Source: Planctomycetota bacterium
GTDB taxonomy: Bacteria; Planctomycetota; UBA1135; UBA2386
Assembly (NCBI GenBank): GCA_965228735.1
Contig: OZ245838.1
Coordinates: forward strand, 3,776,001 to 3,840,000
Direction of reading: 5' to 3'
Length of the DNA stretch: 64,000 bases
A program made the translations under genes and the position numbers. Every line of letters begins with the position of its first letter. Within the stretch, counting starts at the first letter, position 1. Below the pieces are notes generated by a model. The model saw only the letters and a list, made by a program, of their open reading frames with translations, was not told the origin of the DNA and searched no databases. This document shows positions 1 through 64,000 of this stretch, in pieces.

Positions 1-587
1 GTCTTGAGGAAGTGCTCGTAGGCGCCCTTCTGTTCCTTCTCGGGCATCGCCGCGAAGAACTCGGCGACCTTGTCCCAGCGCGACAGCGTCACGTCGCGTT
101 GGAACATCTCGAGCTCGCGCTGCAGCGTCTTGGTCTTGAGCTCCGCTTCGGCCGCGGCCTTCTCGGCCTCGGTCGGTTCCTTCTCCTCGTCTTCAACAGT
201 CGGCGCCTCGACCTTGGTCGGATCGACGCCGAGTTCCGCGATCACGGCCTCGCGCAGGTCATCGTCGATCTTGCCCTCTTCTTCGGCCGGGTCGTACGGC
301 TTGAGCTCCGGCGCGGCCCACGCGGCGAGCACGGAGGACGGCCGCCGGTCGAACACGAGCCCCTTCCATTTGGTCAACTTCTCTGCAGCTGCCGCCGCTT
401 CGGGGTCGTCGGTCGCCGGCGTGGCCGGCGTCGCGAGCGCATCGCCGCCCTGAATCACGACCCCGGGCGGCAGGGTCGCGCTGGCGCTCGAAGTGCGAAG
501 CAGCTGGATCGGAGCAGGATTCTGCGCCAGGACGGCCACGGTCGGCAGCCAGGCGCAAGCGAGGGGCAGGGCGAGTCGCAGGTTCAT
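1..587 (-). CDS. Secreted hypothetical protein (5' part; runs off the window edge)
   Basis: Read by hand from ATG at 587: MNLRLALPLACAWLPTVAVLAQNPAP...KWKGLVFDRRPSSVLAAW. Signal-peptide-like N-terminus and host-like codon usage. Absent from the ORF track, consistent with its stop lying outside the window. Confidence 0.75.
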   Translation of the reverse strand, partial: MNLRLALPLACAWLPTVAVLAQNPAPIQLLRTSSASATLPPGVVIQGGDALATPATPATDDPEAAAAAEKLTKWKGLVFDRRPSSVLAAWAAPELKPYDPAEEEGKIDDDLREAVIAELGVDPTKVEAPTVEDEEKEPTEAEKAAAEAELKTKTLQRELEMFQRDVTLSRWDKVAEFFAAMPEKEQKGAYEHFLK

Positions 588-1010
588 CGCGTGTCGGCTC
601 GTTCGAAGGGGTCGCGCGGAAGATGGAAGGTAGCACAGAGCCTCCCCAGGGACGCCGTGTCAGGTCTGCACTTCCCGGATTCCGGGGTGGGGTGGCGGGG
701 AACGGCAGAATCGTTACTCGGGTGGGGCGAAGCGCAGGCAAGCCCGTTCAGGCGGGGCCTTCGGCAAGGAGACAGATCCGCAGCCCGGAGCCCAGCACGC
801 TTAACTGTTCAACGCCAAAGACTCACCCGGATCACTCCAGAACCGAAGTCGTCCTATCAACTCTCCGTTACCCGAGGCTCTGTGGCATCAGAACGTCTCA
901 CGGAAACGACTCGCGGCCATACCAACATCCCCGTACTCTTCAGCCCAACACCAGCCAAACCGGATTATAGCCCTGCTCTCGCCTGAACTGGCTGACGGCG
1001 CGACGTAGGT

Positions 1011-1544
1011 CTATCGATAGGTCGTTTGGGCCTCGGAGCGGGCGCGCTCAAAAAGAGTAGTAGGATCGAACCGCCCCCCACGACATTCTTCGAGATCTCT
1101 GGCCTGGCGCGCGAGCTCTCTCTCAACCGTGAGGACGTCGCCGTTGTCTTGATCGAATCGCTCGGCAGCTTCGTACGCTCGCCTTGCCGACCAACCAGCG
1201 TTCTCCGGGCCCATGCCGAGCGCGAGCCTTGCTGCATATGCCAAGCAAGCGAGTGCATCTTCAGCACAGTCAGCCCAGAGTTCCCCCTCTTGCTCGGACA
1301 GCGCGTCCATCATACGCAGGGCGCGAGATTCGAGTCGCTTCCAAGAGTCGTTGTCTTCGGATACACGACCCAAGAGCGCCCACGCCTCGCTCGTGATCAC
1401 GTCGTAATCACCGAATTCGGTGCTTGCACGCCTGACTGCTGGAGCCACGCGGGTAGCACACGCCAGCGCAAAGGCCAAACCCGGAATCAAACCCATGCTC
1501 TGGGTCATCGCGATAACAGCCTGTTCGTCGAAGTCCCTAGTCAT
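1011..1544 (-). CDS. DUF416/YjaG-like putative immunity protein
   Basis: All-helical 177 aa with AFALACATRVAP (AFAxxCxxR-like) and a C-terminal 'ERELARQARDLE' pattern. Starts 18 bp after a toxin tip. Confidence 0.65.
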   Translation of the reverse strand: MTRDFDEQAVIAMTQSMGLIPGLAFALACATRVAPAVRRASTEFGDYDVITSEAWALLGRVSEDNDSWKRLESRALRMMDALSEQEGELWADCAEDALACLAYAARLALGMGPENAGWSARRAYEAAERFDQDNGDVLTVERELARQARDLEECRGGRFDPTTLFERARSEAQTTYR

Positions 1545-1562
1545 GTCCCGTATTCAACGGCC

Positions 1563-1904
1563 TTACCATACCGCGAGGTTCGGAGCAACGATCGTGCCCC
1601 CAGTGCTTAGAATCATACCAACGCAGTTTTCGCAGAACGGCCGACTCGTACCAAGCTCAGACGGAGCGAGTCCGTTGCTGAAAGCATAGTCGAGAACTGT
1701 CTTTTCGGCATGCCCCGGCCCCTTAACGGGCGACTCGCCAGCGTTGAGAGCCCCTCGCTGAGCAGGGTTCAAGTTGCGGCCTCCCCCTCCGACGATGATT
1801 CGACCAGACTTGGTCCGGAGGACCGCCGTTGTTCGCCTGTCTTGTGCAATCGGGTCCAATACTCTGTGAACTTGACCTGCACGCGTTGCGGGGTTACGGC
1901 TACC
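1563..1904 (-). pseudogene. Polymorphic-toxin C-terminal zinc-dependent deaminase domain, 5'-truncated by IS3
   Basis: HAE (GHAEKTVL) and SRPFCENC (PxCxxC) motifs of the CDA/deaminase fold. The frame is cut at the IS3 end at 1906. Confidence 0.75.
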
Positions 1905-1935
1905 CTGAACCGCCCCGGGTTCTCCGGAGGCTCGG

Positions 1936-3161
<1,226 letters not shown>

Positions 3162-3211
3162 CGCTACATCCTCTCACGTCTGGGAGCCTCCGAGAAACCC
3201 GGGGCGGTTCA

Positions 3212-5180
3212 GTTCCACGCGCCGGAAGACCGAGAACACGGCTTCGCAACGATCACCACCAACGACCAGACGGTTAGCTACGACATCGAGGGGCACGGTT
3301 TCCGCGACTGGCTTACCCACTCCTACCTAGAGGCATCAGGAAGAGCTCCGGCCAAGGACGCTTTGGCGACAGCGATTGCAACGCTCAAGGCAATAGCGAT
3401 ACATCGCGGCGATGAACATGTGGTAGCGATTCGCGTCGGAGTTGACTCTGGAACAACGTATCTCGATCTGGGGAGCGACACCGGCGAGGCCGTGAGGATC
3501 GGCAAGGGCACGTGGGAAGTCGTTCGCTCGCCACCCGTTCGGTTTCTCAGACCGCGAGCAATGCGGCCGCTCCCCGTCCCGGTTCCGGGTGGCGATATCG
3601 ATGAACTCCGGAAGTTCATCAACGTCCGAGATGAAGCATCCTGGAAGCTACTTCTGGCTTGGCTCGTATGCGCCCTTCAGCCAACCACGCCCTACCCGAT
3701 CCTCGCGATCAATGGACAGCAAGGCTCGGCCAAATCCACGACAACCTCGGTCGTTCGACAACTCATAGATCCGAATCAGGCGAATCTACGACGCCCGCCA
3801 ACGTCGGAGGAAGACCTCATGGTCTCCGCGAGATCGAATCATTTTCTCGTGTTCGAGAACGTCAGCACTCTTCCCAACTGGCTGAGTGATGGGCTTTCCG
3901 CGCTCAGCACGGGCAGCGGTCACGCCACACGTCAGTTATACACTAACCACGAAGAGAGCGTCACGCAGGCACAGCGCCCGATCGTTCTCAACGGCATTCC
4001 GTCACTTGGGACGCTCGGCGACTTCCTTGAACGTTGCGTCAGTCTGGAGCTACCTCCGATCACCGCCGAGCAGCGAATGACTGCGGCCGACCTGGAAGCC
4101 GGTTTCCTGGCTTCACGTCCGCGAATTCTAGGGGCGCTGCTCGACGTCACAGCGAAGGCGAACGCCGCTCTGCCCAAGACCAAGCTGAATGAGATGCCTC
4201 GGATGGCGGACTTCGCACGATTAGGAGTCGCCGTGGAGCGAGCATGTGCGTGGCCTGACGGCAGCTTCTTGTGTGCCTACTCCGAGAACCTGAACAACAT
4301 GAGCCGGCTCGCGCTCGATTCAGGACTCGGCAATGCGCTGGTCCCGCTCGTTCAGAGGCAGCTGGCGTTGCGAGCGCCCAATCTCGAGTGGAAGGTGAGC
4401 ATGGTAGAGCTGCTGCGAAGACTCCGCGACTCCGATCAAGGGGACCGTGATCAGCGAAGGTGGCTCCCATCCAACGGGCGGAAGCTGAGAGCGGACCTAG
4501 ACCGCCTCGCTCCGAGCCTGTCAGCCATTCGAATCATCATCGAGTTCTCTCGCGATCGAACTGGCTCGAACGTGCTCTTCAAGCAGCTTGAGCAACCGCA
4601 TGGACGCGATACCAGGTCCGGTGGCTCGGCGCTTCAGGCAGACACGGAAGAGGAGAGCGAGCAAGACAACCAACAATGGCGCCCGCTTCCTCACGGTCGC
4701 AGCCAGGCCCATCCCTCGGAGAGCATCTCGAAACTCCTCCTGCGACTGCATTCCGAACACAAGGTCCTGCTACGCCTGAGCGACGACCACCTCTCCGTGG
4801 AGATGGACGGCGACTTGCCCGCTGACCTAATGCAACGAGCGTGCTCTCGACATCACGAGGTCCTTCAACACCTGCAAGCCTCGCCCGGAGCTCACATCCT
4901 CGACTACCCGGATACCGAACGCCTTCTTCCGCACGAGTTTCAAGAGCTCAGAATCAAGGAACGAACTTCGATGGGGAAGATCAGCGCTACGGCAGCCGGC
5001 AGCGGTCATCGCTTGCGCTGGCACACTGAACCAACCGGTGAACGGATGCGAGAGATCGCGGACAGCATCGAAAACGACGTGAAAGCCGGCAAGATCCTCA
5101 CGCGAGCGGCACGCAAGGCGAAGGAGAGAGAGGAGCAGCAGGAATCCCATCAGGCACCCTCTCGACTCCCAGCGTCGTAG
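3212..5180 (+). pseudogene. Mobile-element P-loop ATPase / helicase-like replication protein, 5'-truncated by IS3
   Basis: Walker A GQQGSAKS, LVFENVS (Walker-B-like), R-x-LYTN and RPIVLNGI, typical of phage/ICE ATP-binding proteins. The native start is replaced by the IS. Confidence 0.7.
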
Positions 5181-5181
5181 C

Positions 5182-6714
5182 ATGCTTATCGTGATCCACC
5201 CCTTCGTCACCAACCCCGACCTCTGGAACCCGTCCACCCGGGCTCGAAGGGACCCGAACGACCGCTTCCGACTCCGCCCCGCCCCTGCACCAACGGGGCC
5301 GCCCACCACGAAGCACGAACGCCGCCCCCCAGTCCGCGACCTCCGCCGCCCCGGCGACCCGCTGCAGGCGTCCCGTGCCGCCTCCACGCTGCTCCAGTTC
5401 ACCGAGCGGCAGATCGCCAAGCTCAACTCCAGGGAAGCGCGCTTGCACGGCAAGCGGCGGCGCACGAACCGCCGCCTCTGGTTCGACGACTCCCACTGGC
5501 TCGCCTGGACCATCTGCGGCGAGCTCGTCGTCGTCGAGGAGCTCGAACCCGGCTCGGGTCGCGGCAGCCCGGAGGTCCGGCGGCTTGAGCTCGAGGAGTA
5601 TCCAGACGTCTTCGCCGCCGACCGCCTCGTCACCGACGTGATCGCGCTCTACCAGGGCGACAGCCTAGATGGCCGGGCTTGGCGCTACATGGCGCACCAC
5701 GACCTCAGGGGCGCGCTGACGGCTGCCCTGGCGAGAGCCGAGGCCGAGGAGGCCAGACTCCATTCAGCAGCAGAACCAACAACCCCGGCCGCGGAGGCGG
5801 CCGAGAAGCCGGCGTCACGAGCGAAGCGGCCAGCCAGGAAGACCCGCCACAAACCACGCGGCAACTTCATCCTCTACCGCCGACCGCAGCCTGACGAAGA
5901 CCTCCCGGACTTCGCCGCAGTGCTGCAGCTGCCGCCCGTGCCCGCGGCGTTCCCGAACACCCGCTCGGCGCAGCGATTCCTCGACAAGATGCCCCGGCTG
6001 GGCCTGGACCCCGAAGGCCTGGTCGTTGCTCGGGTGATGCGTGAGGTGGAGGCGCAGCCGGTATTCCGGTCCGGGTTGCGACTACCCCGTGATCCGGAAG
6101 AACTGCTCGAACTCATCCGCCGAGAACCGCGAATCGTGCTTCCGGAGCTCAAGGCCGAATGGGTGCCGCGCTACGAGCTGCATGACGACGGCCAGTGGAG
6201 GAAGCAGGTCTTCCAGGTGCGGCGCACGGTCCGCACCGGCTGGCACGATGTGATCCTCCGTGAACTCGGGGATCACGTGAACGAAGCGGCGCCGATCTCC
6301 GAGGAGAACCAGGTGCGCCGGGCGCTGGGCGAACCCGAGTTCGTGACCGACGACGGCGCCGCCCTGACGCTGATGCAGAAGGCGGCGCGCCGGCTACCGG
6401 CAACTTGGCTCGAGCGGCTCGAGATGGTTCCTGGCGGCCTTCAACCACCGCTGCGCGTCCTTCAGGCCAAGTCCTACTCGCCGCCGAGCAGCGAGAAGGG
6501 GCACTGGCTACGCGCGCCCTACGAGTTCCGTGATCCGGATGCCGTCAGGCCGCAGCGGCAGTTGGTGGAGCTGCGGATCGACGACATTGCGGGGTTGCTG
6601 GAGATCGGGGGGTTGACGTTGCGGTTTCTGTTGGTTCGGGGAGTGGTGGATGGCGGGGTTCAGTGGGTAACGGCGGCCGGGAAGCCGGGTCAAGGCCGGA
6701 GCCGTAGTTCGTGA
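5182..6714 (+). CDS. Hypothetical protein (510 aa)
   Basis: Long ORF starting 1 bp after the ATPase stop, with GC-rich third positions. No recognisable motif. Confidence 0.6.
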   Translation: MLIVIHPFVTNPDLWNPSTRARRDPNDRFRLRPAPAPTGPPTTKHERRPPVRDLRRPGDPLQASRAASTLLQFTERQIAKLNSREARLHGKRRRTNRRLWFDDSHWLAWTICGELVVVEELEPGSGRGSPEVRRLELEEYPDVFAADRLVTDVIALYQGDSLDGRAWRYMAHHDLRGALTAALARAEAEEARLHSAAEPTTPAAEAAEKPASRAKRPARKTRHKPRGNFILYRRPQPDEDLPDFAAVLQLPPVPAAFPNTRSAQRFLDKMPRLGLDPEGLVVARVMREVEAQPVFRSGLRLPRDPEELLELIRREPRIVLPELKAEWVPRYELHDDGQWRKQVFQVRRTVRTGWHDVILRELGDHVNEAAPISEENQVRRALGEPEFVTDDGAALTLMQKAARRLPATWLERLEMVPGGLQPPLRVLQAKSYSPPSSEKGHWLRAPYEFRDPDAVRPQRQLVELRIDDIAGLLEIGGLTLRFLLVRGVVDGGVQWVTAAGKPGQGRSRSS

Positions 6715-6839
6715 CCCGCGTGCAGAAATGGCAGTAGGCATGCAGGACTCGAAGACCGCGGGGTCGCGCTAGCTAGGTTGTGACAGTCAGTGCGAGACCG
6801 TGTGACCGAGGGCATTGCACACTCTGTTGCACAGCCGAC

Positions 6840-8203
6840 GGGAGTGTGCGATGAACGGTGTATTCGCGTGACGGCTGGTGGGATCCTCTGACCCGTAGGG
6901 AGCCCACCGATGACCCCGAAGAAGAATGACCGCCACCGAATCCCAGACGAGCTGATCGACCAGCTCCTCGCCAACTACGAGAAGCCAGAAGACCTGACAG
7001 GAAAGGACGGCATCCTCAAGGAGCTGACGGCCCGGCTGCTCGGCCGAGCCCTCGAAGGCGAGATGACCGAGCACCTCGGCTACGAGAAGCACGCACCGCG
7101 TGCCGAGGGCACGACCAACGCCCGCAACGGATCGCGCAGCAAGACGATCAAGGTCGAGGACGGCGAGCTCGAGATCGAGGTCCCCCGCGACCGCGACAGC
7201 ACGTTCGAGCCCGAGATCGTCAAGAAGCGCCAGAGACGCTTCGCGGGCTTCGACGAGAAGATCCTGGCGCTCTACGCCCGCGGCATGACCGTCCGCGACA
7301 TCCAGGGCCACCTGGAGGAGCTGTACGGCGTCGAGGTTTCGCCGTCGCTGATCTCGAGCGCCACGTCGGCGGTCCACGAAGACGTCCTGGCCTGGCAGAG
7401 CCGACCGCTCGAGCCGGTCTACCCGATCGTCTTCCTCGATGCGCTCGTCGTGAAGGTGCGCGATGAAAGCGTCGTCCGCAACAAGTCGGTCTACCTGGCG
7501 ATCGGCGTCACGCTCGACGGCCGCCGTGAAGTCCTCGGGATCTGGATCGAGCAGACGGAGGGCGCCAAGTTCTGGCTGAAGGTCATGAACGAGCTGAAGA
7601 CGCGGGGCGTCCAGGACATCCTGATTGCGTGCTGCGATGGCCTGAAGGGCTTCCCGGACGCGATCGAGCACGTGTTCCCGCAGGCCACCGTGCAGACCTG
7701 CATCGTGCACATGATCCGGAACTCGCTGCGCTTCGTCAGCTACAAGGATCGCAAGGCCGTCGCCAAGGACCTCAAGCCGATCTACACGGCGGCCAACCGT
7801 GAAGCCGCCGAGGCAGCGCTGGATGCCTTCGACAAGAAGTGGGGCCGCCGCTACGAGATGATCACCTCGTCCTGGCGAGCGAACTGGGAGCGTGTCGTGC
7901 CGTTCCTCGACTTCCCGCCCGAGGTCCGGCGCGTGATCTATACGACCAACCAGATCGAGGCGCTCAACTCGAGCCTGCGCAAGCTGCTGCAGTACCGCGG
8001 CCACTTCCCGGACGACAAGTCCGTCACCAAGCTGCTCTACCTCGCGCTGCGTCGCTTCGAGAAGAAGTGGACGCGTGCGCTCTGGAATTGGAGCGCCGTC
8101 CTCGGGCAGCTCGCTATCTTCTTTCAAGGCAGGATACCTGCCCTGTAACCGTGACCTCACTCCGCCAGCTGGTCGCCGTTTACACCGTTAGCTGCACACT
8201 CCC
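6840..8203 (+). mobile_element. IS256-family element with 8-bp target duplication
   Basis: IRs GGGAGTGTGC-N4-AACGGTGTA at both ends. Duplication CAGCCGAC at 6832-6839 and 8204-8211. Confidence 0.95.
6910..8148 (+). CDS. IS256 transposase
   Basis: NARNG, VPRDR, LYARGMTVRDI, FLDAL, CDGLKG, QTCIVH and YTTNQIE motifs. Confidence 0.96.
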   Translation: MTPKKNDRHRIPDELIDQLLANYEKPEDLTGKDGILKELTARLLGRALEGEMTEHLGYEKHAPRAEGTTNARNGSRSKTIKVEDGELEIEVPRDRDSTFEPEIVKKRQRRFAGFDEKILALYARGMTVRDIQGHLEELYGVEVSPSLISSATSAVHEDVLAWQSRPLEPVYPIVFLDALVVKVRDESVVRNKSVYLAIGVTLDGRREVLGIWIEQTEGAKFWLKVMNELKTRGVQDILIACCDGLKGFPDAIEHVFPQATVQTCIVHMIRNSLRFVSYKDRKAVAKDLKPIYTAANREAAEAALDAFDKKWGRRYEMITSSWRANWERVVPFLDFPPEVRRVIYTTNQIEALNSSLRKLLQYRGHFPDDKSVTKLLYLALRRFEKKWTRALWNWSAVLGQLAIFFQGRIPAL

Positions 8204-8330
8204 CAGCCGACCGCCCGCGAATCGCGCCGCGGAGATGCAAGAAGCATGAACCGAACAAGTTGAACATGCCAAAGCGACTCCTCGGCGCACGCACTCACGC
8301 CCTTCTTCGCCATGGCTCTGCGAACACAGA

Positions 8331-8948
8331 CTACCTCGCCTTGGCGAGCGCTCGAACTCGCCGCGCCTCCTCGCGAGCTCTTGCGTAGCCCTCAGTGGCT
8401 TCTATCACTTGAACCTCCAACCTCCGTGCTGCTCGCTTAAGGCTATCGTCAGCATCCTCAGCGAAACAAAATCCGGCGTCCTCCCACCAAACCCTGCCCC
8501 AGTGATCCCGCACCAACTCGATGGCTCGCTGCGTGTGCCAACACAGTTCTGCCTCTGCTCGCAGGAACTTCGCGTAGACCTCGACGCCGTCGACTGGAAT
8601 AGCTCGCTCCACCCCCGCTTCGATCACGAAGTCGAACCAGCAAGAAGAGTCGGCCAAACTGCGTGGTTGTTCAACCACGCGGAGTAGTCGCGTCGCCGCA
8701 CCCTCCATATCGTTGAGGACCCTTAGTCTGCGTGCAACTTGCCCCACCGAAAAGAGATCACCCAAGTTCGCTGCATCAACGGAAGCAACCTCGACACGCA
8801 GCCTCCCAAGCTGTCCAACCATACGACCGAATTGCCTTTTCCATTCGCGTGCAACACTGTCAACGGCCTTCTCGTACGCAAACCACCCGGACGCGCCGAC
8901 TACGATTGCTAGCAGCATGGACACTCCGATCTTTCGAGCGCAACTCAC
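8331..8948 (-). CDS. Hypothetical membrane-anchored protein
   Basis: GTG start with an AGGAG RBS. One N-terminal hydrophobic helix (IGVSMLLAIVVGASGWFAY). Lower GC. Confidence 0.6.
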   Translation of the reverse strand: MSCARKIGVSMLLAIVVGASGWFAYEKAVDSVAREWKRQFGRMVGQLGRLRVEVASVDAANLGDLFSVGQVARRLRVLNDMEGAATRLLRVVEQPRSLADSSCWFDFVIEAGVERAIPVDGVEVYAKFLRAEAELCWHTQRAIELVRDHWGRVWWEDAGFCFAEDADDSLKRAARRLEVQVIEATEGYARAREEARRVRALAKAR

Positions 8949-9059
8949 TTATTATCTCCTCGACGCGCCGTCCATAACTGTCACGCAATGCCCCCGCGCC
9001 GCCTTCGCGGCAAAGCAACATTCGTTCTGTAAGAGCGAGCCCATAGTCGGCGAATCATT

Positions 9060-10235
9060 TCACTCAGCGTCCATGGAGAGATAGCGACGGCCAGTCACCC
9101 AGTCCTCGCTGATCTCCATGAGGACCGCGGTGGCGAGCCGGAGAAGAGAGGCGTCGTTGGGGAAGAGCGTCGCAACGCGGGTGCGGCGCAGGAGCTCCTT
9201 GTTGAGGCGCTCGAGCATGTTGGTCGTGCGAAGGCAGCGACGGTGCGTCGCCGGGATCGCGAAGACAGCGAAGCCGTCGGGGACGTTGTCGCGAGCCCAC
9301 CGGACAAAGTCGGGAGCGGTTTCCGCGTGATCCTCCAGAAGCCTATCAAGAAGCCGTTCGGCCTCAGGTCGGTCTGGAGCGTTGAAGACCGCACGAAGTC
9401 CACGAGCGATCGACGGGCGCAACGAGACGGTCGGCACTCGTGGAGCGGCGTTGCGTTGCAGGTGGAACTGGCAGCGTTGCCAAGCGACTCCGGGAAAGCT
9501 CGCCGCCAAAGCTTGGCGGAGGCCAGAGTGGTCGTCACTGACGATGAGTCCGAGCCCGTGCAGGCCACGTTCACGCAGGCTGTCGAGGAAGTCGCGCCAG
9601 TGGACCTCGGCTTCCGAGCGCGACACGCTGACGCCGAGGACCGAGCGATGGCCTGCATCATCGACGCCCGTCGCGATCAGGACGGCGGCGCTCATGACGG
9701 AGCCGGCGTGCCGGACCTTTTCGTAGCGGGCATCGAGGACCAGGTAGCGGCACCGGCCGAGCTCGCGCATCCGCCACTGCTGCAGCTCGTCGTCGAGTGC
9801 CGCGGCGGCCCGGGAGACCTGCTGGGACGACACCTGTACTCCGCAGAGCTCCTCGGTGATCGCGGCGACCTTGCGGGTCGAGACGCCCTGGACGTACATC
9901 TCGGCGACCGCGAGCTTCAGGGCGCGCTCCGAGCGAATCCCGCGTTCGAGTGCCGTCGGATAGAAGCGTTCGCCGTCGACGGCCTCGCGGACCTGCGGGA
10001 CGGCGAACTCGATCGCGCCGACGCGAGTCGCCACGGTCTTCGGCTTGAAGCCGTTGGCGTAGCCCCGTCGTGACTCGGTACGCTCGTTTGGACCGGCGCC
10101 CAGGAACGCGGATCGCTCGATCTTCATGGCCTCGTTCACGAGGACGCGGATCGCGTCCGCGATCCCTCCCAGACCCTGCGTTGCGATGGATTCCAAGACG
10201 GTGTCGAGCGTGCTACTTTCGGATTGGTGGGTCAC
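9060..10235 (-). CDS. IS256 transposase
   Basis: YANG, EMYVQGVSTRKV, LDARYEK, SDDHSGL, QRCQFH and RTTNMLERLNKE motifs. Confidence 0.95.
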   Translation of the reverse strand: MTHQSESSTLDTVLESIATQGLGGIADAIRVLVNEAMKIERSAFLGAGPNERTESRRGYANGFKPKTVATRVGAIEFAVPQVREAVDGERFYPTALERGIRSERALKLAVAEMYVQGVSTRKVAAITEELCGVQVSSQQVSRAAAALDDELQQWRMRELGRCRYLVLDARYEKVRHAGSVMSAAVLIATGVDDAGHRSVLGVSVSRSEAEVHWRDFLDSLRERGLHGLGLIVSDDHSGLRQALAASFPGVAWQRCQFHLQRNAAPRVPTVSLRPSIARGLRAVFNAPDRPEAERLLDRLLEDHAETAPDFVRWARDNVPDGFAVFAIPATHRRCLRTTNMLERLNKELLRRTRVATLFPNDASLLRLATAVLMEISEDWVTGRRYLSMDAE

Positions 10236-10307
10236 TTCGTTCTGCTTTCGTTGTGGTTAACAAAAGCTGAGCGTCGTGACTCGCCGACTTGAAGCATCCG
10301 TCCGCGC

Positions 10308-10384
10308 CGGCGGTGGTCGTCGCGGTCGGCCTGGCCACTGCACCCAGGGTGCAGCGCCCAGACCGACCGCGACGACCACCGCCG
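10308..10384. repeat. Long hairpin in the IS256 transposase leader
   Basis: 27-bp arms (26 matches) enclosing a CTGCACCC/GGGTGCAG inner stem. Confidence 0.8.
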
Positions 10385-10592
10385 ACTGCGTCAAGCTGCC
10401 TCGGGCGGTTTACAGAACGCATGCTGCACTACCGCCTTCGCGCAGCAGCATTCAGACTCCAACTCGAGTTTCTTACCGGCCAACCGGCCCCAGAGAGCCG
10501 CGCTACCTCACGTTCGCTGGCGAGAACCTTGAACTCGGCCCTCGGGCCGCTTCATTCGCGCGATGACGTGTCGCACGCAATCGCTCCTTATA

Positions 10593-11081
10593 CTATTCTA
10601 AGTATTTCCCACGCACTGCCTCCGAACCAAACTCCCCTCGACGCAACTCATAAGTAATCATAGCATGCGAGACGGCAACATTTAGAGAACCCACCCGCCC
10701 GTACTGCTGCAATTGCACCACGCCATCGCATCTTTGCAGAAACTCTCGCGGTAAACCGCTCGCTTCGTTGCCGAATACTAGCGCGGGAAAACCATCCCAA
10801 GAAAAGACTGTCGACAAGGCAGCACCTTCATCAATCTCAACCGCAATAGACCGCCGCCCCTCCCTCGCAGCCCAATCAAAAAATTCGTCGTCCGCCCGAA
10901 AATGCAATATCGGACACATTGTCTCAAGTTTGCGAGAGAACGCTTGCGTACCCTTACGAAAACGCCATGGCAACTCATGCCCAAGCATAATCACCTCTCT
11001 CCCACCCATGGCAACATGGGTCCGAACAATCATTCCTACGTTCTGAGGGCTCTTCAGGTTTCGCAAGACGGAGGCAAACAT
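10593..11081 (-). CDS. Stand-alone SPOUT RNA 2'-O-methyltransferase (SpoU/TrmH/TrmL-like)
   Basis: Motif 1 NLKSPQNVGMIVRT, motif 2 VFGNEASGL, motif 3 QYGRVGSLNVAVS. About 162 aa, catalytic domain only. Alternative TTG start at 11090. Confidence 0.9.
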   Translation of the reverse strand: MFASVLRNLKSPQNVGMIVRTHVAMGGREVIMLGHELPWRFRKGTQAFSRKLETMCPILHFRADDEFFDWAAREGRRSIAVEIDEGAALSTVFSWDGFPALVFGNEASGLPREFLQRCDGVVQLQQYGRVGSLNVAVSHAMITYELRRGEFGSEAVRGKYLE

Positions 11082-11231
11082 CTCTAACAATTATCATTCA
11101 TCAGAACGCCGAGCGAGAGTGCTCTAGATCCAATCGCCAACCAGCTCACTCACAGTTCTACCATCTGCACAGGAGACCGGCCAACAACTCCGCCAAGCAA
11201 TTGACCTGGACTCGACGGTCCGGCGCAAGCG

Positions 11232-14200
11232 CTACCAGAGCTTGTAGAGAGTCTTGAAGTTGCCACTCGAATCGAGCCGCAACAAGTCTCCATCGAGTTC
11301 GAAATGCGTCTCTCCAGCGTACGGCCCATCCGTGTAGCTTGTACGCTGCGAATTGGGATCATTGAATATCTCGTTAGCTCGATCTCGGTATTGCCGAGGG
11401 TCATCAAATCCAAACTCGTCTTTGTGACGGCCGAACTTCTTGCCGAACTGCTTATCGGTTCCGGAGAGACTTCGCGGCGGACAGTCTCCGGCATCACCGA
11501 TTGCTTTTGCCCGTGAATCCGCTCCACCACGCCCACCGGCTCTGGACCGCGCGCGCACCATCCGCACCGTGTCAAGGAGCTTGTCGAACGCCGGACCGCC
11601 AGCGGTAACAATCTCCCCCCAGGCATCGCCCGCCATCCGCGCGTCCGCGTTGGCCCTTGCAGTTGCAAGCGCTTGATGAGGCCCTGGAACCCAGCCAAGC
11701 ACTTCGTGATCCCCGAGGTCGGCAATGAAATTGGCCGCGTCGACCGGCTCTCTCATCATCGAACCTATGTAGGTGTCGTCGAGACCCCATGCAGTGGGCT
11801 CTGGTTCTGGCTGAACATCATAAACGACAACTTGCTCGTAGGTTCCCCAGTTGCCGGTTGAGGAGTGGTAGCGAACCGTAATAGAGAAATTGCCGCCCTG
11901 GACACTACCCTCGACTTGCAAACCAAGCCTATCGGCCAAGGTCAAGGGTGAGTTCACAGCGTAGGCATAGGAGTTTCCGCGCTGCATGGGATCACCCCAG
12001 ACACCAATGCGATCTGAGCTCATGAACCTCCCGTTATATGCAGCGTAGTAACGGTTTCTCCTGTATCCCAATCCCGTTTCCCCGTCGACCCGCATCATCT
12101 TCCATCCGAAGACGTTGCCAATCGCGCCATCCGAGCCTGGACGAGCAACGCCCGCCGCGGAGAAATGCGAGACAGCGCCGTACGGCCCGTACTCCTGGAT
12201 CTCCACGACGCCGCCAGCGTTATCGAGCAATCGCGACGGACAGTGCGCACCACCCTCCGCGACGAAGTACTCCGCAAATCCAGGTCCGGCCCCCGGCTCC
12301 CGGAAACGATAGGCAACCAACTCGTCGAGCTGCTCACCCCAAGCGAACTGTCGCTGCGGAACGACGCGAACGTTCGGGATGTCCGAGATCAGCTCCTCGG
12401 CCTCGTGCCAACCATCCCACGCATAGAAGAAGTTCTGGCCCGGTGTGCCGTTCGGAGCCGGCATGACGAAGCGTGCCACCCGCCGGTTTGACGGATCGTA
12501 CTGGTAGACCGCGACCAGGTGCAGCGTCGCCGATTCGGCACCGCCGAGACTCGAGCTCGAAGCCGTCGGAGAACTGCTGGCGCTGCTCGTGCGCCAGGCA
12601 CTCTGCGACGGGATCGACTCCTTTACGTACTCTCGAAAGAGCGGCTGTCGGCTTCGCCAGAGGACACCTGCCGCACCGCCCGGAACGCCGTCCAACATCC
12701 GATCCCTCGCATCCGCCAGAACTTGTTTGTTCTGAACAACGAACGGACCAGACGCAACCTCGTGTTCTCGAAGTGCAGCCAACGACGGCAATGACGTCGA
12801 CGCTGCCGAGGAAGACGTCGAGCCACCGGACATCGCCGACGAGCTCGTGTTCGTGTCGTCGCTAACGAGGAGGTAAACCTCCGACAGACGATTCAGTCCG
12901 TCATAGACGTAGTATAGGTTGCCGTCGAACGTCGTGTTCCCGCGCTCGTCATACGCAAACGTAACGCCGCCGACCGAGTTGTAGCGGTTGTCTGGGTTGG
13001 CAACACCCGGAGGGTCGCCGTCAACCGAGTACGCGGTCGTGGCAGTCGTTCCCGAAGAACTCAGGTAGTCCTGGACCTGGGAACGGTTGTTGGCCGCGTC
13101 CAGACCGTACGTGAGGCGCCGCACGAACGTACCCGTGCCCGGATTGGCCAGCTCCACACTGTCCGCGCCAAGCCAGGCGTCGACCAGTCGGTGATGCTCG
13201 TCGTATTCGAAACGATCACCGTCGGTGCCATCCTGCTTCTGATAGACCTCGCTGATCAGGTTGCTGGCGGCGTCGTAGTTGAACGCGACGTCCGCGTCGT
13301 GGGCCACCGTGCTGAACGACTGCTCGATCGCACTCATGCGGCCGTAGTCGTCGTAACTGTAGGTCGTGTCGAAGTTGTCGTTCGTGCCGCTGTCCCAGTG
13401 AGTCGTCCGCTGCCGAATGCGTGCACCATGGTGCACGTAGTCAGCGAGCGACCTCACCGTGGTGCCGCCGTCCGAACTCCATTGGAGCCCCGCGAGCCGT
13501 CCGACAGAGTCCGGGGTCGTGTAGAGTTCGAGGTCATCAACACCGCTGCCGAGGTTGTTGCGGTAGGCGACTCCCGTCCGAAACCAGTCGCCACCGCTAT
13601 ACGAACTCTCGACGTCGACCCAGTTGGTCGGTCCCCACGGCGGCGCCTCGTACCGGAACGACTCCTTGTGTGTGCGTCCGAGGGCATCGCGATCGTAGTC
13701 CTGCTCGAGGTACTTACCCGCGACGCCATTCAGACCGAAACGCGAGTAGCTGTGCGTGACCTGCCCTAGCGCGTCACGCTCGAGAATGTCGCGGCCGTAG
13801 TAGGCCGATACATAGTCCGAGTGGCCCGCTGTCACCGAGCGAACGACCAGTCGTCCCATGCCGTCACGATCCAACTGGATGTGCGCGTCGTCGCCCTGAT
13901 GAACGCCGATCACGCGCGACGCGTCGTCGTACTCGAAGAACTGCGAGAACGGCTGCGACGGGCTGATCGCGGTCGGCTCCGTGGACGCCCCGGGGTTCAT
14001 GACCACGGTCACGCGGCCGGCAAAGTCACGAATGGTCCGAGTCACGCGCCCACGCCCATCGGTGCGCACGATCTCTGAACTGTCGGACGCACCCGTCCAA
14101 TCGAGGTAGCGGGTCTCGTTCCAGATCGAGGCTGCGACCGTCGACGGCAAGTAGTGCTCGCGGATGCGGCCCATCGCGTCCGGCAAGTACTTGTGCACCT

Positions 14201-17200
14201 TGCCGGCCGGATCGGTGTAGCTCTCCGTAAAGCCCGAAGAGTAGTACTCGAACCCGTGGTCGAGCGAACTGCCATTGGGCCCGTCGCGCAACGTCAGCAC
14301 TCGACCGAGTGCGTCCCGCACGTAGACCTTCTGCCTCACGACGTGGCCGGGCCCACCCGACTTGAGGTCGTCCCAGTCGTGATGCTCGGTCCGCTCGACG
14401 AGGGCCGTGTTCAACGTGTAGAAGAACTCGACGAAGTCGCGCGAGCTTCCGGAGCCGCCTTGGTAGACCCTCTGCAAGCGCCCGAGCCCATCGAACGTTC
14501 GTTCGATGGATCGGCCACCAGGACCTGTTGTCAAAGTCGGCCGGGTGGCACCGGTCCACTGCGTCGTAAACGTCTGCGTCGCGCCGCCCGGATCCGCAAC
14601 TGTTCGGATGTAAGGGCGGCCGATCTCGTCATATGTCGTGGATCTGGTCGCATTCAGAGCATGGGGCGTCGCACCATCGCGAAAACGCTCCTCGATCATC
14701 TGCCCCATCACGTCCCAGTCGTACTCGCGCTTTGCGAACGCCGGCACAGCCATTCCTGCGAGCGGAGCGGAAACGCTCGGTTCGAGGACTTCCTCCACGA
14801 ACCCTGCGGCGTTTCGCGTGATCAGAGTCGCAAGGGCGTCAGAGCCCGTGTGACGGAACTCCTTGACGACTTCGAGATCGTCGTTGACGAAGAACTTGCC
14901 GAGCAAGAGCGCCGCGGCGCCGGTGCCGTCTCGCTCCGTCTTGTACAGTGACCCGTAGCCGTCATACGTGTACGATGTGGCGGAGCCGTTGGCGTGCGCC
15001 ACCTGCAGCAGCCAGCCATCCGCGCTCCACGTGTAGTCGACACGCGCAAACCTGGCATCAGGATCGTCCGCAACCGGATCCTGGGCATCTGCGTCCCGAT
15101 CGAGAGCACGCCGGTCCAAGAACGCCACGCGCAGCCGCCGACCCTCGTAGTGCCACTCGTTCCGCAGCCACTCCCGCGCAGCATCGCTGCGCGGCGTCGA
15201 ACCAAAGTCGTTTGGCGCCAATCCACCGTGAGTTCGGTTCTTGGTCTGCTGCACGACCAGGTTGCCGAAGCTATCGTAGAAGAAGCGGTCTTCGTGCAGT
15301 TGGCCGTTGACCGTGTGGGTCGTCTTCTTGAGTCGACCCGCGTCGTCGTACTCGAAGTCTCGAACGTGGGAGAGGGCCGACCCCGCACGCTCGGTGACTT
15401 GCAACAGTTCGCCGAGTGCGCTGATGGTCGTATTGGTCGTAACAGTCTCGCCACCTTCGTTGCGGACCACACTGGCAAGGTTGCCGCGAGCGTCGAAGTA
15501 GTACGTGTGCTTGACCCCGTCGGGATCGATCTCTAGCGAAAGCTGACCCACGAGCTTGGTCTGCCGGCCGCCGACCATCGGCGGCGCCGACGTCAAGAAG
15601 CACTTCTTGTGCTCGAGCTGCACCTGACTACCCAAGCCAGCGACCGTGACCGGTGGCAGGTCGACGGTGATCTCGGACGCCTTTACGCCCCATTCGGGGT
15701 CCACGCGGGCAACGTCGACGTAGGACCATGAAGTAACCGTCGCATCAGGATGCTCGATCGAACTAAGTCGATACTGGCCATACAAGTCGGTCGAGACTGC
15801 CGGGGCCCAGTTGTACTTCGTGACGGCAAAGCCCGCGGCGCCGCTCGGGTTTGGGGTTCGACTCTCCGTCATCAGACCCGTGATCGGGTCGTAATCGTAT
15901 TCCCACTTCCGCATGCTGGGCTCGTGAAGGACCTCCGACGCCTTACGACTGCACTGGCCACAGCCCGAGTACACGTAAGTCCGCTTCATGGACGTGGGGG
16001 CATCGAACCCGCCACTGTCAGGATCCGTGGACCGAGGCAGCTTGCTCGCCGGCGGCGTGGTTTCGATCGTCAATACTCGACCGTACTCGTCCAGCGTCCA
16101 GTCCTCGACCACGCCATCGTGATCGGTCCGAATCACTCTCGAGACCCGGTCGAACCCGGTCACGGGGGTGTAGACGAAGTCGTACTGTCGGCCGGTCATC
16201 GGCTGCACCTCTTGCAGTACGCGGTTCCGGCCGGCGACGTAGATGTACGTGTAGGTAACGATCTCCCCGCCGTCCGGAACCGGACCAGGCAGCACGCTGT
16301 CGGTGGTGTACCGGCGGATCTTCGTGATGTTGCTTGTACCGGCCAGGTACTCGTACTCGACGACGGGCAGTCGGCTGGAATCGGTCGCAACGTCGTACAA
16401 CGTTCCGTCGAGCAGCTGCGCTGAGGTCAGAGCATCGAGCGAATCCGCTGACGGCCGGTAGATCCGAAACAGCAGATCGCCTGCGTACGGCCTCGTGTTG
16501 CCAACGAGGTTGCCCTGCGCGTCGGTGCGCTTCTTGAAGAGGTGGTACTCGGTTCGCCCCAGGTCCAGATCGCCGTTCAGACGATCGACGTACTTGACCT
16601 CGACACCCGCGTAGTCGATCGAGGACCAGCCTTCCACCTGGGGCGTCCCCGGATCATCGATCCAGTCGGGGTCATAGTTCCAAAGCTGATCGACGCCATC
16701 CGCGCCGACGACACGTGAGACCCGACCGTCGGGGCCGTTGTATTCCCACGCGGTTCGATTGTCGTACGGATCGATTCGTTCGATCAGGCGGAACCGCTTG
16801 GTGCCGTTGATTGTGACTGCGAGTTCGTAGCGTTCGACAGTGCCGTCAACGTGCCTGCGCTCGAACGAATCAGGCTGATTGTCTGGTACGTGCGGGAAAT
16901 GGTAGAAGATGCCCTCGGAGTTCTTCCAAGCCACAGCAGCATGGCCACCACCTGAAGTGTCCAGATCCATGCTGTTGAACTTCAACTCGGCATGACCGCC
17001 CTCGGCTTCTCCGACCGGCGCGGTGATGCACGCGTTGCAGCCCGGGCAGCGGTCCTCGACAGGGCAAGGAGGAGGGGGGATATCCAGGAACACGACGCCG
17101 CCAGGAGAGGGTGGGTTCGGCTCGAATACGTTGCCGGGCTCCGGCCCGCCGAACACACTCCCCCCGATCGCGTAGTCCGACGAGTTGCAATCGCCATGGA

Positions 17201-17462
17201 CGTCGACCGTCGAGCCGTCTTTTGGCTCGCAGTCGTCGTCCTCGCCGGTTTCGTCCGGTGCCATCTCCGCCGACGTCTCCCCTCCCTGCGGCCGAAAATC
17301 CGGATGCATCGTCGCCGACGTCTGAGCACTGAGCCCACCCAAGCCGGCGGCGATGAACGCCACGAGCACGCACACCAATCCCCTACTTGCCAGCACGTTA
17401 TGCAGGCACCCAGCTAGAACGCGAGACGGAGACTCAACGATCGGTTTCGTAGTCATCATCAA
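11232..17462 (-). CDS. Rhs/YD-repeat polymorphic toxin with N-terminal signal peptide and putative colicin-D-like RNase tip
   Basis: Many YD repeats and an Rhs core (DGETGLGYRRNRYY...GRFMSSDRIG...YAYAVNSPLTLADRLGL). About 228 aa of lower-GC C-terminal extension ending KQFGKKFGRHKDEFG...LLRLDSSGNFKTLYK. Confidence 0.93.
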   Translation of the reverse strand: MMMTTKPIVESPSRVLAGCLHNVLASRGLVCVLVAFIAAGLGGLSAQTSATMHPDFRPQGGETSAEMAPDETGEDDDCEPKDGSTVDVHGDCNSSDYAIGGSVFGGPEPGNVFEPNPPSPGGVVFLDIPPPPCPVEDRCPGCNACITAPVGEAEGGHAELKFNSMDLDTSGGGHAAVAWKNSEGIFYHFPHVPDNQPDSFERRHVDGTVERYELAVTINGTKRFRLIERIDPYDNRTAWEYNGPDGRVSRVVGADGVDQLWNYDPDWIDDPGTPQVEGWSSIDYAGVEVKYVDRLNGDLDLGRTEYHLFKKRTDAQGNLVGNTRPYAGDLLFRIYRPSADSLDALTSAQLLDGTLYDVATDSSRLPVVEYEYLAGTSNITKIRRYTTDSVLPGPVPDGGEIVTYTYIYVAGRNRVLQEVQPMTGRQYDFVYTPVTGFDRVSRVIRTDHDGVVEDWTLDEYGRVLTIETTPPASKLPRSTDPDSGGFDAPTSMKRTYVYSGCGQCSRKASEVLHEPSMRKWEYDYDPITGLMTESRTPNPSGAAGFAVTKYNWAPAVSTDLYGQYRLSSIEHPDATVTSWSYVDVARVDPEWGVKASEITVDLPPVTVAGLGSQVQLEHKKCFLTSAPPMVGGRQTKLVGQLSLEIDPDGVKHTYYFDARGNLASVVRNEGGETVTTNTTISALGELLQVTERAGSALSHVRDFEYDDAGRLKKTTHTVNGQLHEDRFFYDSFGNLVVQQTKNRTHGGLAPNDFGSTPRSDAAREWLRNEWHYEGRRLRVAFLDRRALDRDADAQDPVADDPDARFARVDYTWSADGWLLQVAHANGSATSYTYDGYGSLYKTERDGTGAAALLLGKFFVNDDLEVVKEFRHTGSDALATLITRNAAGFVEEVLEPSVSAPLAGMAVPAFAKREYDWDVMGQMIEERFRDGATPHALNATRSTTYDEIGRPYIRTVADPGGATQTFTTQWTGATRPTLTTGPGGRSIERTFDGLGRLQRVYQGGSGSSRDFVEFFYTLNTALVERTEHHDWDDLKSGGPGHVVRQKVYVRDALGRVLTLRDGPNGSSLDHGFEYYSSGFTESYTDPAGKVHKYLPDAMGRIREHYLPSTVAASIWNETRYLDWTGASDSSEIVRTDGRGRVTRTIRDFAGRVTVVMNPGASTEPTAISPSQPFSQFFEYDDASRVIGVHQGDDAHIQLDRDGMGRLVVRSVTAGHSDYVSAYYGRDILERDALGQVTHSYSRFGLNGVAGKYLEQDYDRDALGRTHKESFRYEAPPWGPTNWVDVESSYSGGDWFRTGVAYRNNLGSGVDDLELYTTPDSVGRLAGLQWSSDGGTTVRSLADYVHHGARIRQRTTHWDSGTNDNFDTTYSYDDYGRMSAIEQSFSTVAHDADVAFNYDAASNLISEVYQKQDGTDGDRFEYDEHHRLVDAWLGADSVELANPGTGTFVRRLTYGLDAANNRSQVQDYLSSSGTTATTAYSVDGDPPGVANPDNRYNSVGGVTFAYDERGNTTFDGNLYYVYDGLNRLSEVYLLVSDDTNTSSSAMSGGSTSSSAASTSLPSLAALREHEVASGPFVVQNKQVLADARDRMLDGVPGGAAGVLWRSRQPLFREYVKESIPSQSAWRTSSASSSPTASSSSLGGAESATLHLVAVYQYDPSNRRVARFVMPAPNGTPGQNFFYAWDGWHEAEELISDIPNVRVVPQRQFAWGEQLDELVAYRFREPGAGPGFAEYFVAEGGAHCPSRLLDNAGGVVEIQEYGPYGAVSHFSAAGVARPGSDGAIGNVFGWKMMRVDGETGLGYRRNRYYAAYNGRFMSSDRIGVWGDPMQRGNSYAYAVNSPLTLADRLGLQVEGSVQGGNFSITVRYHSSTGNWGTYEQVVVYDVQPEPEPTAWGLDDTYIGSMMREPVDAANFIADLGDHEVLGWVPGPHQALATARANADARMAGDAWGEIVTAGGPAFDKLLDTVRMVRARSRAGGRGGADSRAKAIGDAGDCPPRSLSGTDKQFGKKFGRHKDEFGFDDPRQYRDRANEIFNDPNSQRTSYTDGPYAGETHFELDGDLLRLDSSGNFKTLYKLW

Positions 17463-18029
17463 CTAAAGGTCTGAAACCCCCTTTTCCCGCATCGCTCGGG
17501 AATACTGCCCGAACTGATCAAGAGCGCGACGCACCCTTTGGAGGGACCCCTCGACGCATCGCTCAGATCTGCCGCGGATCCGCGCGATTTCCGAGGTCTT
17601 GGTAACACCCTGCCGATAAAGGTCCAACGTGTGGCGCTCACCATCAGCGAGTCGGTCTCGCGTGGCAGCCACCCAATCGCGCAGTTCGGCCAGCTCCGAT
17701 GGAGTGGGATACGCATCGGCACGATCCTCAAGCCGATGATCCACGACAGTGCGTAGCTTGAGCGCGCGATGCGCCGACCGGACCTTGTTCTTCAGATACC
17801 TGCGCGACCAACGCATCAGGTCATCCGGCTCCGGCTCCGGCTCAGGGCCGAATCGGTCGAGCGCGGCGAGAACGGCCTCGGCAACTTCGTTCTCGATGTC
17901 CACGGCGGCGCTGCGACAGGCCGCTGGCTGCGTAGACTGCAACCATGCCGGGAGCCGTGTCCAAAACGCGACAGCACGAGGACTCAGGTCGGGGAACTCA
18001 GAGAACGTCGCATCCGGGGCAGGGATCAT
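17463..18029 (-). CDS. Divergent ECF-type sigma-70 factor
   Basis: Region-2-like DIENEVAEA...LMRWSRRYLKNK and region-4 HTH LADGER...SEIARIRGRSERCVEGSLQRVRRAL. Its stop abuts the Rhs start. Confidence 0.7.
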   Translation of the reverse strand: MIPAPDATFSEFPDLSPRAVAFWTRLPAWLQSTQPAACRSAAVDIENEVAEAVLAALDRFGPEPEPEPDDLMRWSRRYLKNKVRSAHRALKLRTVVDHRLEDRADAYPTPSELAELRDWVAATRDRLADGERHTLDLYRQGVTKTSEIARIRGRSERCVEGSLQRVRRALDQFGQYSRAMREKGVSDL

Positions 18030-18663
18030 GGAGGGGCCTTCTTCCGAAAGGGTTCACTCCTCGATACGTCACCCCCTTAAGCCCACCGCCCGAATCGCGG
18101 CTCGATCTCTTGGGACCGTTGCCCCAACGTTCCGCGAGTCAGGGACGTAGGTTCGTCAGCGAAAACTGGTTCGCATCCTGAAACGGGCCCACGAACAGAA
18201 TTGCGAACCGGATCGACTGGTTGAACTCCAGGGCAGCGGACCCTGGAACCCGAAACGGAACCGAGCACTCGAGCCAAGGGCACAACGGAAACGCGGACGG
18301 GAACGGTTCCAGGCGATACGTGAGGAGCCGGTTTGTCGACGAACACCCATGGCGAGTCGCCGCGACCTTAAGAACGCGATGCCTCGACCTGCATTCCCGC
18401 AAGTCGCTCGTTCGAATCACCCGTCGGGTGCCACGGTCGAGTTCGGACTCGGACGTCGCTCCAACGCTCCAACGCTCCAACGGCCGCGACGCTTCGTTCG
18501 AGCCGACGCCGTCCCATACCCCGGTAGTTTTGCGCTGCCACCACCCCGACGCCCGGCATCGCCGCCGCGACGAACCACGGCACTCGAACTGGCCTCACCA
18601 GCCAGGGAAATGCCGGACGCCAACCAAGGGGACGCACGAGGCGGCGCCCAGCAGGTTCTCAGT

Positions 18664-18963
18664 TCACGAAACCGTGCACGCGAATCGCCTCGCTCTCCAG
18701 TCGTCACGCGCCGAGCCCTTCGCAACGCGCAGCCGCGCCGGCGACGTCGCCCGTCGCGCTGGCCCGCCGACCGCCGCGCGCACGCTCGCTGATGGCGGGC
18801 GCGTATCGAAGGCAACGGTCGCACTCGCGTCGCCCGACTCGCGCAGGCTACGCAGTTCGGTCAGCACTCGAGCGTGACCGGCGGGATCGAAGGCCAGATG
18901 CCAGGCTCCCGACCCAGCAGCGGGCCCGGTGCCGCGCCAGCAGTAGACCTTGCCGTTCTGCAT
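18664..18963 (-). CDS. Small hypothetical protein, possibly degenerate
   Basis: ATG 18 bp after the SMI1 gene. Protein-like N-terminus GKVYCWR...WHLAFDPAG. Confidence 0.35.
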   Translation of the reverse strand: MQNGKVYCWRGTGPAAGSGAWHLAFDPAGHARVLTELRSLRESGDASATVAFDTRPPSASVRAAVGGPARRATSPARLRVAKGSARDDWRARRFACTVS

Positions 18964-18981
18964 CCGTCTGTGAGTAGCACC

Positions 18982-19398
18982 CTATCGCTGCAACCATCGC
19001 CAGGGCCTTTGGACCTCCTCGAACTGGAGATCGTCCGGATCCCACAACAGCAGCCGCATGTCGGGCTCCGGCGCGCCACAGTCGATCGCGAGTCGCCGGG
19101 AGTCGCCCCCCGCGTCCCCGATCGCGACGAATCCTGCCGGCCAGTCGGGATATCCGCGCATCACGTTCGTTTCGTACGCGATGTCGTTGCACGTTCGCCG
19201 CAGTCGCTCCGTCGTCGACTCATCGCGGATCGGGTGGAGCCAGATCTCGGTCTCGCATGTGCGCCCCGACTCCGGAGCCAGCACGACGAGGCCGCCGTTG
19301 CTCGCCATCATCCGCTCGCGGTAGCCGCTCGGCAGCGTGACGCCGAGCTTCCGTTCTGCCAGCGCGATCCAACGCTCTTCGACGGGTGGTTTGGCCAT
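18982..19398 (-). CDS. SMI1/KNR4 (SUKH) family immunity protein
   Basis: IALAERKLGVTLPSGYR..M...NGG and FVAIGDAGGD motifs. Confidence 0.85.
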   Translation of the reverse strand: MAKPPVEERWIALAERKLGVTLPSGYRERMMASNGGLVVLAPESGRTCETEIWLHPIRDESTTERLRRTCNDIAYETNVMRGYPDWPAGFVAIGDAGGDSRRLAIDCGAPEPDMRLLLWDPDDLQFEEVQRPWRWLQR

Positions 19399-19532
19399 GA
19401 CGTCGGCTACGACCACGGTACGCCGGCGGGCCGGAGGCGCTTTCTTCGGCAGCATCCTCCCCGGATCAGCGCCTGACGGTCTTGGCCAAACATCCGGTGT
19501 CATCGAGTTTTGGGCTTGAGCTTGCACTCGCA

Positions 19533-19576
19533 ATTAAAGGACTTGGCGGTTTTCTTTAATAACGAAGCCCGTTATT
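19533..19576. promoter_or_regulatory. AT-rich overlapping inverted repeats upstream of fic
   Basis: ATTAAAG-N14-CTTTAAT (19533-19560) and AATAACG-N5-CGTTATT (19558-19576). Confidence 0.4.
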
Positions 19577-19601
19577 CCGTTCTCGTGAACAAGGGCACGC
19601 C

Positions 19602-20762
19602 ATGCAACGAGGGCCGACCGGGACGTACGACATCCGCCGCTCCGGCCCGGAGTCCGTTCGCGCCTTCGTGCCCGCACCGCTGCCGCCCGTCCCGCCGCTC
19701 GACCTGACCGGCGCGGCACAACGCCTGCTGGAACGCGCCTACCTCGCGATCGGCCGGCTCGACACCGTCGCCTCGCTGCTGCCCGACCCGCACATCCTGC
19801 TCTACACGTACGTGCGCAAGGAAGCGCTGCTGTCGTCGCAGATCGAGGGCACGCAGTCGTCGCTGTCCGAACTCATGCTCTTCGAACTCGACGGCGCGGC
19901 CGGGAGCCCGGTCGACGACGTCATCGAGGTCTCCAACTACGTCGCCGCGCTCGAGCACGGCCTCACCCGACTTCGCGAAGGACTGCCGCTCAGCAACCGG
20001 CTGATCCGCGAGATCCACGCCCGGCTCCTCGCCCGCGGTCGCGGCAGTGAGAAGACGCCCGGCGAGTTTCGGCGAACGCAGAACTGGATCGGCGGCACGC
20101 GCCCGGGCAACGCGCACTTCGTGCCACCGCCGCCGGGGCGGGTCAACGAGTGTATGGGCGAACTCGAACGCTTCCTGCTCCAGGAGGACGATCTGCCGAG
20201 CCTCGTCCGCGCCGCGCTGGCGCACGTGCAGTTCGAGACCATCCACCCGTTCCTCGACGGCAACGGCCGCGTCGGTCGCCTGCTCATCGTGCTGCTGCTC
20301 TGCAGCGAGGGGCAGCTCAGTCAGCCGATGCTGTACTCGAGCCTGTTCCTCAAGCAGAACCGCAACGAGTACTACCGGCTGCTCGACGTCGTTCGTCGAG
20401 ACGGGGACTGGGAAGCGTGGATCGTGTTCTTCGTCGAGGGCATCCAGAAGACTGCCGACAGCGCGTTCGAGACCGCGCGACGGCTGATGGCGCTGTTCGA
20501 CGAGGATCGGCGCAAGGTGCAGTCTGCCGAACGCCGGGTCGGCGCCGCGCTGCAGGTGCACGAGGCGCTCAAGGCGCGTCCCGTCCACCGGCTGGGCGCC
20601 ATCGCCGAGGCCACGGGCCAGACGTTCCCGACGGTCGCGGCCGGGATGAAGCTGCTGATACAACTCGGGATCGCGCGCGAAGCGACGGGCAGGCAACGTA
20701 ACCGCGTCTTCGTCTACGATCGCTACCTCGACGAGCTCAACGAGGGAACCGAGAACATCTGA
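19602..20762 (+). CDS. Fic family protein (class II, with C-terminal HTH)
   Basis: Canonical HPFLDGNGRVGR motif and N-terminal inhibitory SSQIEG motif. Confidence 0.93.
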   Translation: MQRGPTGTYDIRRSGPESVRAFVPAPLPPVPPLDLTGAAQRLLERAYLAIGRLDTVASLLPDPHILLYTYVRKEALLSSQIEGTQSSLSELMLFELDGAAGSPVDDVIEVSNYVAALEHGLTRLREGLPLSNRLIREIHARLLARGRGSEKTPGEFRRTQNWIGGTRPGNAHFVPPPPGRVNECMGELERFLLQEDDLPSLVRAALAHVQFETIHPFLDGNGRVGRLLIVLLLCSEGQLSQPMLYSSLFLKQNRNEYYRLLDVVRRDGDWEAWIVFFVEGIQKTADSAFETARRLMALFDEDRRKVQSAERRVGAALQVHEALKARPVHRLGAIAEATGQTFPTVAAGMKLLIQLGIAREATGRQRNRVFVYDRYLDELNEGTENI

Positions 20763-20899
20763 GTGCGGAGCAGGTCAGCGCCCGGTCGCGTCGCGCCAGC
20801 CGGCACCACCCACCACCTCGCTCGCCGAAAGCCGCGATCGGAATCGCCAGTAGACGACCAGCGCAACGAGCGCCGCACGGCAGCGCTTCCGCAGCGACA

Positions 20900-21460
20900 T
20901 CAAACGCCACGATGAACGGCCACCGCTGCTGACACTCCTGCCTCTTCGACGGCCTGCGCGATGCGCTGTTCGACCGCCGTCGCGCCATCGGCGACGTTCA
21001 TGAGCACGTGGAACGGGATCGCGCTCCGGTTGAAGCGACCGTTGTCCTCGATCGGCTTCGACCAGGACTCGGCAACTTCTTTCAGCGTCCTCATCAACGC
21101 GCTCATTGCTTCGAGTCCTTCGTCTGCCAGCACGTCGTCAGCGCGCTCGACGACGACGACGTAGGCCTCTGCCGGCAACCACTCGTCGAGGCACTCGAGG
21201 CAGTCCTGCAACGCCCACCAGTTCTCGCCGAAGCCATCGAAGAACTGGAACGAAGCCGCAAACTCGTCCATCAGCGCCTGGGTCGTCCGCATCTTGTTCC
21301 CGCGCAAACGCCGAACACAGACGTCCAGCCCGGGCCTGGAGTAGAAGAACGACGGGATCCACCGACGCCGCGCGGCCTCCGCGGGGCCGATGTGGATCCA
21401 CGGAGCCTCGACTCGGAACAGGAAGTCGAGAGCCGTTCGTTTCGCTGGATGCGAGTCCAT
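20900..21460 (-). CDS. Barstar-family protein
   Basis: LRGNKMRT..ALMDEFAASFQF..GFGENWWALQDCL pattern (barstar FG-x-N-W-x-AL-x-DCL). Confidence 0.8.
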   Translation of the reverse strand: MDSHPAKRTALDFLFRVEAPWIHIGPAEAARRRWIPSFFYSRPGLDVCVRRLRGNKMRTTQALMDEFAASFQFFDGFGENWWALQDCLECLDEWLPAEAYVVVVERADDVLADEGLEAMSALMRTLKEVAESWSKPIEDNGRFNRSAIPFHVLMNVADGATAVEQRIAQAVEEAGVSAAVAVHRGV

Positions 21461-21481
21461 CGAACCCACTGGCTTGACCGA

Positions 21482-22168
21482 CTACGAACCCGCCGCCATC
21501 ACCGTCGGGTGCAGCTGCGACAGATCCACGACAGGCCGCACGGCCTTGCTCAACCGCTTGAGATACTCCGCCCGCGAGATCTCCCGCGCGCCCAGCCGCC
21601 CGAGATGCTCGGTGACGAACTGCACATCGATGAGCTCGATCCCCGCCTGCGTCAGCGATCGCACGAGCGCGACCAGCGCGACCTTGGACATGTCCGTGCG
21701 GCGGTGGAACTTCGACTCCGCGGCGAACAGACCGCCGACCTGCACGCCGTAGATGCCGCCGATGAGTTCTTCACCATCCCACACCTCGAGGCTGTGGGCG
21801 TGGCCGGCGCGGTGCAGGCGCAGGTAGGCCTTCACCATCTCCGGGATGATCCACGTGCCCTCCGATCGGCCGCGGCCGCAGGCTCTCATCACGCGTTCGA
21901 AGCTGGTGTTCCAGCGCAGTTCGAAGCGGCCCTGGTTGAGCGTCTTCTGCAGGCTGCGGCTCACGTGCAGATCGCCTGACTGCAGGATCGCGCGCGGGTC
22001 GGGGCTCCACCACATCGGGGGGTAGCCGAGGTCGTACCACGGGAAGATGCCGCGGCGGTAGGCGGCCAGCAGGCGCTTGGTCGACAGGTCGCCGCCGATC
22101 GCGACGAGGCCCTGGTCGTCGAAGTCGCGCGGGTCCGGGAACCGCGCCGGGGACGACGCGGTCAGCAT
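21482..22168 (-). CDS. aat: Leucyl/phenylalanyl-tRNA--protein transferase
   Basis: GLVAIGGDL, AYRRGIFPW, WWSPDPR, GHAHSLEVW, FAAESKF and SKVAL motifs. Confidence 0.96.
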   Translation of the reverse strand: MLTASSPARFPDPRDFDDQGLVAIGGDLSTKRLLAAYRRGIFPWYDLGYPPMWWSPDPRAILQSGDLHVSRSLQKTLNQGRFELRWNTSFERVMRACGRGRSEGTWIIPEMVKAYLRLHRAGHAHSLEVWDGEELIGGIYGVQVGGLFAAESKFHRRTDMSKVALVALVRSLTQAGIELIDVQFVTEHLGRLGAREISRAEYLKRLSKAVRPVVDLSQLHPTVMAAGS

Positions 22169-22199
22169 GATCGGGGACTTCGGGGCGCCGCCGCGCACG

Positions 22200-23237
22200 T
22201 CACTTGTCCTTGAGCCGGCGCAGCGTCGTGCGCTGGTCCTCGCGGTCGGCGAGTTCGAGCACCTCGATGTCGCCGTCTTGCAACGGACGGAAGTAGACGC
22301 GCAGGCCGAGCGACGCGCGCAGGCTCCACGTGTCCTGGCCGCCGAGCTGCTTGACCTCGAGGCCCGGATACGAATGACCCTGGGTGCAAAACAGCAGGAT
22401 CGCCTGCACGGCCTGCTCGACGGCGCGGCGTTCCTTGCCCACGAGCGACTTGTAGAACGACGGCTGAAAGCGCGGGACGATCACGCGCGCGGGCGCCTCG
22501 GGCTCGGCCGGCGGCAGCGGCTTCTTCTTGCGGCGGCGGCTCTTCGGGATCAGCGTCTCGAGTTCTTGCACCTCGGCCTCGGCCGCGCGCAGCCGCGACT
22601 GCATGTGCGCGAGCCGGCGGCGCGACGCCTCGTCGGCGGTCACGAAGGCCTCGCGCTCGTCCTCGAGTTCGTGAACGCGCCGCTGCAGCGCGCGCATGGC
22701 CGCCGCATCGGCCGCCGCTGGCTTCGCGCCCGGGTTGTCCGCCTGGCTGCGCTCGAGCGCCTCGCGGTCGCGGCGTTCGGCCACGAGCTCGAGCTCGAGC
22801 CGTTCGTGCTGGCGCATCAACGCGGACTCCCGTTCGCCCGCCCGTCGCGCCGCGTCGCGCGCGCGCTCGAGCTCGTCCCGCACGCGCTGCAGCTCGCCCT
22901 CGCGCAACCGCAGGAGCTCCGCTGCCTCGGCGCGCGCGGCTGCGGCCTTCTTCGCGTCGACGTCCTCCGCGTTCGCTTCCGCCGGCGGCGGCGCGAGCAG
23001 GCCCACCACCTCGTCGAGCTGCTGCGAGTCCTTGAGCTCCGCGAGCTGGCGCGCGAGCACGCGGGCCGGCGCGCGGTCGACGCGGAAGCCCTTGGGCGAC
23101 AGGTCGAACTTCTTGCCGAGGCGGCGCAGCTCGCTCACGGGCACGAGGTGTTCGAGCAGCAGCGCGAGCGGCAGGTCCGTGCCCTTGCCGAGAACGTGCT
23201 CGACGAGCTTCTTCAGCACGAGCCTGGGCTGGCTCAT
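22200..23237 (-). CDS. Coiled-coil protein with C-terminal RelE/ParE-like domain
   Basis: Start MSQPRLVLKK, a central heptad-rich region, then F.PSFYKSL...YPGLEVKQLGGQDTWSLRASLGLRVYF. Confidence 0.7.
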   Translation of the reverse strand: MSQPRLVLKKLVEHVLGKGTDLPLALLLEHLVPVSELRRLGKKFDLSPKGFRVDRAPARVLARQLAELKDSQQLDEVVGLLAPPPAEANAEDVDAKKAAAARAEAAELLRLREGELQRVRDELERARDAARRAGERESALMRQHERLELELVAERRDREALERSQADNPGAKPAAADAAAMRALQRRVHELEDEREAFVTADEASRRRLAHMQSRLRAAEAEVQELETLIPKSRRRKKKPLPPAEPEAPARVIVPRFQPSFYKSLVGKERRAVEQAVQAILLFCTQGHSYPGLEVKQLGGQDTWSLRASLGLRVYFRPLQDGDIEVLELADREDQRTTLRRLKDK

Positions 23238-23335
23238 CGCGGAGCCCCCCCGCGGCCCGAGGTCTCGGGCCCGACGACCGAGAGCTCCGCCGACCAACGC
23301 ACGGGGGCAGCCTAACCGGTCTGCGGTGCCGGCCG

Positions 23336-23842
23336 CTACTTCGGCGGCGACTCGGGCGTTGCGGCGCCCGGCGCGCGCGGCGCCGGGTAGATCACCTCGA
23401 CGGGATACTCGCTGTAGCCGCGCTCGTCCCACTGCCGTTCGATCGTCTCGCGCTGCTCCGCGGTGATCGCGGGCTCGTTCCAGGAGCGCCAGACCACCCA
23501 CTCGAGCAGGTCGAACGGCGAGCCGACGAGCGTGCCGACCTGCCACAGCACGAACGACGGGAACAAGAACGTCGACAGCTGGTCGCGCGACTCCTTCTCC
23601 TGCGTGCGGTAGACGGTCCAGGTCACGGGCAACGCCGCGACGTCGATCGGAATGCCGACGACGAAGCCGAGCGTGCCGCCGATCGCCGCGGGCGCGCGCG
23701 TGAACCACGTGCGGCCCGACTCGGGCTGGACGAGTTCATTGGTGTAGCGCACGAGGGGCGTGCAGCCGGTGCTCGCGGACGCGAACAGCAGCCCGGCGAC
23801 CGTGATACCGACCCGTCCTGCGCTCATTCGGCGCGCGCTCAT
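23336..23842 (-). CDS. Putative lipoprotein/membrane protein
   Basis: Lipobox-like ASTGC followed by hydrophobic segments. Confidence 0.7.
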   Translation of the reverse strand: MSARRMSAGRVGITVAGLLFASASTGCTPLVRYTNELVQPESGRTWFTRAPAAIGGTLGFVVGIPIDVAALPVTWTVYRTQEKESRDQLSTFLFPSFVLWQVGTLVGSPFDLLEWVVWRSWNEPAITAEQRETIERQWDERGYSEYPVEVIYPAPRAPGAATPESPPK

Positions 23843-23861
23843 CGCCGTGCGCCCATCGGGG

Positions 23862-24485
23862 TCAGTTCTTCTTCGGCTCGCGGCGCGCGAACTCCATGGC
23901 CTCGATCGTCCAACGATCCTCGATCTCGGGCGGCGGCGTGCGGAACTGCGCGAACATGCGCTTGTCGCCACCGGTGATGTTGGACAGCTTGAGCGTGCGC
24001 AGACGCCAGACCGACTGCACGGCCTGCCCGCTGCCGGTCGCGCCGGACTCGACGTTCCACAGGATCGACTGGATCAGATCGAGCTGCAGCGGCAGCTCCT
24101 TGTTGCGCCACGCGACCGTCATGACGTGATCGACGACCCGCTGCTTGCTGCCCGGAATCCGCGCCGGCACCTCCTTGGGGCCGAGCAGCGAGTAGTCGTT
24201 GGACGCGAGCCCGCCGTTGGCGGCGGCCGCGAGGATCTGCGCGTTGAAGAACGTGCGCGGCTGCCGCGTCAGCCCGACGCTGCTGCCGTTGACGACCTCG
24301 ATCTGCTTCTGCAGCGCGCCGATCTTCTCGAGCACGCCGTCCCGCCGCGTCGCCGCGGCCTTCGCGCGCTCGCATTCCTTGATCTCCTCGTTGGTCTGGT
24401 AGGCCCACCAGCCGCAGACCGGCAGGAGCACGACGCAGATGAGGATGAGGACGGTGTAGAGGTCCAGTTGGCCGAGAATCTTCAT
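23862..24485 (-). CDS. Bitopic membrane protein, PilO/GspM-like by position
   Basis: N-terminal TM helix plus coiled coil, directly after the pilM-like gene. Confidence 0.65.
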   Translation of the reverse strand: MKILGQLDLYTVLILICVVLLPVCGWWAYQTNEEIKECERAKAAATRRDGVLEKIGALQKQIEVVNGSSVGLTRQPRTFFNAQILAAAANGGLASNDYSLLGPKEVPARIPGSKQRVVDHVMTVAWRNKELPLQLDLIQSILWNVESGATGSGQAVQSVWRLRTLKLSNITGGDKRMFAQFRTPPPEIEDRWTIEAMEFARREPKKN

Positions 24486-24489
24486 CGCA

Positions 24490-26490
24490 TCACCTCCGCG
24501 CGCTCGCGCCTTCGCCGAACGGGTCGAACGATTCCTTGATCTCCAGCGTCACGCGGAAATACGCGCCGACGACGTTGGTCTCGTCGGTGTCCTTGAACAG
24601 CTCTTCACGGAACCAGTCGGTGCGCTTGTTCTCCGGCTCGGTGAACGGTGAATCCGGCCGCTTCTGCTCGGCCTCGAGCTCGGCCTTGAGCAGGTCGCCG
24701 CGCTCACGGAAGCCGGGGCCACGCAGCGCGAGGTCGAACACGAGCGAGCGCTTGCCCGAACCCATCGACAGGTCGATGCGCGTCACGAGCGGTCGCTTGA
24801 GCCGCTCTTCGAGTCGTCCAAGGATCTCCGAGAAGCGCACGAGCACCGCGTAGCCCGACTCGAGCGAGACGTCCTCGTAGATGCCCGACTTCTTCTGCTT
24901 CTCCTCGGCGACGGCCTTGAGCCGCGCGTAGAGCAACTGCAGGCGGTCGTGGACCGGCGTCGCGAGCAGCTCCTCGCGCAGGTCCTTCCACTTGTAGAGT
25001 TTGCCCTTCGACCGCTCGTAGGCGAAGTTGCGCGCGTCCTCCCACCACCGGCCGGCGAGCACGTAGCTGACCATGCCGAAGAACGCGGTGTCGCCGCGCT
25101 CGCCGTGGTAGGTCTTGCCGATCTCGAGGTGCAGGTTGTTGAGCTTGGCCGCCTGGTGGTTGCCGTAGACGAACACCGCGAGCAGCCCGATCATCAACGT
25201 GATCGTCAGCGGGAACTTGATGCGCTCGAAGCCGCGCGTGAACGCCAGGTCCTCGCGCCGCAGGTCGAGACCGGCTGGACCGCCGAACGGCGCGAGCGCG
25301 AGCCCGATCGCCGTCGTCAGCCGCGGGCCGAGGGCATGGGCCTCGTCGTCGTCGAGGTCGTGCTGCACGTGCTGCAGCATGTCGAGCTCGCGCGGCGTGC
25401 GGCCGAACACCTCGGCGACGACGTCCGTGACGCCGGCGAAGCGGCAGCCGCCGCCGGTCAGCCAGACGGCGCGGAAATTGTCGCGCCCGGTCGCCGCGAG
25501 GTAGCGGAACAGCTCGCGCGCGAAGCGCTGCAAGAACGCCGCGCGCGCGGCCTCGACCTCGGCGGCCGTCACCGTGACGGTGCGGGCCGGGCCCAATCCC
25601 GGGTCTTCGGCCGTCGGCTCGTCGCTCGCCGACTCGAGATCGACGTCGTCCGTCGTCGCCGGCAGTTCGTTGCCGACCTCGACCGTGTAGTCGCTGCCGG
25701 TCTCCGCGATCGTCGCGGCGGCCTCGTCCGCGAGGTCGTGCGGCAGGCCGTGGCGCTTGGCGATGTCCTCGCTGACCGCAGCGACGCCGAGGCGCAGCAC
25801 GCGCATGTCGACGAGGTCGCCGTCGTCGACCAGCAGCACCTTGACGCTACGTGAGCCGACCTCGACGACGGCGGTGAGCGTCGACAGCGCGCCGCCGCTG
25901 CCGGCCCCGGCAGCCCCGGCGGCCGCGGCCGCTGCATCGTCGTCGTCGTCGTCCTCGATGACGACATCGTCGTCGTCATGCAGTTCGCCGAACGCGCCAG
26001 CACAGTCGGCGGCGCGCCACAGCCCCATCGTGTCGAGGTCGATCGACTCGGGCTCGATCGACGCGGCCTCGAGCGCACCGAGCTGGCCGCGCAGCCCGTC
26101 CTTCGGCACCGCCGCGACGAGCACGCGCGACGCACCGTCGATCCCGCCGTCGGTCTCGATGAAGTCGACGATCATGTCGTCGACCGAGTAGCCGTGGATC
26201 TCGCCCTCGACCTCGGCCTTGATCACCTTGCGGATCGCGTCCTTGCCCTTGAACGGCAGGTCGAGCCGGCGCAACACGGCCTCGCGGCACGGATGACCGA
26301 GCCGGAGCTCGCCCTTCATGCCGTCGTCGATCGCCGTGCGGGCCGCGGCCGCGACCGACACCACGCGGGGCTCGACCGTGCTGTGGGGTTCGGTATAGAC
26401 GCGCACGAGGCGCGGCTTGCGATAGCTGCCGTCGAGCTCGACGACCTTCACGAGCGCATCGCCCGGGTCGACTCCGATTGTCTTTGGCAT
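24490..26490 (-). CDS. pilM: PilM-like actin-fold protein fused to a TM/PilN-like region (GspL-like architecture)
   Basis: TIGVDPG..LVKVVEL, RVLVAAVPK, AVVEVGS and VWLTGGG, then AIGLAL, a TM helix and a periplasmic domain. Confidence 0.8.
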   Translation of the reverse strand: MPKTIGVDPGDALVKVVELDGSYRKPRLVRVYTEPHSTVEPRVVSVAAAARTAIDDGMKGELRLGHPCREAVLRRLDLPFKGKDAIRKVIKAEVEGEIHGYSVDDMIVDFIETDGGIDGASRVLVAAVPKDGLRGQLGALEAASIEPESIDLDTMGLWRAADCAGAFGELHDDDDVVIEDDDDDDAAAAAAGAAGAGSGGALSTLTAVVEVGSRSVKVLLVDDGDLVDMRVLRLGVAAVSEDIAKRHGLPHDLADEAAATIAETGSDYTVEVGNELPATTDDVDLESASDEPTAEDPGLGPARTVTVTAAEVEAARAAFLQRFARELFRYLAATGRDNFRAVWLTGGGCRFAGVTDVVAEVFGRTPRELDMLQHVQHDLDDDEAHALGPRLTTAIGLALAPFGGPAGLDLRREDLAFTRGFERIKFPLTITLMIGLLAVFVYGNHQAAKLNNLHLEIGKTYHGERGDTAFFGMVSYVLAGRWWEDARNFAYERSKGKLYKWKDLREELLATPVHDRLQLLYARLKAVAEEKQKKSGIYEDVSLESGYAVLVRFSEILGRLEERLKRPLVTRIDLSMGSGKRSLVFDLALRGPGFRERGDLLKAELEAEQKRPDSPFTEPENKRTDWFREELFKDTDETNVVGAYFRVTLEIKESFDPFGEGASARR

Positions 26491-26582
26491 CGTCTGTGAT
26501 TGCTCCTGGCGGGACACCGGGGTTCCGCCAAGGGATCCGGAGTCGTTCGGGTACCCGGTTTACGACGGGGCCGAGTCGCCCG

Positions 26583-26960
26583 CTATTTCGGTTTGGTTTC
26601 GAGGTCGTAACGCGCCCGCTGGTCGTCGTCCAGAATGGCGCGAATCCGGGCCTTCTGCCGATCGCGCGCGCGCAGCAACTGGTTCTGGATCGGGCTCGGC
26701 AGCATCGAGAACTCGGCCCGTCGGAAGATCTGATACTCGTCGGCCCGCAGCTGCTGCATCACGAGCCGGAGGCTGCGTTCCTGGCGCGGGTCGAGACCGT
26801 AGTCGGCCACGATCTGGCGCACGAAGTGCTCGTCCTGGTCGACGGGCGTCGGCACGGACGCCGCCATGAGATCCGGCGCGGCGAGACCGACGTTGAAGCC
26901 GGCCATGAAGCAGCCCACAGCCGCTCCGAGGATCCAGAACGTCAGGCCCTTCACCTTCAC
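26583..26960 (-). CDS. Small periplasmic Spy/CpxP-like helical protein
   Basis: N-terminal TM helix, LDPRQ...ILDDDQRARY pattern, third gene of an ECF operon. Confidence 0.65.
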   Translation of the reverse strand: MKVKGLTFWILGAAVGCFMAGFNVGLAAPDLMAASVPTPVDQDEHFVRQIVADYGLDPRQERSLRLVMQQLRADEYQIFRRAEFSMLPSPIQNQLLRARDRQKARIRAILDDDQRARYDLETKPK

Positions 26961-26969
26961 GCGGCCTCG

Positions 26970-27428
26970 CTAGCGTCCCTGCTGGCGCCCCAGCTGGCGC
27001 GCGATCTCGTCGAGGCGCTCCATCTCGCGCTCGACCTCGGCCGGGTCGGCCTCGAGCGTGTCGTTGCGGCCGTCGGGGAACAGCCCGGCGTGCCAGCACA
27101 GGCCGATGCCGAACAGGATCGCCGCGGCGATCAGCACGCGCCGGCAGATCACCAGCGCCCGGCCCGCGACCTCCTGCTGTTCGAGCTCGATGCGGCTCGG
27201 CAGCTGGCGCACTTCGGCGAGCACCGCCGCCGTGAACCCAGCCGAAGGGGTGAAGGCCTGCTCGCGGCCGAACGCGAAGCCGCGCGACCGTTCGTCGTAG
27301 TCGTCGAGGCTCGCGCGCAGCGCCGGCTCGCGGAGCAGTCGCTGCTCGAGCCGCTGCGTCGCGGACTCGTCCAGCTCGCCATCGCGATACTTCTGCAGCA
27401 GCAGCTGATCGTCGTCGTGGATCGTCAT
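26970..27428 (-). CDS. Membrane anti-sigma factor
   Basis: LLQKYRDGELD anti-sigma N-terminus, a TM helix, and position after the ECF sigma. Confidence 0.8.
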   Translation of the reverse strand: MTIHDDDQLLLQKYRDGELDESATQRLEQRLLREPALRASLDDYDERSRGFAFGREQAFTPSAGFTAAVLAEVRQLPSRIELEQQEVAGRALVICRRVLIAAAILFGIGLCWHAGLFPDGRNDTLEADPAEVEREMERLDEIARQLGRQQGR

Positions 27429-27432
27429 TGCA

Positions 27433-28035
27433 CTACCCCCGCGATGGGACGAGGTCGGGGTGATCGCGCTCGAGCGCTTCCTTGAAGCGTTGGCGGGCGC
27501 GGAAGAGGCGGGACTCGACGGTGCCGAGATTGCACTCGAGCACGTCGCTGATCTGGTTGTAGCTCAGTTCTTCGTACTCCCGCAGGATCAGGATCGTGCG
27601 GTACTTCTCCGGCAGCTTGTCGAGGATGCGACGGGTGACCGTCGCGAGCTCCTTCGCCATCGCCGGCTCGGCCGGGTTGCCGTCGCTGCCGTCATTGCGC
27701 TCGTTGATCTCGAGGACGACGTCCTCGACGAGCCGCAGACGCCGTGAGCTCGCGCGCGCCAGGTGGTCGGTCGCGGTGTTGACCGCGATGCGGTAGAGCC
27801 AGGTGAAGAAGGCCGAACCGCCCTGGAACGTGTCGAGCTTGCGGAACACCTTGAGAAACACGTCCTGCGCGAGGTCCTCGCACTCGACCTGGTCCCGGCA
27901 GTAGCGGCTCAGCAGCCGGAAGAGCCGGTCCTTGTAGCGGTCGACGAGCGTGCCGAACGCGGTCTCGCTGCCATCGAGGATGGCAGCGATGAGCTCACTG
28001 TCGGGCGTCTCGGGTCGTAGCTTCAAGGCGAACAC
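27433..28035 (-). CDS. ECF sigma-70 factor (RpoE/SigW-like)
   Basis: EDLAQDVF, FFTWLYRIAVN and LSYNQIS..L....GTVESRLFRAR motifs. Confidence 0.95.
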   Translation of the reverse strand: MFALKLRPETPDSELIAAILDGSETAFGTLVDRYKDRLFRLLSRYCRDQVECEDLAQDVFLKVFRKLDTFQGGSAFFTWLYRIAVNTATDHLARASSRRLRLVEDVVLEINERNDGSDGNPAEPAMAKELATVTRRILDKLPEKYRTILILREYEELSYNQISDVLECNLGTVESRLFRARQRFKEALERDHPDLVPSRG

Positions 28036-28097
28036 GGTCCTTGAGAGGGGCTACCGGGGCGTTTTCTTCCCGGCAGCCTGCGTTTCTCGCGCGGGGA

Positions 28098-29420
28098 TCA
28101 GGAACCCGCACCACCAGCGGGGTTCTGGGACGGCGAGCCGTTCTCCGGAGCGGTCTTCGGAGCCGCCTCCGGAACGGCGTCCGGAGCCCCTGCCGGCCGC
28201 TCCAGCAGATGGCCCATCTTGTCGCGCTTGGTCTCCAAGTATTTGGCGTTGTGCGGGTTGGGCTCGAGCGCGAGGGCGACCTGCTCGACGATCTCGAGGC
28301 CGTAGCCCTGCAGGCCCGAGAGCTTCTTGGGGTTGTTCGTCAGCACCCGCAGGCGCCGGCAGCCGAGGTCGTGCAGGATCTGGGCGCCCGTGCCGAATTC
28401 GCGTTCGTCCGGCCGAAAACCGAGGTGGACGTTGGCCTCGACCGTGTCCATGCCCTGATCCTGCAGCGCGTAGGCCTTGAGCTTGTTCTCGAGCCCGATC
28501 CCGCGACCCTCCTGGCTGATGTAGAGCACGATGCCGCGGCCGGCCTCCTGCACGCGCTTCATCGCCTCCTGCAGCTGCGGACCGCAGTCGCAGCGCAGCG
28601 AACCGAACACGTCGCCCGTGAGGCACTGCGAGTGCACCCGCACGAGCACCGGGTCGTCGAGCGGCGGGAAGCGGCCGTCCTCGCCGACGTCCTCGATGCC
28701 GACGGCGAGCGCCATGTGCGTGCGGCCGTCGGCCTTGCTCACGTAGGTGTGGCAGTCGAAGTAGCCGAACTCGGTCGGCATCCGCGCGACCGTGACGCGC
28801 TCGATGAGGCGTTCGCGCCGGCGGCGATACTCCACGAGATCGGCGATGCACCCCATCTTGACGTCGTGGCGCTTGCAGAACTCTTCGAGTTCGGGCACGC
28901 GCGCCATCTCGCCGTCCTCCTTGGTGATCTCGCAGATCACGCCCGCGGGCCGCAGCCCGGCGAGGCGACAGAGATCGACCATGCCCTCGGTCTGTCCGGT
29001 CCGCACGAGCACGCCGCCGTCACGCGCGCGCAGCGGGAAGATGTGACCGGGACTCACGAGGTCGGACGGCTGGGCGTCCGGGTTGGCCAACGCCTTGATC
29101 GTCGTCGAGCGGTCGCGCGCCGAGATGCCGGTCGTGACGCCCTCGGCGGCCTCGACGCTGACGGTGAACGCGGTGCCGAGGCCGCTGCGATTCTCCGCGA
29201 CCATCATCGGCAACTGCAACTGGTCACAGATCGAACCGTCGAGGGCCACGCAGATCAGGCCGCAGGCTTCGCGCGCCATCATCGCGACGAGCTCGGGGGT
29301 CGTCTTCTCGGCGGCGAAGCACAGGTCGCCTTCGTTCTCGCGGTCGGGATCGTCGACCAGCACGATCGGACGGCCGGCCTGGAGTTCTTCTAGCAGTTCG
29401 GGGATCGGCGAGAACGTCAT
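28098..29420 (-). CDS. ribBA: Bifunctional DHBP synthase / GTP cyclohydrolase II
   Basis: DRENEGD, GISARDR, PGHIFPL, RVHSQCLTGD..GSLRCDCG, QEGRGIGL and LTNNPKK motifs. Confidence 0.97.
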   Translation of the reverse strand: MTFSPIPELLEELQAGRPIVLVDDPDRENEGDLCFAAEKTTPELVAMMAREACGLICVALDGSICDQLQLPMMVAENRSGLGTAFTVSVEAAEGVTTGISARDRSTTIKALANPDAQPSDLVSPGHIFPLRARDGGVLVRTGQTEGMVDLCRLAGLRPAGVICEITKEDGEMARVPELEEFCKRHDVKMGCIADLVEYRRRRERLIERVTVARMPTEFGYFDCHTYVSKADGRTHMALAVGIEDVGEDGRFPPLDDPVLVRVHSQCLTGDVFGSLRCDCGPQLQEAMKRVQEAGRGIVLYISQEGRGIGLENKLKAYALQDQGMDTVEANVHLGFRPDEREFGTGAQILHDLGCRRLRVLTNNPKKLSGLQGYGLEIVEQVALALEPNPHNAKYLETKRDKMGHLLERPAGAPDAVPEAAPKTAPENGSPSQNPAGGAGS

Positions 29421-29666
29421 GTAACTCGTTGGGTTGGATCGATCAGTGTAGTCCGGCGCCGGTGCTTGGACCATGCGCGACACGCGGCCCGGGGGCAGGG
29501 GTCGGGGGAAACCCACAGGTGGCGCTGTCGCGAAAGTCGCCACCGCACCGGCAGGTGCCCAAACGTTCGACGGCGGCCCTGGATTTCCGTCAAGCGGGGG
29601 CTCGCCGCTCGCCGAAACCATTGGAAGCAACGGGGAAGCGGCAACCGAGGGAAGAAGGGACAGGGA

Positions 29667-30848
29667 ATGAAGCGGACGTTGATCGAGGTCTTCTGCGGTC
29701 TGGCAGTCCTGGTGTTGATGGTGTCATTCCATCATCAGATCGCCAGGCTCGAGATGCAGCAGCACGACGTCACGAACCTCGAGCAGAAGCTCGACGAAGT
29801 GGCCGAAGTGGTCGGCGACACGACCCAGATCGACGCCATGCGGCGCCAGATCCTCAACCAGACCGAGGCCCGGATGCGCGAGCTCGAGCAGCAGCTCGCC
29901 CATGCCAACGCGGGTTCTTCCGACCGGAAGCGCCTCGAGTCGGAGCTGAAGCGCGCCAAGAGCGAGGTCGAGATCTTCCGCAGCGAGCTGTCGACCGACT
30001 TCGCGCGCACCAAGGCGCTCGTCGACGCCTACATCAACGAGGTCCGCACCAAAGAGCGCGACGCCGCGCTGCGCCTCGACGAGACGCAGAACGCGATCGC
30101 CACGATCGCGAGCAGCATCCACCGCGACCCGTCGGAGCTGACCAAGGCCATGCTGCTGCCGACCGTGCAGCTCAACGGCGATGACACCGTCGGTTCGGGC
30201 ACGCTGGTCTACTCGGGCAAGAACAGCAAGAGCGGCAAGGTCGAGAGCTACGTGCTCACGAGCCACCACGTCGTGCGCAACATTCTCGCGGACACGCCGC
30301 GGGCGGCGCGCCTCGGCTTCGATGTCACGATCTACCTGCCGGGCGAGCGCCTGATCGTGAAGGGCAAGATGATCGCCAGCAAGCCCAAGATCGACGCCGC
30401 GCTCGTCCAGCTCGAAACCGACAAGGAGCTGCCGTTCGTCGCCGACGTCATCCGGCGCCAGCACACCGCGCACCGCGTCAAGGTGTGGGAGTCCGTCACC
30501 GCGGTCGGCTGCCCGCTCGGCAACGACCCGGTGCCGAGCAGCGGCCAGATCAGCTCGCTGCAGAACGAGCTCAACGGCAGCAACTACTGGATGATCAACG
30601 CGCCGACCTACTTCGGCAACAGCGGCGGCGGCATCTACCTCGCCGGCACGCACCAGCTCATCGGCGTGTTCTCCAAGATCTACACGCACGGCAAGGGCAA
30701 CCCGGTCGTCGTGCCGCACATGGGCCTCTGCACGCCGATGGACCTGGTCTACGAGTGGCTCGACGACGAAGGCCTCGACCACCTGCTCACGAGCCGCGAC
30801 GTGGAGCCGATCGACCTCGGCCCCCTCGCCGCCCCGATGGGCAAGTAG
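29667..30848 (+). CDS. Membrane-anchored trypsin-like (S1) serine protease with coiled-coil stalk
   Basis: N-terminal TM helix, coiled coil, and catalytic triad contexts LTSHHVV / KIDAAL / GNSGGG. No PDZ domain seen. Confidence 0.9.
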   Translation: MKRTLIEVFCGLAVLVLMVSFHHQIARLEMQQHDVTNLEQKLDEVAEVVGDTTQIDAMRRQILNQTEARMRELEQQLAHANAGSSDRKRLESELKRAKSEVEIFRSELSTDFARTKALVDAYINEVRTKERDAALRLDETQNAIATIASSIHRDPSELTKAMLLPTVQLNGDDTVGSGTLVYSGKNSKSGKVESYVLTSHHVVRNILADTPRAARLGFDVTIYLPGERLIVKGKMIASKPKIDAALVQLETDKELPFVADVIRRQHTAHRVKVWESVTAVGCPLGNDPVPSSGQISSLQNELNGSNYWMINAPTYFGNSGGGIYLAGTHQLIGVFSKIYTHGKGNPVVVPHMGLCTPMDLVYEWLDDEGLDHLLTSRDVEPIDLGPLAAPMGK

Positions 30849-30928
30849 CCCGTACGGAACCAGGTACATGTTGCCGGCCTCGCTACCGCGGTAGCGAGGC
30901 CGGCAACATGTACCTGGTTCCGTACGGG
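30849..30928. repeat. 80-bp perfect palindrome (REP-like or bidirectional terminator)
   Basis: The 40-bp arm CCCGTACGGAACCAGGTACATGTTGCCGGCCTCGCTACCG is followed immediately by its exact reverse complement. It lies between convergent genes. Confidence 0.95.
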
Positions 30929-30945
30929 TCACGGTACCGCCACAC

Positions 30946-31422
30946 TCAGTCGGTCGTGCTGCCGCTGAGGGCTTGCCAGCCGCCGCGGGCGACTTCGACG
31001 CCCTGGTCCCAGCCGGCGGCGATGAAGTCGACGGCCGTGTGCGCCCAGGGCCAGTCGAGCACGGAGCCGACGAAGAGCACGAGCGCGACCGGGATCACGA
31101 GCTTGCCGACCGCGGAGGCGATGCGGAAGACGGCGTTGAGCACGTGCAGCGCGATCCACGCGCCCGCGAACGTGACGCCCGCCGCGATCGCGGCCGGCAG
31201 CGGATCCGGGGTCTGGGTGTAGGTCGCGATGCCGGCGAACACGGCCGCGATGCCCGAGATCATGCCGAACGTGCCGAACACGTGGCTCGCCCGCGGCGCT
31301 GGCGGCGGGGCCGGCTGCGGTGCTGGCTGACTCACCGGCGCCGGCTGCGGTGCGGGCACCAGGGCCGGCGCCGGGCTCGGCGGCGGCGGTGGAGCGTGAT
31401 GACCTCTGCGGAAGTAACCCAT
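30946..31422 (-). CDS. Membrane protein with Pro-rich N-terminus
   Basis: PAPQP repeats followed by about 3 TM helices. Alternative start at 31464. Confidence 0.75.
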   Translation of the reverse strand: MGYFRRGHHAPPPPPSPAPALVPAPQPAPVSQPAPQPAPPPAPRASHVFGTFGMISGIAAVFAGIATYTQTPDPLPAAIAAGVTFAGAWIALHVLNAVFRIASAVGKLVIPVALVLFVGSVLDWPWAHTAVDFIAAGWDQGVEVARGGWQALSGSTTD

Positions 31423-31637
31423 GACGGGATTCGGGCGGGCGGGGTTGGAACGGCAAATCGCCATGTGGGCTATACCGAACGACCACGGCCACTATTCGCG
31501 ACGCCCGTGCGGGCGCCTCGAGCATGGCCCCATGATAGCGCAAACCCCTGCCAGGAGATCACCTTCGGACGACGTCGGGGGTTGGCCGACCGTCGGCGGC
31601 GAGCCGTAAGGCGCCGAATACCGACGGCACCGGCGGC

Positions 31638-33659
31638 TCAGGGCCGCTGCTTCAGAGCATGGCCGAGCTTCTGCAGCTCCGGGCTCTCGACGCCGAGCGC
31701 GAGGCACCGATCGTGCCACGCGCGCGCCTCGTCCATGCGACCGAGGTCGCGCAGGCAGCGCAGGCGCGCTTCGTGCAGCTTGGGCAGGCGCGGCCGTTCG
31801 AGCAGCGCCTGGTCGACGAGCTCGAGCGCGCGCTTGCAGTTCTGCCGGCCGGCGAAGAGCTCGGCCATCTCGAACAGCACGTCGGGCTGACCCGGCGAGA
31901 GTTCCAGCGCTTCGGCAAACAGGTCGAGCGCACCTCCCGTGTCGCCGAGCCGCCGGCGCGCGACGCCGCCGAAGAACAGCGCCGGCCAGAACTCGTCCTG
32001 CAGTTCGTACCAGCTCGCGAACTGCTCGAGCGACGGCCGCGGATCACGGCTGCGCACCGCGACGTCGACCGCCTTGGCGAAGTGCTTCTCGAAATCCGTG
32101 ACCGCGAGCTTGAGCAGCGCGCGCACGGCGCGGTCGCGCGACTCGAGATCGAGCGTCGGCGCGCGCAGGCCGCGCGTGAGCTCACGCCGCGCCGCGTCCG
32201 TCGCCCGCGTTGCGGCGAGGCAGAGACCGAGGTTGACCGCGTCCTCACCGGAGAACAGTCCGGTGAGCGTCGCGAGCGCCGCCGCCACGCCTTCGCCGAC
32301 CGGCTCGCCACTGGCCGGCCGCGCCGTGATCGCCGCGGACAGACACTCGAGCAGCGCGCTCTGACCGCGTTCCTGGTCGTTCCATTCCGCGGCGCGCGCG
32401 GTCCGTTCCCGCAGGCGCCAGAGTCCGCGCTCGACGAGACGCCACGCCTCCGCGCGTTCGCCCTCCGCGAAGCTCAGCTGCGCCAGGTGCGAGTAGAAGT
32501 CGGGGTGACCGTCGACCTCGAGGCCGCGCTGCCACAGCGCGCGGGCCCCCGCGATGTCCTGGTTGCGCGCCCGCAGGATGCCGAGGCTCTCGAGCCCGCG
32601 CGGCGACGGCGGGTCGAGCCGTGCCGCGTGCTCGAGCCAGCTTCGCGCGCGGTCCTCGTCCCCCATCGCGGTCAGCTGGTCCGCGACGGCCACGCACGCA
32701 TCACCGTCGGCCGGCTGCGCCGTGTAACACCGATCGAGGAAGCGCCGCACGGCATCGCGCTCGAGCCGTCGGCCGTCGTAGGCAACGGCGGCGGTCGCGG
32801 TCGCGAGCCGCAGCGCGAGACCGAAGTGCGGATCGAGCGCGAGCGCGTCGGCGAACGGGCGCAGCAGCGGTTCGCGATCGGCGGGGACCGCGATATCGAG
32901 GTCGCCGCTGAGCAGCATCGCGTTGTCGAGACCCTGCAGGAACAGGAAGAACGCGGCCGCGGAACGCGTCAGCAGCCCGTGCGGCGGCGTCACGTAGGGC
33001 AGGTCGAGCGCGCGCGCGAGGTGCCGCGTCAGCCGCACGAGCGTCGCCACCGGATCGTCGAACCGCAGCACCGCGCCGATCTTCTCGCTCACGGACCCGG
33101 AATCGCCGAACGCGTCGTCGGACGGGTCGCTGCGGAACACGTGGAATTCGACGCGCAGCCCGCCGTCGACCGGCTCAATCTCGCCGGCGACGACCGCCCG
33201 CACGTCGAGCCCCATCGGCATCAGCGCGAAGACGTCGTCGCGATCCGGCACCTGGTCGAATCGCATCCAGCGCACGGGTCCGTCCTCGACGTCCGTCTGC
33301 AGTTCGAGCATCGCGGTCGGCCCGGGCTCGCCCTGGTTGAGCAGCTGGTGCACGAAGTCCGGCACCCGCCGCGCCGCGAGCCCCGGCCGCAGCAATGCCG
33401 CCGCGTCCTCGCCCGCACCGTTGGCCGTGGCCCCACCGTCCATGTTCCCACCGTCCAGGGCGCCATCATCCAGGGAGCCGCCACCCATGAGGTCCTGACG
33501 CGGCACCGGTTTCGCGCCGTCGTCGCTGGCCGCCCCGTCGCGACTGCCGCGCTGCGGCCCACGACCCGCCCGCCAACGGTCCTCGCCGAGGACCGCGAAC
33601 GGCAGGAACATCACGTCCGGGGCAACGAGCTCGTCACCGGTGCGCGCGCGATCGGTCAT
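31638..33659 (-). CDS. TPR-repeat protein
   Basis: Repeated A..L...AL.L.P helical pairs. Confidence 0.8.
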   Translation of the reverse strand: MTDRARTGDELVAPDVMFLPFAVLGEDRWRAGRGPQRGSRDGAASDDGAKPVPRQDLMGGGSLDDGALDGGNMDGGATANGAGEDAAALLRPGLAARRVPDFVHQLLNQGEPGPTAMLELQTDVEDGPVRWMRFDQVPDRDDVFALMPMGLDVRAVVAGEIEPVDGGLRVEFHVFRSDPSDDAFGDSGSVSEKIGAVLRFDDPVATLVRLTRHLARALDLPYVTPPHGLLTRSAAAFFLFLQGLDNAMLLSGDLDIAVPADREPLLRPFADALALDPHFGLALRLATATAAVAYDGRRLERDAVRRFLDRCYTAQPADGDACVAVADQLTAMGDEDRARSWLEHAARLDPPSPRGLESLGILRARNQDIAGARALWQRGLEVDGHPDFYSHLAQLSFAEGERAEAWRLVERGLWRLRERTARAAEWNDQERGQSALLECLSAAITARPASGEPVGEGVAAALATLTGLFSGEDAVNLGLCLAATRATDAARRELTRGLRAPTLDLESRDRAVRALLKLAVTDFEKHFAKAVDVAVRSRDPRPSLEQFASWYELQDEFWPALFFGGVARRRLGDTGGALDLFAEALELSPGQPDVLFEMAELFAGRQNCKRALELVDQALLERPRLPKLHEARLRCLRDLGRMDEARAWHDRCLALGVESPELQKLGHALKQRP

Positions 33660-33665
33660 GCAGGA

Positions 33666-34061
<396 letters not shown>

Positions 34062-34180
34062 TTAAGACGCTGGAATCCGAAGTCTCAAGTCCTTCCGCGT
34101 GAAGACCCGACGGTTCGCCGCCCACACCGCCGTTGCGGCCAGGCGTTCTGGCCAGATCGTCGGGTTCGTGCGCGCGGACC

Positions 34181-36016
34181 TCAGCGGACCCGCAGCCCGG
34201 ACGGCATCAGGGCATAGATCCGCGTCCGGCCGTCGCCGGCGAACGCATCCTCGAGCAGCCCGAAGAGCTCCGACTGCCGCAGCCACTTGCCGAGCGCGAG
34301 CCGCAGCACGTCCGCATCGGCGCGCCCGGCGATCCGGGCCTCGAACATCGAGCTGAAGAACGCGTCCGCAAAGCTCTTGGGCTTCGGCACGTGCAGCACC
34401 TCGACGTCGCTCTCGAGCCCGGCCTCGTCGCGCACCATCGCGATCGCGGCATCGACTCCGCCGATCGCATCGACGAGCCCGTTCTCGACGGCCTGTTGGC
34501 CGGACCAGACCCGGCCGCCGGCGATCGCGTCGACGCTCTCGGTCGTCATGCCTCGGGAGCGCCCGACGTGCTGCAGGAAGCGGTCGTAGACGTCGTCGAC
34601 GAAGCCCTGGATCTTCGCCCGGGTCGCCTCGTTCCACGGGCGGTCGGGCGCGTCCATGAGCGGGCCGTCATCGAGCGCGACGATGTCGACGCTGAGGCCG
34701 ACGCGCCGCATCAGCGGGCCGGGCTGCATGCGCAGACCGAACACGCCGATCGAACCCGTGATCGTGCCGACCTCGGCGAGGATCGGGCGACCGATCGCCG
34801 TGATCCAGTAGCCACCGGACGCGGCGAGCTCGCCCATCGAGAACACGACCGGCTTCTTCACTGCCAGGCGCGCGATCGCGAGCCGGATCTCCTCGCTCGC
34901 CGTCGCCGAACCACCCGGCGAGTTGATGCGGACGACGACACCCTTCACGAGCTCGTTGGCCGCGAGCTCGTCGAGCTTCTTGGCCGCGACGCCGGAGACC
35001 ATGCTGCCCGGCTGCGGCGAGTTGCCGTCGACGATCTGGCCCGCGAGGTGCATCACGACGATCTGCGGATCCTCGATGTCCTCTTCCTTGTTCGAGCGCA
35101 GCATCGACGACAGCAGACTCATGATGTCGCGGCGTTGCTTCTTCTTCTTCGGGCCGACGTCGACGAACTCGTGGTCGCGACCGGTGCCGGCCGCGGCAGC
35201 GAACGCGCGCTTCGGTCCCGCCCAGGGCACGATGCGATCCACGAAGCCCGCGGCCTTGGCCTCCGCCGGGGAGAACATGCGCTCCTCCTGCGCGGCCCGA
35301 ACGGCGGTCTCGGGGATCAACCGGCCGGTCGCGATGCGACGCAGGATGTCGCTGTTCATCGACGTGAGCATCGCCTGGTAGTGGCGCTTCAGGTGCTCGC
35401 TCATCGACGAGCGCATGTAGGGCTCGACCGCGCCCTTGAACGCGCCGACGCGCGTCACCTCGACGTCGACGCCGAGCAGGTCGAGCGCGTCCTTCATGTG
35501 CATGACGGACATCGCGGGCGAGCGCAGGTCGAGCCCGCCCATGTCCGCCATCATCACCTCGTCACACTGCGCGGCGATCTGATAGGCGCCGATGCTGCAG
35601 TTCTCGAGGTAGCAGACGACGCGCTTGCCGGTCTTCTGCAGCCGCTGCATCGCGCGCTCGACCTCACGCTGCTGCGCGAGGTTGAGACCGACGCCACCCG
35701 ACAGGTCGAGGAGGACCTCCGTCTCGGAGCGGGCGGCGAGGTTGTCGATCGTCTGGATCAGATCGAAGAACGGCTTGGGCTTGGCGCCACCGCCCGTGAG
35801 CAGGCTCGTGGGGTCGAAGCCCACCTCCGGCAGATCGGCGTACGAGCCGGCGATGCGCAGGAACGGCACCTTCTGCGGCGCGGTCTCGACGGCCGCCTCG
35901 GGTGCTGCCGAAGCCGGCTTGCCGTCGAGCCCGGGTTGGGAGGCGTTCTGGGCCGTGGCCGGAGCAGCGAGGAGGGCGAGCGACGACGTCGCGACAGCGG
36001 TGAGGAATATGCGCAT
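34181..36016 (-). CDS. sppA: Signal peptide peptidase SppA (S49, tandem domain)
   Basis: RINSPGGS, SMGELAASGGYWI, TGSIGV and GRVWSG motifs, with a signal peptide. Confidence 0.93.
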   Translation of the reverse strand: MRIFLTAVATSSLALLAAPATAQNASQPGLDGKPASAAPEAAVETAPQKVPFLRIAGSYADLPEVGFDPTSLLTGGGAKPKPFFDLIQTIDNLAARSETEVLLDLSGGVGLNLAQQREVERAMQRLQKTGKRVVCYLENCSIGAYQIAAQCDEVMMADMGGLDLRSPAMSVMHMKDALDLLGVDVEVTRVGAFKGAVEPYMRSSMSEHLKRHYQAMLTSMNSDILRRIATGRLIPETAVRAAQEERMFSPAEAKAAGFVDRIVPWAGPKRAFAAAAGTGRDHEFVDVGPKKKKQRRDIMSLLSSMLRSNKEEDIEDPQIVVMHLAGQIVDGNSPQPGSMVSGVAAKKLDELAANELVKGVVVRINSPGGSATASEEIRLAIARLAVKKPVVFSMGELAASGGYWITAIGRPILAEVGTITGSIGVFGLRMQPGPLMRRVGLSVDIVALDDGPLMDAPDRPWNEATRAKIQGFVDDVYDRFLQHVGRSRGMTTESVDAIAGGRVWSGQQAVENGLVDAIGGVDAAIAMVRDEAGLESDVEVLHVPKPKSFADAFFSSMFEARIAGRADADVLRLALGKWLRQSELFGLLEDAFAGDGRTRIYALMPSGLRVR

Positions 36017-36167
36017 GAGGACCCGTAGGTGGCCGGCCGGCGGCGCGATCTGTCTCGGCTGCCCGAACATCCGTCGCCCGCCCGCAAACCCGGCGCTCAC
36101 CGGCAGATCCGCACCCCGGCCGAGGGCGCCATGCATCCCCGCGCCAGCACCGGGCGAAGGCGTTCGC

Positions 36168-36788
36168 ATGCCCAAGAAGCGCGCGCTCTCGCTCACCGCC
36201 CTCGCCCTCACTCTGCTCGTCGTCGGCGTCGTCCCACTCGGCTGCTCGACCACCTACGACCGCCGCGACCCGACGGGCGAGGTGTTCCCGACCGTGACCG
36301 GGCAGACGCTGGACGGTCGCGCCGTGGAGCTGCCGACGATCGGCGACGGGGCGCCGCTGCTGCTGCTCGTCGGCTACGACCAGGACGCGCAGTTCGACAT
36401 CGACCGCTGGCTCTACGGTCTGACGCAGGCCGAGGTCGCGGTGCGGTTCTTCGAGGTCCCGACGCTGCCGGGCCTGATCCCGGGCCTGCTCGCGAACACG
36501 ATCGACGGCGGCATGCGGCGCGGGATTCCCGAAGAGGACTGGGGACTCGTCGTGACCCTGTACGACGAGGCCGAGCCAGTCGCGCGCTTCACCGGCAACG
36601 CCGACGGACTGACGGGCCGCGTCCTGCTCCTCGATGGGGCCGGTCGCGTCGCGTTCTTCCACGATCGTGGCTACTCCGTCGGGACGCTGCAGCGGCTGCG
36701 CGACGTGCTGGCGACGCTCGAAGGCGCCATGGACCGCGACCCGGGCGCGAAGAAAACTGCCGGGAAGAAAACTGCCGGTTCGAGGTAA
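36168..36788 (+). CDS. Lipoprotein, thioredoxin-like fold without CxxC
   Basis: Lipobox PLGC, FPTVTGQTLDG..V.LP and VLLLDGAG.V. Confidence 0.75.
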   Translation: MPKKRALSLTALALTLLVVGVVPLGCSTTYDRRDPTGEVFPTVTGQTLDGRAVELPTIGDGAPLLLLVGYDQDAQFDIDRWLYGLTQAEVAVRFFEVPTLPGLIPGLLANTIDGGMRRGIPEEDWGLVVTLYDEAEPVARFTGNADGLTGRVLLLDGAGRVAFFHDRGYSVGTLQRLRDVLATLEGAMDRDPGAKKTAGKKTAGSR

Positions 36789-36822
36789 GGCGCGAGGGCG
36801 CCATGTTGTCGGACCGGTCGAG

Positions 36823-37158
36823 ATGACAGCCAAGACCGACACGTTCCTTCACCCCTCCACCGCTTCCTTCGACGCCGACGTCCTGCAGAGCGACGTGCCC
36901 GTGCTGGTCGACTTCTACGCCGACTGGTGCGGCCCCTGCCAGGTGCTGAAGCCCAGCGTCGAGGCGCTCGCCGAGTCGCTGCAGGGCCGCGCGCGCATCG
37001 CGTTCGTCGACGTCGATCAGCAGCCCGAGCTCGCGGCGCGTTTCGGGATCCAGTCGATCCCGGCCCTGCGGGTGTTCGAGAACGGCGAGCTCCAGGCCAC
37101 CGCGAACGGCGCGCTGCGACCGGCCGAGCTCGCCGAGTTCGTCGATCAGAACGTCTGA
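36823..37158 (+). CDS. trxA: Thioredoxin
   Basis: VLVDFYADWCGPC and IQSIP motifs. Confidence 0.92.
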   Translation: MTAKTDTFLHPSTASFDADVLQSDVPVLVDFYADWCGPCQVLKPSVEALAESLQGRARIAFVDVDQQPELAARFGIQSIPALRVFENGELQATANGALRPAELAEFVDQNV

Positions 37159-37280
37159 TCCGACGGCCGACCGCCATGGGAACCCGGCGCCCGGACCCGT
37201 CGTATCGCACGGGACGACCACGAGCCGGGTCCGAACGAACGGGCACCCCGATCGCCAGACCGCCAGGCCACGAAACCAAC

Positions 37281-37898
37281 ATGACCGCCGAACGCACGGA
37301 CGACGACTGGCTGACCGCGCTGCGCGCGCGGGACGAGAGCGCGTTGCGCGATCTCGAGCAGCTGCTGCGTCGCGGCCTGCGCCGCGCGCTCGCGCGGCGG
37401 GGCAAGGTGCGCGAAGAGGATGTCGAGGACTTCGCGCAGGACGCGATCCTGCGCGTGCTCGACAACCTCGAATCGTTCGCCGGGCGCAGCAGGTTCACGA
37501 CGTGGGCGCACGGCATCGCGGTGAACGTCGCGCTGACCGAGCTGCGCCGGCGCCGCTGGCGCGACGTCTCGCTCGATGCCGGTGATGGCGGCGATGACCG
37601 CAAGGCGGATCCCGTCGCCACGGTGACCGACCCCGGCGACTCGGTGGCGCTGACGGAGATCCTCGACATCCTGCGCGACGCGCTGCGCGACGATCTCACC
37701 GATCGGCAACGCACCGCGATCACGATGCTGCTCGAGGGCGCGCCGTTCGTCGCGATCGCCGATCGCCTCGGGATGAACCTCAACGCGCTCTACAAACTCG
37801 CGCACGACGCGCGCCTCCGCATTAAACACACGTTCGCCTCCGCGGGCTTCGAAGACCGCGATATCACCAGCCGCCTCGCCGCGGCCCGAGCGTCATGA
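37281..37898 (+). CDS. ECF sigma-70 factor
   Basis: VEDFAQDA, F.GRSRFTTWA..IAVN and NALYKLAHDAR motifs. Confidence 0.9.
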   Translation: MTAERTDDDWLTALRARDESALRDLEQLLRRGLRRALARRGKVREEDVEDFAQDAILRVLDNLESFAGRSRFTTWAHGIAVNVALTELRRRRWRDVSLDAGDGGDDRKADPVATVTDPGDSVALTEILDILRDALRDDLTDRQRTAITMLLEGAPFVAIADRLGMNLNALYKLAHDARLRIKHTFASAGFEDRDITSRLAAARAS

Positions 37899-38212
37899 CC
37901 GAAGACCGAGAACTCCACCGTAAGCTCGAGCTGCTGGCGCAGGTGCTGACCAACACCAGCCCGGACGAGCCGCTCTGCAACGACATCGTCGCCGAGCTCT
38001 GCGCGTATCACGACGCGGTGCGGAGCGGCGCCGAGCTCACGCCCGAGCAACGGCGGCTGCAGCTGCACCTCGGCCGCTGCACCGACTGCACCGAGGCACT
38101 CGACATGCTGCGCGATGCGTGCGAAGCGTGTGACGAGCCGGATGAGGACGAGCGCGACGACGACGAGCCCGGCGAGGACGAGCGCAACGAGGACGAGAGG
38201 ACCGATCGATGA
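37895..38212 (+). CDS. Soluble zinc-binding anti-sigma factor
   Basis: HLGRCTDC (HxxxCxxC) plus an upstream Cys. No TM helix, acidic tail, overlaps the sigma stop. Confidence 0.8.
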   Translation: MTEDRELHRKLELLAQVLTNTSPDEPLCNDIVAELCAYHDAVRSGAELTPEQRRLQLHLGRCTDCTEALDMLRDACEACDEPDEDERDDDEPGEDERNEDERTDR

Positions 38213-38814
38213 CCCGACCCGTCAGCGACATCGCGTTCACGGCGGCCGTGAAGGCCGCACAGGAACGCCTCGGTTCGCGCCGCGGCTACGCGAGCATGGA
38301 GCGGCGCGGCGGCTGGAGCGCCACGATCACGCCCGACCTCGCGGCGTTCGTCGCGGAGCGCGACTCGTTCTACCTCGCGACGGCGACGAAGGACGGCCAG
38401 CCCTACATCCAGCACCGCGGCGGCCCCGCGGGGTTCCTGAAGGTGCTGGACGACAAGCGGCTCGCGTTCGCCGACTTCAGCGGCAACCAGCAGTTCATCT
38501 CGATGGGCAACCTCAGCGAGAACGACCGCGCGTTCCTCTTCCTCATGGACTACGCCAATCGGCAACGCATCAAGATCTGGGGCCGCGCCGAATTCGTCGA
38601 GGACGACCCCGAGCTGCTCGCGCAGGTCACCGACCCCGACTACGCCGGCAAACCACAGCGGGTTCTCGTCTTTCACGTCGAGGCGTGGGACGTGAACTGC
38701 CCGCAGCACATCACCCAGCGCTTCACGCACCAGGACATCGCGGCGCGCGAACGGAAGTTGCGCGATCGCATCGCCGAGCTCGAGGCCGAGAACGCCGAGC
38801 TGCGCGCCGGCTGA
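38209..38814 (+). CDS. Pyridoxamine 5'-phosphate oxidase-like FMN-binding protein
   Basis: PYIQHRGGPAGFL, DFSGN.Q and NCPQHI motifs. Confidence 0.9.
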   Translation: MTRPVSDIAFTAAVKAAQERLGSRRGYASMERRGGWSATITPDLAAFVAERDSFYLATATKDGQPYIQHRGGPAGFLKVLDDKRLAFADFSGNQQFISMGNLSENDRAFLFLMDYANRQRIKIWGRAEFVEDDPELLAQVTDPDYAGKPQRVLVFHVEAWDVNCPQHITQRFTHQDIAARERKLRDRIAELEAENAELRAG

Positions 38815-38844
38815 TCAGCGGGCGCGGCCGTTGGATGGCGGGAC

Positions 38845-39384
38845 GTGCCCGTTAGGCTATGCCGCGTGGACACCCCCCCGCCATTGCCGTCGCCTGCCGC
38901 CGCGAACGTCCGCATGCCCGGCGTCATCAAGGGCGCACTCGCACTGCAGGTCGCCGGCATCGTCGTGTCGATCGTCAGCACGGTCATGCTGTTGCTCGAC
39001 CCCGAACAGATCGAGGCGATCCTGGAGTCGGATCCCGACGCACCCGAGTTCGTCCGCACCGCGGCGATGATCGGCGGAGTCATCGGCGGCATGATCGCGA
39101 TCGGGCTCAACGGCCTCGCGTTGTTCGGCACCTGGCGCGGAATCCACGTGATCCGCATCCTGTGGACCGTCCTGGCAGGCATCGGACTCCTCATGGTGCC
39201 GATCGGCCTGTTCGCCGACGAACTGCTGCCGCCGGACGAGAACATGCCGCCGATGCCCGACATGACGGCCGACCCGCTGGCCATCGCGCAGATGGCGATC
39301 AACACGCTCGCGATCGTGCTCATCTGGCTGCCGCCGGCCAAGCCGTGGTTTGCCGAGAACCGCCGGCGTGGGCCGGGGCTCTGA
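38845..39384 (+). CDS. Hypothetical 4-TM membrane protein
   Basis: Four hydrophobic segments and a C-terminal P.AK.WF. The start is uncertain. Confidence 0.7.
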   Translation: MPVRLCRVDTPPPLPSPAAANVRMPGVIKGALALQVAGIVVSIVSTVMLLLDPEQIEAILESDPDAPEFVRTAAMIGGVIGGMIAIGLNGLALFGTWRGIHVIRILWTVLAGIGLLMVPIGLFADELLPPDENMPPMPDMTADPLAIAQMAINTLAIVLIWLPPAKPWFAENRRRGPGL

Positions 39385-39480
39385 GCACGGTTGCTCGTGG
39401 AGCGAGCGAACGTGCTCGGTTCGGAGGCCTGAGTCGTTCGCCTATGGCCGACACCGCGCGGCCGCGGCTACCGTTCGGGC

Positions 39481-40902
39481 ATGACGCTCCACCCCGCCGC
39501 GACGCTCCTCGCCGCGACCGTTCTGGCGATCGCCGGCCACGCGCAGTCGCCCGCCATCGCCGGACCACCGGACCCGAAACGCCCGAACTGGGACCAGGGT
39601 TACGAGGTCCCCCGCACCCCGGCCGTGCTCGATTCGCGCGCGCGCGCCGACGTCGTCAACCGCCTGCTGCGCGAACGCCTCGACGACCTGCTGCCGCAGC
39701 TCATGCGCGCGACCGGGCTCGACATGTGGGTCGTGATCAACCGCGAGTACAATGAGGACCCCGTCTACCTGACCCTCGTGCCCGAACCGGTGTTCGCCGC
39801 GCGGCGCACGACGATCCTCGTGTTCTTCGATCGCGGCATCGCCGACGACGGCACCGATCACGGTGTCGAGCGGCTGACCGTGAGCCGCTACGGGCTCGGC
39901 GACGTCTACGAGAGCGCGTGGGACGGCGGCCCCGCCGAAGCCCAGTGGCAGCGACTCGCCGCGATCGTGCGCGAGCGTGACCCGCAACGCATCGGGATCA
40001 ACACGAGCGCGCACTGGGCGTTCGGCGACGGATTGAGCAGCGCGCTGCATCGACTGCTGCGGCAGGCGCTCGGCGATCTCGCGGATCGGTTGACATCGGC
40101 GGAAGCGCTCTGCATCCGCTGGCTCGAGACGCGCACCGCGGCCGAGCTCGAGATCTACCCGCAGGTCGTGCAGCTCGCCCGCAGCGCGATCGCCGAGGCG
40201 TTCTCCAACCGCGTGATCACTCCCGGCGTCACCACGACCGACGACGTCTACTGGTACCTTCGCGAACGCTATCGCGAGCTCGGCCTGCCGATCTGGTTCC
40301 AGCCCTACTGCAACGTCCAACGCTTCGACCCCGACCGCGACCCGAGCGCCGACGCCGACGACCCGTTCCTCGGCGCGCCACACACGGTGATCCGGCGCGG
40401 CGACATCCTGCACACCGACGTCGGCATCCGCTATCTGCGGCTCGCGACGGACACGCAGGAGATGGGCTACGTGCTGCGCGCCGACGAGGCGGACGTGCCG
40501 CAAGGTCTGCAGGACGCGATGCGAGCCGGCAACCGCTGGCAGGACCTGCTGACGAGCTCGTTCGTCGCCGGTCGCACGGGCAACGAGATCCTCGCGGCGA
40601 CGCTGAAGAAGTGCGCGTCCGAGGGCATCCGCGCGAGCATCTACACCCACCCGCTCGGCCACCACGGTCATGGTGCTGGCCCGACGATCGGCATGTGGGA
40701 CAACCAGGGGCCGACCCCGGTGCGCGGCGACTGGCCGCTGCACGCCGACACGTGCTACGCGATCGAGGGCAACATCAAGGTCCGGCTGCCCGAGTGGAAC
40801 GGGCAATGGGTGCAGATCAAACTCGAGCAGGACGCGTGGTTCGACGGCGAGAACGTGACCTTCATCGGCGGCCGCCAGACCCGCTGGCACGTCGTCCGGT
40901 GA
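39481..40902 (+). CDS. Secreted M24 (Xaa-Pro) aminopeptidase
   Basis: Signal peptide and the motifs GDILHTDVG, TDTQ, THPLG.HGHG and AIE. Confidence 0.9.
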   Translation: MTLHPAATLLAATVLAIAGHAQSPAIAGPPDPKRPNWDQGYEVPRTPAVLDSRARADVVNRLLRERLDDLLPQLMRATGLDMWVVINREYNEDPVYLTLVPEPVFAARRTTILVFFDRGIADDGTDHGVERLTVSRYGLGDVYESAWDGGPAEAQWQRLAAIVRERDPQRIGINTSAHWAFGDGLSSALHRLLRQALGDLADRLTSAEALCIRWLETRTAAELEIYPQVVQLARSAIAEAFSNRVITPGVTTTDDVYWYLRERYRELGLPIWFQPYCNVQRFDPDRDPSADADDPFLGAPHTVIRRGDILHTDVGIRYLRLATDTQEMGYVLRADEADVPQGLQDAMRAGNRWQDLLTSSFVAGRTGNEILAATLKKCASEGIRASIYTHPLGHHGHGAGPTIGMWDNQGPTPVRGDWPLHADTCYAIEGNIKVRLPEWNGQWVQIKLEQDAWFDGENVTFIGGRQTRWHVVR

Positions 40903-40921
40903 ACGCACGGGTGCCGGGCAT

Positions 40922-42478
40922 TCACGTCGCGCCCAGCGCTCGCACCGTCGCGAGCGTGTCGGCCTGCGCGGGGTTCTTGTCCTCGCGATAGCCCCGCACC
41001 CGCGCGAATCGAAGCGCGACACCGCCGGGGTACTGCGAACTCGTCTGCACGCCGTCGAGCGCGATCTCGACGACGAGCTCGGGCCGAACGTGGACGACGT
41101 GGCCGTCGCGGCACGTCTCACGCGCCAGCAGTTCGCGGGTCTGCCACGCGAGCAGTTCGTCCGTGAGGCCCTTGAAGGTCTTGCCGAGCATCACGAACCC
41201 CGTCTCGGCGTCGGCCTCGGCATCGGCGCGCGCGCCGAGCCACAGGTTGGACAACGTGCCCTCCCGGCGCCCGGAACCCCACTCGGCGGCGAGCACGACG
41301 AGATCGAGCGTGTGGGCCGGCTTGATCTTGAGCCAGCCCGAACCTCGCCGCCCGGCCTCGTAACGCGTGGCCTCGGCCTTGGCGAGCACCCCCTCGTGCC
41401 CGGCCGCGAGCGCGGCGTCGTAGAACCGTTCGGCAGCCTCGGCGTCGGCCGCCGACACCAGCACCTGCGGCACGAGGTTGCCAGCCGGCACGACCGCGAC
41501 GAGCGCCACGCGCCGCGCGGTCAATTCCCGGTCGAACACGTCGTCCCCGTCCCGGTGCAGACAATCGAAGAAGAACGGCGTCAACGGCAACGTCGCTCGC
41601 ATCGCCGCGACGTCGAGCCGCCGACCGAAGCGCCGCATCGTGACCTGGAACGGCCGCGGCCGACCGTCGTCCGCGAGCGCCAGCACCTCGCCGTCGAGGA
41701 CGAGGCGGTCGGCCGGCAGTTCGCGAGCCAGCTGCACGACCTCGGGCACGGCCCCCGTGACCTCACGCAGATGGCGCGTGAACACCCGCACCCGGTCACC
41801 GGCCTTGTGCACCTGGATGCGCGCACCGTCGAGCTTGTGCTCGAGCGCGACCGGACCGGCGAGCCGCGCGAGCGCATCCGCGACATCGACAGCCGTCTGC
41901 GCGAGCATCGGCTCGAGCGGCCGGAACAGTTCGAGCCGAACCGCGGCGAGCCGCGCCGATCCGGCCCGCGCGAGCTCGGCGACCCGATCCAGCCGTCCCG
42001 TGAGCATCGCCGCGCGGTGGACCGCGGCGACGTCGACCTCGAACGCGCGGGCGATGGCCTCGCGCATCAGCCCCGCGACCGCACCCTGCCGCAACTCGCC
42101 GCCGACGAGTCGCAGCAGGAAGTCCTGCCCCGATTCGGTGGCCGCGGCGAGCAGCGCCGTGAGCTCGGCCTGCTTGCGACCCTTCGAACCGGACCCGGTC
42201 GCGTCGCGCACGCGCTGCAGCGCAGCGTCGACGGCCGCCAACGCGAGCTCGGCCCCATCCGCAGCGCTTGGCTCCGGCGTCGCCAGACTGCGCAGAGCCG
42301 CCGGCCCGACCCCGAGCTTGCCCTGCGGGACCTCACCCGCGAGGTAGGCAACCGCGAGCGCCAATGAGTCATCGGCCGCAGCCGCGCGCAGCAGCGGGAC
42401 GAGGGCCTCGAGCTTCTGGAGCCGCGACCGCGTCGCGCGCACCCGTTCCGCGGCCTCTACGAGAGTCTGGAATTGCAC
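40922..42478 (-). CDS. ATP-dependent DNA ligase (LigB-like)
   Basis: EHKLDGAR (motif I), LDGE, FFDCL, EGVLAK, WLKIK and ALRFAR. GTG start with a GGAGG RBS. Confidence 0.95.
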   Translation of the reverse strand: MQFQTLVEAAERVRATRSRLQKLEALVPLLRAAAADDSLALAVAYLAGEVPQGKLGVGPAALRSLATPEPSAADGAELALAAVDAALQRVRDATGSGSKGRKQAELTALLAAATESGQDFLLRLVGGELRQGAVAGLMREAIARAFEVDVAAVHRAAMLTGRLDRVAELARAGSARLAAVRLELFRPLEPMLAQTAVDVADALARLAGPVALEHKLDGARIQVHKAGDRVRVFTRHLREVTGAVPEVVQLARELPADRLVLDGEVLALADDGRPRPFQVTMRRFGRRLDVAAMRATLPLTPFFFDCLHRDGDDVFDRELTARRVALVAVVPAGNLVPQVLVSAADAEAAERFYDAALAAGHEGVLAKAEATRYEAGRRGSGWLKIKPAHTLDLVVLAAEWGSGRREGTLSNLWLGARADAEADAETGFVMLGKTFKGLTDELLAWQTRELLARETCRDGHVVHVRPELVVEIALDGVQTSSQYPGGVALRFARVRGYREDKNPAQADTLATVRALGAT

Positions 42479-42669
42479 CTGCTGGACCTCCGAGCGAGGC
42501 CAGAGGAGTCGCGCCCGGGCCGTGCACATTCAATGCACCAGCTTCCCCGTGGCCCGAACCGGGGCCGAATCGCGCGCTCACAGTCATCGTTAAGCCTTTG
42601 CCCTAAATCGATATACGGCTTTCTTGCCGCCGCCCGGGCAGACTTCCCTCAAGTCCCCCGCTGGACAGA

Positions 42670-42728
42670 TACGACATGATGTCGTAGAGAAACGACTCGT
42701 TGTCGTAGACCTGCGACACCTTGTCGTA
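42670..42728. promoter_or_regulatory. Three tandem palindromic operators for the BlaI-family repressor
   Basis: TACGACA-tga-TGTCGTA (42670), AACGACT-cgt-TGTCGTA (42691) and TGCGACA-cct-TGTCGTA (42712), with an exact 21-bp period. Confidence 0.8.
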
Positions 42729-42755
42729 GCACCATCCAGCCGCGACGATTCCCCG

Positions 42756-43205
42756 ATGCACTCACCCCTGGCCAACGCCGAACTCGCCGTGATGGAGCTG
42801 CTGTGGCAGCACCCCGCCCTCACGGCCCGCCAGCTTCGCGAGCAGCTCTACCCGGGCTCCGACAAGGCGCAGCACGGCACCGTGCAACGCCTGCTGCAGC
42901 GGCTCGAGGACAAGGGCTTCGTCACGCGGGACCGCACGCTGCCCGTCCACCGCTTCAGCGCGAAGATGTCGCGCGAGGCGTACGCCGGCAGCCAGCTCGA
43001 ATCGCTGACGGACAAGCTCACGGGCGGCTCGCTCGCGCCGGTCATCACGCACCTGCTCGAGGAGAAGCGGATCTCGAGCCGTGAGATCGAACGTCTGCGC
43101 GCGATCCTCGGCGGCGGTTCGGACGAGGATCGTGACGACGGGTCGACCGGCCAGGACGCCGATCCCCGCGATCGGGATCTCCGTGATTCGGGAGGCGAAC
43201 GATGA
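42756..43205 (+). CDS. BlaI/MecI/CopY family repressor
   Basis: AELAVMELLW and TVQRLLQRLEDKGFV motifs. Confidence 0.93.
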   Translation: MHSPLANAELAVMELLWQHPALTARQLREQLYPGSDKAQHGTVQRLLQRLEDKGFVTRDRTLPVHRFSAKMSREAYAGSQLESLTDKLTGGSLAPVITHLLEEKRISSREIERLRAILGGGSDEDRDDGSTGQDADPRDRDLRDSGGER

Positions 43206-46198
43206 TCGCCACGATGACGGACACGGTGCTCGGCTTCGGCGCGAGCAACCTCGCGGTGTCGGCGGCGATCGCAGCGCTCGCATGGTTCTGTCAGCGCGTT
43301 CTGCGCAGCCCCGCGCTCGCCCACGTGCTGTGGATCCTCGTGCTGGCCAAGCTGCTGACGCCGCCGCTCATCGGCGTGCCCGTGCTGCCCCTGGCCGCCG
43401 AGGCCGAGAACGTGGTCGCGATGCCGATCGCCACGCCGGTCGCGCTGGGCGCCGCGAACGATACGAGCTTCGCGGTCGACGCCGTCGCCGGCGAACCGAC
43501 TGACGAGAGCATCGCCGCGACCATCGATTGGGCGAGTGTGATGTGGTGGCTGGCCGCGGTGTGGTTCCTCGGCAGCGCGTTCGTGCTCGTCGCGACGACG
43601 CTGCGCATCCGGCGCTTCGACCGCCTGCTGCGCATCGCCGCGCAACCCGCCGGGCCGGCGATCCAGCAGCGCGCGCGCCGGCTCGCGAGCAGGCTCGGGC
43701 TCGCGCGCACGCCCACGATCCTGCTCACCCCGGCCAACGTCTCACCGATGGTGTGGTGGGTCGGCGGCGCCGTTCGCATCTACCTGCCGGCCGACCTGCC
43801 GTCGCGCATCTCGGGCGGCGACCTGCACTGGGTGCTGGCCCACGAACTCGCCCACGTGCGCCGCCGCGACCACCTCGTGCGCTGGCTCGAGTGGCTCGCG
43901 TGCGTGGCGTTCTGGTGGAACCCGATCGCGTGGTGGGCGCGCCGCAACCTGCGGCAGAACGAAGAGGTCTGCTGCGACGCGCTCGTGCTGCGGACGTTCT
44001 CCCCGACTCCCAAGACCTACGCGAACTCGCTGCTCACCGTGGTGGAGTTCCTGGCCAAGCCGGCTGTCCGCCCACCGGCAATGGCGAGCGAGATCGACAG
44101 CGGCGGCTTCCTCGAACGGAGATTCCGAATGATCGTCGGCAAGACCCCTATCCACTCGACGCCGCGCTGGCTGCAGGTCACCGCGCTGCTGATCACCACC
44201 CTCGCCCTGCCGCTCGGTTTGGCGAGCGCGCAAGAGCCCGACGTGAAGGCCGTCGGCGCCCGCATCAAGCAGGCCGTGAAGGCCGGTGAGCTCACGCCGG
44301 CCCAGGCCCGCACGATGATGCGCGCGCTGCAGGGCGACACGGGCAAGCAGGACCCGAAGAAGGACCCGAAGAAGGGCAAGAAGAAGGCCAAGGACACGGT
44401 CAAGGCCGGCAAGGTGCGCCGCGTTCGGATCGAGGAGCCGGAGGAGATCGAGGAGATCGAGGTCGAAGCCGGCGGCGTGGAGGTCGAGGTCGAGATCGAA
44501 TCGCCGCGCGTCTCGATCGAGATCGAAGTCGGCCCGCCCGAGGTCGAGGTCGAGGAGATCGAAGTCGTCGAGGAGGTCGTCGAAGAACCCGTCTTCGAGC
44601 AACCGCGGCGCGTCCGCGAGCGGCTGCGCAAGGTCGAACGGGACACGGCCGTGCGCGAACGGATGCAGCGGGAACGTGACGTTCGTCGTGACCAGGCCCG
44701 GGCCCGTGCAGCCGAGCGCCGTGACCGGGCTCGCGTCGAGCGCGATACCCGACAAGAAGAGCTGAAGCGCCGAGCCGCAGTTCGCAGAGCGGAATACGAA
44801 GTGCGCAAGAAGCGCGCGACGGAAGCCAAGGAGAAGCTGAAGTGGCGCGCGCCGAGCGACGAGCGCGAAACCGAGGAGCGCAAGAAGCGTGACACCGAAC
44901 GCAAGCGTGGGTCCGAAGCGCGCAAGAAGTGGAACTCGGCTGTCGGCCTCGGCGGCGGCGCGGGCGGCGAAGCACGGCAGCGCGCACGGGACCTCGCCGA
45001 GTTGAAGCGCCGCGCGGCGGTCCGCAAGACGGAGTTCGAAGACCTCGAGAAGCGCGCTGCGCAAACCAAGGAGAAGCTGAAGTGGCGCGCGCGGAGCGAC
45101 CAGCGCGAGGCCGAGGAGCGCACGAAGCGCGACACCGAACGGAAGCGCCGGTCGGAGGCACGCGAACGCTGGAACTCGGCGATCGGCCAGGGCCGCGGCG
45201 AAGGTGGCCAGTCGCGACTGCGCGAGCGCGAGATCGCGGAGATGAAGCGAGCGGCCGCACTCCGGGTGCGCGCTGCGCAGCGCGCGACCGACGCAGCGAA
45301 CGAGCGCGAGATCGCGCGGAAGCAGCTGCAGGAACGCGCGCGCGACCTCGCGGAGAAGGCACGGGACCAGCGCATGCGCGAGGTGCAGGAAGAACTGGAC
45401 CGCGCCCGCGGGCGCCTCACCGAGGTCGAGGCCAAGGCCAAGGCGGAGGCCGAGAAGGCCGAGCAAGGCGCGAAGCGCCGGCCGCGGGGCCGCGTTCGCC
45501 GCAGTTCGGTCCAGAAGCCGAAGGCCGACTACGAAGCCAACTACCGGGATGCCATCCGCGCGACCAACGAGGCCCGCGCCGCGTCACGCATCCGCTCGAT
45601 GAAACAGCAGCTCGTCGAACGCGAGGCGGCGATGGCGGAGCGTCAGGCCGAGCTCACCGACCGGGCGAGCCGAATCGCGGACCTGACCGAGGCGCACAAG
45701 GCGCTGGCCGACGCCGTCAAGGCCGGCAAGATCGACAAGGAAATGGCCGCGGCGCGCTTCCTCACGACGCGCAACAAGCTCGAGGCGGCCCAGGCTCGCA
45801 TCGCCGAGCAGAAAGCGCAGCTCGACGACGTGACCCGGCAACACGCGGAGCTGCGGAAGCGCTACTCGGAGTCCGCGGCGCCGGCGCGCCGGGCCGGTGC
45901 AGACCGGAAGCGGCAGGCCGAGCTGCGGTGGCGCGAGGTCCAGGCCGAGCGTGAGGCCGCCGACAAGAAGCGCGACGCCCAACTGCGCTGGAAGAAGCTC
46001 GACAAGAAGCAGATCGAAGCGCAGGTCGAGGCGGTCCGGCGGCAGTATCAGGAGAACCGGAGCCGGACAGCCGAGCTCGAAGCCGGCCTGATGCGCCAGA
46101 AGGAGCTCGAAGCCGCGCGAATCAACGCCGAGAACAAGGCGAAGAAGGCCGCCGAGCTGCGCGGCAAGCGGCGCTCGAAGAAGAGCGCGGTGCGCTGA
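43202..46198 (+). CDS. M56 (BlaR1-like) metallopeptidase with long charged coiled-coil tail
   Basis: TM helices, HELAHVRRRD, WWNP and EVCCD, followed by about 650 aa of E/R/K-rich sequence. Confidence 0.92.
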   Translation: MIATMTDTVLGFGASNLAVSAAIAALAWFCQRVLRSPALAHVLWILVLAKLLTPPLIGVPVLPLAAEAENVVAMPIATPVALGAANDTSFAVDAVAGEPTDESIAATIDWASVMWWLAAVWFLGSAFVLVATTLRIRRFDRLLRIAAQPAGPAIQQRARRLASRLGLARTPTILLTPANVSPMVWWVGGAVRIYLPADLPSRISGGDLHWVLAHELAHVRRRDHLVRWLEWLACVAFWWNPIAWWARRNLRQNEEVCCDALVLRTFSPTPKTYANSLLTVVEFLAKPAVRPPAMASEIDSGGFLERRFRMIVGKTPIHSTPRWLQVTALLITTLALPLGLASAQEPDVKAVGARIKQAVKAGELTPAQARTMMRALQGDTGKQDPKKDPKKGKKKAKDTVKAGKVRRVRIEEPEEIEEIEVEAGGVEVEVEIESPRVSIEIEVGPPEVEVEEIEVVEEVVEEPVFEQPRRVRERLRKVERDTAVRERMQRERDVRRDQARARAAERRDRARVERDTRQEELKRRAAVRRAEYEVRKKRATEAKEKLKWRAPSDERETEERKKRDTERKRGSEARKKWNSAVGLGGGAGGEARQRARDLAELKRRAAVRKTEFEDLEKRAAQTKEKLKWRARSDQREAEERTKRDTERKRRSEARERWNSAIGQGRGEGGQSRLREREIAEMKRAAALRVRAAQRATDAANEREIARKQLQERARDLAEKARDQRMREVQEELDRARGRLTEVEAKAKAEAEKAEQGAKRRPRGRVRRSSVQKPKADYEANYRDAIRATNEARAASRIRSMKQQLVEREAAMAERQAELTDRASRIADLTEAHKALADAVKAGKIDKEMAAARFLTTRNKLEAAQARIAEQKAQLDDVTRQHAELRKRYSESAAPARRAGADRKRQAELRWREVQAEREAADKKRDAQLRWKKLDKKQIEAQVEAVRRQYQENRSRTAELEAGLMRQKELEAARINAENKAKKAAELRGKRRSKKSAVR
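44759..45265 (+). repeat. 240-bp (80-aa) intragenic tandem repeat, about 2.1 copies
   Basis: ELKRRAAVR...KEKLKWRA...KRDTERKR.SEAR..WNSA.G.G.G.GG units begin near 44759, 44999 and 45239. Confidence 0.85.
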
Positions 46199-46208
46199 GA
46201 TGGGGGCT

Positions 46209-46235
46209 GGGAACCGCCGTGTTTCGGCGGTTCCC
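46209..46235. terminator. Terminator-like hairpin between convergent genes
   Basis: GGGAACCGCCG-tgttt-CGGCGGTTCCC, 10 bp after the M56 stop. No U-tract. Confidence 0.55.
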
Positions 46236-46418
46236 GGCGGCGAGATGGATCCGCGGCTGCAGCCGCCGAGGACCGGATCTGCCGCGCGCGCTTCGCGAAG
46301 GCGCTCGAACTCCGCGCCGCTCCAGCCACGGATCTCGACGCCCTGCTCGAGCTGGTCGAGAGCAGCGAGACCGACCACGACCGCTGACCGCTGACCGCAC
46401 AGCGGGCCATACGGCGCA

Positions 46419-47792
46419 CTACTGGTGGATGGCGCCCTCGACCATCCGATTCGGGCGGCCGTCCTCCTTGTGCAGCGTGAAGCGATCGAACAGATCACCC
46501 ACCGCCGTGTAGGCCGAGAACCGCAGCGTGTCGCCGTCGATCGTGATGACCTGGTAGAGCTGCGTGTTCTGCGCCGTGCGCTCCATCACCGGCTTCTTGT
46601 CGACGGTGTACATCTTGGGACCGCTGACCGAGACGACGTAGACCGTGCCGGTCTCGTCGCTGCGCGCGCGCACGCCGACGGGCACGTTCTCCGGCTCGAC
46701 GTGTTCGTGCTCCGCTTCGCCCGCGTGACTGTGCCGCACGCGCGTCGTGCGGCCGTACGTGTGATCGTGACCCTGCAGCACGATGTCGACCGCGTGCTTG
46801 TCGATCACGGGCTGCAGGTACTTGCGCAGATCGGGATTGTCGCGCCTCTTGGCCGCCGAGTACATCGGGTAGTGCGTCGTGATGATCGTCCAACGGGGTC
46901 GATCCGGCTGTGACAACACCTCGTCGAGCCAGCGAGCCTGCGGCTCGAGCTCCTCGTCGTCGGGCTCGGTGTCGAGCGAGATGATGCGCGCGCCCTGGTA
47001 GTCGATGTAGTAGACGGTCTCCGCCCACTCGTCGTGACCGGCCGGGCCGTTGAGCGGGAACTCGAACGTCGGCCGCCAGTTTCGCGACAGCTTGCCGCGG
47101 CTGTACTCGTGATTGCCCGGCGTCGCGATCGACGGGATCGTGCGGAAGATCCAGCCCCCGCTGTAGAACCACTCGCCCCACTCGTGGTCGGCGTTGGCGC
47201 GGTTGATGAGATCGCCCGCGTGCAGCAGGAAGCTCGCGCGCGGCGCCTCCTTGAACGCTTCGCGCACGACGCGGGACCAGTGCGATTTCACGTCGTTCTG
47301 GGCGTCGCCGAAGTAGACGAACGAGAACGGGGCCGGCTCGGCCGTCGCCGTGGTGAAGTGACTCCACTCGCTCCAGACCTCGTCGTCGCCCACCCGGTAG
47401 GCGTACTTCGTGCCGGGCTCGAGATCGCGGATCGTCGCCGTGTGATACAGCGCCTCACCGAGATCGGTTGCGAGCGACTGACTCGTGGCCATGACGTCCC
47501 GCGGATTTTTCGCGAACTCGGGGCCCTTGGTTGCGACCGCATACTCGACGACCGGTTCCTCGGCGGTCGCGTCGGTGCGCCACGTCACCGTCTGGGTCGT
47601 GCTCGGATCGGCGGCCCAGGTCAGCATGATGCGATCCGGGGTCCGGGTCGGCGCGAAGTCGACGCGCCGGGCCAGCTCGGATGCCGCGGTCTCTTTCGGC
47701 GGCGACCAGCCCGGCTCGGTCGGGGCGATGCCACAGCCGGCAAACGCGACGAGAGGCCCGGCGACGATGACAAGATGGACGTTGGCTCGCAT
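46419..47792 (-). CDS. Purple-acid-phosphatase-like metallophosphoesterase lipoprotein (FN3 plus catalytic domain)
   Basis: Lipobox FAGC and the motifs GDAQ, HAGDL, GNHEY, HYP and GHDH.Y.R. Confidence 0.92.
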   Translation of the reverse strand: MRANVHLVIVAGPLVAFAGCGIAPTEPGWSPPKETAASELARRVDFAPTRTPDRIMLTWAADPSTTQTVTWRTDATAEEPVVEYAVATKGPEFAKNPRDVMATSQSLATDLGEALYHTATIRDLEPGTKYAYRVGDDEVWSEWSHFTTATAEPAPFSFVYFGDAQNDVKSHWSRVVREAFKEAPRASFLLHAGDLINRANADHEWGEWFYSGGWIFRTIPSIATPGNHEYSRGKLSRNWRPTFEFPLNGPAGHDEWAETVYYIDYQGARIISLDTEPDDEELEPQARWLDEVLSQPDRPRWTIITTHYPMYSAAKRRDNPDLRKYLQPVIDKHAVDIVLQGHDHTYGRTTRVRHSHAGEAEHEHVEPENVPVGVRARSDETGTVYVVSVSGPKMYTVDKKPVMERTAQNTQLYQVITIDGDTLRFSAYTAVGDLFDRFTLHKEDGRPNRMVEGAIHQ

Positions 47793-47855
47793 TCCTCGGA
47801 CGGTAGCGGCAACGCCCGCCGCGAACAGTGAAGGTTGCGTTCCCGATCCCGATCG

Positions 47856-48401
47856 TCATCCGCCCAACCACCGCGCGAACACCCGCGTGAGGAACGGCGA
47901 CACGACCCAGGTCATGAGCGCGACCCCGCAGAGCAGCGACACGAACTGCGAGAGCGCAGCAGGCCAGCTCACGAGCAGCGGACCGAGCAGCGCCTGCAGC
48001 AACAGGACGGTGGGATACAACCCGAGCATCACGAGCACCGCGGTCTTGTAGCGCGGCGGTGGCGCGCTGCCGTGATGCGGCAGCGTGAACCACCGCTCCA
48101 TCCCGGCGAGCGATTGGATCTCCTCGTGCTCGATCGCGATCGGCGCGAGTTTCGCGAGCCAGGCAGCGCGTTCCTCGGAATCGAGCCACTCGCGCATGTG
48201 CGCATCCGAGTCGAAGTGCGTGATCGCGACGTAGTCGGCGCGCGCATCGGATGGTCGCAGGATCGTCGTGCCGAGGTTGCCGCGATACTGCGCGGCCGCG
48301 TGGTTGATGCCCGCGAGCCACTCCTCGTAGGCCGCCTCGCTGCCGGCGCGGACCCGCCGCGCGAAGATCGTGGCCACGGGGCAGGGTTCACGCGCGCTCA
48401 T
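47856..48401 (-). CDS. ABM-domain protein with C-terminal TM helices
   Basis: RRVRAG.E..YE.W, WLDS.ER, G.E.WF and PPRYK, followed by two TM helices. Confidence 0.85.
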   Translation of the reverse strand: MSAREPCPVATIFARRVRAGSEAAYEEWLAGINHAAAQYRGNLGTTILRPSDARADYVAITHFDSDAHMREWLDSEERAAWLAKLAPIAIEHEEIQSLAGMERWFTLPHHGSAPPPRYKTAVLVMLGLYPTVLLLQALLGPLLVSWPAALSQFVSLLCGVALMTWVVSPFLTRVFARWLGG

Positions 48402-48485
48402 CGTCACCGGTTTGTATCGCCTCGTTCGCCGGAACCCAGCCGACCGACCGCGACGATTCCCCCGACCCGAACTAAGCTCGCGCGC

Positions 48486-49385
48486 GTGACTACCCGGATC
48501 ATCCAGGCCCGAACGCGCGAGGTCGGCGGCATGCAGGTGCTGCGACCGTTGCCGACGCGCGAACAACGCTCGATCGGGCCGTTCGTGTTCCTCGACGAGC
48601 TCGGCCCGCTCGTTCTCCCGGCCGGCCAGGGCCTCGACGTGCCGCCGCATCCGCACATCGGTCTGTCGACGCTCACGTATCGACTGACGGGTGAGCTGCT
48701 GCACCGCGACTCGCTCGGCTGCACTCAGGAGATCCGACCAGGCGCCGTCAACTGGATGACGGCGGGCCGCGGGGTGACGCATTCCGAACGTTCGACCGCG
48801 ATCGAACGCGACCCCGACTTCGAGGTTCACGGCGTGCAGCTCTGGGTCGCGCTGCCGCCCGAGCAGGAGGAGGTCGAACCGAGCTTCGAGCATCACCCCG
48901 AGGACTCGCTCCCGCGGCTGCGTGAGGGCAACGTCGACGTGCACGTCATCGCGGGCAGCGCGCTCGGCGCGACCTCGCCCGTGACGGTCCATTCGCCGCT
49001 GTTCTGCCTGGCCGCGACCTGGAAGGGTGACGGCGAGCTCACGCTCGATCCGGCGCTCGGCGAACGCGCCGCCTACCCGCTCGTCGGCGAGCTCACGCTG
49101 CCGGCTGACCGCGAGCACGATGCAACGGAGCGCGGCAAGCTCGGGCGTGGTCAACTCGCGATCTTCGCGGCCGGCGAGCCTGCAACCATCCGGGCGAACG
49201 CCGGCACGCGCGCATTGCTCTTCGGCGGCCCGGCCCGCACGGCACCACTCCACATGCACTGGAACTACGTCTCTTCCGACAGTGAGCGCCTCCTCGCGGC
49301 ACGGCGCCGGTGGGCCGACGGCGAGTTCCCGCCCGTCGTCGGCGACGACGACGCCCCCGTTCCCGATCCTGCAGGACGACCATGA
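48486..49385 (+). CDS. Pirin family protein
   Basis: GPFVFLD, PHPHIGL, HRDSLG, MTAGRGV.HSE and QLWVALP motifs. Confidence 0.93.
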   Translation: MTTRIIQARTREVGGMQVLRPLPTREQRSIGPFVFLDELGPLVLPAGQGLDVPPHPHIGLSTLTYRLTGELLHRDSLGCTQEIRPGAVNWMTAGRGVTHSERSTAIERDPDFEVHGVQLWVALPPEQEEVEPSFEHHPEDSLPRLREGNVDVHVIAGSALGATSPVTVHSPLFCLAATWKGDGELTLDPALGERAAYPLVGELTLPADREHDATERGKLGRGQLAIFAAGEPATIRANAGTRALLFGGPARTAPLHMHWNYVSSDSERLLAARRRWADGEFPPVVGDDDAPVPDPAGRP

Positions 49386-50980
49386 CGATGCTTCTTCGCG
49401 CGACCGTGATCGCGACCGCTCTCGCCGCGACCCTCGCCGGCCGCGCGGTCGCGCAGAAACTCCCCAACATCGTGATCGTCTACGCCGACGACCTCGGCTA
49501 CGGCGATCTGTCCTGTTACAACCCGGACAGCAAGTACGAGACGCCGCGCCTCGACCGCATGGCGCGCGAGGGCATCCGCTTCACCGACGCGCACAGCCCG
49601 TCGACGATCTGTTCACCGTCGCGCTACGGCCTGCTGTCGGGCCAGCAGATCTACCGTTCGACCGGTCGCGGCGGCGGCGCGTGGGAAGGCCCGGGCGGAC
49701 CGAGCTATCTCAAACCCGGCACGTTGACGCTCGGCGGCATGCTGCAGAGCAAGGGCTACCGCACCGGCGTCTTCGGCAAGTGGCACGTCGGGCTCACGTG
49801 GTTCGACGAGGACGGCAAGAAGCTCGGCGGCGGCTTCAAGAACTCGCTGCTCATCGACTACGAGAAGAGCACGCCGCTCGTCGACGGTCCGCAGACGCGC
49901 GGCTTCGACAGCTCGTTCGTCACGCCCAACTGCCCGACGACGGATCCGCTCTACCTCTACATCGAGAACGGCATGGTGCCCGTGCCCGCGACCAAGCGGC
50001 ATAAGCGCGCGACGCTGCCCAACCCGGGCGGCAAGTGGCGCTGGGACAACGACGAAGGCTGGATGGCCGAGGGCTACGAGTTCGTGAACGCGGACCTGCT
50101 GTTCTTCGACAAGGCGAAGCAATTCGTGACCGCGCACCGGCAGCAGCACGCCGACGAGCCGTTCTTCCTGCTGCTCTCGACGCAGATCTGCCACGCGCCG
50201 GTTCTGCCGGGCGAAGGTTTCGACGGCGCGACGAAGGCCGGCCCGCGCGGTGACTTCGTGCGCCAGCTCGACACGCTCGTCGGCCGCGTGTTCGACCTGC
50301 TCGAGACCGTCGGCGCGGCGGACGACACGATCGTGCTGTTCAACTCCGACAACGGTCCCGAGACCCGGCACGTGATCTGGATGCGCGCGGACCACGGGCA
50401 CGATCCCGCGGGCGGCTGGCGCGGCATGAAGCGCGACGGTTGGGAGGGCGGTCATCGCGTGCCGTTCCTCGCGTGGTGGCCGAGCCGCATCCCGGCGGGC
50501 CAGGTGTCGGACCAGATGACCAACACGACCGACATCTTCGCGACGCTCGCGTCCGTCGTCGGCTTCGACCTGCCCGACGACCAGGCCCGCGACAGCTTCG
50601 ACATGCTGCCCGCGATGCTCGGCACGCAGCCCGAGGGCGAGAGCATCCGCCCGCACCTGCTGACCCAGAGCTTCCGCGGCGAGTTCCAGATCCGCCAGGG
50701 CCGGTGGAAGTACCTCGACCACCAGGGCTCGGGCGGCAACAACTACGAACGCGGCAAGATGCAGGCCTTCGTCCTGCCAGAGACCGAGCCGGACGCGGCG
50801 GGGCAGCTCTACGACCTCGCGCAGGACCCGGGCGAGACGACGAACCTGTTCTTCCGCGCGGAGAGCAAGCGCAAGGAACTGCAGGCCCTGCTGGCCGAGC
50901 TGAAGTCGAGCGGCCGCAGCGCGCCGATCGGCCGCCGTGCGATCGGCATCGAGAACATCGCGCGCGTCGACAAGAAGTAG
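49382..50980 (+). CDS. Arylsulfatase (Cys-type)
   Basis: PNIVIVYADDLGYGD, CSPSR, GKWH, SDNG and EGGHRVP motifs, with a signal peptide. Confidence 0.95.
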   Translation: MTMLLRATVIATALAATLAGRAVAQKLPNIVIVYADDLGYGDLSCYNPDSKYETPRLDRMAREGIRFTDAHSPSTICSPSRYGLLSGQQIYRSTGRGGGAWEGPGGPSYLKPGTLTLGGMLQSKGYRTGVFGKWHVGLTWFDEDGKKLGGGFKNSLLIDYEKSTPLVDGPQTRGFDSSFVTPNCPTTDPLYLYIENGMVPVPATKRHKRATLPNPGGKWRWDNDEGWMAEGYEFVNADLLFFDKAKQFVTAHRQQHADEPFFLLLSTQICHAPVLPGEGFDGATKAGPRGDFVRQLDTLVGRVFDLLETVGAADDTIVLFNSDNGPETRHVIWMRADHGHDPAGGWRGMKRDGWEGGHRVPFLAWWPSRIPAGQVSDQMTNTTDIFATLASVVGFDLPDDQARDSFDMLPAMLGTQPEGESIRPHLLTQSFRGEFQIRQGRWKYLDHQGSGGNNYERGKMQAFVLPETEPDAAGQLYDLAQDPGETTNLFFRAESKRKELQALLAELKSSGRSAPIGRRAIGIENIARVDKK

Positions 50981-51105
50981 CGCCGAGTGTACGAAGACGA
51001 GGGCCGCAGCCGCGTGTTGGAGTTCGCGGAGACCCGCGATCCGGCTGCCGAGAAACATCGAGAACCCAGTCAGGTCGCACCGATTCGCGACATCGCGCCA
51101 CTGCC

Positions 51106-52428
51106 ATGACCACGACCGGCAAGCCCGCCCCCATCGCTCCCGAGCGCCGCTCGCAGGCGCTCGACACCGTGCGGGGGCTCGCCGTCCTCGGCATTCTGGT
51201 GGTCAACGTCGGCTTCGTCGCGATGCCGTTCTTCGCGGTGTCGAACCCGACGATCTGGGGCGGTCACGGCGGCCTCGATGAACTGACCTTCTACGTCCAG
51301 GTCACGTTCTTCGACGGCAAGATGCGCGGCCTGTTCTCGATGCTGTTCGGCGCCGGCCTGTGGCTGCAGTGGACCAAGGCCGAACGCGAAGGCACGGCCG
51401 CGGGCTTCGGGGACGTATGGAGCCGCCGCTGCCTCTGGCTCGTGTTGTTCGGCCTCGTCCACGGCTACCTGCTGCAGTGGGCCGGCGACATCCTGTTCGC
51501 CTACGGCATCGCCGGGCTGTTCCTGTTCCCGCTCCGGCTGCTCGGTTCGCGGGCGCTCATCGCGCTCGCAACGATCCTGCTCACGATCGGCTTCGCGTTC
51601 GACGCCGTCGCCCTCGTCGGACGCGGGGAGGACGCGCGGGGCTACACCGAGGCGATCGCCGTCCGCGAGCACGGCGGCACGCTCGACGACGATCAGCAGG
51701 CCGCGATCGCTCGCTGGGAACGCAACCACCCACGCAAGACCGCCGACTCCCCGCCCGTGCAGGAGCTGCTCACGGCATTCCGCAGCGGCTGGACGGCGAG
51801 CGCCGCCGTGTCCGCCGAGTTCACCGCGTACCTGCAGACCAGCTACTTCGTGCAGCACATGTTCTGGGACACGCTCGGCCTGATGTTGCTGGGCATCGTG
51901 TTGGCGAGGAGCCGCTGGCTGCAGGGTCAGGGCGGCACGCGCAGCTACGTGACGGCGATGGTCGTCGGCTACGGCGTCGCCGCACCCGTCGTTTGGTCGC
52001 TGGCCATGGCCGATCACGACGCGAACTTCTCGGCGCTCGAGATCGGCACCGAGTGGGCCCGGATCGCGCTGTATCACCCGACCCGCATCGCCATCGGACT
52101 GGCCCACGCCGCGGCCCTCCTGCTCGTGCTCCGGAGCCGGCTCGGGGAGACGCTGCTACGCCCGCTCGCCGCGGTCGGCCGCGCCGCACTCTCCAACTAC
52201 ATCCTGCAGACGCTGCTCTGCACGACGTGGTTCTTCGGTTTTGGCTTCGGCTTCTACGGCGAACTGAGTCGCTTCCAGCAGATGCTGTTCGTCGCCGGTG
52301 TCTGGGCAATCGCCATGATCTGGAGCCCGCTGTGGCTGCGCCGGTTCCGCTTCGGACCTCTCGAATGGGCCTGGCGTTCGCTCGTGCACTGGCGGCGACA
52401 GCCGATGCGGCGATCGCGCGAGCCGTGA
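51106..52428 (+). CDS. DUF418 (YeiB-like) membrane protein
   Basis: LDTVRG.A..GI..VN, FSMLFG, GDIL, GR.ALSNY..Q and GPLEW.WR motifs. Confidence 0.93.
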   Translation: MTTTGKPAPIAPERRSQALDTVRGLAVLGILVVNVGFVAMPFFAVSNPTIWGGHGGLDELTFYVQVTFFDGKMRGLFSMLFGAGLWLQWTKAEREGTAAGFGDVWSRRCLWLVLFGLVHGYLLQWAGDILFAYGIAGLFLFPLRLLGSRALIALATILLTIGFAFDAVALVGRGEDARGYTEAIAVREHGGTLDDDQQAAIARWERNHPRKTADSPPVQELLTAFRSGWTASAAVSAEFTAYLQTSYFVQHMFWDTLGLMLLGIVLARSRWLQGQGGTRSYVTAMVVGYGVAAPVVWSLAMADHDANFSALEIGTEWARIALYHPTRIAIGLAHAAALLLVLRSRLGETLLRPLAAVGRAALSNYILQTLLCTTWFFGFGFGFYGELSRFQQMLFVAGVWAIAMIWSPLWLRRFRFGPLEWAWRSLVHWRRQPMRRSREP

Positions 52429-52528
52429 CGATCGGCGTCTGACGATACGGGCTCGGACGACCGAGCCTCCATGCCCCGCGCCCCCGATCCTGGCGACCCG
52501 GGTCGGCGCGCCCTAGGCTTTGCGCCGC

Positions 52529-52605
52529 GCGCCCGTAGCTCAGCTGGATAGAGCATCGGTTTCCTAAACCGGAGGTCACAGGTTCGAGTCCTGTCGGGCG
52601 TACCA
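52529..52605 (+). tRNA. tRNA-Arg(CCT)
   Basis: GCGCCCG/CGGGCGT acceptor stem, TAGCTCAGCTGGATAGAGC D-arm, TTCCTAA anticodon loop, GGTTCGAGTCC T-arm and encoded CCA. Confidence 0.97.
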
Positions 52606-52624
52606 TGTCGGTTGGTGACGGGCG

Positions 52625-52795
52625 ACGCTCGACGCTTCGCAGCCTTGGCTTCGTGGTCGAGCCAGCTCTGCAGCACGCTCGGAAGCTCCGGCGAGGCAGC
52701 CGCCAGGTAGGGCAGCTCGTCGAAGATGATCGGGACCCGCCAACCCAGCGTCTTGGCCTGCGTGGACAGGCTGCGCAGGAGGACGCGCCAGTCGC
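52625..52795 (-). pseudogene. Internal fragment of an AAA/archaeal-type ATPase
   Basis: DWRVLL...IIFDELPYL...LPSVLQSWLD (Walker B region) with no Walker A and no proper start. Confidence 0.6.
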
Positions 52796-53093
52796 GATGG
52801 CGACGCCCACGTGCTGTTCTCGACCAACACCAACACGGCCGACGAGATCCTGATGGTGCTGCTCGACGTGCGTGTCGCGGGCGCGCCGGTGGCCGACGAC
52901 GAAGACTGACCACGTTGTCCGTGCCGAGCGATGAGCTCGATCACCGCGCCGCGTCGGCCGGCGACCGCAAGCGGGCCGACTCGGTCCGTGGTCAGAGCGA
53001 ACGCGCCGGTCGACATCCTGGCACGTGCCGTTCACCATCGAGAATCGACGACGCCCTCGTGCCCATCGGCATCGATGGCCGTATCATCCAGCC

Positions 53094-53402
53094 GTGAACT
53101 CCTTGGTCGAGAAGAATCGGACTGCTGTCTCGGAGCTGTGCCGACAGCACAGCGTCCGTGCGCTTGACCTGTTCGGTTCCGCTGCCTCCGATCGATTCGA
53201 CCCGGCGACGAGCGACCTCGATTTCCTCGTCGAGTTCGAGGACTTGGAGCCTGCAGCGTTCTCGGCGGCCTACTTCGGACTGCTCGAAGGACTGAGCACG
53301 CTGTTCGGACGTGACGTCGATCTTGTCGTCGAGTCTTCCATCGAGAACCCGTACTTCCGCGAGGTCGTCGAGCGCACGCGCACTCCGCTGTATGCAGCTT
53401 GA
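53094..53402 (+). CDS. mntA: Minimal nucleotidyltransferase antitoxin (MNT)
   Basis: LFGSAA...SDLDFLVEF and DVDLV motifs. Confidence 0.9.
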   Translation: MNSLVEKNRTAVSELCRQHSVRALDLFGSAASDRFDPATSDLDFLVEFEDLEPAAFSAAYFGLLEGLSTLFGRDVDLVVESSIENPYFREVVERTRTPLYAA

Positions 53403-53742
53403 GGTCAAGAAATACCTGTTCGACGTGCAGAAGGCCTGCGCCCGCGTCGTCGAGTTCACGGTGGGCAAGAGCTTCGGGGACTACGCTCAGAACGCGATGC
53501 TCAAGGCCGCGGTCGAACGGCAGTTCGAGATCGTCGGCGAGGCGCTGAACCGGCTCGCCAAGCTGGACGCGAGCGTGGTCGAGCAGATCAGCGACCATCG
53601 CCAGATCATCGCGTTCCGCAACATCCTGGTGCACGCCTACGCGCAAATCGACGACCGCGTCGTATGGGGCGTCGTCGAGACGAAGCTGCCAACCTTGATC
53701 GCCGAGGTCGATGTCCTGCTGGGCGAAGGGAACGGCGACTGA
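53392..53742 (+). CDS. hepT: HEPN/DUF86 RNase toxin
   Basis: AVER.FEIVGEA and RNILVHAY (RX4HXY). Overlaps the MNT gene. Confidence 0.9.
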   Translation: MQLEVKKYLFDVQKACARVVEFTVGKSFGDYAQNAMLKAAVERQFEIVGEALNRLAKLDASVVEQISDHRQIIAFRNILVHAYAQIDDRVVWGVVETKLPTLIAEVDVLLGEGNGD

Positions 53743-54042
53743 ACTCAGCAGCGGCTCGATTCGGCGATTGGCACGAGCGCACGTTTTGGTCCGACCCGAG
53801 ATCAGCACGCGGGCATACCGGGACTGCGGCCGAGAGCCTCGGGCAGTCATGACCTCGAGAACCAGCATCATGTCGTCGCGCATGATGCCGCGCAGCACCA
53901 AGTGCAGTCATGACGCGTGGCCCGGGCGTCGAGGCGACGGTTCGGCACGCGGATTCCGCACTTCCCTGGCCGCCTCACGGCCTCGCTTGCGCCACCTCCG
54001 GCATCCGCGGCCAACCGCCGCGCCGACCCGAGAACCAAGACG

Positions 54043-55724
54043 ATGCCGAAACCGACCCAACTGTTGCTGGCCAGCGCGATCGCCGTGCTGGCGGCCTCCA
54101 CCACCGCCCAGACCTGGACGCGCAAGATCACCGGTGCGTGGACCTACTACACGCCGGTCGCCGTGCACGAGAACGGCTTCGACCTTGCCTTCCGTAACGG
54201 CTCGAACTCCGTCCACGTCAGCCTGACACCCCAGGGCACCGTTTCGTCCCCGTTTCAACTGCAGGGCATGTCGGGACTCTTGAACTTCCGCCACCTCGCC
54301 GACCTCGGCGGTGGACGCCAGTTGTTGAGCGGCGTCCAGAACAACCGTTGCTGGATCGGTGCGGTCGATCGCGCAACGGGCCTGACGATCTGGGACGAGA
54401 CGGTGTCGGACGAGCAAAGCTCGTTCTTCGCCTCGTGCCGCAACGCGCACGGCCACGTCATCGTCGTCGGGAGCAGGGTCGATCCCGTCACGTCGATCAC
54501 GCGGCAGTTCATCTGCGCGATCGACCCCAACGGCGGCGTTCTGTGGCGCCGGAGCTACGGCGCGAGCATCCTCAACGAGAGCGGGGTCGGCATTCACCCA
54601 CTGCACGGCGGCGGGCTCGTGATGGTCAACTTCTCATCGGCCCCGAGCGCAACCGTGGCGACGCTTCGCACGGTTTGGCTCGACGACCTGGGCAACGTGA
54701 TCGCCAGCCGACACATGTCGATGACGCCGGGTGGCCTGCGTTCGCCGGTCGCGGCGCCGTCATGGGCGCCCCGGGGCCCGAGGACTTCTTCGCGGTCCGC
54801 GACGATGCAACGCACAACGTCGTTTGGCAGCGGTCCTACGACACCTACTCGAAGTACCCGACGGTCAACTCGATGACCCGGGCCGTGGCCGGGGTCGTCG
54901 CCCACCCCGCTGGCGGCTTCGCGCTCGGTGCCACGCAGGCACTGCCTACCGGACCCGCCGGGGCCGATCAGACCGACATGGTCGTCCTGCGCCTCGACGA
55001 TCAGGGCAACCCGCTGTGGATGCGGGCCTACGGCGACAACACACTCGACGAACGACTCAGCGGGTTCGCACTCACTCCGGACGGCGGGTTCTTGATCGTC
55101 GGAGGCGGTCCGCAAGCCGGCACGATTCGCGTCTCGCGAACACGCTCTGATGGCACTATCGATGGTTGCCCGAGCGCTGCGACGCAGGCGTTCGTCGGAC
55201 CCGGCGTCGTAACCTCGCAGATCAGCTACGTGCCCGTCGCCGACGCAACGGATACGGTGCCCGACTACCACGCGCTCGTTCTGCCGCTGTTCCCGGTCGT
55301 CGAGGCCGTCTGCGGCACGACCTGCACGACCGTCGGAGGAACGTTCGGCAACGGCGTTCCCGGCACGGGCAGCGTCACGCCGAGCTTGACCCCGATCGAT
55401 GGCGCCTGCCTCGGCTGGGTGCCCGAGCTGCGAATCGAGGACGCCCGCGGTGGCGCGTTCGCGGCGCTCGGCTTCGGTTTCACCACGACGACCACGCCGC
55501 TGCTCGGGGGCACGCTCTATCTCGACCCGGCGACCATGTTCACCGCGACGAGCCTGCTGTCGGGTCCGTCAGGTGTCCCGGGTGTCGGCAGTTGGACACT
55601 GCCGCTGCAGGCCGACTGGACGTCGTTCATCGGCATCACGCTCTACGCCCAGGCGTTCGTGCTCGATCCGAGCTCGCCGTCGGGGGTGGCGATGTCCAAC
55701 GCGGCCTCGGTGACGGCGCAGTAG
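54043..55724 (+). pseudogene. Secreted beta-propeller-like protein with one frameshift (~54730-54760)
   Basis: The signal peptide and W.R.YG repeats in one frame continue in a second frame (WQRSY, LWMRAYG) to the stop at 55724. Confidence 0.75.
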
Positions 55725-56013
55725 CGCGCGGAGCGGGCGCGCCGAGGAGAGCAGGAAACCGCGGATCCACGCAGTAATCCGCCAGCGCCGCGGCATTGGG
55801 ACCGCGTGAGCATCTGCACTTCTCGTCGGACAACGGTCTGCACCGCGCTGGCCGCCGTTCTTCTTCTCCGCGCCGCGGCCGTCGGCCAGGCGCTCCCCAA
55901 CGGCGACGTTATTGTCGAGTTCGTCGGCCTGTCCGCTCGGACACCAGCGAGCATTCGCGAGGCGTTCGGCGGCAAGGCCGAGCCGGCCGCGAGCCGATGG
56001 CAACGGGCTCGCT

Positions 56014-57093
56014 TCAGTAATGCCGCACGCAGCCGGTCATGCCGAAGTCGTGCTTCCAGACCAGGACCCCGCGCTCGTTCCGCCGGCTGACGAACCCACG
56101 GCCGCCGATGATCGTGTCGCCGTTGCTGACGCGGATCGCCGTGTGCGGGTTCTTCGTGGTCTCGATGGTGTGCACGATCCGGCCGGCGGCATCGATCTCG
56201 AGCACCTTGTTGTCACGATGCGACGTGATCAATGTGTGGCCGTTCCACAGTCGGCGCGCGTCATGCACCTCCTTGGCCTGGTCGAACGTTCGCAGGGTCT
56301 TGCCGCGCCAGTCGAGTTCGAGGGCCTTGTTGCCTTCCGCGATCAGCAGGTTGCCGCTCGGCAGGGGATACGCCTTCCATGGCGTCAACCGCGCCCCGGT
56401 CTTGCGGACGACCTTGCCGGCGGGACTCACCTCGATCGCGTTGCCCGAGGCGTTCGCGATCAGCGTGTTGTCGTTGGGCAGGCGCACGACGCCGAGTGCG
56501 TTCATGTTCGGATCCGAGTACGACCACACCACCGCGCCGCTGCGGTCGATCTCCCGCACGTTCGACTTCGGCGACGTGAGCGCGACGAGGTAGTGCCCGT
56601 TCGGGAGACGCTCGGCGTGGAAGACCCGCGTCAGGTCCTTGATCTCGAGCAGGACCTTGCCGGCTTCGTCGAACTCGAGGATGCGGCCGCCCGGGTGATC
56701 CGTGACGAGCGTGATGCCCTCGGGCTCGAACGCCGAGAGCACCCAGCGCGCCGCGGTCGCCGTGTGCGCGACCTCGCTCGCCGTCAGGATCCGAAGGTCG
56801 GGCACTACCCCTTCGGCACCGGCCCCGAGCGCGCGGAGGCAGTGCGCGGCCCGCGCCACGACGTCGGGCCGAGGGTCGGTCAGCTTGTCGCAGAGCGCGG
56901 GCGCGGCTGCCGCGCCGAGCGCGAGCAGCCCACGGACCGCCTGGTCGCGGCGCTCCGGCAACTCGAGGAACGCCACGTGGCGCGCGGCCTGCCGTTCGGG
57001 AGAACCGGCGCTCACGATCGTCTGGCCGGTGAGGCCGAGCGCGAACACCCCCGCGACCCCGATTCCGACTGCGATCCTCGTTGTGGTGTTCAT
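56014..57093 (-). CDS. Secreted HEAT-repeat plus beta-propeller protein
   Basis: Signal/TM segment, HEAT-like L.DP...V..AA..L, then repeated RLPNG..LI / V.E.D..G..VW units. Confidence 0.85.
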   Translation of the reverse strand: MNTTTRIAVGIGVAGVFALGLTGQTIVSAGSPERQAARHVAFLELPERRDQAVRGLLALGAAAAPALCDKLTDPRPDVVARAAHCLRALGAGAEGVVPDLRILTASEVAHTATAARWVLSAFEPEGITLVTDHPGGRILEFDEAGKVLLEIKDLTRVFHAERLPNGHYLVALTSPKSNVREIDRSGAVVWSYSDPNMNALGVVRLPNDNTLIANASGNAIEVSPAGKVVRKTGARLTPWKAYPLPSGNLLIAEGNKALELDWRGKTLRTFDQAKEVHDARRLWNGHTLITSHRDNKVLEIDAAGRIVHTIETTKNPHTAIRVSNGDTIIGGRGFVSRRNERGVLVWKHDFGMTGCVRHY

Positions 57094-57115
57094 TGCATGT
57101 TCGGGGGTCCGCGCG

Positions 57116-57640
57116 TCAGTCTAGCGCATCGGCGAGGCGCACTGGGGCGCCCACACGCAGCAGGCCGCCTGCCAGCACGCGCGCAGTGATGCCGCCGTGG
57201 CCGCGGACCGCGTGGTAGCCGCCCGGCCCGAGGACCTCCTCCATTCGAGAACACGGCGCGCACGGGCCGGTGCCCTCGAGCAACACGTCACCGACGAAGA
57301 ACCGCATCGTGCGCAGCCCCCACAGGTTGATGCCGGCAACCATGAGGTTGCGACGCAGATCAGCGGGAGCAACGGAGTCACGTTCGAGGAGACCCGCGAT
57401 CACCGGCAGATGCTCGGCCTGGATCAGAGTGACCTGCCGCTTGCTCGGCGCACGGTTGCTGCTGGCATGGTGATCGCCATCGAGACCGGCACCGACGCGG
57501 CAATCGACCGCATCGACGACGCGAATCGTCGCCCGGCGCTCCGGCGACAATCCGATCCATTCGAGCCGCCCGATCTGCGGCACGCTCCGCTGCAAGCGCG
57601 CGAGCGGCGACGGCCCCGCCGCGCCTTCAGCGCCCACCAC
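57116..57640 (-). CDS. MOSC domain protein
   Basis: GL.GD, RQVTLIQ.E, LRRNL, C.PCSRM and RGHGG.TAR motifs. Confidence 0.92.
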   Translation of the reverse strand: MVGAEGAAGPSPLARLQRSVPQIGRLEWIGLSPERRATIRVVDAVDCRVGAGLDGDHHASSNRAPSKRQVTLIQAEHLPVIAGLLERDSVAPADLRRNLMVAGINLWGLRTMRFFVGDVLLEGTGPCAPCSRMEEVLGPGGYHAVRGHGGITARVLAGGLLRVGAPVRLADALD

Positions 57641-58019
57641 TCGCGCTCGCCGCTTCCTCCGCGAGGCGACGCTCCTTGAACGCGTTGCCCCACGCCTGCA
57701 TCGAGATCAGGACCGGCTCGAGCGAACGCCCGAACTCGGTCACCTCGTACTCGACCCGCGGTGGCACCTCGGCGAAGACGTGTCGATCGACCACACCGTC
57801 CGCCTCCAGTTCACGGAGTTGCAGCGTGATCATGCGCTCCGTCGCGTTCGGCACGAGGCGACGCAACTCCCCGAAGCGCTTCCGGCCGGCCAGCAGGTGG
57901 CAGACGAGGACGGGCTTCCAACGGCCGCCGATGACGCTGAGGGTCGCCTCCACGTCGCAGCCGGTTCGCCAGTTGTACTTACGAGTCACGATGCCTCCAG
58001 CGGTGTCATGCTCGTCCAA
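57627..58019 (-). CDS. HxlR-family winged-helix regulator
   Basis: GC.VE.TL..IGG.WK, QLRELE.DG and PPRVEY. The start may be the GTG at 57989. Confidence 0.92.
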   Translation of the reverse strand: MDEHDTAGGIVTRKYNWRTGCDVEATLSVIGGRWKPVLVCHLLAGRKRFGELRRLVPNATERMITLQLRELEADGVVDRHVFAEVPPRVEYEVTEFGRSLEPVLISMQAWGNAFKERRLAEEAASASGGR

Positions 58020-58133
58020 TACTTACAAAAATGTGGGTTCTTGTAAAGACCGCTGTAGTGACCGAATCTCGCGCATCGAGGCCAGCGAGCACGGCCGAGA
58101 ACCTAGCCCCTCACCGCGCCGAGAGACCAATCC

Positions 58134-59120
58134 ATGAGAGCGATGATCATCCACCACTACGGCGAGGACGCCGTATTCGAAGCCGCCGAAGTCGAGCAAC
58201 CAACGGCCGCCGCCGGCCAGGTCCTCGTGAAGATCGCGGCGTCGAGCGTGAACACGGTCGACACGATGATCCGCAAACTGGGAGCGGCTCTGCCACTCTC
58301 GCCGGCGACACCCGCGATCCTCGGGATGGACTTCGCCGGCACCATCGAGGCCGTCGGGGCGGGTGTCGACGAGTTCGCCATCGGGGACGAAGTCTTCGGG
58401 TGCGCCGGCGGCCTCGCGGACCTCCCCGGCTCGCTCGCCGACTACATCGCGGCCGACGCGAGACTGATCGCGAAGAAGCCCGCGAACCTGTCGCTGCGCG
58501 AGGCTGCGGCGCTGCCGCTCGTCGCGATCACGGCCTACGAGGGCCTGACCCGCGCCGGGATCGAAGCGGGCCAGAAGGTCCTGGTGCACGGCGGCTCCGG
58601 CGGCGTCGGCCACGTTGCTCTGCAGCTGGCCCGGCACTTCGGCGCCGAGGTGTACTCGACTGGCGGCGGCGACATTCAGCTCGCCCTGATCCGGCGGCTC
58701 GGGGCGACGCCGATCCACTACAAGAACGAGTCCGTCGAGGACTACGTCGCCGCGCACACCGACGGTGCGGGATTCGACCTCGTGTTCGATTCGGTCGGCG
58801 CCGCGAACATGGCGAAGTCGTTCGAAGCGGCCGCGCTCAACGGCCAGATCGCCACGACCGTGGCGCTGTGCGAGCTGGACCTGACGACGGCCCACTTCAA
58901 GGGCCTGTCACTGCACGTCGTGTTCATGCTCATTCCGATGCTTCACGACCACCAGCGGGAGGAGCACGGCAGGATCCTGCGCGACGTGGCCCGAATCGCC
59001 GAGGCCGGGGAACTGAAGCCCGTGCTCGACGAGACCCGTTTCGCGCTGGACGAGGCGGGCGCCGCGCACGCTCGCCTGGAGAGCGGGCAGGCGATCGGCA
59101 AGGTCGTCATCGACAACTGA
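58134..59120 (+). CDS. MDR-family (zinc-binding dehydrogenase-like) quinone oxidoreductase
   Basis: SSVN.VD, LGMDFAG, VHGGSGGVG and GKVVI motifs. Confidence 0.93.
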   Translation: MRAMIIHHYGEDAVFEAAEVEQPTAAAGQVLVKIAASSVNTVDTMIRKLGAALPLSPATPAILGMDFAGTIEAVGAGVDEFAIGDEVFGCAGGLADLPGSLADYIAADARLIAKKPANLSLREAAALPLVAITAYEGLTRAGIEAGQKVLVHGGSGGVGHVALQLARHFGAEVYSTGGGDIQLALIRRLGATPIHYKNESVEDYVAAHTDGAGFDLVFDSVGAANMAKSFEAAALNGQIATTVALCELDLTTAHFKGLSLHVVFMLIPMLHDHQREEHGRILRDVARIAEAGELKPVLDETRFALDEAGAAHARLESGQAIGKVVIDN

Positions 59121-59129
59121 AGAGCGAAC

Positions 59130-59502
59130 ATGCAGAAGACGATCTTGATCACCGGTTCGACCGACGGCATCGGCCATCGGACCGCGCGGCAGCTGGTCGA
59201 GCGCGGGCACCGCGTGCTGCTCACGGTAACGTTCGACCACCCACCGGTGAACGTGCAGGGCCAGGAGATGCTGGCCGACCTGAACAGCCTCGCGATGAGG
59301 CTGCAAGCAAGCGGTCTACGAGTCCATCGACAAGCCGATCGAGGAAGCCCTGCGGGCGGAGGCCTACTGGCTCTATCAAGCCACGAGCAAGACTCCGGCG
59401 ATCAAGCGGTTCACCATCGCCGACGAGAAGGGCCTGGAACACGACATGGAGAACCAACGGAACTGGAACGAACTGGTCATGCAGGTCCAGGACATCCAGT
59501 GA
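59130..59502 (+). pseudogene. Deletion chimera of an SDR N-terminus and enoyl-CoA hydratase-like fragments
   Basis: MQKTILITGSTDGIG..TA (SDR) runs into TVTFDHPPVN (crotonase-like start). A different frame then reads CKQAVYES...EEALRAEAY...VQDIQ*. Confidence 0.7.
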
Positions 59503-59521
59503 CTGCCGACGAAGACACACC

Positions 59522-60388
59522 ATGACACGAATCGCCATAGCAGCCGCCAGCGGCCGGCTCGGCGCCGAGATCGCCAAGGCCACGATCGGAGTCGTTGGCA
59601 ACGACGCCGTCGTGGGCCTGGCCCGCACCCCGGCCAAAGCACGATCGCTCGGCATCGAGATCCGGCCAGGCGACTATGATTCCCGGACCGATCTCAGGAG
59701 TTCTCTCGAGGGGATCGACACGCTGCTCCTGGTCTCGGGAATGGACGCACCCGAGAAGCGAGTCGATCAGCATCGCAACGTGATCGCAGCCGCCAAGGCA
59801 GCCGGAGTGCAGAAGATCGTCTACACGAGCGTGCAGGGCGCCGAGCACGGCACCGGATTCTCGGCGGTCGTGCAGAGCAACCGCCAAACGGAGGACGACG
59901 TCCGCAACAGCGGCCTGCAGTGGGTCATCGGTCGCAACGGCATCTACGTCGAACCCGACGTCGACTACGTGCGGGTCTACGAACAGCGCGGCGAGATCGC
60001 GAACTGCGCCGGCGATGCCCGGTGCGGCTACACGACGCGACCGGAGCTGGCCCACGCGTATTCGCGTATGCTGACGGAACGCGCCCACGACGGCCGGACG
60101 TACAACCTGCATGGCGACCCGATCACCCAGCGCCAACTCGCAGTCCACCTGAACGCGGCGTTCGGCACCGAACTCGAATTTCGCGACATGACCGTCGCGG
60201 AATACCGCGAAGAACGGACCGCGGAGCTCGGCGAGTTCCTGGGCGGAGTCATCGCCGGCATCTACGAAGGGATCCGACTCGGCGCTGCAGACAACGAGAG
60301 CCACTACGCCCGCGCAGCTGGTCGCGACCACCAGAGCTGGCCGGACTACTTCGCTGATCTCCAGGCCGACCGGCTTCGACTGCCGTGA
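59522..60388 (+). CDS. NmrA-like atypical SDR oxidoreductase
   Basis: [26 protein letters not shown] and RNG.Y motifs. Confidence 0.9.
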
Positions 60389-61311
60389 ACCATCGCCCAC
60401 AGAACGGTCCCGCGCACCACAAGCCCGGCATGAGAACCTACCCCTACCTGATGACGCTCGCCGTCGTCGCCGTCGCCTGCACGAACCTCGTGCCCGCGCC
60501 TGGCGGCGCGTCACGCGACCCGGCCGACGGCCACCCCGACGAGATTGTCCTGGTCTCCGATGTGCGATGGGAACAACTCAACCCCGCCCGCGGAGACCAG
60601 AGCCCACAGGCCGGCACCTTGTGGGGCGACCGGAAAGGCACCGTCCCGACGGGCTACCTCATCAAGTTCGAAGACGGTTTCTCGTCGCCACCGCACATCC
60701 ACAACGTGTCGTACCGCGGAGTGGTGATCCGCGGGCTCGTTCACAACGACGACCCGGACGCGGCCCGCATGTGGATGCCGCCGGGTTCGTTCTGGACGCA
60801 ACCCAAGGGCGAAGCGCACATCACGGCCGCACAGGGCAGCGACAACATGGCCTACATCGAGATCGACGAAGGCCCGTACCTGGTGTTGCCGACCGCGCGG
60901 GCTTTCGACAGCGGCGAACGGCCCGTCAACGTCGACGCGTCGAACGTGGTCTGGTTGGCGGCAACGCCCGTCGCCGACGCCAGCTCGCGATCGCCCGAGT
61001 CCACGGACCACGCCGCGGTTGCGTTCCTCTGGGGGAGCCCGACCAACGGCCAACTGCACGGTGCCCTCGTCAGACTACCTGGCGGGTTCGATGGCCGGAT
61101 CGAGACCTACGGGGCAAGCTTCAAAGCCATCGTCATCAAGGGACAGCCGAGGACAGGCGCGAACGATGACGACTGCAAAACTCTGGAACCGGGAAGCTAC
61201 TTCGCTTCGCACGGCGCCCGGAGCCATCACCTCGCCACGGACCCAGGTTGCGAGAGCGTGCTCTACGTGCGGACGGACGGCGGGTTCGAGATCGTTGCAA
61301 AGGAGCAGTAG
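60385..61311 (+). CDS. DUF4437 cupin-like lipoprotein
   Basis: LNPARGD.SP.A..LWGDR, SPPHIHN..YRGVVI.G and lipobox AVAC. The start may be 60430. Confidence 0.88.
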
Positions 61312-61398
61312 TGCCGTAGTGCTGCAGCGCGACCCGTCCCCAAAGGCGCGAACCGCAGGTCGCCCCGACGATGGCAACGCAGCAGTCCGTCCCCGGAG

Positions 61399-62298
61399 CT
61401 AGCTGCCGGCACCAGTCGCCGATGCCGCGGCGGCTGCCCATTGCCGCGGCGGCATGCCGTACTGCCGACTGAACTCCCGGCTGAACTGGGACGCACTCCC
61501 GTACCCAACCTGATGAGCGGCTACCGCGACGGTCGTTCCGGCCGCGATCAAGGCGGCGGCGTTGTTCAAGCGAACCGCCTTCAAGAACTGGAGCGGTGAG
61601 AGCGTCGTCATGGCCTTGAACCGACGATGGAATACCGCCTTGCTCATTCTGGCGACGCGCGCGAGATCATCGACGCTGATGGGATCGCAGATGTGGTCGT
61701 GCAGGTACGCGAGTGCGTGCCCCAGATCGCGGGACGAGCCGAAGGTCCGACGAACGACCCTACCCGCGGTCGTACGCAACAGCGCGAAGTAGAGCTCCCG
61801 AAGCCGGGACGTGGCCAGTACCGCACGGGCGCCTGGGTCATCCAGGAGCTGAAGCAATCGCGCCACGGCGTCGATGAACGGCTCGTCCCAGGCCGCAACG
61901 ACGAGCCCGGGTGACACGTCCGCCTCTTCCAGGTCGGGGTCGAAGCGGGCGGCCGACTCGGCTGCAAGCACGGTCTCCCTCATCGTCGATGTCTCGAGAC
62001 TGAGGAGCAGTCCCAGCACCGGATCGCTCGGGCTCGCCTGCGGAACCTCTGCCTCCACCGGCAGCGGCATCGTGCAGCACAGGAACGAACGGTCATCGCC
62101 GTAGGTCTTGGCCTCGCCACCGAGGTAGACGCGCTTGCGCCCCGCGACCAAGACGCACAGGCTCGCCGGGTAGACCACGGGCACGCTCGGCACCGGCTCG
62201 GTCACCCGGATCAGCTGGAGCCCGTCGATCGGGACATCGACGGTCCCGTGGGCCGGTGCGTGGCGCAGGATCAGGTCCCGAATCAGCTGGCGCGACAT
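61399..62298 (-). CDS. AraC family regulator (AraC_N type)
   Basis: G.K, LA....MS...FHR.FK..T..SPLQ and VGY.S.SQFSREF motifs. Confidence 0.93.
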   Translation of the reverse strand: MSRQLIRDLILRHAPAHGTVDVPIDGLQLIRVTEPVPSVPVVYPASLCVLVAGRKRVYLGGEAKTYGDDRSFLCCTMPLPVEAEVPQASPSDPVLGLLLSLETSTMRETVLAAESAARFDPDLEEADVSPGLVVAAWDEPFIDAVARLLQLLDDPGARAVLATSRLRELYFALLRTTAGRVVRRTFGSSRDLGHALAYLHDHICDPISVDDLARVARMSKAVFHRRFKAMTTLSPLQFLKAVRLNNAAALIAAGTTVAVAAHQVGYGSASQFSREFSRQYGMPPRQWAAAAASATGAGS

Positions 62299-62453
62299 CC
62301 ATCCAGGGTAGGGAGCCAGAAGGCCGTCTTCACACGTCTCGACAGTAATAGGCAAGTATTCGACGCGAATCGGATCTATTCCGGCCACCTTCGAGCCCAT
62401 ATTGTGCATTTCGTTCGATGATGACGCAACCCGCAGGACAACGAGCGAGAACG

Positions 62454-63404
62454 ATGAGCACCGAGAAGTTCGGACCCCGAGGCTGGACCCCGGAGCGACT
62501 CGGCTCCCTCGCTGGCAAGACCTACGTCATCACCGGCGCCAACTCCGGCACGGGATTCCAGGCAGCGCGAACGCTCCTGACCAAGGGCGCCAACGTGATG
62601 ATGCTGAACCGTTCGATCGCGAAGTCGCAGGCCGCGGTCGCGGAGTTGCGCGCGGAGTTCGGTCCGAGCGCCGAGGTGGGCTTCGTTCGCATGGACCTCG
62701 CCTCGCTCGCCAGCGTGCGGGACGCGGCAGCAGAAGTCCTGCGGGCGGTTCCGCGGATCGACGCCCTCATCTGCAACGCCGCCATCGCGCAGGTGCCGAC
62801 CCAGCGGCTGACCGTGGACGGGTTCGAGAGCATGCTTGGCACGAACCACTACGGTCACTTCCTGCTGTGCGGCCTGCTCTACCCACGGGTCGAGGAAACC
62901 AAGGGCCGAATCGTGGTCGTCAGCAGTCTGGGCTACGACATGGGGATCAGGACCATCCAGTTCGACGACATGAACTGGGACCGGAACTACCACCAGAACC
63001 GCACGTACTCGCAGAGCAAGCTCGCGCAGATGATGTTCGCCTACGAGTTGCAGGATCGGCTGGCCGCGGCGAACAAGACGGACGTCAAGGTCTACGTCTG
63101 CCATCCCGGATCGTCGAGGACATCGCTCATCAAGACCAGCGGCAACCTGATGACGCGGGTGATGTTCGGGCTCATGTCGCTGTCGCCGATGGTGCAGTCG
63201 GCCGAGAAGGGCTCCTGGCCCGCAGTGATGTGCGCTACCGAGAATGGTCTAGAGCAGCGGGCGCTCTATGGCCCCACCGGTCGTGCGCAGTGGGTCGGCC
63301 CAGTCGGCAAGGGCACGCTGAAACCTCACGCCTACGAGAAGCCGGTCATGGAACGGCTCTGGGCGCTTTCCGAACAGGAAACCGGGTTCGAGTGGACGCT
63401 CTGA
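62454..63404 (+). CDS. SDR oxidoreductase (retinol-dehydrogenase-like)
   Basis: ITGANSGTG, MDLASL, CNAA, NHYGHF, YSQSK and HPG motifs. Confidence 0.93.
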   Translation: MSTEKFGPRGWTPERLGSLAGKTYVITGANSGTGFQAARTLLTKGANVMMLNRSIAKSQAAVAELRAEFGPSAEVGFVRMDLASLASVRDAAAEVLRAVPRIDALICNAAIAQVPTQRLTVDGFESMLGTNHYGHFLLCGLLYPRVEETKGRIVVVSSLGYDMGIRTIQFDDMNWDRNYHQNRTYSQSKLAQMMFAYELQDRLAAANKTDVKVYVCHPGSSRTSLIKTSGNLMTRVMFGLMSLSPMVQSAEKGSWPAVMCATENGLEQRALYGPTGRAQWVGPVGKGTLKPHAYEKPVMERLWALSEQETGFEWTL

Positions 63405-63505
63405 CGGGGAGAAGCGCCGCCCCGTCGGTTCGTCCTGGGCCGCTGTCGCGCTGCGCCGACGACCCCGAAGCTCGAAGCTCGGGACTGAGACTCATGACTC
63501 CGAGC

Positions 63506-64000
63506 CTACCGATCGTTCATGCCCTTGCCCGCGAGGATCTTGGGGATGCACTTTTCGATTCGTGCCGTGCGCGTCTGCGATTGCTTCGCGCTGGTGAAGT
63601 GGAGGACGTACCCCCGCTGTCGCCCCGGGGTCAGGGCATCAAAGGCTTTCGCTAGCTTGCGATCCTTCTGCAGGATCTGCGTCAGCTCCTCCGGCAGCTT
63701 CAGCTCGTGCTTCGCCTTGAAGTCGACCTTCAGTCTGGCCTTCTCTGCCGCGATGGCCTGCTTGACGTAGGACTTCACGACAGTCTTGTTGACTTCGGCT
63801 TCGCAGGTGAACTCCAAGCGAAGCGCAGACTGCGTGTTCTCACCCTGGCTGCGGAGCAGGCCGTGGCGGTCCTCGAGTAGGGCGCCCTTGAAGAACATCA
63901 GCGAGCAGAACTTCTTGAAGGGCTGGATGATCGCGAGGTTGTTCCCTTCGAACATGAAGCAGGGCTTGCCCCACTTCAGGCACTCCTCCAGCCCGCAGTC
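63506..64000 (-). CDS. YdeI/OmpD-associated family protein (5' end outside the window)
   Basis: LKWGKPC, FFKGALL, AF.ALTPGRQRGY and AKQS.TR..RI motifs. Confidence 0.92.
   Translation of the reverse strand, partial: DCGLEECLKWGKPCFMFEGNNLAIIQPFKKFCSLMFFKGALLEDRHGLLRSQGENTQSALRLEFTCEAEVNKTVVKSYVKQAIAAEKARLKVDFKAKHELKLPEELTQILQKDRKLAKAFDALTPGRQRGYVLHFTSAKQSQTRTARIEKCIPKILAGKGMNDR

Follow-up and report, generated by a model that had tools for sequence, protein, structure and literature searches.

A SPOUT methyltransferase gene in the immunity slot of a colicin D-like Rhs toxin: probably a mobile passenger rather than an antidote

Introduction

Rhs polymorphic toxins are built from YD repeats, an Rhs core and a variable tip, and usually carry their cognate immunity gene directly downstream. 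The Rhs protein reported here, encoded in a 64,000-nucleotide stretch of planctomycete DNA (the window), has the same architecture. Unlike in a typical Rhs toxin, its immunity slot is taken by a 150-nt spacer and a SPOUT methyltransferase gene, and the partner gene of its tip family was not found. The closest described toxins are colicin D (PDB 1v74, 5znm; PF11429) and the CdiA-CT of E. coli O32:H37 (8ey4), with which the tip shares the predicted fold, the K/K..H..E pattern of the pre-helix and the S/T pattern of the terminal strand. It differs from both by an identity of 20-23%, the lack of a PF11429 match, a KK-x3-H spacing and an unnamed partner family of its own. The methyltransferase has the fold of TrmH, TrmL, TrmJ and RlmB (PF00588; TM 0.79 to TrmH 1v2x), but lacks an N-terminal binding domain and belongs to a patchy, cassette-borne clade.

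The initial annotation of this locus had proposed that the methyltransferase protects the producer by 2'-O-methylating the nucleotide that the toxin cuts. A precedent for the chemistry is Pnkp-Hen1 repair, in which repaired tRNA-Arg becomes resistant to colicin D through 2'-O-methylation (PMC4411300). There, the methyl group sits on the attacking ribose, as would be required here. Unlike the proposed enzyme, Hen1 is no toxin's cognate partner and acts on broken ends in the course of repair. By fold class Hen1 is not a SPOUT enzyme. Closer in fold are Tsr, NshR and AviRb, which were among our SPOUT search matches and give producers self-resistance through RNA methylation. These two-domain proteins block antibiotics and sit in antibiotic clusters.

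Outside subscription papers and bioRxiv supplements we found no published report of a polymorphic toxin whose cognate immunity works by modifying the RNA beforehand, and nothing relevant on SPOUT genes as integron cassettes or on Rhs together with TrmH. The covered portion of a preprint on BECR ribonucleases (bioRxiv 10.64898/2026.08.28.747851) contains neither 'methyl' nor 'SPOUT', and that of PMC3482391 neither 'SPOUT' nor 'methyltransferase'. If the methylase protects, a polymorphic toxin would here have its cognate immunity from RNA that is modified in advance, much as in restriction-modification but acting on RNA, and a methyltransferase clade carried on cassettes would gain a function. 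If it is a passenger, less is gained: a colicin D-like toxin family with 85 representatives, its likely immunity family and a mobile SPOUT clade, all three unnamed.

The Rhs toxin and its tip

Table 1. Features around the 3' end of the Rhs gene (window positions).
Feature	Position	Strand	Remarks
205-aa ORF, no known family	8331..8948	(-)	single copy; next co-oriented gene if the IS is discounted
IS256-family element	9009..10433	(-)	transposase 10235-9060, terminal inverted repeats, multicopy
Stand-alone SPOUT (SpoU family) methyltransferase, 162 aa	10593..11081	(-)	PF00588 81.1 bits, motifs, fold
150-nt spacer in immunity slot	11082..11231	(-)	ORF, remnant and attC scans
79-aa tip, predicted colicin D / CdiA-type BECR RNase	11232..11471	(-)	predicted fold, family residues kept
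Rhs/YD-repeat protein, 2076 aa	11232..17462	(-)	PF05593, TIGR03696 45.5 bits, TIGR01643; Rhs core, C-terminal toxin region
188-aa likely regulator abutting Rhs start	17463..18029	(-)	weak HTH; sigma-factor-like by eye
SMI1/KNR4 (SUKH) gene, orphan immunity type	18982..19533	(-)	profile match; 1.5 kb upstream of Rhs
Barstar-family gene, orphan immunity type	20900..21469	(-)	3.4 kb upstream of Rhs

The Rhs frame was unbroken across 2076 aa. YD repeats and Rhs core scored above cut-off (PF05593, TIGR01643, TIGR03696) ahead of the variable tip, and the C-terminus reads ...KQFGKKFGRHKDEFGFDDPRQYRDRANEIF...LLRLDSSGNFKTLYKLW up to the stop codon. From this stop to the ATG of the SPOUT gene (at 11081, with an alternative TTG at 11090) the distance is 150 nt. 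Co-oriented stop-to-stop frames in this gap are just 21, 35 and 66 aa long, the longest overlapping the tip, which bears out the initial remark that the gap is too short for a normal immunity ORF. The slot thus holds no immunity ORF, and no remnant of the usual partner was detected in the post-tip frames of the spacer (best score -3.3 bits). The reduced GC content noted initially was also found: 0.51 in the tip, 0.55 in the gap and 0.52 in the SPOUT gene vs 0.69 in the genome. We compared the gene order in four sequencing runs. In two of them (X5 and X8, from different studies) positions 10405-13000 lay on a single contig with 0 differences, while the remaining two span this region only in pieces. 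The tip-gap-SPOUT order is therefore real and no assembly error; reading frames, profile match and the two runs agree on an intact, co-oriented SPOUT gene behind the tip, as first annotated.

The tip resembles colicin D in its predicted fold. The model (pLDDT 95.6) contains helices at residues 6-20 and 25-37 and four strands, which is the pre-helix, helix and four-strand topology of colicin-like BECR RNases. A structure search gave a TM of 0.75 to colicin D (E 1.1e-3; 1v74). A wider fold search gave Z 10.1 to the CdiA-CT of O32:H37 (8ey4) and 9.2 to colicin D (5znm) over 73-74 of the 79 residues, the only two chains reaching Z 8 among 48,161. The ESM Atlas likewise gave a colicin D cluster (0.87, a lead only). 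A search of the tip sequence against the PDB returned chance matches only, none of 45 aligned tip members matched PF11429 (Colicin_D) at E 0.1, and the tip belongs to no Pfam family. The likeness to colicin D that had been read from the letters thus holds for the fold; Pfam did not back it, and the spacing is KK-x3-H instead of the KK-x2-H given at first.

A full HMMER scan yielded the longer tip relatives, which a word-index protein search had not returned, and provided 85 representatives, all near protein C-termini. Across the 85 aligned rows K12 and H16 are each conserved in 95% and S at position 74 in 98%. The window tip has T at this position and retains the family residues K12, H16, Y28, R65, S/T74 and Y76. 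At several sites its residue is not that of most family members (R for E15, K73, T74, K77), with the changes at 73 and 74 being conservative. On the residue mapping that we infer, K12, H16 and S/T74 fit the colicin D pattern tabulated in PMC3482391, as well as the colicin-like group of the BECR preprint (bioRxiv 10.64898/2026.08.28.747851), each as far as its text was covered. Judged from the model, the tip would cleave tRNA through the 2'-OH. Though unnamed in Pfam, its family may already have a name in the family tables of the preprint. The tip had no match in the plasmids and viral contigs searched and was not found in a 400-genome sample of the phylum.

The SPOUT enzyme

The three SPOUT motifs (N14-x-G16-x3-R20, G104-N-E106-x2-G109 and S132-L-N134) are intact, and R20, G104, G109 and N134 are invariant across 110 aligned rows of the clade. 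R20 and S132 align in register with R41 and S150 of TrmH within the 1v2x match range (PMC1829167). The protein therefore combines the fold, motifs 1-3 and the catalytic Arg and Ser of 2'-O-ribose methyltransferases and is, judged from these features, likely an intact stand-alone RNA 2'-O-methyltransferase of an unnamed clade. The clade is further marked by a conserved basic/aromatic stretch, W39-E53. The fold matched TrmH, TARBP1, rRNA enzymes and TrmL about equally (TM 0.73-0.80), and all 11 matching NCBIfam models, among them no equivalog for TrmH, TrmL, TrmJ or RlmB above threshold, scored far below cut-off (best 45.9 vs 160 bits), such that no substrate can be named.

The initial annotation had raised the question of separate housekeeping genes. 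A PF00588 search of the genome (G000) revealed one further gene, a two-domain enzyme, making two in all, and no separate TrmL-, TrmJ- or TrmH-like housekeeping gene. A relative, G167, has just one PF00588 gene, of the two-domain type, and the clade occurs in 3 of 91 genomes of the taxonomic family; the window SPOUT is thus accessory. A sigma-70-like site inside the gene was a single match at chance level. Likewise, a 10-nt repeat flanking the gene and a likeness between its spacer and that of the congener described below were attributed to chance by shuffles (p 0.19-0.50).

The usual partner of the tip

Neighbouring genes were surveyed at 17 metagenome loci with 0.2-3 kb of flank per locus, covering the neighbourhoods of a minority of the 85 representatives. 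At 14 of the 17 a protein family of about 170-205 aa begins at or just past the tip stop (e.g. L058:987-1574, L055:485-1033, L062:1282-1875 and L067:1346-1960), and at none does a SPOUT gene follow the tip. From its position this family is likely the binding antidote of the tip family. Immunity by RNA modification therefore fails as a general statement on this tip family. Nine of the 14 loci were used to build a profile and five are near-copies of those, which corresponds to about eight distinct lineages. The profile is weak, with true members down to 2-7 bits when left out, and in leave-one-out runs eight of the nine members beat all 200 shuffles while one did not. The other three loci hold apparent fragments (L068 and L070, the latter cut by an IS) or, where the contig ends, a short frame without a score (L071). 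At L069 a frameshifted tip precedes an intact partner. Together with the fragments this shows that loss of either gene occurs in the tip family.

The partner family had no convincing Pfam entry; in the ESM Atlas its nearest neighbours were Imm64/Imm52 at 0.82, which is below recognition and a lead only. It was not found in the window genome (best E 14 and 19 over 71,675 frames), nor in the congeners G690 and G154, searched without a positive control and with G690 being 88% complete, so that a distant gene may be missed. The profile also did not match the 205-aa ORF beyond the IS256 element. In G207, a colicin D-like tip that is more distantly related is followed by an overlapping downstream gene as well.

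Spread and mobility of the SPOUT clade

Database searches provided 115 homologues at 43-61% identity and one distant match, from many phyla and mostly in clusters of one to few sequences. We read 21 loci from 20 genomes, which again span many phyla and cover the neighbourhoods of a minority of the 115 homologues. A tip or Rhs core was present at just one of the 21 loci, and 19 of the 20 other carrier genomes gave no match to the tip profile, which recognises the window genome and G690, though many of these genomes are incomplete. The clade as such is thus not tied to the toxin, in disagreement with the initial expectation. The 32 neighbours that we chose from 20 of the loci form an unrelated miscellany, with RelE or DMP19 at some. 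The genome G126 carries three copies (C1:4606181, 6559836, 7411267), none near an Rhs gene.

Integron attachment sites were sought with an attC model derived from 10 further sites in a single array, leaving out the SPOUT flanks of L018. At this locus attC matched on both flanks of the SPOUT gene (63.6 and 74.7 bits), and at L019 on the upstream flank (33 bits), showing that the gene is an integron cassette there. The clade is thus a patchy mobile gene that takes the form of an integron cassette at two or more loci. The array at L018:2301-14441 holds 20 attC matches and includes toxin-antitoxin cassettes besides the SPOUT gene. With this one-array model, positions 6000-12000 of the window gave no attC match (best E 0.76), and no integron integrase was found here above cut-off. 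An attC-like end after the window SPOUT turned out to be the terminal repeat of the IS256 element. No SPOUT match was found in the plasmids searched, while viral contigs contained two partial or distant loci. A partial match of 39% (L100:4001-4222) lies on a 156-kb viral contig.

A second tip-SPOUT pair in the same genus

Among 339 genomes of the order, the sole other one bearing the tip was G690, from the same genus. There, an Rhs protein (L003, equal to G690:C13) ends in a homologous tip (48% identity) that also retains the K, H and S/T residues. A SPOUT gene lies next to it tail to tail, with 62 nt from the Rhs end to the SPOUT stop, leaving no space for a partner gene. Both tip-bearing genomes hence have an adjacent SPOUT gene and no partner that we could find. 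Since the G690 SPOUT faces the toxin it is not on the toxin transcript. It is the closest known to the window SPOUT (61%), and the two are sisters, with support of 100/91 in a 77-row tree and 87/85 in a 21-row tree (not starred). The tip tree did not resolve and did not recover the two tips as sisters. The Rhs C-terminal regions are homologous beyond the tip (31% over 225 columns), whereas the bodies share 40% identity, which resembles a tip cassette; the values to compare are 71% for a paralogue in the window genome and 73% and 67% for two housekeeping-type genes.

As the two genomes are congeners they count as one linkage event, not two, and a SPOUT identity of 61%, close to the 73% and 67% of two housekeeping-type genes, fits one inherited event. 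Tip region and SPOUT gene have probably stayed side by side from the divergence of the two species onward, despite an inversion. A third congener, G154, has a SPOUT gene from another branch and no tip that we found. One-clade tests rejected a group uniting the G154-type copy and the window SPOUT (p-AU 0.002 and 0.02), so that more than one acquisition of the clade by the genus is likely. Hen1_L had no match in the three genus genomes in a search without a matching control. The arrangement, the toxin fold and the enzyme are real; together they are a two-species oddity and not a conserved toxin-modifier system, as no linkage appeared across independent lineages (none at the 17 tip loci, and one at the 21 SPOUT loci, in the congener).

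Origin of the arrangement

We favour, with a probability of roughly 0.6, that the site of the lost immunity gene received a mobile methyltransferase gene in a single insertion, and that this gene is a passenger and not an antidote. The tip would be a colicin D-like tRNA nuclease deprived of its partner gene of about 190 aa, which likely encodes a binding antidote. In the ancestor of the genus an accessory RNA 2'-O-methyltransferase would have settled behind it, in a patch collecting IS elements and orphan immunity genes (SUKH, Barstar). The immunity gene would have been lost, and the SPOUT gene later inverted relative to the tip. The producer may tolerate the tip by other means. The Rhs N-terminus is, by eye, hydrophobic and signal-peptide-like in both the window and the G690 protein, and export with the tip shut inside the YD shell would prevent its folding in the cytoplasm; expression may equally be low, or an immunity protein that is unrecognised or of the orphan type may act. 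The passenger reading draws on the partner family as the rule (14/17), the scattered and cassette-borne clade, the SPOUT without tip in G154, the orientation in G690 and the IS-flanked patch. Counting against it, both tip-bearing genomes keep the SPOUT and lack the partner, while two Rhs paralogues keep their downstream gene. The linkage also appears to have outlasted an inversion on bodies that are 40% alike, with tips that keep K, H and S/T. Finally, neither an attC nor an integrase match points to a route of arrival here, and the Barstar gene was not matched in G690.

The main rival reading is recruitment of the SPOUT, within the genus, to place a 2'-O-methyl group on the nucleotide whose 2'-OH is required by the tip, rendering a binding immunity gene dispensable. 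SPOUT adjacency without a found partner in two of two tip-bearing genomes of 339 keeps this lineage-specific version of the initial proposal alive, even though it does not hold as a general rule (0/17 and 1/21 loci). The sister enzymes both look intact, the homologous C-terminal regions sit on diverged bodies, and Hen1 provides a precedent for the chemistry (PMC4411300). We nevertheless consider it unlikely, because the two cases are one event, a protein partner is the family rule, 19 of 20 genomes have the SPOUT without the tip, orientation is not conserved and the fold assigns no target base (TrmH, TARBP1, rRNA enzymes and TrmL being alike). Moreover, 2'-O-methylation can also promote cleavage, being required for it with SAMD9 (PMC10246899, part covered), and a distant immunity gene may have escaped a weak profile and an 88% complete G690. 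A broader version, in which a captured cassette-type SPOUT replaced the protein antidote of the Rhs tRNase by methylating the cut-site 2'-OH while the wider clade acts as a mobile anti-ribotoxin shield, seems to us similarly doubtful. That the whole clade is a general shield against foreign RNases, spread by cassettes like orphan immunity genes, with the tip adjacency following from this, would agree with its patchy spread, the cassette form, the W39-E53 stretch and the RelE and DMP19 genes at some loci. Toxin-antitoxin and immunity-type neighbours are ordinary in cassette arrays, however, most of the 32 checked neighbours are unrelated to conflict and antibiotic or stress roles fit equally, which makes this shield quite improbable. 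An inactive or silent tip, in need of no immunity, could be read from the departures at positions 15, 73, 74 and 77 and from the IS-hit patch. The intact 2076-aa frame, the kept K12, H16, Y28, R65 and Y76, the conservative nature of the changes at 73 and 74 and the pLDDT of 95.6 render it very unlikely. Neutralisation of the tip through binding by the SPOUT protein, suggested by its slot and its immunity-protein-like size, is hardly credible given that the catalytic motifs are conserved in 110 aligned members, nearly all without the tip.

Surroundings of the locus and Rhs paralogues

The IS256-family element is bordered by an 8-bp target duplication, GCCTTCGC, at 9001-9008 and 10434-10441. A second multicopy element, at about ten times the local depth at positions 8000-8204, ends at 8204, and both elements bracket the 205-aa ORF. 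Upstream of the Rhs gene, positions 18982-21469 hold SUKH, Fic and Barstar genes beside a leucyl/phenylalanyl-tRNA transferase gene (21482-22198).

The genome has four Rhs paralogues with different tips. Among the three others (L052, L053, L054), one has no toxin recognisable by eye, one has an EC869-like nuclease tip (PF21111) with an overlapping gene of 147 aa and one an HNH-like tip with an overlapping gene of 204 aa; the two nuclease-tipped paralogues thus retain an overlapping downstream gene. A homologue (49%) of the 188-aa regulator precedes each of these three Rhs genes (G000:C1:4738479, 4776865, 5213754), such that regulator, as it likely is, and Rhs gene form a module repeated at all four Rhs genes of the genome.
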